Of a stretch of 64,000 nucleotides of DNA, positions 1 to 64,000 are shown piece by piece; position 1 is the stretch's first letter; every line of letters begins with the position of its first letter. The notes under the pieces are model-generated. The model saw nothing but the letters and a program-made list of their open reading frames with translations. It ran no database searches and was not told the DNA's origin. A program made the position numbers and the translations under genes. The DNA is taken from positions 18,414,001 through 18,478,000 of the forward strand of contig CM074511.1 in the NCBI GenBank assembly GCA_037379345.1, written 5' to 3'. This DNA is from Perna viridis (taxonomy: Eukaryota).

Positions 1-14376: not shown

Positions 14377-14500
14377 CCAAATATGGAAGCAATGCAATGC
14401 GTAGAATACACTTGTATTTACTGACAGAGTGAGGAAGTGATTAGTGCGTACTCTCAGAGGAATCTATGTGAGCCAATCTTATTACTGATTATTTATATAC
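14377..14500 (+). promoter_or_regulatory. Probable filamin promoter: CArG box, ETS-like site, CCAAT box, TATA-like element
   Basis: CCAAATATGG at 14377-14386, GAGGAAGTG at 14431, AGCCAATC at 14471 and TATTTATATA near 14490. These sit in CpG-retaining DNA just upstream of a strong donor at 14659. Confidence 0.55.
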
Positions 14501-14519
14501 CAGCCCTGTTTGGCTTAGA

Positions 14520-14658
14520 TTGTTGAAAATTTGTGTGTGGTGAGAGACAAACCGACTTGGTACAATAACATCTCCCTTTTCCTTGTCATCTCTTGGAGTA
14601 GGACAGGGCTGTATTCTGACCACCGGAACTAAGTTTCGGACTAGCTATTCTGACAAAA
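14520..14658 (+). other. FLNA: Probable non-coding first exon of filamin (start approximate)
   Basis: Ends in a consensus donor aaaa|GTAAGT at 14659. The ATG exon has its own acceptor (ttcacag| ending 18341), which implies an upstream exon. Confidence 0.5.
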
Positions 14659-15392
14659 GTAAGTTTATTTAATCGTTTTAAGATACACACGATTTAAAGA
14701 TTAAACTTTTTTTTTTATTTTTCTCGTCTCCTTAATTTGACGTCAGGTGGTCGTTATCGTCGACAATCACATATAAACAACTATCGATTTGTCATCGGTT
14801 ATCGGAATGGGACTATACCCGAGCCTGATCTGAGAACAAATTTTGTTTTATTTTGTCTTATCTGTGAGAATATTTTAAAACAACTTTTAACAAGACTATC
14901 AAACTGTTTGTAATCCGACATTTGAGACAAGTATTTTCAGGAAATGGAAGTGTTACATGCATTGTAAGTGTTACTCCTTAAAATAATTTGATGAGAAGAA
15001 TTTCTGTCGATGCTTACTGAATATCAAGATTTCCTCCTGTTAAAAGTAAAAAAAGAAGCGACGAAAATTTCTGTTGACATTTGTAGAGGTTAATATTTTA
15101 TATGCTCACTACAAGCTAACAGAAATAGAGAAAGTAACAAACTTGACTTGTCAGTATTTTACATAATGACGTGTGCTCTCTCTGAATTAATTCATTAAGT
15201 TATTCATATCAAACACAATACGCCAGCAGTGAGCTTGCCAATAACCAACAGCAATAAGGATCAGTACCGCTATATTAGGTTGACAGTATAGAATGACAGA
15301 TTGACGTTCACAAATCAAACAGAGTTATCACTCTTTTCCCGCAAAACGTCAAAGGTGTGATAATCGGCTCTTCTTTTATTGAGTATACGGAC

Positions 15393-15598
15393 CAGGGCCG
15401 TAGCCAGGCTTTCTGAACAAGGGGAGGGGTTGCGAACTGATCACTGATAGGCAATTTTACTTGGTTATCTGGTAGGATTTCTCTTTAATTACTGGGTAAG
15501 ATGTAAATCAATTTTTATTTTGTTTTTTTTTTTAATAAGGGGGTGGGGGGGGGGGGAGTGTGCTATCGCACCCGTCGCACCCCCTGGCTACGGCCCTG
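15393..15598. mobile_element. MITE with perfect 16-bp terminal inverted repeats
   Basis: CAGGGCCGTAGCCAGG ... CCTGGCTACGGCCCTG. Flanks cggac and tggac may be a 5-bp target-site duplication with one mismatch. Confidence 0.85.
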
Positions 15599-17364
15599 TG
15601 GACTCATAACACAGCTCAACGTGAACACGGGGATAATATTTTATGCCGAATGTCGAACTTAAGCAGTAAATTGACATTTTGAAAGTACCAAACTGAAAGA
15701 ACTCACTGATAAGAGATTTTTGTATACATAAATACAGCAGGTGCCTGCTTTTCATCAGATAACACGAGATTTTCTGACACACGCATCACGAACTGCAATG
15801 TCATACTTTGTATGTCTTACTAGTATTTTCTGAGATACCATTTAAAACAGTCTGTCGGTATGGTTTATTTTTAACTTCTCAGTCGTAGAAATATGTTTCT
15901 GACTTTGAGTGAATAAAAGATAAGGGACCCCGAGCTATGGATTTAGAACATATCTATACTTGAGATAACTATCTGGTAAGAAATAATATTAAAAAAATAG
16001 AAATAAAAATCCTCCCACCCGCACCATATTTTTTGTGATGGTTTGACGATAACCTACCATTTAGGTTTACTTGGCCTGATATCATTCGCCATTAACCATT
16101 GAGTCACCTCAAAAATCGACATTGTGAAAAAAAGAAGTGAATTTATAAATTAAAATCCAGTGTTAAGTTGACCTCTTGCCGGGTGGCACGAGCTTCCTCG
16201 TCGTTTGACCTCTTAGTGTGGCAAATAATTATGTAGACTACACAAGGTGAAATTATTGTTTCTATTAACAATGCCCAAGAAATTTGTCATTTAACTTAAA
16301 TTTCTTGCATGTTCAATACATGTTTTGCGGTTAATCTGTCGAACACATGTATAATACAATCCCCTCAGATGCATGTTTGACATATTGTGTGGAAATACAT
16401 GTACATTGCTGAGAATTGCCATCTTTCTGGTACTGTTGCGTTTGGATTTATCTCAGAAATACCAATTAACCCCATAGGTTACTGCCACTTTTGCGAAAAA
16501 CAGTTTGCATTAGACATGTAATAAATGTCTACATTCGAAAGATTTTGCTGGTTCCACGAGGAGAGAGATGAACACATCCGTTGTTAGTAACTTATTTCAA
16601 CTGTTTACAACTTTTTTTAAGCGAAATCCAGTCACCATTCGAAAACAACATACATAACTTACTGGGTCATTGATGATGACTGGGGGTTTTTACGGTCTTG
16701 ACTATCCTTACGGATCTCGCACGACCGCCCCTTACGGGGATTCTGTAAATAAATGTCTGTTAGTAGTTGGAGGCAGCGGAGCCCAGCCTTCGGGATACCC
16801 GATCGAAGAACTCAGTCAGAGTATGGGGCTGGCATACTCCCAGACCCCACGTGGGTCCGAGAGCGTTTCCCCACTCTAAATGTTTGGGAGTACGTAAACG
16901 TGTAGAGTCGGGTCATTGAAACCATACACAGGTAACTTATAGTACAAATATGATACAATTTCAAATCTGACCAATGAAATGTTATCAAACACTAGCGGTT
17001 CCAGACTCCCGAAAAGGGGTGAAGGCTACAGTGATGTCCAGTGATTTTCTATTTGAACCTAACTTTATATTCTAAGAGTTAAGCTTCATTTTGCCTTTGT
17101 CAATTCTTACTAATACAGGTCAAACAGAAGTCCAATATATATTATTTCGGGTCTATGCCTGGATCTACGTACAGTATAAAATCAGGATTTAAATAATAAT
17201 GTCCTCATATGCCCAGCTTTGATCATGACAATACCTTTTCAATAGGTAGATACATGTAATATAATCAGTTTCTTAAGTTATGTTTTAACAAGGGTCGGAC
17301 CTTTTTGAACTGATTTTAAGTGAACTTAATTGTGTGATATTTTTTTCCACAGTGGCCATATTTA

Positions 17365-17688
17365 AAAAGAGCTAGGAGGGATGTGATCACGCCAAAGTAA
17401 TACCCCGTCGCATTTTTGCGCCTATCCCAAGTCAGGAATTTCTGGCCTCTGCCTGTCTTGTTTAGTTTTTACATTCAATTTTCTTTTATGTTGCTGGAGT
17501 CTTTAAAAGTAACTTTTTCGCTGTACCTTTGTATAATGTTGTTTTTGGTCCAGCTGCAGCCTGTCCTGTGGTGTGATGGTTTCCTCGTCGTTCATTGATG
17601 ACTCATGGGTGGCCTTGAGCTGACATTTTTCATTCCGATGGGGGTTGTTGTCTCTTTGACACATTCACTATATCCATTTTCGTTATAT
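17365..17688 (+). mobile_element. Nin/Deu-domain SINE fragment (Mytilus-type)
   Basis: ccccgtcgcatttttgcgcctatcccaagtcagga...ctggcct and the 3' end ggtggcctt...gggttgttgtctctttgacacattc match an abundant mussel SINE as I recall it. Confidence 0.7.
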
Positions 17689-18478
17689 GTAACGAACTGT
17701 TCAAGGGGCGTACACAACCAACGGCTTTATTTTTTTTTATCAAAGAAATAGCTTTAACTCATTGTATTCCGGGTTTATTTTCCGTCGAAATTTTAGGGGG
17801 GAATGGAATGATGGAAAAATAAACAACAACCATACGAATTAAAAACCACTTAAAGATATGTCCTTGCGGAAATCTGTCGATGTAATCCAATTTATCACGC
17901 GTGGTACCAGTCAGGCGCACTACGTATAGTGTGTCCTCCCGTTTAACTGTTTTTCTAGTTTGTAATGAGGTAAGTTCTACTTTTAGAAAAAGTCTGCACG
18001 GTTTTCCAAATCAATGATAAATTGGCTTTAAGTTTTAACAAAATTAGATCACTTACCGTGGCCGGATTAGCGTGTATCCGACACTCGCGCGCACACATGA
18101 GCTCAATAGATTAAACCCAACAGTGATCCGTTTTGTTAGTTTGCATGAAAAATACAGAAACTATTATTGTCAATTTCAAATAACTACAGATGACAATTAC
18201 ATATATAAGTGCGATGTTAAGTGTTTTCCTCTGTGTTTTCATGCTTTACATACTTTAGTATTTAGCTGACCTTCCTTTTAGTACAAAACAATACGTGCTT
18301 GTACAAGTACTGATGTCAAATATTTTCTGTTCATTTCACAGGTTAGTCAGAAGTAGACAAGACCAGCATTAATTAGCGTAGACTGACCAGCAGGGAGCGA
18401 ACACAGCGCCCACCAACAGCTTTTCTGAATTATTCATTTAAAACCACTCAAGCGTAAAACCACCTATATAAATCAACC

Positions 18479-18818
18479 ATGGCCCAAAGCGAGGCACAAT
18501 ATTACGACGACGAGGAGGACGAAGAGATGCCTATGACGGAGAGAGATCTCGCTGATGATGCTCAGTGGAAATTAATCCAAAAAAACACCTTTACAAGATG
18601 GGCAAATGAGCATCTTAAAACCGTTAATAAAGGAATTGCTGATTTAGAAACCGATCTTTCTGATGGATTAAGATTAATAGCTCTGGTTGAAGTTTTATCC
18701 GGCAAAAAATTCAAACATGTCAACAGAAGACCCAACTTCAGGACCCAAAAATTAGAGAATGTCACCAGAGTTTTAGAGTTTTTAGAGAGAGATGAAGGCA
18801 TTAGGATTGTAAATATAG
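18479..18818 (+). CDS. FLNA: Filamin coding exon 1 (CH1); the exon starts at 18342 including 5' UTR
   Basis: aaccATGg start; [46 protein letters not shown]...IRIVNI; donor g|gtaagg, phase 1. Confidence 0.95.
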
Positions 18819-21800
18819 GTAAGGGGAAGTTTTTGTTTATTTTTGCATGTTTGCCGGTAAATCAGTTAAGCATTGACACACCTGTATTTTCGTTTGTGAT
18901 TGACTGAGTCAAAGTGAAACTAGGATATATTTAGAACTGTTCGCACCTGCTCGACCTGGGCTAATTGGGTAAAGTACTACTGTAATAAAAGGCACACTAA
19001 AACAAAATATAAACATTATTTAATGACTTAATGACACACGCAGGTTTCTACCTGTAATCACGTCATACATGACGAATTGTTATTGTTTACCTGTATTATA
19101 AAGGTGTGCATGTCTTTCCAATACACATAATTGGGAATGTGCTGATGATGAGAGTTATAAAATTATAAACAATTTTCAATTCACTATACACTTACAAGCT
19201 AGTTGTTAACATCAACAACAAAAATAACACTTGGACATTTTCATGAAATATTTAAATTGTGAAATAATATGAGATTGTCAGTGTACTGGAAAAGTTTAAT
19301 TTTAATTGTAACATTCAAAGCAATCATTCAATTTGCATATACATGTACATGTATATTGTAACTATATATTTATTAAGTTAATGACTCCTAGTTTAGAAAC
19401 TTGTACATAAGATCTACATTGTTTATGTACTAGTTTCTAAACAAGGATTGAAAGAAAGTGTTATGCTTAAATCAAAAGATTTGCATTGAATACACCAATA
19501 CTTAAACTATTTAATATCAATTCAATAACTGTCCCTTTAGACCCCAGCCCAGTGTGAAATTCATTTTATTGGAATTTAATTTAATTTTGAAAATTATCTG
19601 TTACCTGTTAAAAATCTGGAGATAAAAGGAAATAAATCACTTGTACCTAATAATTTGTTGCCTGTCTGACAATGAAGTCTACCTACCAACCTAACCTACT
19701 GTTAGGGATGAGATCAATCCGTAGGAAATCAGTATTTAAATTTAGATGGAGCATTAGATCTATGATACCCCACAACACAAGTACATTAAAATACCATAAA
19801 ACTCCATGAATTATTTAAAGGGGTGTTACTACATGTAATAGACTTTTTGTATCTAAGTTCTGATTGAAAGAATAGTGTATGCCCTAACTTGGAATTATAC
19901 AGCTGTCAAACTTTCTACCTGATACCGTGACAGAGCTCCATGTTCATGGCAAGGTCTCGCCTAGTCTTACACCTTTTATCAAAATAAGATAAATCAGAGC
20001 TCTTTTATAGTGTATTGTTATTTTAGCCCTGAACATGCCAGTTTTATATGATCTGGTTGCAATTCTGTCCGGTGATATAAAAATACAAAATTCTTTTCTT
20101 TATTCATTCAAATTTCTGATTCAGAATTTAAAACCCTCCTTAACTCAATACAGTAAGAAGCTGTATAAATATCTGTTCACCTGTGAGTCAGATTTTCATT
20201 TCGAAAGTAAAATGATTTGTGTAAAATGATATGGAGACCTTTGTCATCAGGGTCAACTAATATACCATTTGTAAAGGTTACTTTACATTTGACATTAATA
20301 TTTTTGGAGAATTTGATATTTATTCTGACTTGGTACATGTACATGTTCAGGATTTGACTCAAGCTAGTACTCTAAAACAGAGAAAAGAGTTAGAAGTGTG
20401 TAATTATCTGTTTTCCTGTACCAGTTTTTAGGATTCTTGGTGCTCTTATTCTTCATGAAACTTAGAATGGTTTTAATCAAGTCTTCAAAATATATTTTTT
20501 TCTAAGATCAAAGATTGAAGCATATTAAAAATTCTTGTAAATGTATTTAAATTTATGAGCTGAATCACTTAACAGGCCCGAATTTACAATGGTACATGCA
20601 TAAACATTTTTACATTTGTGGTTCATAGACAATCTTGGGAGGTAGGGCAATTGAGTTGTAAAGCTGTTGGATTTTTAGCCCTCTAGTAAATGTTAGTTCC
20701 CCTGGCAATATTTTGTATCGATTACACATAGGTGTCTTACAGAGGTAAAAGTAAAGAAAAATTCCAACTTTTTGCAGTGTAATTATGTTTTATCTTCTGA
20801 GAATTAAGATGTCTCTAAAAACCTCATGACGTCTTCATGGGAATTGTTTTTTGCATCCTGTGTTTTATGTAGCATCATAGATAAATATTTAAAATTGCCT
20901 TGAAAAACAATACATGGAAGATATGGTGTATGTAATGTTGCTTCTAATACTCCATAAATTTGAAGGAGATAAGTGCAGTCATAAGTGTTTGTGTTCAGAC
21001 TTTTGTATTAAGATACTTAGGTCTCATATCATGGTGCAGGATGCTTGAATAATAATCGGTAACATAAAAAAATGTTACATACTGACTAGGATGATCTAAA
21101 AACTACTGTAAGCTTTTTGAGTTGCATACCATTAAAATTTGGTCTTATAAGCAAACCTAGAGTGGCAGACCAGGGGGAAGGGGAGATGATGAGGACTTGG
21201 CACACCCTTTGAATTTTGTTAATTTGGGGCAAGATTTTGATTGCCATCATATTACTCAACAGATTGATTTTGAATAAGTCCAATGCAATATTTTTTAACA
21301 GCTTTGTTACTGGCACATTCCTCCATACTCAATAATTTCTGAGTAAATGGGAATCTTAATCACTCAGGTAGAAAATCATATCCATTTACGTATCTGCCAT
21401 AAAAATCTGTTACTGAAATTGAAAATCTATCTTTATATGATACTGTTTATGGTAAAAAGCATCACAAATACATTAATGTCAAATACATACATCCAGGTCA
21501 GAGTTTATTCATAAAAAAATCTATTGTTAGGTCAACAGAAAGTGAAAGAACAAAGGATTGGAAAAGTTGTAGATGGGAGGGTAAAATTAAAAAAAAACAT
21601 TAACAGAGCACTTATAGAATTTATATTCAAAATATTTTTGTTCAGTCATTGGAAGATTTGGGGACAGGTTAACTGCAGTCAAAGCAATATATGGAATTAT
21701 ATCCCACTCTGATATTTGTGTTTCTGTCATGAGTATGAAAATAACCAGGAGAGCAGTAGCAAAGAAGCTTTTTTGGTTTTAAAAGACAGTGACATAGATA

Positions 21801-24800
21801 ACATTGGTAGCAATGAAATTCTACTTTGGTTAATTCTGTAGAATAGTGTTAACCTTAGAATTACTTGATGTTATGAACATAATGCCAGGGGCCTTGTATA
21901 CAGTTCTTACATTGGTACCTAAGGTCTTTTAATAAATGAATAGTTTATTAGGTCTAAATGACATCACACATGGTTTTACTGACCATTTATAGTTTGTAAT
22001 GACACCTAACAGACCATCTAATTGTCACAGTATCACTTCTGGCCTGATCACTTACTAGGATTATTCCAAAGGTGAATGATTTGGTTTATTACCAGGAACA
22101 TTATCATAAACAAGGAATATACCTGTACATGTAGTGAGAAATATCAATGGTCATTTGTTTTTTTTTACTTCAGTGTTTTATATGTGCTTTAGAACAAACT
22201 CCTAGAACTCCCAATGGTAGCCCAGGTTCAGTAGGAAGTAAATGCTTGGTTATGGTATATGTTCTGATTTAGATCCCTAAGGACCATGACCCATGTCAAG
22301 CTGTAGCCTACTTAGACTGCATGATCTTCAACATTTCTCTCCTTTTTCTCTCTTTTGCTGATTGAAAATTGAGTGCTGAAGAGAGACCTACATGTATTAT
22401 GGCTACAGCTGTCCCTTGGGTATGAGTAACTACTTCAGTACTAGTTGATTACATTATTTATAGAGTGTGTATAGTAATTAATTAATGTAATGTATAATTG
22501 AACTCCATATGGTATAAATCTGTTAATCATTGTCTTGTTGTGAATTAAAAACAGTCGGGTATGCTTCATCAATTGATGGGTCAATATAATCAGCTGGAAT
22601 AAACCCATGTGTTTCCTTATTGTTGAATGTAGCATATTTACTGTCTATGACCTAAATAGCAATTACATGTACATTCACAGTGCTTATTTGGTTAGCTCAG
22701 ATTAGCTTATTAGCTTTTCCCAGATAGCCTTGTGATTTCACCACTGTATTTAATGCACATCTGTTTATAACCCGGGAGTAATTGCATCTTTTATGTACAG
22801 GTTCAAACTTAAAAAAATGATAAGTAAATCCAATGTCTGAAAACCTGCATTCTTTGTAAAAGTGCTTAAGGATTCTAGGTTGACCTTCAGCTTTACATCT
22901 TAACTGGGACTTGATAAAAGACCTCTATTCCAGCCATAGGTCTCTTTTGCATGTACTCACAAGTAACTTTTTTCAAGTATTTTGAAAAAATAATACATGT
23001 AGATAACCTACCCTTAGATCTCAATGTTAATTTCATGCACTCATTAGTCAATTACAATCAAAGTAGGAAATACCATCAGTAAACATCAACATGACTTTGG
23101 CTTTATTTGTTCAGTATTTATTTTCACACTCCTGTTATTTGTCTTGTTCCTTGATTCAGTATTAATCTCTAACAAGTGGTCTAAAGTACTTGGTCAGTTT
23201 TGGTGAATGAAGTTTCTATTTTAGAGTTTTAATAGGATTATTCAGGCTTTTAGTCAGGATATGTTCTGTATTGTTAGGTGATAATACATGTATTACAAAT
23301 TGTTTATATCAGCCTGGATAGTTGACTGAAAGGAGTAAGTAGTGAAGGTCACAATGACAAAAAGGCCAAACTACTAAGTCTGTCCCTAAGCTCACCAGTG
23401 GTTGGTACTACATGTGCTACAGTGAACATACACTGACACTAGATCAAATGGGTTAACTATATAAGAGGGATTTGTCGCTTTACTTCAGTTTTGTAGATGC
23501 ATAAACAAGAATTTACCTTGACTGGAAAAATGGATACTACTTTAGCAAATAAAAATGTCTCTCCTATGATCGGACTTCAATTCAAGGTCAGCCATAAGAT
23601 ACATTGTATTGAAAAGTTATGAAAAGAACGAATAACAGTCCTGCTGAGAAAATTTAACAAAACTTTAAAACCATGTTATAAATTTTATTCTTGTGTATCC
23701 ATAGCATATTACATAAATTATATGGTAGGTTTTTCTAGTTACATCAGAGATGGCCAGTTCATTTGTTACCTTATAATTATACCTGTGGTGACAACAATAC
23801 AATCACATGAGGCAGAAGTCTGGGGCCGGTAGTGTAAAACAGCAGTTAAATGTCCTTGACATTCATATCGTGCTTTAGAATTTTGTTTGGAATATCTGAC
23901 CTTCACATGTTACACACCCAAATCTGTTTGTTACATTACTGCATATGGTTGCAGTGGAAATGAATTGTAGGTCTTTTTCTGTCTAGAAAGAGCATTGCCT
24001 GTTTTTTGAATTTGTACTGAAGATTCTGGGTCAAATAGTGATTTTATTTATTTATCAAATATTCTTGGATAAGTTTTGGATGATTTTTAAAAATATTCTT
24101 TGCCAAGAGAAACCTCTGGAACCCACCCTTTTGTTGGGAATTTTAGTTAATTTTATGCAAAGTTTTGGCAAAAACATGCAAATCCTCCTTTTATAAAAAA
24201 AAAATGGCTTAAAGACATATTTACATTAACTTGTATTTCATGTGTTAGCGATACTATAGGAAAGTAGTTGAGAATTTTGATTTCTTTGGAATTAACTTTT
24301 CAATAACTTACTAAAGTGCAGAGGACCAACAAAAAAGAAGGTAATGAATTCTATGAAACAGGAATTCAGTTTAAAATTTAGGTCACTGTCCTTGTATTTA
24401 GATGTTACTTACCAGTATTATGTTTTGGAACACTAAATTGGAAAATTTAAATAGTTTTCTATAAATATTACCTAACCCATAGGCATGTTTGAATATACAT
24501 GTATGTATTTTCTATTAAACAAGAAAATTACATTTCATTTTTACAGGTAAATTTTCAGCAATTTTTCAATTTAATTTATTGGTGACAAGCTCATACCATA
24601 CCTATTGGTAAATTATGTACGCTTTTGCACACCTGTACATCCAATGTAAACTATATCATTCATGTCTCCCAGTTACCCAACCATGCAATTACCAAATATG
24701 GCATTAAAACCACTATACTACAAGATATCAATGTGGTCTACCTAGGCTTGGCATCTGACAAGTTTTGAGTGGCTAGAAAATTTGCTTATATAACTTTTAT

Positions 24801-27800
24801 AAGAAAGGGATTTTTTTCTTTTGGATTTTGTGAGGATATTGAACAGCTTAAATTGAAAAGAGGGGCAAGGATATTACAATGCAATGATAAACAGAGCATC
24901 ACTGTTAACATCAAGGACTTTAAAGATGACATCGGTTTTGTCAGATTATAATAAAAAAATTCTTGTATAGGTTTGCAAAACAAATGTAGATACATGTACA
25001 TGCAATTATACATTCTGTCATTAAAGTAGATTATATAAACAAGCTCCAAGTTTCTTTCTGTTTCTGCAAAAGGTTTTGCTTCTGTCAAGTGTCATTTCAT
25101 GCTTGATACTAAAAATCAAATCCTTCAGTTTGCTATGTATCAAATGTACCCAGAAGTTCTATTTTGTTTTCCAAGGTCATCAATTGACAATTTTGATGCT
25201 CATCCATTCAAATAAAGCCCACTGGGTGTAGACCATAGATCTACAGTGTGTATCATGCATCATTATGTAGCATCTGTGTTACCTAGATATAATCTTCAAT
25301 TTCACCTTTATACATGTACTTATATTAAATGAATCAAGGAAATTTCAATTTGACCAGAATAATTCTTACCTTTACAACCTTTTAATCTTTGAGTTATCAA
25401 AGTGATTGTTTGGTGATATGAGATACAGTCCTGCTAGTTTATTTACTCTGTTTTTCTGACTGTCATAATTGAAGAAGGGACTTTATATTTATGCCAAAAA
25501 GTATGATTCATTGTTTACACTTGATACATAAAAAAGAGATGTATCAGATGTGCTGTTTTTTGTGGGTCTTAAGTTTAATCTTTTCTATGCTTATGTTTGA
25601 AAAAAAAAACTCCTTATAAGCTTTCCTTGTTATTTTATTATGGTATATGTACTTCTCAATTGCTGAACCTTCCTGTAACTCTAGACATGTGACATGTTGC
25701 TATCTAATACTATGTACATGTATCTATCAAAAACATATAACCTTTATCCTTCTGTAATGCTAAATATTTGCAAATTTAGTTCTTGTAATGTTTTTTTTAT
25801 ATTACAGAAAGACTTGGGCAAGGTTTCTATAACCCTTGAAAGTTGCCAAAATATGAATGCTTCATTTGTGATCATAATGGTTAATTTGATATATATCAAA
25901 ACCTTGTTCTGTGGTTGAATGAAATTAGACTTAATTTGAAACTGATTAAAAGCCCACCCAACATGAGTGAAATAGTGATCACTATGGGGAATGTCATGTT
26001 CACTGACAACATAAATATACCAGTGAAATACCATTGCTTTCAAAAACATGTACATGTATTTCGGGTTTCTTTAAATCTGACTTTAGATAGTCATGTCTCA
26101 TTTAAACTTGATTATATGGAGCTTTAATTCCATTTCTCTTCCAACAAATTCTATCTTTCTTTCATTATACAATTCAAAATATTTTTGCAATTCTTTTCTA
26201 CAGCAAATTTCATGGAATTGTAAGGCTGCATAACAATTTGATCGTCATCCATTAGCTAATCTCAATCTGTAGATGCTCACATCTTCTGCAGGTTTCTTTA
26301 ATATATAAGTGTATGGTTTATCATTAAATCTGACATGCTTGTTGGTTAAATGAGAAATTTTACTGAATGATTAGGTATACTTTAAATTGATTAATAGGCA
26401 AACAAATGGGTTCATTGAACAGTATATCTCAGAAATTTGTAGACTAAACATGACCTTATAATGTATACATGAGTAAGTAAATGATTGTGTCAACACATAA
26501 TTAATGGATGTTTTCAGCATGTTTAAGAGCTTTAATATTTCAATAAGAAATTTACATACAAAATAGAAAGAACAAAGGCTACAGAGCAAAACAGAACAAA
26601 ATAATTTTACACTTGGTCACAATTTTTATGCTAATGCACCCAAAGAAAATTTATTTGTGTAAGGGAGGTTACTCTCTATTCCTACATAGAAGTATTCAAC
26701 ACCGATAACTGAACTCGGTATTCAACCTTGAGACTTCTGGCAGGGCACCAGATCAGTTTTTTGATCGGCAATTGTTTGTTATGTTTTCTTCTTGGCAATG
26801 AAGTTTCATCATCATCACAGCATTCTTCATCACTGATGACTTCTATAGGCTGCAGGATCATGCCTTGTAACTACCTAAACTTATAATTACATTTGATTAT
26901 AATGAGGATGAACAAGTATTCTGTACATGTGCCTATCTCTTTTTGATGAAGAATCAGTTTTACTGCTGTATCAGATTATACCTTTGTGGTATACTTTTTG
27001 CTTGATGTCTTGCTGTGTAGTACAGTAATGGATTGTTATATGTATTTTTGTAAGAGGCTGGTGAAACAATTATCTGCAGATCTTGTCTATTTTACATATT
27101 GCTGTTTCGATCTTCCCTGTTATTGGCTATGGTTCTGTTTCATGATATAACAGTATTATATTCTTAGTTTTCATAACAACATTTGAATACCTCTTTATAG
27201 TCAATCTCGTCATATAGTTGCATTTTTGGGTTAGGAAAACTAATTATGAAATGGCGTGAAAAGCAAATATCTGTTTTAAAATTCACAAGTATTTTATCTC
27301 TGAAGTTTTTGAGTTTCGAAGGGTCATATTCAAGTTTGCTTAGGTATCAAAGATTGAAATTCATGCAGATTTAACTTGCGTGGGCTTAAACTGATAAATC
27401 AACTTTTTTGCACTCCACCTAGTTATGGTTATAACTAATGGTATGTCATAGCCACGTTTTATAAATTTAATGCATTTCTGATCATTCTGTTTACTTATTG
27501 GATTTAAGTACATAAAACAGACCAGATTTTTTACAGATGATACAAATCTTTGAGATTCCATATTCATGTGGAAATTTACATTTAGTATTTAGATTTTTGT
27601 GTAAAAAATCAGATGGTTCATTGAATGTGTTTTTATCTTAATCTATGATTTATGAGGTTCTGAAGATAAAGGTTAAGGTCATTCTAATACCTGTGCTCAA
27701 AAGGAAGAATTAAACTAAAGAAAAGGTCTTTTGATATAGTTCAAGTACTTGTATGGAGTTTATACACTGCTCATAAATAAGTTTCAATTTGTTTAAGATG

Positions 27801-30800
27801 CGTATGATAGTACTCAGTTGATTTTGTTGAATTTTGGAATAACTGCATTTTCAAAGGAAAACTGAGTACCTATAAACAATACTGGTAATGCACACAGAAC
27901 TCATTAATTGAAAAAAGTTGCAATTCAAATTTTTGCTTATGCCTTCTAACTGTTTCATATTTATAGTGCCCTAATATTGAGGACCATCTGGACTTGGCTT
28001 TACCTGTAAAATACTCCAAAATGAGCTTCTTCAATATGGATTTAATAGCTTTCTGGTACACAAGCACTTTTGAAATGCATATATAACATTGCTTAAACAT
28101 TGTATTCGTGAGTCCATTAAATTTTGCACTTTAGTTATTTTTTTGTTTGTTTGTATGATCACCTTTTTCAAGCATATTTATCTTGCATTGGTTTTGTTTT
28201 TGGAATTCTGCTTTTAAATAAGTGTTCTAATATATTTCATGAATTTGAATGTATCACATATTTTGACATTCTTACAATAAAACTGCCATATCCCAAAGAA
28301 TTTTACTGTGGTTATTGATAGTACAGAGATCTATTTTAATCTTAGAATGGGGAAGGTTTGATATTTTACAAGGTGTTGTCAGTTTCACTTTACTGATACA
28401 TGGCTTATATACATTCTTACATGTTTATTTAACTCTCGCCCAGATGTAAAGCCCTGTAGCTGTTGTCTATTATCAATGTGCCCTTATAATAATGCTTTGA
28501 AGTGCAAAAAATATCAGATATAAATAAAAATTTAATTGTTATTGGTTTAATCATAGATGTATAACCTTTTCATCTATGGTTTAATTTTAGGAAGGTATTA
28601 AATATATTCCATTCATTTCAAACAGATAAATTTTAAATTTAGCATGTTATTATACACATTGCTAGAAGAATTGTTCTAAAGATATTTTTACACAGTCATG
28701 TTAATAAACAAATTCCTCAAGCCTTAGCTATCTATCTTGGCTTTCGAAGGGTGTTTCTTGTGAGGGTCAATAGTTTACAAATTATCCTCAATGAATGACT
28801 AATTGTTATGTAAATGATGCTGCAGTATATCTGATCAGCAGTTTTCCTTTCTGTAGCCTATTCATAGCTTATAATGCTATCAGCACTTAATGAACAGTAA
28901 TTGCATGACCAGGTAAAACCTCTCCTGCTGATTTACATGCATACCTTACAGTATTACTAATCACCACCCCACTGTCACAACTTATACCAATAGAAACTAC
29001 CCAATATAATTACATCAAAAATAAACAGCTGACTGTTCAGTTTCAGTATGTTACCTTTGACCTCTGGCATTTTATTTCTACCATTTAAGGTAAATTTGGA
29101 GTTTAAACAGTGGCCATATTATTACACTGACGAGTTTGTGTACAGTGGGATTAGAATCGGTTTAAATTAAAATTTGACTATTTACTTGTGGTTTAGTATC
29201 TATTGCAGTCCTTGTTTTTGCACAGCATTATCTTATGATTATGGTAAACCTAGTTCACTAAAGGACAGAAAAACACTCTTGAAGTATTGCAATGTCTAGA
29301 CTACCTTTGAAATCTAATGCTCTGCTTTGGTTGTCTGAAATATGAATGTGAATTGAGGTTAAGTGAGGTATATACGGCGTGCACATAGGGCATTAAGAAC
29401 ATGTGAAAAGGGGATATGGAGAAACAATAAACCATGAAGACAAATTGAAAACGCACATCATGTATGATAAGTTTTATGTTTTGACTGATTCTCAAAATAT
29501 TAATGAAAACTGAGTTGGAATATCAAGAGGGTTGTACAAAAACATGAGAAAAAAAATTATTTGTTTGATAAGTTCTTTATAGTTCTTCTGTAGTTGCTAT
29601 GTAATTCTCAGTAATTCGTAGGAGTTTTGTTCATGAATCTTGTTCTTAACAAACCATTGGTCTATATCATTGAGTCTTTTGTCTTGTTATAGGCTCAAAA
29701 TCATTGCATAGTTTCTTAAAGTTTTCACCTTGCCACATATTAAAGTACATTCTTTGATAAAAAGGAGTTTATTCAGTGCTGGCAATTACCTCAGACAAAA
29801 TACTTTGTGAATTAATCTCTGTTTTGACTAGAAGTGGGATAAATTAAAGCTAGTCCTACCCAACTTTGATATACTTTATAGTTAGTAATTTGACATGCAA
29901 TTACATGCATTATCTGTTTTAACTTGTACATGTATTTTAGTAAAAAGAGCTTTATTCTCAATTGGTATATTTATAACTCAATAAAACATTGTATGGTAGC
30001 TCTGCTTTATTTAAGTGTTGGTAAAGATAAGGTTTGTATCAGCATAGAATACATTGTTTTCTATTCTAGCATTTCATTGTTTAATTAAATTACTATCTTG
30101 TTTTGATATTCTTGGATGTTCATTGTCAAAAGAGTATTTTTACACAATTTAATGCAGGGAGTTTTAATTAAAATAGAATTGACCGATTCTGTATGATTTC
30201 CCTTGAGTTACAGAGTAAACTTTTTTAAGTTGGTTGGTATGGTGCATTTGTATGAATGACTATAATTGTTTTCTGAACAAGCTTATTTTGTTCTTCTGAG
30301 TCACCTATGTGGACCATATTTCATAAGCTGATAAATCTATTACCAATTTTATCTATATATTTTCTATGGAATGAGTCAGGGGAAGTCACTCCAGTCCTTT
30401 ACATGACTGTTTAGGTCTATGATCTTTAGTATACTGGGTTTTCACTGCTGATTCAATTCCAAATGTTTTTCACAGCTAACACTACTGTTATTCATAACCT
30501 GACAGATCTGATTGTAAAAATCCAAAACTGATATGATGCCACTTACGATCTGATATGAATTCAGTGATAAAGTCAAGAAAATTCAGATTTAATAGAGAGC
30601 AATGATTGATAAAGAAGGTAGTTTGTATAATTTCCTTCTCCAATTGATATTTCTATCTGCTTTAACCTTGTTCTTGATTGTTATTAGTCTAATAGGCTTC
30701 TCCTTTCACCTCCTTCAATTTCCTTAACTTTTAATGTTAATGTACATGTAGAGACTCCATTTGTAGCTCATTTCTTGTAAACAGCTGTTCAATAAAATGT

Positions 30801-33800
30801 TTCTATGTGTACAACTAGGAGTTCTCACCTGTGTAGAATTATCAGAACTCTTTGATGCAAAGAAAGAAAGAAATGAAAGTCAGAACAAAAATGCTGAATC
30901 TTAACTTTGTTTATGATTTATGTAATGGGTGAATGTGACTTATGTGTAAATTAAGTAACTTTTTACTTCCATCGTTTTTTTTTTCTTCAAGAAACATTGC
31001 AGCAATTATGAAAGCTATACTTTTGTGTCCTTAACAATTATATTACCAAGGGAATACATTTTGCAAAAAATCAGAATTGTTAAATAATTTAGAAGTTATG
31101 ACGTCACAATACTTTGATCTAGAATGCCTCCATAACTTATGACTAATTTGAAAAGGACCACTGGTAGACTTGCTACAGTTATATTAGGTATTTGTGTTTA
31201 ATTTGCAGTATGGTGGTTGGATAGTGAATAAATATTATAGCATTATTGCATAAGATTTTCCACATTGGCTTAGTTATTGGTCTGAGGCTAGCAATATTGG
31301 ACTGAGGCGTAGCGAATATGGAAAACCTTACGCAATTATATTTTATTGACTGACTGGTTCAATATGCTAGGCCAATATGGATTTAAACCAATCCAATACA
31401 ACGTATTGGACGATTAAATCCTGTATTGGATGGCTATACCGTATTGGCGCATTTTTGTATTTTGTATTGTATTGGCAGTTTTGATCATATTTAGGCCATT
31501 ATTGGAACGTTAGTCAATTATTGATGGTACAATGTGATGTTATAAATATATTTCTTCTTCCAAGTCTATTGTTCTGATTCTAGCCTTTTAGGTGTGAACC
31601 ATCAATAAAAAGTCCTAATGTAAAAATCTCATGAGCTGAGTATCAATCAGTTGACATGTTTTTGAGATCTAGAAAGTCCAAAAGAGACTTTGAGATTCAG
31701 GAGTAAATCATAGTCTGACAATGTTCACAATATTCCCTATAGTCATGAACTGTTTATTGTGTGGTAATCTTAATGGGAGTACAGTTCATGAGAGGGCAGA
31801 TAATGAAAGTTAAAATACATGTACTTAAATGATGCATTCAGATAAGAAGTGATTGATCATCAGAAAATGTTCTGATCAGGCAGATTCCTGTGGAACTAAT
31901 TAATTACTCATTCTGTAGGTACCGGTATGTTTTTATTGTAAACTGTTGATGTAAATAACGTGTATATGCACATTGTACACATAATCGCACATAATACGTC
32001 AGTGAAATTAGGGAAAGTGTCAAAATATTTGGAAATGAGTAATCTTTTTGTAGTAGTAAAATAAGTTGTTTGCCTTGATAAATGTGGGGGTGGTTGAGTT
32101 TAATATGCATAAAATTATTGATAAGAACTGTTGTAGTAGTATTTAGCTAGTGATATTTTTTTCTGGAATTTATAGAATGTGCTCAATGCTTTTGTGATTT
32201 AGATCAGAATTTATTTTTGAATTCAGTGTGGGAGTAGAGGAGATTAAAAAATAGATTTTATTGACATTACTGATTTAACCTGTTATTTGAGAAGTTCAGG
32301 AACTTTCAGATTTGTTTTGATGTATTTGATATCTTTAATCTTATGAAGGTGTAAAGAGATTCTCTGTCTGGTGCCTTCAGATAAGGACTGAAAAATCTCT
32401 TTCCCAGGTACAAATTGCACATAATATCATTTTGTGGTCTTGCCTATTTGAAAACATTTTTCATAGTACTTGGGACATGTGTTTACATTGTAATACAGTC
32501 AAAATTTTGTTAGTGTTTGTGGCCTGTTTATTTTGTTTTAACACATTGTTTTTGTATTTTTTATTGAATATTGAATTTCTTACAACCATAATAAACTGGT
32601 ACTCCTTAAACCTGTACTGAACAAATCTCTTATTAAATTGGCTGATCTTGATGAGAGTTAGAATTATACAGTGTCAGAAAAAAATGCCCACTTGCTCATT
32701 AAATCTGGAAATGACTGGAAACTAAGATTTCCTCTGGACAAGGAAAAGATTTAGTCAAATAGGAGGAAACATGGAGAAAGGGATTGTGAATTTTGGAGCG
32801 AGATAAAATCACCTCAACTTTTCAACAGGGCAACTTACAGCAAAAATTATTTCTAACACTGTTACACTTCTAATACATACATCTTCTCTTTCAAACCTTT
32901 CTATATAAACCTTTAACACTGGATTGTAACAGAGGATATAGAAACCTAAAACTAAGGTCTGATCTTTGATATATGAATTGTTCAGTAGTAGGGCATGAAA
33001 AGGGATATCAAAGCATTTAAAACTTATCAATTATGTAAAAGTTTAGTGTTGCAAAGGTACATTTAAATTGTAACTGAAGAACATCCTATAGTAGAGTAGT
33101 AAGAACAAGAATTTGTGAAGGAGTATCTGGATATTTAAAAGGGAAGGTTCAAACCATTAGACCACAAATATTGTTTATTCTTATAGACTTTTTGGTAAAC
33201 AATAAACAATAAATTGAGTCATAATTTAAATGTTTATGGAAGTACATGTACTTCCCAAGTACACTAGATGAACATAATCAAATATCTACTATACACCATA
33301 GTATCAAGAGTATAAATCACTAAACAAATACAAAATGTATAGATGTTTGCTAAGGTCAGTAGAGTAAGCTCCCCTTCTTGAAGCCCCAGGCTGATGCATG
33401 GTGCATTTGTATTCATAGTAGATTGATAGATTGTAATGAAATTCTGCTGGAATTATCTGAACTAGAAATTCATCTTTCCTGAGGCTTTGTAGATCTATCA
33501 TAGATCATACTGTTTTAAATTGAATTGATGATATTTGTAATAGTTTTGTCAGCACTTGTCCCATTATTATTGTATTTTATGTAATATGTAAATTTATTCA
33601 TATGTTCTGTGTTGTATGACATGTCGTAATATCCTTGGGTGGGGTACTTTACTGTAGTATGTGTAGTATGTAAAATGAATTACATTACTTACATTGTACA
33701 TATTTGAACTGTGAATATAATTTGACTTTCATTCAAATCTTGAAGAATGTTTCAACAGGGAAAAACAAAACAAAACAATATACCAGTTGCTGGTAAATAG

Positions 33801-36800
33801 TATTTACTGGTACTGAAGACTTGGTTCTTTTTTGTTTATTTTGTTTATACAAACTCGTAGCTGCATTCTATTATTTCTTTGAGGTTTCCAAGGAGATCTT
33901 TGCTACCAAAAGAAAACACATACTTCTTACAAAATCAAGAAAGTTGATAAACATATGGCCTAACTCTTTACATAATGATATTTAATTACACTGTACATGT
34001 ATGTTGTTATCACAGTAAAAAAAAATGCCACAACGAAGATTATCACCTTTTTCAGATTCTTGTACACTTGAACTATGTATCAAGTTTTTTTACCATGTTT
34101 TTTAAATTGTCTTTTAATTGTATATTTATATTGTTCTTTGTCTAATTTAACACATTTTGAATTATAGCTATATGTTGATGCAGCTGGAAATGTCACTGAT
34201 CCATACTTTTGAAGTTTGTCTTTTGAATGACATTAAGACTTATCATTCATTTTATTTCCATTTCAGATTCTTCAGATATTGTAGATGGTAACTTGAAGCT
34301 GATCCTTGGTCTGATATGGACCCTCATTTTACATTACTCTATCTCCATGCCCATGTGGGAAGGAGAAGAACCAGGACCCAGTGAAGGTGGACCCACACCA
34401 AAACAGAGATTGCTCAACTGGGTACAGAGCAAGTGTCCAGAACTGCCCATTAAGAACTTTAACAATGATTGGAACGATGGTAAAGCCATCGGTGCTTTGG
34501 TTGATGCTGTTGGTCCAGGTAAGATATCACATCTTAGAATGATGGTAAAGCGATGGGTGCTTTGGTTGATGCTGTTGGTCCAGGTAAGATATGACATCTT
34601 AGAACGATGGTAATGCCATCAGTGCTTTGGTTGATGCTGTTGGTCCAGATAGATATCACATGTTTTAAAATGACATTGACAACACTCATTATGATGGATA
34701 AATATTAACTATAAGACCAATGAAAATGTTTACATTTGCCCATTTTTGTATTGGTTTATATTTGGCTTGAAATTTTTCTAGAAAACAAAAAATAGAAGAT
34801 AGGGTCCACCAAATGATTGATTCTTTGAAATAAGTTAGGATTGAAAAAAAGGGTCCATCAAATGATTGATTCTTTGAAATGAGTTCGGATTGAAAAAAAG
34901 GGTCCATCAAATGCTTGATTCTTTGGAATATGAAAAAAGTTCGGATTGTAAAAATGGGTCCATTAAATGCTTGATTCTTTGAAATAAGTTAGGATTGAAG
35001 AAAAAAATAAACAACTTATTAGGTATCCCAAGGCTAATGCAGCTGAAGGAAATGTCAAACCTAAAAGGTCTTTGTATATTCCAAAACAGTTTTAGAAATT
35101 AATTAACCACATAAAAATGTACTGATAATATTAAAAATATTGCACTTAATTATCGTGAATCATCACCAATAAGTTTTTTTCTGTTATATCATGTTATGCA
35201 CCCTTGGCATGAGATAGTAAATTGTTATGATTAATGCAAGCAAGACAAAAACACCCTTTACAGTAACCTTGAAATAATACAGTGGAAATATGTCGGTGAA
35301 AGTGAAACCAAGGGAGGTCATGTTTTTACCCTTGCTATACAAATATTACAAGCAGTATTTCAAAGAAATACTACTTCTATTTCTAAACATTTCGTTCATG
35401 GATATATTTACGAGTGATACCATCCCACACACTGAAAGTGTACTAAATCTTTTGTTATTAAGTATATGTCAAAAATACAGTGTATAGAAGGTGTATATGT
35501 TAACATTCATTCGTTATTTGAAGCTGAATCGGCTTTTTGGTCAAAATCTTTTATCTGTATTTACATGTTATCTTTATTTCTGTTTATAATTGATCATATT
35601 TCTATATCACAAACAGTGAGTCATCTTATGTCTGGTTAATTCCCTATGTATCATCCCTTTCTTATTACTATTCTACAAAGTAATATTATAATTCTGTATT
35701 CAGGTTTATGCCCAGACTGGGAAGACTGGAACCCTAAAGATGCCAAGAAAAATGCCAAAGAAGCTATGGATGCTGCTGAAAAATGGCTAGATATTCCACA
35801 GGTACAACACATTGTAACTTATCCACCATACCCCCAATATCTCATGGCTAGATATTCCACAGGTACAAAACATTGTATCCACCATACCCCCAATGTCTCA
35901 TGGCTAGATTTTCCACAGGTACAAAGCATTGTATCATACCCCCAATATCTCATGGCTAGATATTCCACAGGTACAAAGCATTGTATCATACCCCAATATC
36001 TCATGGCTAGATATTCCACAGGTACAAAACATTGTATCCACCATACACCCAATATCTCATGGCTAGATATCCCACAGGTACAAAGGATTGTATCATACCC
36101 CCAATGTCTCATGGCTTGATATTCCACAAGTACAAAGCATTGTATCCACCATACCCCCAATATCTCAAATAGCCATATATGGAGAACATTCAGTTCTTGT
36201 ATTCATTTGAGTCTTCAGTTTCTTTTTATCCTGAAATGTATTGAAAAAAATTGGAAAACAAAATCATTATATTACATGAAGAGTATCCTAAGTTTAAGGT
36301 GTAAAATATGGAGTAAATACAAATTATTCTATTCTAATCCACTAGTAACTTCTTTTTACATAGAGTTAATGACTTTTTTATTTAGCAAGTGTTTCTTTTC
36401 ATTTGTTTTGTGTAATAGTAGCTGAGGTTTTTTCCGGTGCAGTCGGTATAGTTTCGCTTTTTTACCCTTTGACCTTAAAGATGCTCTTCCATGGAAACAC
36501 AAGTCACCTGATCGCAATTCTGTTTCCTGATTGGCCAAATACTGATAACTTAGTTGTGTTAGAAAAAACTGTATCAAAAATTAAAATTGTGTGCCATGTG
36601 TTATTTCCCGAATGAAAATTATAAGTAAAAGGAACAAATTTTACTGTGTCGGCTATCTTTATTTTTAAAGATAGTACCGGTACTTGTTTTATTTTCAATT
36701 ATGAAAAAAATGGAAAAAGTGCATCCAGGATCTTTTCTATCAGTTCATTGGTTTTTGCTTGAAAAAGAAAATAAAACGATTTTGCTACCTGTAGCCATTT

Positions 36801-39800
36801 ATATGATTTGGCAAAATTAACATGGTGATAAGTTCAGGGTATATGGAATGTTTACTTCTAAAGGATAAAAAAAAACTACTGATTTATATAGCACTTCTCT
36901 TTTATAGTATCTATTCTGTTGATTACATGTTAAAGTTAGAAAGGTCATTAACAAAGGTCGTTTTTAAGTTCTGAGGTGTTGATTTTACTTATTCTCCCTT
37001 TTTTGTTGGTTAAATGTCAAATGTAGAATAAATGATACTTACTGTCTATGTAAACAATTTGGGACATCCTATAGTCTTTGTCTGTGTTTAAACAGTATAA
37101 AAAGACCATAAAGTCATTGAATAGTCCACAAGTCAAGTATTTGTGAAGTATTAGTAAAAATGGCGGATTTGAGTGAAGATGATGATAGATATTGTTCAGT
37201 GTTGGATAAGGAAAATTCAGTGGAGGTGAAAGTAAAAAATAAGATAACTTGTTCTTAAATGGAACATTATTTTTTTAACAGAATCTTAGCTTGTATAACT
37301 CTTGTGTGTTGATGTGTTTCGTATCAATCACTAGCATTCATCAGTCTTTTTCTTGTTCATCAAAGACATAAAGTGCTTAAATCTAACATTATTCAAGCTT
37401 TCTTTTAAATTGTAGCTCATCAAACCAGACGAAATGACCAACCCCAAGGTTGATGAACTGTCCATGATGACTTACCTGTCACAATTCCCCAAGGCCAAGC
37501 TAAAACCAGGAGCACCAGTCCGTCCAAAACTCAACCCAAACAGAGTCCGTGCTTATGGTCCAGGTCTGGAGCCCAAGGGTAACCAGGTTGGAGCACCAGC
37601 TAGATTTACTGTTGAAACTTTCTCAGCAGGTCAAGGTTCACTCGAGGTCAAAGTTTTGAACCCTAAAGGAGTAGCAGAACAGGTAATATAACCATCCATT
37701 CCTTAATAGGTCACTAATTCCTAGATTATCATTTGTCTTTGGAAAAAATTAGGGGGGAAGGGGGGTGTAGGCCGCTTGAAGGTAATTTCATGATTGGCAC
37801 CAGTCCTTGAAATAAGGGGGGCAAGTATACCAGAAAATGCCAACCCAGTTATCAATGCCATGTCCAATCATTTCATTCAATTAAAGACTTTACCTGATAA
37901 TGATATTTCCTGTTTCACATTGATTTACTGCACATAAACAGGTGCAGGTTATATATAGTTCAAAATTCTTAACTGATTTCATTGTAAATCAAGAAGAAAT
38001 CTTAATGCAGAAATGTTGCAAAAATTTAGTGGAGGTATCTTGCCTTGTTTTATGGTTTGGATAGATGTTATCAATTTCAAACACCAGTAATTGTGAGGTC
38101 AACATTCATCTGCTGATAAAAAGATAGCATCATAACTCATAACTTTGAAAACTAAGATTTAATTTTTTTTTTAATAAAATATCTTTAAGGCAGTAGTTTC
38201 AATGATTTATAGAAGATTCAATCTGTTTAATGTTCATGCTATCAATATTCAGCACCTACACAAATAGTAATATAGGATATTATGACCTTCATAATATCTG
38301 AACATGGTGGTTGATAACTAACCAATACCTGGGAAATCGTAGCTTGTAGAAAAAATAATTTTACTTAATATTTCAACCTCTATTCAATTACTTTAAAACA
38401 ACTTAATTTAGGAAAAACAAACTCCCAAAAAAACAACAAAACATAAAGTACTGTAAACATAATAATTTTCTTGGTTGCTAATTTTTGCAGATTCTGTCAA
38501 GTGAACATATTCGTAGGTGTCAGTTTTTACAGTTTCAAAATAACGATTAGTATTATATATTAAAAATCAATTTCTTGTGTACTATTTTTTTGCAGTTTTC
38601 TGTCCATCATGAAAATAGCAAGAATTAGTATGTTTACAGGAAACCACTCAATAATTTCATTTTATTATGGAATATTTGAAAGAATGTTAGAAGCAAGATC
38701 AAATACCTGGGAAATTCACTGGAATCTTAACATCTTAATAAGTATACATGAATCAAAACATCTATGAAAATACATTGGTACTTGATAGAGTGACACCTGC
38801 ATAAACCAAACATGAATAATTCAAAAACCTGTTTAAACCAGAGACTTTTATATCAATTCATGTATACTTTTAATCTTGGTAAACTGAAGAACACCTGTCT
38901 AAACAGAACCTATTTATCCAAAAGGGTTCAGTTAAGACTACTATCACTTTTTTTGTTCAAGAAAAGCTTGCTGCTTAACATCACTGATCTGTATTATCAC
39001 TTTGATGTTTTAACACATTGTATTATTTTATTTATAGTGTGAAGTAGTAGACAACAAAGACAGAAACATGACATACTCCTGTGTATATGTACCTAGTGTA
39101 GAAGGAGAATACAAGGTATTGTATTATTGTAATTTATGAAAAACATATAATTATCAAGTGGTAACTGTCCAGGTCATTTTAAATATATTTATATGATTTA
39201 TCGTAAATGTTCAGGACATAATATAAGTTATTGATAGAATCTCTTAGTTTTTGTATTATGTATTCTTTTAACTTTACAACCAGGAATTGTCAGGTGTGTA
39301 AAATATGCCACAAGCTTAAACTTGCACTTTGCTTAAGGCTTCATGATCTACCCTAATGGAGATAACTGAATTGTTACAAAAGTACGAGTAATTGTCTTAT
39401 TGTTTATTATTTAAGCTCTTTGACTTAGCAAGATTAATGTTCACAGAAAGATTTAGATTGAACGAATATGCATTCTGAAAATAACTTGTAATCAGCAAAA
39501 GGGAGATAACTCAATTTTTTCAGCTTTTTTTTCTGAATTTTACTTTTACTTTGTATCAGGTTATTATCAAATTTGGAGGTAAAGAAATCAGCAAGAGTCC
39601 ATTCAAGGTCAGAGTAGAAGGTGCGGCTGGTGATGCTAATAAGGTCACAGCAGCTGGTCCTGGTATTGAAAAGACTGGAGTCGTTGCATCTAAGAGAACC
39701 TACTTCGAAGTTTTCACCAAAAGTATGTGTCTATATATGTCTTTTGTCTTCACGTGTTCTGATTTTTTATAGAATATTATTGAAATTTAGTTAATGAGGG

Positions 39801-42800
39801 AAGTTTGGAAAGTAAGTATTTGAAATATATTTTGATACTTGATTTTTTTTTATGCATTTATGATCCTTATTATGTCCCAGCTTGTGGGAACTTTGCAGGT
39901 GTATCTTAAGCTCTTATTTCAATTTATTCCACTTTATATTCCTTGGTTATTCTTTTGAAATGCCTGAATATACATATATTTCATCTTCGATCTTTAATAT
40001 ACAAAAACTGGACTCATTTTCTTTTGAAATAAAGTTGTTTTTTAGAATAGTTATATTTGATTGTTTGTAAAGATGTGACATGACATATGAATGATTTCTT
40101 ATATTAGTTAGGTTTGTGATTGAGTGTTAGTTTATTTTAGTACGTGTGAAAATGCTTTGATATATAGAGCTGATTGTGAACTAACTAAATCATTTAAGTT
40201 GAATCTTAAAGAAAAACAAATACTATCATCTTATGTTGCTCAACTACATGAATATGGTGTCTGCTTAAACCAAATCATTTTATTTTGATATTAGTTTTGG
40301 AAAGAGATTTTTCCAGGATTTATACAACAGTATTTAATTAAAATAGTTCACTTAAATTTTTGAAACATTATAAACTTTTTTTGTGTTTCATTCTAAACTA
40401 CAAAGATCATTTGGGAATACATTGTATAGGCCTGGAAAAATCAAGGGTTATTTCCTTTTAAGTTTAATTGATAATACACATGCTTTCCTACTTCATCAAT
40501 TTAATAGATTCTGGTGCACCAATTCCAAAGAAGGGTGAGTACTACAGGGAGATATATTGTGCCACCTCTATTCCATTTATGTATTAATGATCCATGCACA
40601 TCATTCACTCTGCCTACTGCTTCACTTTTCACATTTTTCTGGTGTTTGGAATATGCTCTTTTTTAACTCACTCAATATATCATTCAAATATTAGTAAATA
40701 AACATTAGTCATCTTAAGTATCATTTACATTTGAACTGAACAAGTATTTCAGCGAAATTAGGAGTCATTGAAAAGTCATTGTATTTTAAGTTTTTATGAA
40801 TTGTTTATGAAGAAATTTGTTTCCCTATTCTAATGTTTTGTTGTCTAGTGAAACACATATTCTAAGTGTTTCATTAAAAAAAAGCACAAAACACTTTAAT
40901 GAATTTGCTTAGCTTGATCTAAGTTTAAAAATTGCCTCATTTAAACAGCCTTTTTGCAAACTTAGCTATTTTAAGAAAAGTTAATCTATATTGAAGCCAT
41001 GTTTCCAGTGTTAACCACTTTCCTTGTCTTGTCCGCTGCAGATTAAAGGCAGCCATATTGTCCTGTTATTTGCAGCTTTTTTTGGTTTTTTATTTCCTCA
41101 AGTCATTTATATGTGTCAATTACGCCATTTTTTATATGACCGTAAAAAATTTGCAGTCATATAATGGTATAGGACTGTTGTCCTCGTTGTCCGTAGACAC
41201 TTGGTTTTCGTGTGGTAACTTCATTATTGGTTGATCTCTATAAAGTTTTATAACAAGGTTCCAAACCACAAAAGGAAGGTTGGTTTTGATTGTGGGGGTT
41301 ATGGCATGAACCATTTTAAAATTATGGGCAAAAAAACATGCATTTCATAGAATTTAACTGTAACTCCAGAAAAAAGCATAGAAATGTCTATGATGTTATG
41401 GACAAAAATTGATTTTAGGTATTATGACTTGAACATTTCAGATATTAGGGGCCAAAAAGGGGGTGGAGCTAGAAACATGGATTTTCTTGATGTCCAGACA
41501 ATAACTTGACTAATAGTGAATGGATCACTTTGAAATTGTATAACAAGGAAGGTTGGATTTGATTTTTAGATTGAGACTAACCTTTTTTTTTTTTTGAACA
41601 AAGGACCAAAATGGGGCTTTAAACAAGCATCTTCCTTATGTTTAGACAATAACTTGAATAAAAAGGAATGGATCTCATATAGATTTATCTACAAGGTGCC
41701 ATACCATCAAAGAAGACTGATTTTTGAGGCTGATTTGAGCCAAGTAAGAATAAGAGGCCACAAAGGGACTTAGGCTTGTTGATAATAATTTGAGTGAAAG
41801 GGAATGCATCAATTTGAAATTGTACCACAAGTGCCATCATCCCAAAGAAAGGTTTGGATTGGTTTTGAAGGTTTCAACTTCAATCATTTAGGAATAACAG
41901 GCCAAAATTCTGGTCAAATTCTTATCCTGTGTTGAAAGTTTTTTCATAATCAGAATTCAAAGCTATATTTAGATAGAAAGGAATGTCCATACTTGCCCCA
42001 AATTCAGTATGAAGCTGAGCCTTGCGAAGCATTTTAGTTCATATTCATAAATGTAAAATATAAATTGTAGTTTCATGTATACATATTAACCAATAGTATA
42101 CTGTAGAAATAGTATTAGTTATTTAGTACTCTAATGTGAAGATTTGATGTATAAATAGAAGCATGTGACTGTGTAATTTCATAAATAGCATAATAGAGTG
42201 TAGATTTAAGCTTTTGAATTTGTAATGTTAAATGATTAATATTTTTTGAAGTTAGATTTTGCATGATAACTATTTATAGACAGAATGAAATGTGTTTTTT
42301 GTTTGATAGCTATAATCATGGTTAAAGTTTGGTATGAATTGGTAGAAGATTGCCAAAGTTTGGTTTGAGTAGTTCATTGATATGTCGCAAAACTATGTAT
42401 ATGAATTGATGAAGATTCTTACTATGATATTATTGTTTTTATAGATGCTGGCAAAGGTAATGTGGATGTTGTCGTTCTTGATCCACATGGCCGTAAAGAC
42501 ACCATTCGTCCCAGTATCAATTTGGCTCCTGGTAAAGAAAAGGATGGTGTGTACTTGGTAGAGTATGTACCATTGGAACAAGGACTTCATTCCGTCAATG
42601 TCTACTTTGCTGGACAACAGATTCCAAAGTCACCATTTGGTGTTGGTGTTGGTGCTGGTGAGTAGGGGTTATTTTCTTTCCTGCAGAATCTTCCATTAAG
42701 TTCTGATACGCAATTGATTATAAAAGTACAGTAAAAACCTTTTTTAATTGTTCAATCTCATAAGTTTTAATTTTATCTCTCTTCGCACATATAAATATAT

Positions 42801-45800
42801 TGACACTGTTATGTTAATTGTGGCTTAAAATACCAAGATGTGCTTGTGCTGAATTATCTGTGAGACTTTTTATCTCTAAATTAATATACATTGATTATAG
42901 CTTCCAATGCCAAGATGTGCTACGCTACTGGACGTGGTATCCAACCAAGAGGTATTAGGGTCAATGATAAAGCTCCATTCAGAGTGCACACTAAGGGAGC
43001 TGGAAATGGTGAAGTCAAAGTTCAAATCTTTGGTCCAGGTAAGTCAGCATTTATATAGAAGTCTGAAATCTTATAAAATTATTTTAAATAATGGTTAAAA
43101 TAGTTTTGAAGATAAAAGAACAACTGCAAAGTATGTATTTAAGCAAGCAGTTAAGTAACTTATTGATCGATTACTAGTAAATGATTTTTAGTACATTTAC
43201 ACATTCATGGTGAAAAGTTTGTTGAAAATGTAGAGAATTCATAAAATGTGTACTGTGCAACATATGTTTATGTATTTTGGTTTTCAAGGTGGTCAGGAAA
43301 TCAAATGTGTTCCACAAAAATCAAAAACAGAAGAAGGTGTCTGGGAATGCTTGTACATCCCACCTAAAGTCGGTCAGTACATTATCAATGTTACATTCGG
43401 AGATCAACATATCACAAAGAGTCCTTTTAAGGTTGATGTGGGTCCAACAAAAACCAGCAAGATTAGAGCTTATGGACCAGGTCTTTCTGAAGGTGTCTGT
43501 AACCAGCCTGCTAGGTTTACTGTTGAGACCAACGGAGAGGTCGGAGCTTTAGGTAAGAATAGTGTAGATAGACATTTAATTTGCAGTTGCAAGATCAATG
43601 TTTTTTTTTTTACATTGAAACTAGGTATGCTGGTCTCATTTTGCAGAATTTTTGTAAAATATAGATCATGTTCTAATGGAAAAAAGATATGGCAATAGGA
43701 AATTAACATTATGACAAGTGCACTTTACTAATTGCATAAAGAAAATATATCAATTCTTTACTGTATGTGTAAATAATTATGATAATTGAAACAAATTTTT
43801 CTTTTCTTTCAGGATTTTCCATTGAGGGACCATCAGAAGCTAAGATAGATTGTCAAGACAATGGAGATGGTTCAGCTGATGTTACATACTACCCCACAAG
43901 CCCTGGAGAGTATGCTGTGCACATCCTTTGTAATGACGAGGATATTCCAGAGTCTCCATACATGGCTCAAATTGCACCAGCTACCAATGCTTTTGATGCA
44001 TCCAAGGTTATTGCTGAAGGCCCAGGTCTACAGAAAACTGGTGTCACTACCAACAAATATGCTGAATTCACCGTAGACACCCGCAAGGCTGGAAAGGCTC
44101 CATTAAAGATCACATGTGAAGATGATCAACACAAACCTGTCAATGTAGAAATTGTAGACAAGAAGAACGGTACCTTTGCCTGTAAATACATGCCAAAGAA
44201 ACAGTGTAAACATACTGTCACCATTACATATGGTGGTGTCCAGATTCCTAAGAGTCCATTCAAGGTAAATTTAACTCAAACAGAAAAGGTCAAACATTCA
44301 TCTCTGTTAAGTGTGGTTTTCAGGGATAATTTTCTTCCTCTTTTTGGCAGGTTTTTTTTTTTTTGTGATTCAGATTTTGCCTTAACAATTCTTTATTTTA
44401 CAAGTTTTTGACTTCAATTTTGTCAATTTTCACTTACCTGTTGTTCCAGGTAAATCATCTCTGGGTTTTGTAAACGCCATATAAAAGGATAAATTTAATG
44501 GTTGTGTTAGGTGATTTTAAGTATAGTTCCATACCAATTCAAACTAACCTACAACGGTGAATGGCACATGATGATTTCAAAATTGTAATTGAATTTGCTT
44601 ATTTAACTGTTTATATAAAAGGATTCAAATAATGGCAAACTATGATCTAATAAAGCACTAGTGAAACTTTTATAAATTTGTTCTTTGTAATTATCAATGA
44701 ATTATCTCCCTTTGCATAGAAGGAACAGTGCTAATATGAGAAAACTTTGCATTTCTGGAAATAACCGCTGAAATAAATACAAAAACTAACAATAATAGGG
44801 AATCAATTTCTATCAATTGCCATATTTTTTTTTTATTTCTATATGGAGTGGTGTTTAATTTTTATGATAACAGCAAGGATTTCTTGAAACTGTTTTACTC
44901 TTCAAATTTACTTAGCATTCTCGTTTTCGGTGTGAATTGACCGAAAGCTATTCCAAACTACTAAATCCATCTGCTGAGGTAAAAAAAATATATTTTTTCA
45001 ATCATAAAATATCTTTGAGTATAGAAATCATTAAAAAAAATGCTTTGGATCGTCTCTTCAAAAGATCGTTTTTGAAGAAGAATTTTTAACAATTAAGATT
45101 TTTAATTAGGTTTTGGGGTTCTACGTATGTTAACCAAAGGCACTTATGATGCTTCAACTCGCTACGCCGCTTAGATCTCGAAGTGCCCAGCTGTCCGGAA
45201 AAGAGAATTAAGGATACTATTCACTTTTTTGGCTAACTTTGAAAATGAATTTGGTCAAATTTTGGAATAATGAACTAAAGCATACACACTACAAAAAGCC
45301 CAGGCATTCATTTGTGTTTTTATCATACCTAACTTGTTAAAAATAATCATTTAAACATAGTGATGAGCTATTTTTTATTCAGGTGAATGTTGGAGAAGTG
45401 AGTAACCCTGGTAATGTAAAGGTCTATGGACCTGGAGTAGAGAAAGGTGTCAAAACCTTCAAAACAACCTACTTTATTGTTGACTGTAAGAGTGCTGGTC
45501 CAGGTAAAAATCTTCTTAGTACATGTATTGATTTTTTATTTCTCTAGTGAAGGAGTCAAAAAATATTCTTTTTTTCATAATTAGTCCGTTGAGGTGAGTG
45601 TTCAAAATTTGCTAGGTTTTATTTCTTTGCTTTCTTGGTCAAGATGATGCTTTTCAAAACCTTTATTTATTGTGCTATTAGAATTGATAGCATGCTTACT
45701 CTAACCTCAGAAAACAACTTAGGGTAAGCATGCTATGAATTTTTCATAAAGCACTAATGCAAATATAGATTCAAATTCACTATGTCAATAGTTGTAAAAA

Positions 45801-48800
45801 ACAAATTCTATTCTTTGCAGTTCAGTTAAAGGGCTACTGCATGAAAATTGGGGAATATTAATCCTTGTAGCATATATTTCCCTTGCAAGTTGGTTGCAAT
45901 ATTAAATACTACTAAACACTGACTTTATACAATGCTTGCCTATTTGAGAACAAGTTTCATATTATTTCATAGAACTTAGAAATTCAAGGGATTCTAATTG
46001 TAATTACATTAACAAAGCAATGAAATAAGATGTTGAATTTATAAATATGTTAATATTGTTTCCAGGAGACATTGCCATTGCATTGGTTGATGCCCAAGGT
46101 AAAGATGTACCAGTCAATACCATTGACCAGAAAGACGGAACATTTAAGATTGAGTACACACCAAATAGCCCAGGGACGTACATTGTTTCAGTCTACTTTG
46201 CCAACCAAGAAATTCCCAAGAGTCCTATCAAGGTCAATGTTGAATCCAGTATTGACCTCAGCAAGGTCAAGGTTGTTGGACTTGATACACGTAAGTTTCA
46301 ATTTGTTTTTTTGTTAATTGTTTTTTATCAAAGCTTTTCCTAGTAGGAGTAGTACTGAAGTTGAGAACTTTTCATTTGCAGTGGTCCAAATTAAATTTCC
46401 ATGTTTTTTGTAGAAAGTAATCTCCCTAAAATGTTTTTTTTTATATGCAGTTGGGCCTTGATAATGGAGGTGCTTCAATAGTATGTCTGTGTTGGTACTG
46501 TATACAAAATTTGACACACCAAATTGTAAAAAAATATATGAAGGTTTAGCTTATAATTTCGCGTTTGTTTAATGCATTTGTGCAAACATCAGAAGAAACC
46601 CAGAAGATTGGTTCAGCTGCATATGAAAAGTATGTCCTTGCCCAAAGAGAAAAATGGCATGATTACCTTCCTTTGTATTTCTTTCTTAGCAATCAAAATT
46701 GGTGAGAAGAGAGACATCTCTGTTATCACCAAGGGTTGTGGTAAGGCTGATGGACCTGTCAAGGTGACAATGATTACACCCAGTAAAAAGAAGGTTAACA
46801 TTCCTGTCAAGGAAAGTTTGGAAACTTGGAAAGGCCAACTTGTTCCAACTGAAGTTGGACAACACACCATTGAGGTGACATATGGCAGTTTCAGTGTACC
46901 TAAATCACCTTTCACTGTCAATGTCACCTCTGCTGTTGACCTTAACAAAGTCAAGGTTGTAGGACTTGACAAACGTAAGTGGGTCTGTTGCCTTAACAGT
47001 GCATGGTGTTTTCAGTTTTTACCCACTGAACCTCGTGTTTTGACATCTGTGTTGCTTTTAAAATATGTATATTCACTTTTCAGGTCTATGTGAACATTGT
47101 CTGCTCAAGACATCATTGACATAACTTTTTTAAATCGTTAACTAATTGTTTAATTGCTGTTTGTCCCATATATCTTGTTATATGCTGTCTCCACTCATTT
47201 TACTTACTGATTTTACAAAATGAAATACAAACCATGTTATCAACAATTAATTAACTGTCTGTAATTACATGTTGACAGTTTTTGCTATGTCTACCCATGT
47301 ATCAAGTTTTGCCATGACAATGAATTCTGTATTGTTTTAAGGCTTGGATATTAAGCACATCTTAATTTTCAGATGTTGAAATGGATTTCATGCATCCTGC
47401 ATGAAGTGAGGAAATAATTAAAAAAAAAATCATAAAATGATTATTTAATTAGTAGATATATAACAGTTTAACATAAAACAGTTTTAAAACGTGTAGTTGA
47501 TTGATTTTTACCAGAATATATACTCAAGACTCTTCTGTAGAAACTACTTCAAACTCTTCATTCTATTAAATAAATAAAACCAAGTGTTCTTATTTATTTT
47601 TATCACTGCTTTGTAACTTTACTTAACTGTAAGAAGTTTCTGCTTATCTCCTTTGTTGAGCTCTTTGCCTATTTTCTTTCCTTCTTATTCTCAGCTATCA
47701 AAGTTAATGAGAAGAGAGAAATCTCTGTTATAACAAAGGGAGCAGGCAAATCTGATGGACCTGCCAAGGTTACCGCAACAACACCATCCAAGAAAAAGGT
47801 AGAAGTTCCATTGAAGGAAACACCTGACGGTTATGTTGGTAATCTCACTCCAACTGAGGTTGGAAAATATACCGTAGATGTAACATATGGAAGTGCTGTT
47901 GTTCCAAAATCTCCATTCACTGTTGATGTAACACCTGGTGTTGACCTTGGCAAGGTCACTGTTACAGGACTTGACACTCGTAAGTTGGCATGTTGCCTGC
48001 TTGCTTTGTGTGGCTGTCAACTGATATTTATGTACAGGAAATATTACTGGTGGAAATGTTTTATTGTCAAGAAGCTTTTAGATGATTTAGATTAGCTGCT
48101 TATAGGTTATAAAATGTTATAATTACATATGAAGAGCTGCTTAAAAGGACGAAATAACTTGTCTTTCAGCTGCTGTTAAAGATAGCTATGTAGATGGCAT
48201 ACTAATTACAGTGAAGGTTAGGGTTGAGTTCAATCTGGTTACTGTAGCTTGCTTCTTTCCTTGTAGCAATTAAAGTTGGGGAGAAAAGGAATATATCTGT
48301 TGTTACCAAGAGTGCTGGTAAATCTGATGGACCTGCTAAGGTTACCATGACTACACCTTCTAAAAAGAGATTTGAAATCCCTGTCCGAGTTAGTTCTGAA
48401 GGTTATGATGGTCAGATTGTTCCAACTGAAGTTGGACCTCATAAAATTGATGTAACATATGGCAGTTCTGTTGTTCCAAAGTCACCCTTTACTGTCAATG
48501 TTGTACCTGGTGTTGACCTAAGTAAGGTCAAGGTTACTGGACTTGACAAGCGTAAGTCGTCTTTGTTGATCTGTGTCTGGTTCTTGTTCAATACTCTATG
48601 GAGAGGGTTTTGTTTTTAGCATGTCTTTCAATAAAGATAATTATGTATTATGTCATTGGATGTCTGTTACTGTTGGTGATGAATGGTCTAACTTATCAAT
48701 GTCATTGGATGCCTGTTATTGTTGGTGATGAATCATCTAACTTATCAATGTTTTTGTATCTGTTGACTTTATCTGTATATTTTCAAATATATTGTTGTCA

Positions 48801-51800
48801 GCGTTGTTGATTAAAACAAGCTTTAACTGTTCTTTGTCTGTACCATTACCATGGATACATTTATTCCTGAGATTGTTATTGTTTGGCTGGTTCTGTTGTT
48901 GATTTTTTCCTTTTTTGTTTATGTTATGTCTTATTTTGTTTTCTCTCTAACATGAGTATTAATTGCTGCCGAAAATTGTTTAATTTGTTTGTTACTCTTT
49001 TAAAATAAATTTTCTAACATGGTTTTGTTTTTAGTCTGTGAATGAACTTGTTTTGTTGTATTTTACTAAATTGCATCCAAAGTTTCATTTTTGTATGCAT
49101 TTAGTTTTTGACATTTTTTTTCAACTTATTTTTTATTTATTTATTTTGAAATATATCAATAAAGTGCTATTTTCTATACATTCAAAAGTTCATAGATTTA
49201 CTTATTATATTTTTTATTGATAATTTACTGCATATTTATAGATTTTTAAAAAAAAGGAAATTAACTTAGATTATAAATTTTAGTTTGGAAGCAAAATAGA
49301 AGGTTCTATGTAGAAGAAGTCAGTGCATGTCCTGCCTTTCTATTCATAGTAGTGGAAAATCCCAATCTTTATTTAATAGCAATTAAAGTTAATGAAAAGA
49401 GAGATATTGCTGTTCTCACCAAGACTGCTGGAAAACCAGGAAAACCAGATGGGCCTGCTAAGGTTTCTATGACAACACCATCTAAAAAGAAGGTTGAAGT
49501 TCCTCTGAAGGAAACACCTGAAGGTTTTGTAGGTCAAATTGTTCCAACAGAAGTTGGGCCTCACACAGTTGATGTAACATGTGCTGGTAATCCAGTTCCT
49601 CAGTCTCCTTTCAATGTCAGTGTTGTACCAGGTGCTGACCTTAGCAAGGTCAAGGTTACAGGACTTGATAAACGTAAGTGGTGGTGTATTGAGAATGTTT
49701 TCAATGTAGTATTCTTTCTAGAGATACTTTTTTTAGAAGGAGATTTGATATGAAGGTTCTACTTTTGGTGCTATGGAGTAAAAGTCACTGCAATTTTCAG
49801 TTTTTCAGTTTGAATCATTGCAGTTTTGTCATGATTAATTGAATACAACAAGTGTCAATCATCATCATGTATGGGAGGAGATCAGTTTATTGTAAATTTC
49901 AGTCTCATTGTATTTGTAAAAAAAGTATAGTTTAATTTAGAAGAGTTTGCATGGATCTTGTTTTTGTTTTTATTGCAATTTTTTCATAGTCTTACTTTTG
50001 TCTTGTTGACGTATTTTGAACAGTGGTTTATTATTCAGTTACCAATAGTTACCAAAAGCTTCTCAGTTAGTCAAAATACTACTGCTTATAGACTGTGTTG
50101 GTTAATGAAAAATGTTTTCTACATGATATTCCAGTAGATAATAAGAGAGGACTACTGTACCTAAGAAAATCTTTAGTGGTACATTAGTATCTAATTACTT
50201 CCATGATAATGATATATGATCGGTAAGTATACAGTCTTTCTTCCATGCATCTACTAAGGCTTCATCACTATAGAAAAATGCTTACTTTTGCATGTTAATT
50301 GTGCTTTTATCTTTTTCATAGCAATTAAAATTGGTGAACAGAGAGATGTTGGCATTCTCACTAAGGCAGCTGGTCCCTCTGATGGACCTGCTAAGGTTAC
50401 CATGACAACACCCTCTAAGAAGAAGGTTGATGTCCCAGTCAAACAAACTCCAGAGGGTTTTGTTGGACAAGTTGTTCCATTTGAACTTGGACCTCATGAA
50501 GTTGATGTTTGCTATGGCAGCCAACCAGTGCCTCAGTCACCATTTAAGGTGGATGTTGTCCCAGAAGGAGCTGCAAAAGTCAAGGCTTATGGTCCTGGTT
50601 TAGAGAAAGGAACAGCCTTCACCCCTGCTACATTTACCATTGATACAAGGGAGTGTACAGCACCAGGTGAATTGGGTATCAATGTTGATGGTCCAATGGA
50701 ATGCCAGATTGATGTCAAGGAGAAACCCGATGGAACCATTGATGTATCTTACCTCCCTGAGAAACCAGGACAGTACAATATTGATGTTACTTATGGTGGT
50801 GAGAAGATACCAAAATCACCATTCAAACCAAAAATAGAACCAGGAAAACCAAGCAAGGATCTGAGTGGGGTCAAAGTTTACGGACCTGGAGTTGACAAAG
50901 CGGGTAATGATTGGCACTTGCATGGAAGGTTATGTACCTGTGTATGGAGGAATTACATCCCTTGTAAAATAATACATGCTTACCTGTGGTTGCGCAATAA
51001 CTTAATATAGCTGGGCTGTGGATGAATGGAGCAATATTGAAATATAATAACTGTCTTCTCTAACTTCTCTAGTCTACTGCTGGCTGAAAAAATTACCTGC
51101 TTTTTCTTAGAATCTGTCTGTTGTTCTACTGAAAATGCATGGAAACTGATGTTACTTTAAAATCAACCTTTAGAATGAAGACTACACTATATTACTCCTG
51201 ACCATTTTTCTGCATGGGAGTTTTCTTGATTTAGATGTTTTCTATTGTAATACCAACAGGAGGATCTAATTTTGCAGCTCGGACGTTAGAAAATAGATTT
51301 GCCCTGTGAGTTGTTTATTGAATGCTGAGTACAAAAGAGTGTCAAACTTACCACACTAAAGCTTTTTTATATGTTGTTAATTTTACACACTAATTATTTG
51401 TGTTAGTTGTAGTACAAACAAACAAAAAGTAAAAAAATATTTGATGTGTTTTGAAGAGAAAAGACAGAATTAACTGCAAGCATACATGTACAATGCTTGT
51501 ATGTTGCACATTTGAATGAAAATATTATTATCTCCCTTGCATACCTATTGACAAGTAACGTATTTTATTAATAGCAATGAAAGTATTGAAATCCTTAACA
51601 GAATTTGTAAATACTTTTGTCTATTGATTTAGTAATCCAGTAAATATTCATGTAGCCATCTTGTTTATGTGAATTTCCACAAGCCATATAAGGATTTGGA
51701 ATGTACTTTTATCTTATCCTGTATTATATGTATTGAGTGGGTTGAGGGTCTATCTTTTCTCCTTCTTTTTACAACTGGTTTAATGTTGTTTCTATAAAAG

Positions 51801-54800
51801 AATCAAAATTATCAAATTAATGGTGTCCTTCAAAATACCTATATGTTTCTTTGATAACATTTATTCTATCCACCTTCTGTATATAGAAAAATGTCAAGTG
51901 AAGATGTCTACTGTTAAAGTTCATAGTGATATTTGAACTTGCATGATGGGAAATGATGACATTAATTAAGAGTCAGTCCCTGTAAGAATCAAGCAGTGGT
52001 TAAAACATGATATAAAAAAAAACCACTATTTCGAATGTTCAATTTGACTATTTGCACTATCAGAACCAAGGTAAACAGACAGAACTTTCCATATCATTTT
52101 GGTACATTATGAAATGCATTGAAAATGAACATTTCAGGGGCGGATAACTCTGTCCAAAGCATCATTTTTCTAACATTTTATTGAAAAATTTCTTTAAGTA
52201 AATCCAGTGATGCAGAGATAATACCATGGTCTTTTCAAACAGAGGAAGCATCCTTGAGTGAAATTATATTGGCAGATCAGTAGGGTTTTGACATGCATGT
52301 TTCTGGTTTTTCCCATTTTTGCCTGATTTTTACAGATACTTACACTTAATTAGTAAATAGACTTGAGATAATATTGTGCAGAAATCAGTGTGTTAGGTAA
52401 ATGTGGACAATGTGATAATTACCCCCATAGTATTCCATTCACAATATGTTTCAGTTCTTGGTCTGGTCGCCTACATATATAATGGTTTGTGAAACCTTTG
52501 AAAATCATTTTTGTTTATAATTTCTCCAGGAAAATGTCACATCGATGGAGAGTAGACTCTGAAAGGTGGTTCACAAACTATACAACTAGATATGGTGACT
52601 TTGTACTTTTTTTTCTTTTTCTTTACTGAATGTGATTCATTTCATCTTTTTTATTTTGAAAATTTTTCTGATATTTTTAGAAAATTATAGATTTATTTTG
52701 ATTTTTCAAACTTTATATATAACTAATTATTAATTTATTGATTTTTAGGAGTATTCATGGATTCTCCCACTGAGTTCACTGTAGATGCCAAATCTGTATC
52801 ACCAAATGGAACTGGCAACGTGAGAGCCATTGTCACCAATCCATCTGGTGTCCGAAATGATACTATGGTCACCAACAAGAAGGATGGAACATATGATGTT
52901 CTCTACACACCTGTTGAGGAAGGTAAGTTTTAAATGACCCAACCTACCATGTTCCCTACACACCTGTAGAGGAAGGTAAATTTTGAACTTCCCTCAATTT
53001 ATTACAATTGTGATGAATTAAGATTAAAACTTTACCATTTGAATGGAGAAAAAATTTAGACCACTCAATACCGAAGGAGAAACTATATTTTTAAGTTTTC
53101 TACTCCATGAGCTTTTATTTCAAATTTTTTTGTTCTTTGTTTTACAAAGAAATCACTATAAATTTTTTGTGAACTCTGTTGTTGGTTGAAATGAATCACA
53201 GAAACTCCATATTTTGTTTTACTGTAGGGACATTAACCTATGAGTATTGCCTAAAAATATCAAATTTGTTGTAATAATATATAAGTTATTCATAACATAG
53301 TAAAATATATAAATACATAAATATAAGTAAATAATAATAATTTGTGGCATTAGTTCATAGTAATGACATCATAATGGTGCCATAATTTTACGTTGTTTAG
53401 CAAAAACTGCTGAAAATTGTAAATTTTGTTGTTTTTACAGACACATTTACATCCAAAAAACTATGTCCACATAGAAGAAACAACTTAATATTTTCACATG
53501 TAATTAACTATGTAATAATGAATGTATTCATTAAATATGAAGTAGTTTCTTGTGGACACCATTTCCTTGCCAAAAATATGAACAGAAAATGACCAAAAAG
53601 TACAAAATTTGACAGAATATCTGAATATTGATAAACTTCAAGCAATTTTTCTGTCCTTTCAATTTAAGAATTACCAGAATTATTTATGTTTTCTCATTTG
53701 TGATAGATTTAAGATTATTCAACACTTCATGATCAATTTGCAGTTTAGTTTTATGCCATTTAGACACTTTATCGCCCATCCTCCTTTCCTGTTAACTCTG
53801 TTGTTGGTTAGTTTGGAAATAAATCATGAAAATTTTGTATTTTGTTTTATCCTGGGCTGGCCATTAATATTGCATTATTTTCTCCTGGCCAGTAGCAAGG
53901 GTTTAAATATCGACATAAATTGCCAGCCTGTGGTAAAACAATTATGAAATGGAGTTTTTGTGATTTAAGATATTTCAATTCTAAAAGGACTAGTTCTTCA
54001 TACGTTTAATAGACACAGCCAATTTGTTGCATGAAATGGTGACATTTGTGAACTAAATTTTGTTGTGACGTAAAGTTGGGTAAAAATATTTATGATGTGG
54101 GAAAAAGACAATCATACATCTATAATGTTGGCCATTTGGTTATCACTGTTTTACCACAGTTGTGGTCTAAAGAGCTTTGAAAGACATCATATTAGAATAT
54201 TCTATTTCTTAATTCCAATAAACCAAAGATAAGAAATCGATATGATTGACACCTATAGAGAGGTGTAAAAAGGCACAAGAATTCAATAAGAATAATTGAT
54301 TTAAAATTACTTAGGTACAATGGCTATTGATGTTACCTATGATGAGATGCCAATCCCCCAGAGTCCATTGAAGGTTAACGCCACACCAGGCAGTGATGCC
54401 AGCCGTGTCAAAGCCTACGGACCTGGTCTGGATGGTGGTATTGTCAACAGGAAACAGGAGTTCACTGTAGACATCAAGGGTGCTGGACAAGGTGGTCTTG
54501 GATTGGCCATTGATGGACCTGCTGAGACACAGATTGGATGTAAGGACAACCATGATGGTACATGTACAGTGGATTACCTCCCTGTCAAACCTGGAGATTA
54601 TGCTGTTTCTGTTAAGTTTGCCGATCAGGAAATCCCAGGTATGTTATGATATGTAATTGTTTTATTGAGAAATATTCTCAATTACATTCAGTTTTATTTT
54701 TGGCAGTTATATTAAGGTATACCTCTGCCTTCTTGTACAATAGTGTGAAAAAAAATTCAGTGGATAGGTTTTTAAAAGGCAGAAAGCTCCATTTTGTTTT

Positions 54801-57800
54801 TCCTTAGTTTCCTATTTTTTTCTAGTTGTGGGAGTGTAAGCACCATTTTGAAATGCTCAAAACATCACACAATAAACAGTGTAACATGAAGTTTATTTTA
54901 TTTTCATCAACAATGTTTTTTATAAAGATTTTGTGTTTTTTTTTTCAGTCTTATCATTTTTCAGTTAATTAGACAATTTGATCACTCATGGTTATTTCCC
55001 TTCCCTCTACATTACTCAGTCATCTGTTGTGTTTTCAGGCTCTCCATTCAATGTCAAGGTATCCAATGAAGTCAACCCTAACAAAGTTCGTTGTTATGGA
55101 CCAGGATTGGATAAGACCAAAGGTGTTCCATCTGACACACCAGCCACATTCACTGTCAACACTGCCGAGGCTGGAGAAGCTCCTTTGGAAGTCAGCTATA
55201 TTGATTCTACAGGTATTGGTGAAAGTTTGTTTATCCATTTACCTACTTGAATAGTTAGAATAATAAAAACTATATTAATCACAAATATGTTTTTTTTTTC
55301 ATTTTGTATGTCTGTTTCCTATATAGATTTAATGAGAAGTTCTTAAAAAAAAACTTATGTAAAATCTTGTATAATTACTGTGTTAGCTTTTTGAAATTCT
55401 ATTAGAACTAATTGCTGATTGTAAATCTATCTCTTAGGCAAAGCCAATCCAGTTGATTTAATTCCTGTTGCTGAGGGTGAAATCCAAGCTACATACTATC
55501 CCAAGGATGAAGGCAAAGCTAAAGTTGATGTTAAATATGCTGGACAGAATGTTCCTGGCAGGTAGGGAATTAAAAATGTGTAATTTGGTAGGGACATTTT
55601 GAAGTGGGTAAAGTGTCAAATCTCTCATTAAACTGAAAGTGATGAATTTGCTTCTTCTCTCAAATTGGTCATGATGGCCCTAAGAACTTGGACGATGTGT
55701 ACTCATGATTAGATTACATGTACTAAATAGAGTTAAGATAATTTTCTGATCTAGACCTGGCCCATTCAGCTGATTTAATCATTTATACATTGTTTTCTCT
55801 TAATTTAAGCAACTGAAAATTTATGTATGTGATAAATTTTAGTTTATCATAGTTTTATGTGATAGGAAATTATATTGTAAATTTTGAAGCAAAAAATTAT
55901 AAATGCGTGTTTTTTATTTCAGTCCATTCCCAGTGGAAGTTTTCCCAGGTGTAGATGCCAGCAAGGTGCTAGTTTCTGGTCCAGGTGTTGGCAAGAATGT
56001 GTACGCCAGTATGCCTGCTACTTTTACCATTGATACACGTAATGCTGGAAATGCTCCTCTTGATGTTGTTGTACAGGTAAGACAAACTTGCTGAACAAAT
56101 GTTAGTTTAGTTTTCTTGTCTGTCTGGCTGTCTTTCCCTATTGATACCTGTAATGCTGAAAGTCCTCCTGTTGATGTTGTACCGATAAGCCAGGCCTTCT
56201 GTGTAGAAGTTTTCTGTCCGTTTGTACATAGGACTGTTAATCATTGATACCTGTAGTGCTGGAAATGTTTTCTTTATGTTTCATACTGGTAGAAGTATTT
56301 TTTAGTTTTCTGTTTGTCTGTCTGTTTGTCAGCTCATGATTAATAATGATAAATGCTCCTCTTGATGTTTTGTACTGATGCAAGTTTTTCTGTAGTATTC
56401 TTCAGTACAGAAAGATATTTCACCTTCTTCTCATAAGGATAACAGAAATTGTTGCTTTATAGGCTGCATTTTTGATAATATGGACTGAGTGTCAGCTACA
56501 TCCTATATATGTAGAATGTAAGGCCAGAACTATAAATGGCTAAAATATTCTGACATAAGTGACAAAAATTGTCAACATGGAAGTGGATGATTGCGCAAGA
56601 GCGGAGGCACTGTTTTGTCTGAAATAAGACATTGAGCTCCATTCATCATAGACATAGCTTAATATCATATTAAATGTTTCAAGATTTATGAAAGGGAGTT
56701 GGGATACTTTTCATGTTAAACAAGGTGCAATAAGAACTGAATGAATTGTTTTCATTATCTTTGTTAATGGTATATAAACTTCAAAGGAGATTAAATATGA
56801 TCTGGAGCTGATAAATTCATGATCAGTTTCAAACACTTTAGCTGACATTATAATTACTGGTTTCTTCTTAATGAATTGATCTTTGGCCAATAACTTTGAA
56901 TGATATATTAGTGTATTGTATTACTGATTCTTACTTTTCATCTGTCAGTTGTGTATTGTTTATTGCCACTATGATAGGTGTTAACCTGTTCAAGTTTTGT
57001 TTTATCATTCGGCATCAATTTTTTTTTCTTATGCAAACAAATACAGTTTTTTTTTATACATTTATCTATCTTTTCCTGTTAACGAGTCTTGTATCATGGA
57101 AGTGTTGAAAGAAAAAGATTTGAACAGTCTCAATATTTGTTTTGCAATAAGTGTGAAATGTACTTTCCGTGTTTATAACTTTATGATGATGTACAATGTC
57201 TTAGGAATGAAATACTACATTTGTTGTAACTTCTATATTATAAAATCAGTTGCTTTTGATAACTTTCTCACAAATAAATAAACCTGAATGTGAAAGTTGA
57301 AGCAATGAAATGAAAAAGATTGCCGATTACATCCATAATATGGTAAGATTTTAAATGTATTTCTCTTAGAATTTAAAAAAAATTGGAGTTTACATTTCTT
57401 CTGGAATACTATAAACTGATTTATTTTTGCTGATATTTTTTGTGATTTAGGATGTCAATCCATTTCTGTGGCCATTTTGTGACTGTCATTGATGTATTAT
57501 GAAACATACTTTTTCATTTTGATTTATTTTTGCACTTTTTTGTTGCACATGAAATTATTGAGAATTAATTGTTTGTGAAAATTACTTAAATGTATATAGG
57601 CTATTAATAGATGTTCAATTTCCAACTTTCCTTGCTTGTTTTCAGAGACCCGATGGTTCCTTCATCAAACCACTAGTACAGGACAATGGGGATGGAACAT
57701 ACACTGTACAGTATGTACCTGATGATTTGGGTACATACGTACTCCGAGTCAAGTTTGCTGGCAAAGAGGTACCTAACTCACCATTCAAGGTCACTTCTCA

Positions 57801-58654
57801 CCCAACTGGTGATGCTAGCAAGTGTGTTATTACAGGTAAGTATCCTAGTAACAACTCATATTCTAAAGTTACCAAATGAATTGTAGTGCTAGTTTTTATA
57901 TGTAAGGTAGCTTTGACTTGCTGCAAAAAAAAATCTGAGCAATGTGCCGTTTTTCACTTTGCACCTAATGGTAAAGTTTTTAAACTTAAATTTTGATAGT
58001 CCCGCTGGAGGAGGTAGACACTAGGGTAAAGGACATAAGTCTTGTAATCAGTGATATGTTTGTATCATATTCAGTTCCACCAAAAGCCTTTCAAGCTGTC
58101 ATTTAGAAATAGAATAGAAGGAAATCAGTTCAAGTTACATGATAGTAATCTGATATTGATGTAAAATGCTGAAAACAAACATTCCAATGATTTGTAAGAG
58201 TTGTGTCCCTTACCCTAGATCTACCTCCTTAAACCAGTTGAAATAATTAAATACAATCAGCACAGTTGTATCTTGAATTTATGAATTTCATTAAACCATT
58301 TGAGGCACTTGCTTTCATCTTTTTATATAATTTGAAATTGATCAATTATGAATATACAAAAAATGTATTAAAAATTACTCAGAAAACAATTACTTCATTT
58401 TCACAGAGGGTCTTGAGAACAAAACAGTACAAGTGAACAAGGAGACTGTTATATGTGTTGATGCCTCACAAGCTGGAGATGGTAAAGTTACCTGCCGTAT
58501 TCGTAGTCCACAGGGTAGTGACATTGATATTGACATTGTTGAGAATGCTGATGGTACATTCAGTCTCTTGTTCACCCCACAGATTGAGGGAGCTTACACA
58601 ATCAGTATTAAATTTGGTGGTCAGACCGTCCCAGGAGGAGAATATGATATACAG
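18479..58654 (+). CDS. FLNA: Filamin (FLNA/B/C co-ortholog, cheerio-like): spliced CDS, 24 exons and 1910 aa within the window, 3' part outside
   Basis: N-terminal CH1/CH2 motifs ([41 protein letters not shown]), then filamin Ig repeats (GPGL…SPF). All introns are GT-AG with matching phases. The symbol marks the family, not one-to-one orthology. Confidence 0.97.
31245..31520. mobile_element. Palindromic fold-back non-autonomous element (two adjacent inverted-repeat modules)
   Basis: attgcataagattttccacattggct pairs with agcgaatatggaaaaccttacgcaat (22/26 inverted match). A second pair, attgactgac...ttcaata and tattggaacgttagtcaat, encloses ccaata/tattgg arrays. Confidence 0.6.
34267..34518 (+). 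CDS. FLNA: Filamin coding exon 2 (end of CH1, CH2)
   Basis: tttcag| [29 protein letters not shown]...ALVDAVGP |gtaaga; 252 nt, phase 1-1. Confidence 0.95.
34473..34662 (+). repeat. 65-bp tandem triplication spanning the exon 2 donor site
   Basis: Units start at 34473, 34538 and 34603. Copy 2 keeps cag|gtaaga; copy 3 has ccagatag instead. Confidence 0.93.
34801..35000. repeat. Intronic minisatellite, about 49-bp unit, 4 copies
   Basis: gggtccatcaaatgattgattctttgaaataagttaggattgaaaaaaa repeated four times with variation. Confidence 0.9.
35704..35801 (+). CDS. FLNA: Filamin coding exon 3 (CH2)
   Basis: attcag| [33 protein letters not shown] |gtacaa; 98 nt, phase 1-0. Confidence 0.93.
35783..36167 (+). 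repeat. 7-copy minisatellite (51-61 bp) built from the exon 3 end and donor site
   Basis: atggctagatattccacag|gtacaa..cattgtatc..catacccccaatatctc at 35783, 35844, 35900, 35952, 36003, 36059 and 36111. Confidence 0.95.
37416..37682 (+). CDS. FLNA: Filamin coding exon 4 (end of CH2, Ig repeat 1)
   Basis: tgtag| [24 protein letters not shown]...NPKGVAEQ |gtaata; 267 nt, phase 0-0. Confidence 0.94.
39038..39115 (+). CDS. FLNA: Filamin coding exon 5 (Ig1)
   Basis: tttatag| [26 protein letters not shown] |gtattg; 78 nt. Not in the ORF track. Confidence 0.9.
39560..39722 (+). CDS. FLNA: Filamin coding exon 6 (Ig1/Ig2)
   Basis: atcag| [17 protein letters not shown]...TYFEVFTK |gtatgt; 163 nt, phase 0-1. 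Confidence 0.92.
40508..40534 (+). CDS. FLNA: Candidate 27-nt alternative microexon in Ig repeat 2
   Basis: ttaatag|ATTCTGGTGCACCAATTCCAAAGAAGG|gtgagt. Phase 1-1, open, adds SGAPIPKKD after TKN. Confidence 0.6.
41128..42038 (+). mobile_element. Degenerate Mytilus-type Helentron-associated element with internal tandem repeats
   Basis: Starts tttttatatgaccg...gtcatata...tgtcctcgttgtccg. Recurrent modules (acaataactt...aaattgta..acaagg...aaggttggattt...gattt...ggggccaaaa) follow. Ends gcgaagcattttagtt. Confidence 0.7.
42445..42657 (+). CDS. FLNA: Filamin coding exon 7 (Ig2)
   Basis: tttatag| (N)[15 protein letters not shown]...SPFGVGVGA |gtgagt; 213 nt, phase 1-1. Confidence 0.93.
42901..43038 (+). 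CDS. FLNA: Filamin coding exon 8 (Ig3)
   Basis: ttatag| [21 protein letters not shown]...QIFGP |gtaagt; 138 nt. Confidence 0.93.
43289..43552 (+). CDS. FLNA: Filamin coding exon 9 (Ig3/Ig4)
   Basis: ttttcaag| (AAG acceptor) GGQEIKC...TNGEVGAL |gtaaga; 264 nt. Confidence 0.9.
   Translation: MVRKSNVFHKNQKQKKVSGNACTSHLKSVSTLSMLHSEINISQRVLLRLMWVQQKPARLELMDQVFLKVSVTSLLGLLLRPTERSEL
43813..44264 (+). CDS. FLNA: Filamin coding exon 10 (Ig4/Ig5)
   Basis: ctttcag| [12 protein letters not shown]...IPKSPFK |gtaaat; 452 nt, phase 1-0. Confidence 0.95.
45383..45503 (+). CDS. FLNA: Filamin coding exon 11 (Ig6)
   Basis: attcag| [40 protein letters not shown] |gtaaaa; 121 nt, phase 0-1. Confidence 0.92.
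46066..46290 (+). CDS. FLNA: Filamin coding exon 12 (end of Ig6, start of the first repeat-8-like domain)
   Basis: ttccag| [12 protein letters not shown]...[13 protein letters not shown] c|gtaagt; 225 nt. Confidence 0.93.
46690..46974 (+). CDS. FLNA: Filamin duplicated Ig exon A
   Basis: cttag| [15 protein letters not shown]...[12 protein letters not shown] c|gtaagt; 285 nt, phase 1-1. Confidence 0.92.
47695..47979 (+). CDS. FLNA: Filamin duplicated Ig exon B
   Basis: ctcag| [15 protein letters not shown]...[12 protein letters not shown] c|gtaagt; 285 nt, phase 1-1. Confidence 0.92.
48267..48551 (+). CDS. FLNA: Filamin duplicated Ig exon C
   Basis: ttgtag| [15 protein letters not shown]...[12 protein letters not shown] c|gtaagt; 285 nt, phase 1-1. 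Confidence 0.92.
48650..48750. repeat. 49-bp tandem duplication (2 copies), intronic
   Basis: atgtcattggatgyctgttaytgttggtgatgaat..tctaacttatca present twice. Confidence 0.88.
49380..49673 (+). CDS. FLNA: Filamin duplicated Ig exon D
   Basis: taatag| [26 protein letters not shown]...GLDK c|gtaagt; 294 nt (includes a 9-nt GKP duplication), phase 1-1. Confidence 0.92.
50322..50903 (+). CDS. FLNA: Filamin exon carrying duplicated Ig copy E, a repeat-9-like domain and the start of a repeat-11-like domain
   Basis: tcatag| [15 protein letters not shown]...GPGVDKA g|gtaatg; 582 nt, phase 1-1. Confidence 0.93.
52749..52922 (+). CDS. FLNA: Filamin exon (repeat-11-like)
   Basis: ttttag| [34 protein letters not shown]...YTPVEE |gtaagt; 174 nt. 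Not in the ORF track. Confidence 0.92.
54315..54638 (+). CDS. FLNA: Filamin exon (repeat-11/12-like)
   Basis: acttag| [18 protein letters not shown]...FADQEIP |gtatgt; 324 nt. Confidence 0.94.
55039..55212 (+). CDS. FLNA: Filamin exon (repeat-13-like, N-terminal half)
   Basis: tttcag| [24 protein letters not shown]...YIDST |gtattg; 174 nt. Confidence 0.92.
55438..55561 (+). CDS. FLNA: Filamin exon (repeat-13-like, C-terminal half)
   Basis: tcttag| [41 protein letters not shown] ag|gtaggg; 124 nt, phase 1-2. Confidence 0.9.
55923..56076 (+). CDS. FLNA: Filamin exon (repeat-14-like, N-terminal half)
   Basis: tttcag| [16 protein letters not shown]...LDVVVQ |gtaaga; 154 nt, phase 2-0. Confidence 0.92.
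57646..57835 (+). CDS. FLNA: Filamin exon (repeat-14/15-like)
   Basis: tttcag| [27 protein letters not shown]...[10 protein letters not shown] |gtaagt; 190 nt, phase 0-1. Confidence 0.93.
58407..58654 (+). CDS. FLNA: Filamin exon (repeat-15-like, last before hinge 1)
   Basis: tcacag| [30 protein letters not shown]...GGEYDIQ |gtaggc; 248 nt, phase 1-0. Confidence 0.93.
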
Positions 58655-61277
58655 GTAGGCAAAACGTTTTGTTTCTGTTTGTTGTGAAGATATTATTTAG
58701 CCGGAGATAGTAAGTTTGTTATATAAATTTCTTGCTCAATGTGAAGAACCATGCAGACACTCAATTAAAGAGATCATGTGTCATGACTAAGAAATAATGA
58801 AAAGTACTTACTGGTCAAATTGGGAAACTTGATTATCTGCAAAAAAAGACAGTCCAGGAATTGTTTGCTACGAACATTAACGTTTTGTAAACTCACTGTG
58901 AATATAAAGATGGCAACATCACAAAACAACCTTGCATGATAAGCCATGCTCACAAACTCTATAAGATGTGGTACACTTTCTGATATATGTTATATATGTG
59001 TACACTTGTTTTAGACCACTGGTTACACTGCAGTAAGTCTTGTGTGGCCCTCGTATGATTCTTGTCATTACATTTACAAATTTACACCACACATGCAAAC
59101 TAAAATAGTGTGTAGCTTTCAATCATCTGTTCATCGGAGACAGTTATTAGTGTATCTGGTCTTGATTTCATAATATACTTTCAATCAATAAATTTTACCT
59201 TGCTGCACCAATTCAAATTTAACTTATTGTTATAATAGTGTGCAAAGTTATGGAGAGAAATTTAAAAGGAGATATGTTATGAAATCAGACCAGGTCCGTG
59301 AGAGCTATGATATATTGTAGTTTCAATGTTGTTGAGTATGTTCTGAGTTGCATGTTCTGCTATAGATTTAGGACATAAGTATGAAAACAAATCCTACATT
59401 TATTATATTATTTTACTGTTAGAAATCAGTAATTGATGACCTACTTGGATCTATTTGACAGCATGTTTGAATGTACATGTAAGCATGCTAGATAGGATTA
59501 ACTCTTCTATTTGCTTGATAAATAGGCATGAATAAATTGCATAAAACATTGAATCATCTAGTAAAATGACTTTGTAGTTATAATCTATTTATAATATTTT
59601 ATACAAGATTCAGTCCAATTATTTGCAGTTATTATTTTTAACAATTCCAAGCTTAAAAATGCTTTAGTTACTGTGATATTTTGAAGTTTAAAATTGATTT
59701 ATGAACAAATTCAGTTAAATGTGTAATAACTTTGAGGGTTTGGCAGTACCTATTTTTTTCTCTCTCTTGTTAGATTCTCATAACTTTTTACACTGACAAC
59801 AGTCTATATCAGCTGTCTAGATAGCATCAATCATAGTGAAGTTATGTATGTGTTAGCAAGAGAAAGTCATGCTGACTTTTGCTGACTTAAATATATACAT
59901 TTTTTTTTAAATAATTGAAAGATTATGTTCTTGTTTATTGACTTTGCAGAAGGGATGAGTCAAATTTAGGTGTAGAAAAATGACTAAATATGCATCAAGT
60001 TCTACAGTAATCCTTGTTATATATAGGTAATAGTGCAGGTTTTTGAGAAGGCATATTTAAATGTTGAACTTCAAGAAAATTGCTTTTAATTAAATTCTTG
60101 AACTCCAATGTCATTTTGCCAAAAATTAAGCTACTGGTAAACACATTAATTAATAACATGAAAATAATACGAAAATAACACTTAATGCAAGTATTATAGA
60201 AGCTAATTTGATTCCTTTTGGCTCTATCCTCTACCCTAATGAAGGCTGTAATGAGTTTCTATCATTTAAAACATGCAATGTGTACTTTAATGTGACTGAT
60301 TTTCATACTGGAGACCTTGGCCTTCTGAAATGGTTCTTTTTAAGTTTCCAACAGAAAAGTGGAAGAAATAATTATGTCAGAAACATTGTTATTAATCCTT
60401 TAAGCCAGATTCAATCTGTTCTTTTGAATTCAGAGCTTCCTTTTTTTTTTGGCACAGCTATTTTACATTTTTTTGCAGTTGCATATGACTTCTTAAATTT
60501 TAACATAAATACATCTTTGATAAGTTTTCAACAGTTTTGTTCTTTAAATCATTAAATATTGAAGGATTTAATGATTTTTAATGTACATAGCACCTATTTT
60601 TATTGCAAATGCATTTTCATTGGATGCTTCTTCTCTATTTAAAATGGCATAGGAATGCAATCCAGAAATTAAGACAAATATATCAGCTCATTGATTAAGT
60701 AAAGTTTGATACATTCCACTGCATGGAGGGAAAATATAATCTATGGCATGGTTTGATAAGTGGACTGGTCAGTAGGTCTGGCAGTACAAGAATGGATTCT
60801 TTCTATTCTAATGTTTTGTAGTCAATGTAGTTTGGTACATGATGCTATTGTACATGTATCTGCTATTTCCTTAAATCTGTTTCATGCAGTCTTATTGTAC
60901 TAGTATAAAGACAGAGTGCTTTTCCATTAAGTACAGCTTGCTTATTTGTAGAATTTGACTCCAACCTAGCCTGATATCTTTTTAAAAAAGTAAAAAAAAG
61001 GTATATGCTTTTAATTAGCTGATATAAGTACATTGCACATGATCTCTTCATGTAAATTTCCACATCGGTTTGACCAGACCATTCTTTAGTATCAATCAAC
61101 TATAAGTATCAATACTACCATTGTCTAGACATTATAAAATTGTTTGATCTTTTCTAACTACTGTATAATGCTTCTTAAGACACAAAGTATTAGCATGCAA
61201 GAGATACACCAGCTTATTTTAAACAGCTTTTACAAAGTGAAAACAAAATTATATTTATTTTTAATTTTACCCCAAAG

Positions 61278-61313
61278 GTGATAACGTACCCAGCGTGTGA
61301 TTGGAATGGGTCG
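61278..61313 (+). CDS. FLNA: Candidate 36-nt hinge-1 cassette exon of filamin
   Basis: ttttaccccaaag|GTGATAACGTACCCAGCGTGTGATTGGAATGGGTCG|gtaaga. Phase 0-0, VITYPACDWNGS; a GC/CpG-richer island within an AT-rich intron. Confidence 0.5.
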
Positions 61314-62769
61314 GTAAGATACATTTCCTATCTAAACCTCAATATGATATGCATGAACAATCTAAACTTTTTATTTGTAACCAACACCAGAAAGTTCAAG
61401 GTAAAGAGTCACTTTAGATTTTTTTTTTTAATTTCAATGCTTTATGCATGAATCAAATATTTTTCCATAGTCATTTACTTATACCAAAAGTAAAGATAAA
61501 ATACATGTATCAGAGTTATACCAGATGCATGATAATTTTAGATACTTAATCCTTTACTATATCAATCTTTCATTTATAGATATTTCAAAGATTCATTGGA
61601 CATGATATTGTTCTATTTCTACTAAGCATGTTACAAACATTTTATACTTAAAGTAAAAAACAGTAATATCTCCTATTCAGAATGAAGTTCAATTAATTAT
61701 AGGAAATTCTTAATGGGGAAATATGCCGCAAATTTGTTTAAAGTACATAAATTATAATGATGGCACTGATGGTTCTTGCAAAAAAAGAAAACAATAAATG
61801 TTTGTTGAAATGCAAATATCCCATTTTCATGCCAAGAAATTTTATTAGTCTTAAAATGTATTTTTAGACTTCTCAAGGATTTAAGCAGTTAGAGTGATAG
61901 ATACATATCAGTGATGCTCAAAAATGGTTAACCGAATTCTCTGACTAAGAATTCACTCCCATTACTTTACTTCTAGCCAATCAGGTTTTTGTTTTTAATG
62001 TAAAGAGGTATCTTGGGAAATTTAATGGGTTTCAGTGGTCAACCCAGTTGTCCATTCTACTCAATAAATGGTACATAATAAAAACTTTAAATCAACCTTT
62101 ATTATAACCCACAAAAAATATTTGAAAAAAATAGGGTGAATCATCTTTCTTAGCTTATAAGCAAATGAGATGGTTCTCTTGCAGTAGCCAAACAATAATA
62201 TGACTGCATATATATACCACAGACTTGATGGCTTGATAAAAGAGATAGTAAATTTGATGATTTTCTGTGAGAGCCAGATGCACAATAATAGATTGGCTGC
62301 CAAAATAGATGAACATTTAACTTTAAACTAGTTGTCAGTGGCCTGTCAGATTGATACTTTTTCAGTGAAAATTGAGGAGAACTGACAATAATACAGTGAA
62401 AATATTTTGTTTTTTTTTTATTATTTAAGTTTGGAGATACCACTTTCTTAGGTAAGAGATTATAAATGATTATTTAATTTTTGCCTTGGCCATCATTTTT
62501 ATTTTTGAATTCTTTTGTGATTTTGACAGTTGTTTTTAAGGATTTTTTTCAATTACGTTTTACCAATTCATTTTTAGTACTTGTTGACCAAATTCTTAGT
62601 ATTGAACTTATCGGTTTTGGAAATTTCACTGATTGGTATGTTAGGAAGTCATATCCCTTCAAAAGAATCCCCTTATCATTCATTGCTGTATTTTATTTCT
62701 TGTATTTATATATTGTTCAAGTATGTTGTTCTCAATACAGTCCAAAGAAGAGATACCCTACAAATAAAG

Positions 62770-62985
62770 TTTTGGGATTTATATAGGTATCTCCTTTTCT
62801 GTCTGTCTGTCTGTTTGTTACCTTGTAAGCCCAACTTCTTCCACTACTTTCATTGAAATTTTGATGAACCTTAACGTAGATGTTGGGTAGATCAATTTTA
62901 AAGATTTGCCTGGTATGGTTGTACCACACACACAGTTTTAGATAGATTGTGGACAGTAAGGCATTATAGCCATACCGTAATGATT
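62770..62985 (+). mobile_element. Possible eroded Helentron-associated fragment
   Basis: tatataggtatc...(ctgt)n microsatellite...cttgtaagcccaacttcttcc...attttgatgaacctt; same layout as the 5' part of the 8105 element. Confidence 0.35.
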
Positions 62986-63189
62986 AAATTTATTATTACA
63001 TGATCAATTCTGAGGTCATTAACTGGCCAATTTAGAAGAAGATTTCAATTTGATAGATATTGATATAAATTATAAATCTGCAGTTAACTTCTGAAGTTCA
63101 TTATATGATGGGTAGACCGACTATCCTCTGAACATCATTATTATATTCGCTATTACATGATGTCTTTGTACAGTTCTATCTGAACAAAG

Positions 63190-63443
63190 TATTGTTTGAA
63201 TTTGGAATTATTTTAGAATTAAGAGAATGACCAATAATAAATTTGTAAAACTAACCCTTACTAAGGGGTTTAGTCATGCAGGCATTGCTAAGTGGTAGGA
63301 TTTGTAGGAGAACAACAGTCAAAGAAACTTACTAACCCCCTTTGTCATTATGGCAAAACTAACTCCCTTAGTAGAGGTAGGTTTTATAATTATTTTTTTC
63401 ACTTATTTTCTTAAATTCAATATAATTCCAAATTCAAATAATA
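63190..63443. mobile_element. Fold-back MITE-like palindrome (about 250 bp)
   Basis: Outer arms tattgtttgaatttggaattatt... and ...tataattccaaattcaaataata; inner arms aaaactaacccttactaagggg and ctcccttagtagaggtaggtttt. Confidence 0.75.
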
Positions 63444-64000
63444 CAATGTACCTTGTTTCTGGGAAAGAAAGATATGTGTTATCATAACCTGCATCAGAAT
63501 TTATCAGTCAACATTAATATCAGTTATGTAATTACCAATGTGAGAAACCTCATACAAAGTGCAGTATGGCACTTTAAAAGCAACATAAATTTTAATTGAA
63601 AAACATTAAGAAGATATGAAAATGAGTAAATATGATAAATTATCTGTTATTAGTTCATTTTCAGAATATTAAAGTCTTTTACAAACTGTTAACTTTATTC
63701 ATTTTCCTGTATTATATTTAAGCTAGATGTATTCTGTTTGAATACATATTTGCAAGCTTGAGCCTTTTGATATGTTTGCCAAGTAACTATGTTATATGTA
63801 ATAAATTACTGTTTTTGATCAGTTTCAATTTGATCAGAATCACATTTGTCTAAAAACATGGAATCCAAAAAAAATTAACTATTATTTTCTTTTTGTCATA
63901 GCTCTTGTTTTAAGTCTTTTGAAACTATTAGTTGCGTAATTTCTAACCATTTGAACTGTTCGTGGTTTATTAATTAACTAATAAGCAGTCCATGATAGAT

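What the first reader, a model, noticed from the sequence alone, without database searches (positions are those of the whole stretch)
46066..50903. Tandem array of symmetric Ig-repeat exons: a possible splice-tunable filamin rod
Seen: five closely related Ig domains ([29 protein letters not shown]...PTEVG.H..DVTYG...VP.SPF.V.V). Four are on separate 285/285/285/294-nt exons, all phase 1-1. These four and the preceding exon all end in the same C|GTAAGT donor, while the introns show no obvious similarity. Each exon is offset relative to the domain (it ends with the next domain's first strand, DL.KVKV.GLD), so skipping any subset still gives whole domains. Known: the GPG-less 'DLSK.KV.GL' start is typical of vertebrate filamin repeat 8, which is single-copy. 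Inference: a lineage-specific exon amplification that could yield rods with 1-5 copies (up to 16 combinations), changing cross-link spacing, for example between muscle types.
Basis: partly seen in the sequence, partly recalled or inferred. Interest (0 to 1): 0.8.

Follow-up and report, generated by a model that had tools for sequence, protein, structure and literature searches.

The report
Alternatively spliced Ig-repeat exons in mussel filamin
A mussel filamin gene carries five duplicated, frame-neutral exons, each encoding one rod domain, and public RNA data show they are included in different subsets or skipped altogether, so the actin cross-linker is made in several lengths.

Summary
Exons at 46690-46974, 47695-47979, 48267-48551, 49380-49673 (285/285/285/294 nt) and the first half of 50322-50903 encode five paralogous filamin Ig repeats. 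All are phase 1-1. Each carries one domain body plus the first strand of the next domain.

Spliced RNA contigs from four studies join the exon-A donor (46290) to E1, E2, E5 (the predicted 46290>50322) or directly to the next exon at 52749. E2 is also joined to E4, skipping E3. By contig depth, the form lacking all five exons looks commonest (about 50-90%).

The copies are old (dS 0.75-1.4) and under purifying selection. E1, E2, E3 and E5 each have a 1:1 orthologue in Mytilus, which has seven copies.

Other molluscs amplified R8-like or R9-like repeats independently at the same site, up to about 17 copies. Hemichordate and amphioxus gene models skip the R8-R10 block at the same junction.

UGCAUG motifs are enriched about sixfold in the array's introns, and some are conserved in position, which suggests Rbfox control.

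RefSeq models of Mytilus already contain such isoforms, but I found no paper describing them. The effect on rod length is inferred, not tested.

The parts
45381..45503 (+). Constitutive exon encoding the end of repeat 5 and the start of repeat 6; its donor is at 45504
   Evidence: Joint 45498>46061, which fits equally as 45503>46066 (GT..AG), in all four runs at depth 31-249. Weak Pfam Filamin match, 26.4 bits against a 26.9 cut-off. Splice site read.
46066..46290 (+). Exon A: body of repeat 6 plus a GPG-less first strand ([12 protein letters not shown]). Its donor C|GTAAGT is the branch point of the alternative splicing
   Evidence: In all four runs the contigs end exactly at 46290, and separate junction contigs lead from there to E1, E2, E5 or exon F.
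46690..46974 (+). E1, cassette exon 1 (285 nt, phase 1-1), R8-like Ig repeat
   Evidence: Joints A>E1 in 3 runs and E1>E2 in 2 runs. 1:1 orthologue of Mytilus copy 1 and of copy 1 on the related contig L001 (support 100/99).
47695..47979 (+). E2, cassette exon 2 (285 nt, phase 1-1)
   Evidence: Joint A>E2 (skipping E1) in 2 runs; E2>E4 in 4 runs. 95% identical in protein to Mytilus copy 2.
48267..48551 (+). E3, cassette exon 3 (285 nt, phase 1-1), the copy most often skipped
   Evidence: Skipped by the E2>E4 joint in all 4 runs. E3>E4 joint in run X3; an exon-only contig in run X13. Orthologue of Mytilus copy 3 (98/90).
49380..49673 (+). E4, cassette exon 4 (294 nt, phase 1-1; has a 3-residue insert)
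   Evidence: Joint E4>E5 in 4 runs. Groups with Mytilus copies 4-6 and L001 copies 3-4, unresolved.
50322..50903 (+). E5, a two-domain cassette exon (582 nt, phase 1-1): the fifth R8-like repeat plus an R9-like repeat and the first strand of the next domain; donor G|GTAATG
   Evidence: Its second half matches the vertebrate R9 profile best (82 bits). Joint A>E5 in run X13. The same 29-nt continuation follows both 50904 and 46291, which shows E5 itself is skipped.
52749..52922 (+). Exon F: body of the R11-like repeat, the common acceptor after the array
   Evidence: The 29-nt loose end maps uniquely to 52750-52778. The acceptor is tttttag|G. Best profile match is R11, 52 bits. Pfam Filamin.
50289..50294 (+). 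UGCAUG motif 33 nt upstream of E5, at the same distance in a second mussel species
50904..50985 (+). Conserved intron stretch just downstream of E5, with UGCAUG at 50919-50924 (16 nt after the exon)
   Evidence: It aligns with the related contig L001 (11337-11425) although the introns are otherwise unalignable; the motif there lies 17 nt after the exon.
47000..47005 (+). UGCAUG 26 nt downstream of E1; a Mytilus genomic contig has one about 27 nt downstream of its copy 1
49324..49329 (+). UGCAUG 56 nt upstream of E4
   Evidence: The Mytilus contig L012 has one roughly 70 nt upstream of its copy 4.

Best explanation
This is the variable middle of rod 1 of a mussel filamin gene.

Shown:
- Five tandemly duplicated exons encode R8-like Ig repeats. 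Each exon holds the body of one repeat plus the first strand of the next, and all are phase 1-1.
- Exon A and E1-E4 share the donor C|GTAAGT, and E1-E5 share a YAG|C acceptor. Any donor-acceptor pairing therefore keeps the frame and rebuilds a complete Ig domain. The codon split across the junction reads Pro before an E exon, Arg for A to F and Gly for E5 to F.
- In RNA the donor of exon A is joined to E1, E2, E5 or straight to the R11-like exon F, and E2 is joined to E4. Transcripts thus carry from zero to several copies. The zero-copy form, which is 577 residues (six domains) shorter than the all-included form, looks most abundant.
- The copies arose by exon duplication within the mussel family, at a site where hemichordate and amphioxus models also skip R8-R10.

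Inferred:
- The choice of exons is regulated, probably by Rbfox-type proteins binding the enriched and partly conserved intronic UGCAUG motifs.
- The main effect is to change the length of rod 1, and hence the distance between the N-terminal actin-binding head with repeats 1-6 and repeats 11-15. That would tune cross-link geometry or compliance in different cells.
For: Anatomy:
- Exon borders, phases and splice sites.
- Pfam Filamin on every exon.
- CH domains at 18458-18904 and 34227-34610, and a repeat order collinear with vertebrate R1-R6, R9, R11-R15.

RNA (four runs from four studies, GT..AG joints at exact exon borders):
- A>E1 in 3 runs; A>E2 in 2; A>E5 in 1.
- A>F in 4 runs: the same 29-nt continuation follows 46291 and 50904, and it maps to 52750.
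- E1>E2 in 2 runs; E2>E4 in 4; E3>E4 in 1; E4>E5 in 4.
- One contig in each of runs X1 and X12 spans E2+E4+E5 and runs into F.
- The E5 contig has 12-48% of the depth of the exon-A contig.

These joints are not assembly chimeras or retrocopies:
- No two exons share 31 identical bases, and the exon ends are at most 87% alike.
- The genome has a single locus for these exons.

Selection and age:
- Omega 0.23-0.38 and dS 0.75-1.4 between copies.
- 1:1 orthologues of E1, E2, E3 and E5 in Mytilus, with strong support.
- RefSeq models of Mytilus with 7, 6, 5, 4, 3, 1 and 0 copies and the same junction residues.
- Ptychodera isoform X3 against X9/X10, and long against short amphioxus models, skip R8-R10 at the same junction.

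Regulation:
- TGCATG occurs 10 times in 4727 nt of array introns against 1.6 expected. None of 1000 dinucleotide-preserving shuffles reached 10 (largest 6). The reverse complement occurs only 3 times, and the 5' part of the gene has 0.23 per kb.
- The motifs at -33 and +16/17 of E5 are conserved in a second species, and the one at about +26 of E1 is conserved in Mytilus.

Length: SAXS found human FLNC domains 8-9 to be the most extended domain pair (PMC4170960).
Against: - All RNA evidence comes from contigs of runs whose RNA label is a guess. Contigs give no tissue, no full-length isoform and only rough abundance.
- A>E5 rests on one run with 26 nt on its shorter side.
- E2>E3 is only inferred, from contigs that stop 11 nt into the sequence shared by E3 and E4.
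- Nothing here measures protein, rod length or actin cross-linking.
- The Rbfox link rests on motif statistics. A search of this genome for the Fox-1 C-terminal domain found nothing, but it also found nothing in any control genome, so it is uninformative.
- The match of the domain bodies to R8 is modest: 39-41 bits, 4-10 bits ahead of the next repeat, and E2 scores higher against R3.
- The deuterostome isoforms are computed gene models that I did not check against reads.
Confidence: 0.75

Rival explanations
1. The copies serve as a binding platform. Splicing would then set how many identical docking or phosphorylation sites the rod offers to a partner protein or kinase, and the length change would be a by-product.
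For: Many charged positions are invariant across all ten copies from two species: K2, E5, R7, K14, D20, K24, K33 and E54, numbered on the first copy. So is the stretch T-P-S-K-K-K, which fits a proline-directed kinase site. GE.R, D.P, EGY and GPH recur even in the distant clam copies. That is more conservation than a pure spacer would seem to need.
Against: No partner is known or predicted. The TPSKKK stretch is not kept in clam or vertebrate R8. Oysters and snails amplified the neighbouring R9-like repeat at the same site instead, which fits a generic length module better than one specific binding surface.
Confidence: 0.2
2. Inclusion is splicing noise or a decaying relic. The working protein would be the zero-copy form, and the cassette exons would be included only at low, unregulated levels.
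For: The exon-A contig is 2-8 times deeper than the cassette contigs. E1 and E3 contigs are often only 3-10 deep, and some continue into introns, which looks like pre-mRNA.
Against: All five copies are open and under purifying selection (omega 0.23-0.38). E1, E2, E3 and E5 have been kept as 1:1 orthologues across mussel genera. E5 reaches 40-48% of exon-A depth in two runs. The flanking intron sequence and UGCAUG motifs are conserved. Clams keep about 16 copies as 1:1 orthologues between Mercenaria and Dreissena.
Confidence: 0.07
3. The copies act as an extensible spring, like the tandem Ig segments of titin. Extra domains would add reversible unfolding length under load, for example in catch or byssus-retractor muscle, rather than setting a static spacing.
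For: It resembles the differential splicing of titin's tandem Ig exons (my own knowledge). Filamin sits in dense bodies and Z-discs, and a scallop study reports protein-mRNA discordance for filamin between catch and striated muscle (PMC5963113).
Against: There are no mechanical data, and the tissue of the runs is unknown. The hypothesis overlaps with length tuning and cannot be separated from it by sequence.
Confidence: 0.1

Closest known systems
Vertebrate filamin splice variants (FLNA/FLNB var-1 lacking 41 residues of repeats 19-20; skipping of the hinge-1 exon, exon 30 of FLNB, controlled by RBFOX1 and QKI, PMC6103745; FLNB variants, PMC2199218)
   Same: The same protein family, with in-frame cassette skipping inside the rod. 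One human case is Rbfox-dependent.
   Different: The vertebrate events lie in rod 2 or the hinge, remove part of a domain or a linker, and change ligand binding or flexibility. Here whole Ig domains of rod 1 (the R8/R9 position) are added or removed, in a tandem array of duplicates and in many combinations.
Differential splicing of tandem Ig exons in titin's I-band
   Same: Symmetric exons that each encode an Ig-type domain. Variable numbers are included, so one gene gives proteins of different length and compliance.
   Different: A different protein and domain family (I-set Ig, not the filamin repeat). In titin the exon equals the domain, whereas here the exon is offset by one strand, so each junction builds a hybrid domain.
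RefSeq (Gnomon) isoform models of filamin in Mytilus edulis, M. trossulus, M. californianus and M. galloprovincialis, and the Mytilus coruscus 'filamin-like protein-1' (A0A0K0YAX9)
   Same: The orthologous gene and the same array. The models have 7, 6, 5, 4, 3, 1 or 0 copies with the same junction residues.
   Different: They are automatic models with no description or analysis. Mytilus has seven copies where this genome has five. This report adds direct junction evidence in another genus, the orthology of the copies, the comparison across molluscs and deuterostomes, and the intronic motifs.
Mutually exclusive tandem exon clusters (Dscam1 type)
   Same: Tandemly duplicated exons that encode Ig-like segments and are used alternatively.
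   Different: These exons are not mutually exclusive: single contigs carry E1+E2 and E2+E4+E5. The introns share no docking or selector similarity.

Membership tests
Filamin (actin-binding head plus PF00630 repeats) | Two calponin-homology domains at the N-terminus | tested here: met
   PF00307 matches at 18458-18904 (57 bits) and 34227-34610 (48 bits) on the same strand upstream.
Filamin (actin-binding head plus PF00630 repeats) | A series of Filamin/ABP280 repeats collinear with vertebrate repeats | tested here: met
   PF00630 on every exon tested. Repeat-specific profiles built from 65 vertebrate filamins give the order R1-R6, array, R9, R11-R15 in the window; no R7 or R10 equivalent was found.
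Filamin (actin-binding head plus PF00630 repeats) | Rod 2, hinges and the dimerising repeat 24 | not tested
   They lie beyond the window's end. The Mytilus orthologue has R16-R24.
Vertebrate filamin repeat 8 (orthology of the copies) | GPG-less first strand of the type DLSK.KV.GL | tested here: met
   This strand sits at the start of repeat 8 in killifish FLNC and toad FLNA, and at the ends of exon A and E1-E4.
Vertebrate filamin repeat 8 (orthology of the copies) | The domain body is closest to R8 among the 24 repeats | tested here: inconclusive
   R8 is the best profile for E1, E3, E4 and E5a (39-41 bits, margins 4-10 bits). E2 scores 44.7 against R3 and 38.7 against R8. The single oyster copy scores R8 51 against R7 38. 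With the exon tail included, R7 wins for E1-E3, because vertebrate R7 is followed by the same strand.
Alternatively spliced cassette exons | Symmetric phase, so that skipping keeps the frame | tested here: met
   All six exons are phase 1-1 with lengths divisible by 3. The A>F and E5>F junctions stay in frame.
Alternatively spliced cassette exons | Both inclusion and skipping junctions seen in RNA from independent samples | tested here: met
   Nine junction types in contigs from four runs of four studies. Paralogue chimeras and retrocopies are excluded.
Alternatively spliced cassette exons | Tissue- or stage-dependent inclusion | not testable with these tools
   Run identities and tissues are coded, and only contigs were available. 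Inclusion does differ between runs: E1 is about 2-4% of exon-A depth in X1 and X13 against about 28% in X3.
Rbfox-regulated exons | UGCAUG enriched in the flanking introns on the sense strand | tested here: met
   10 observed against 1.6 expected; 0 of 1000 dinucleotide-preserving shuffles reach 10; the antisense motif occurs 3 times.
Rbfox-regulated exons | Motifs conserved in position between species | tested here: met
   -33 and +16/17 of E5 in the window and in L001; about +26/27 of E1 in the window and in the Mytilus contig L012. Other motifs are not conserved.
Rbfox-regulated exons | An Rbfox protein is present and inclusion depends on it | tested here: inconclusive
   A PF12414 search of the genome found nothing, but it also found nothing in any control genome. 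Dependence needs an experiment.
Mutually exclusive exon cluster | Exactly one exon of the array per transcript | tested here: not met
   Contigs carry E1+E2 and E2+E4+E5.

The most novel reading that the evidence does not exclude
The junction between repeat 6/7 and repeat 11 of filamin may be an ancient bilaterian length-cassette site. The GPG-less first strand at the end of the upstream exon would act as a universal adaptor that can complete either an R8-type or an R11-type domain. The block in between would then be optional in hemichordates, amphioxus and molluscs, and would have been amplified independently to anywhere from 1 to about 17 domains. In mussels, Rbfox-type UGCAUG elements would select how many are used, giving a genetically encoded, cell-type-specific ruler for actin cross-link length.
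Probability: 0.4. Interest if true: 0.7.

Novelty: new variant of a known kind. Interest (0 to 1): 0.55.

Why it matters
Filamin is a textbook actin cross-linker, and its rod length is treated as fixed in vertebrates. Here one gene makes rods that differ by up to six Ig domains, roughly 20 nm per subunit if each repeat adds about 3.5-4 nm (that figure is from my own knowledge).

Related molluscs carry from 1 to about 17 copies at the same site. This natural series makes a standing question directly testable: how do the length and valency of a cross-linker shape actin networks, dense bodies and muscle mechanics such as catch?

It is also a clean case of exon duplication in which the exon is offset from the domain by one strand, so every splice junction yields a hybrid but complete domain.

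The finding is tempered because equivalent isoforms already sit, undescribed, in RefSeq models of Mytilus.

Tried and rejected
- Rod-2 idea. The first PDB search put FLNA repeats 19-21 and other even/odd rod-2 pairs on top, which suggested the copies were like repeat 20. I rejected this after building repeat-specific profiles: R20 scores only 28-31 bits against the bodies, R8 scores 39-41, and the gene order is collinear with rod 1. No solved structure of repeat 8 appeared among the PDB hits, which biased that search.
- R7 versus R8. Whole exons E1-E3 score best against R7, but only because vertebrate R7 is followed by the same GPG-less strand. With the tail removed, R8 wins.
- Pseudo-exons. 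A six-frame profile scan of the whole window found no further decayed copies in the introns.
- Shared intron elements such as docking or selector sites: none.
- Assembly chimeras between paralogous exons: excluded. The longest shared exact stretch is 29 nt.
- Processed pseudogene as the source of the spliced contigs: the genome has only the one locus.
- Rbfox gene search with PF12414: blank and uninformative.
- Literature. Six searches found no description of this array or of filamin cassette splicing in molluscs. Light et al. 2012 on filamin repeat evolution is not held, so I could not check whether it mentions invertebrate copy-number variation.
- Earlier notes of this scan. A word search gave nothing.
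- Steps left out. For the same reason I did not fold a hybrid domain.


Full report
**Observation.** Their lengths are 225, 285, 285, 285, 294 and 582 nt. The frame opens at the third base of each exon, so all are phase 1-1. A and E1-E4 end C|GTAAGT; E5 ends G|GTAATG. Every exon matches Pfam Filamin. For E1-E4 the match starts at profile position 19 and runs to the end. The five copies are 54-71% identical in protein. They form a sharp subfamily: 158-172 bits against their own profile, while every other repeat in the window scores 43 bits or less. The introns share nothing.

**Gene context.** The exons belong to a filamin gene that starts at about 18.46 kb with a CH-domain exon; a second CH piece lies at 34.2 kb. 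The gene runs past the window's end. With them the window reads R1, R2, R3, R4, R5, R6 (exon 45381-45503 plus exon A), the array, R9 (second half of E5, 82 bits), R11 (exon F 52749-52922), then R12-R15. I found no R7 or R10 equivalent.

**Which repeat the copies resemble.** With the exon tail removed, four of the five bodies match R8 best (39-41 bits). E2 scores slightly higher against R3. The single oyster copy matches R8 clearly, 51 bits against 38 for R7. The GPG-less strand sits at the start of repeat 8 in killifish FLNC and toad FLNA. 'R8-like' is therefore reasonable but not strongly proven. An early PDB hit to FLNA repeats 19-21 did not survive this test.

**RNA evidence.** One search for sequencing runs found 20 holders in 6 studies. 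I laid contigs of four runs from four studies on 45150-51100. The runs are only guessed to be RNA, but their contigs carry GT..AG joints at the exact exon borders, so they are spliced. The genome holds no second copy of these exons, which rules out a retrocopy.
- A>E1: runs X13, X1, X3.
- A>E2, skipping E1: runs X13, X1.
- E1>E2: runs X12, X3.
- E2>E4, skipping E3: all four runs.
- E3>E4: run X3.
- E4>E5: all four runs.
- A>F: in all four runs the sequence following 46291 is the same 29 nt that follows 50904. It maps uniquely to 52750-52778, just after an acceptor at 52748. So exon A is also joined directly to exon F, skipping all five exons. That junction is in frame (GLDT, then Arg, then VFMDSPTEF).
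- In X13 and X3 the E2 contig stops 11 nt into the sequence shared by E3 and E4. This is what a de Bruijn graph does when both continuations exist, so E2>E3 is inferred for those runs.
- Single contigs carry E1+E2 (run X3) and E2+E4+E5 running into F (runs X1, X12), so the exons are not mutually exclusive.
- No two exons share 31 identical bases, and the exon ends are at most 87% alike, so the joints are not assembly chimeras or misassigned donors.

**Abundance.** Contig depth is a crude measure. The exon-A contig has depth 132, 31, 249 and 84 in X13, X12, X1 and X3. The E5 contig has 16, 15, 42 and 34, that is 12-48% of exon A. The zero-copy form therefore seems to make up about half to nine-tenths of transcripts. 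E1 ranges from about 2-4% (X1, X13) to about 28% (X3).

**Age and evolution of the mussel array.** Pairwise dS is 0.75-1.4 and omega 0.23-0.38, so the duplicates are old and all under purifying selection.
- A JGI metagenome contig from a related mussel (L001, about 80% exon identity) has the same five-copy array.
- RefSeq filamin of Mytilus has seven copies.
- In a maximum-likelihood tree of 57 copies, all mussel copies form one clade (99/93), the three scallop copies another (99/98), and the clam plus unionid copies a third (99/99). E1, E2, E3 and E5 each pair 1:1 with Mytilus copies 1, 2, 3 and 7 with strong support. E4 groups with Mytilus copies 4-6.
- The array of at least four to five copies therefore predates the split of these mussel genera. 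It is lineage-specific at family level.

**The same site in other animals.** Classifying every repeat of 21 filamins shows a constant R1-R6 and R11-R24 in all molluscs, with a variable middle.
- Mussels: 5-7 R8-like repeats plus one R9-like.
- Heterodont clams: about 17 R8-like repeats, 1:1 between Mercenaria and Dreissena.
- Oysters: one R8-like plus about six R9-like.
- Snails: one R8-like plus 1-15 R9-like.
- Scallops: two or three R8-R9 pairs.
- Ptychodera: isoform X3 has a 305-residue R8-R9-R10 insert that X9 and X10 skip, with the junction GLET, Arg, VFLDSPT.
- Amphioxus: long models are collinear with R1-R24, and a short one goes from R7 to R11.

The optional middle block and the adaptor-like strand thus look older than molluscs. 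These deuterostome isoforms are gene models that I did not check against reads.

**Isoforms already in databases.** Mytilus RefSeq models include forms with 7, 6, 5, 4, 3, 1 and 0 copies.
- Two different five-copy subsets are listed.
- One form splices copy 5 directly to the R11 exon.
- One-copy forms are equivalent to 46290>50322. Among them is the M. coruscus 'filamin-like protein-1' known from shell proteomics (PMC6641155).

Six literature searches found no paper that describes or interprets this. A scallop study only notes protein-mRNA discordance for filamin between catch and striated muscle (PMC5963113).

**Regulation (inferred).** TGCATG, the Rbfox binding motif by established knowledge, occurs 10 times on the sense strand in the 4727 nt of array introns.
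- 1.6 are expected, and none of 1000 dinucleotide-preserving shuffles reached 10 (largest 6).
- The reverse complement occurs 3 times.
- The density is 2.1 per kb, against 0.23 per kb in the 5' part of the gene and 0.63 per kb in the 3' part.
- Motifs lie 26 nt after E1, 56 nt before E4, and 33 nt before and 16 nt after E5.
- In L001 the two motifs flanking E5 sit at -33 and +17. About 85 nt of intron after E5 align there although the introns are otherwise unalignable.
- A Mytilus genomic contig has a motif about 27 nt after its copy 1.
- On both of those contigs every sense-strand motif lies inside the array region.
- Human FLNB exon 30 is a known RBFOX1/QKI target (PMC6103745).
- I could not show an Rbfox gene in this genome (uninformative).

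**Mechanism and function.** Shown: the modular exon design, the alternative junctions, the age and selection of the copies, and their parallel amplification elsewhere. Inferred: splicing sets the number of R8-like domains (0-5, with or without the R9-like one). The all-included and zero-copy forms differ by 1731 nt, which is 577 residues or six Ig domains. SAXS found human FLNC domains 8-9 to be the most extended two-domain pair (PMC4170960), so the simplest effect is a longer rod 1. The rivals are a variable-valency binding or phosphorylation platform, a titin-like spring, and splicing noise. The first is suggested by the many invariant charged positions and the TPSKKK stretch. The last is made unlikely by selection, orthology and the conserved intron elements.

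**Verdict.** It is a new variant of a known kind: differential splicing of Ig-domain exons, here in filamin rod 1. It is already implicit in automatic annotation of a sister genus, undescribed in the papers I could search, and part of a wider pattern at this site that may be ancient.

**Limits.** The evidence comes from contigs only. Tissues are unknown and abundance is approximate. There are no protein or mechanical data.

Noticed in passing
window 35783-36167: A 56-nt minisatellite (7 copies, 87% matches) inside a filamin intron just after a CH2-coding exon piece. It reads as long open frames and could mislead gene callers.
   Followed up: partly
window 50624-50647 and 50869-50889: In three runs a deep contig (depth 95-176) touches E5 only at these two short stretches, joined AG..GG, and has unrelated sequence on both sides. 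It probably belongs to another highly expressed transcript that shares short words with E5. Not explained.
   Followed up: no
window 46306: In runs X12 and X1 a contig matches the intron from 46306 onward but has 255 nt of unrelated sequence before it. This may be an insertion allele or a mobile element 16 nt into the intron after exon A.
   Followed up: no
window 46770-46790 and the matching place in E2-E5: All mussel copies and the oyster copy keep T/M-P-S-K-K-K, which fits a proline-directed kinase consensus followed by a basic run. Clam and vertebrate R8 lack it.
   Followed up: partly
protein P0113 (ENA contig, unknown oyster-like species); proteins P0203, P0188, P0191: Oysters and snails amplified the R9-like repeat rather than the R8-like one at the same site, up to about 15 copies in a Bradybaena model of 3765 residues.
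   Followed up: partly
window 18458-18904: The first filamin coding exon (start Met plus CH1) lies at the end of the stretch that another note (s1-751575) assigns to an SLMAP-filamin head-to-tail pair. I confirmed only the filamin side.
   Followed up: partly
whole genome G000: The genome is 723 Mb in 46 contigs, and the window is C1:18414001-18478000. The cassette exons are 80-95% identical in protein to Mytilus copies, so this is a mytilid mussel other than Mytilus.
   Followed up: no
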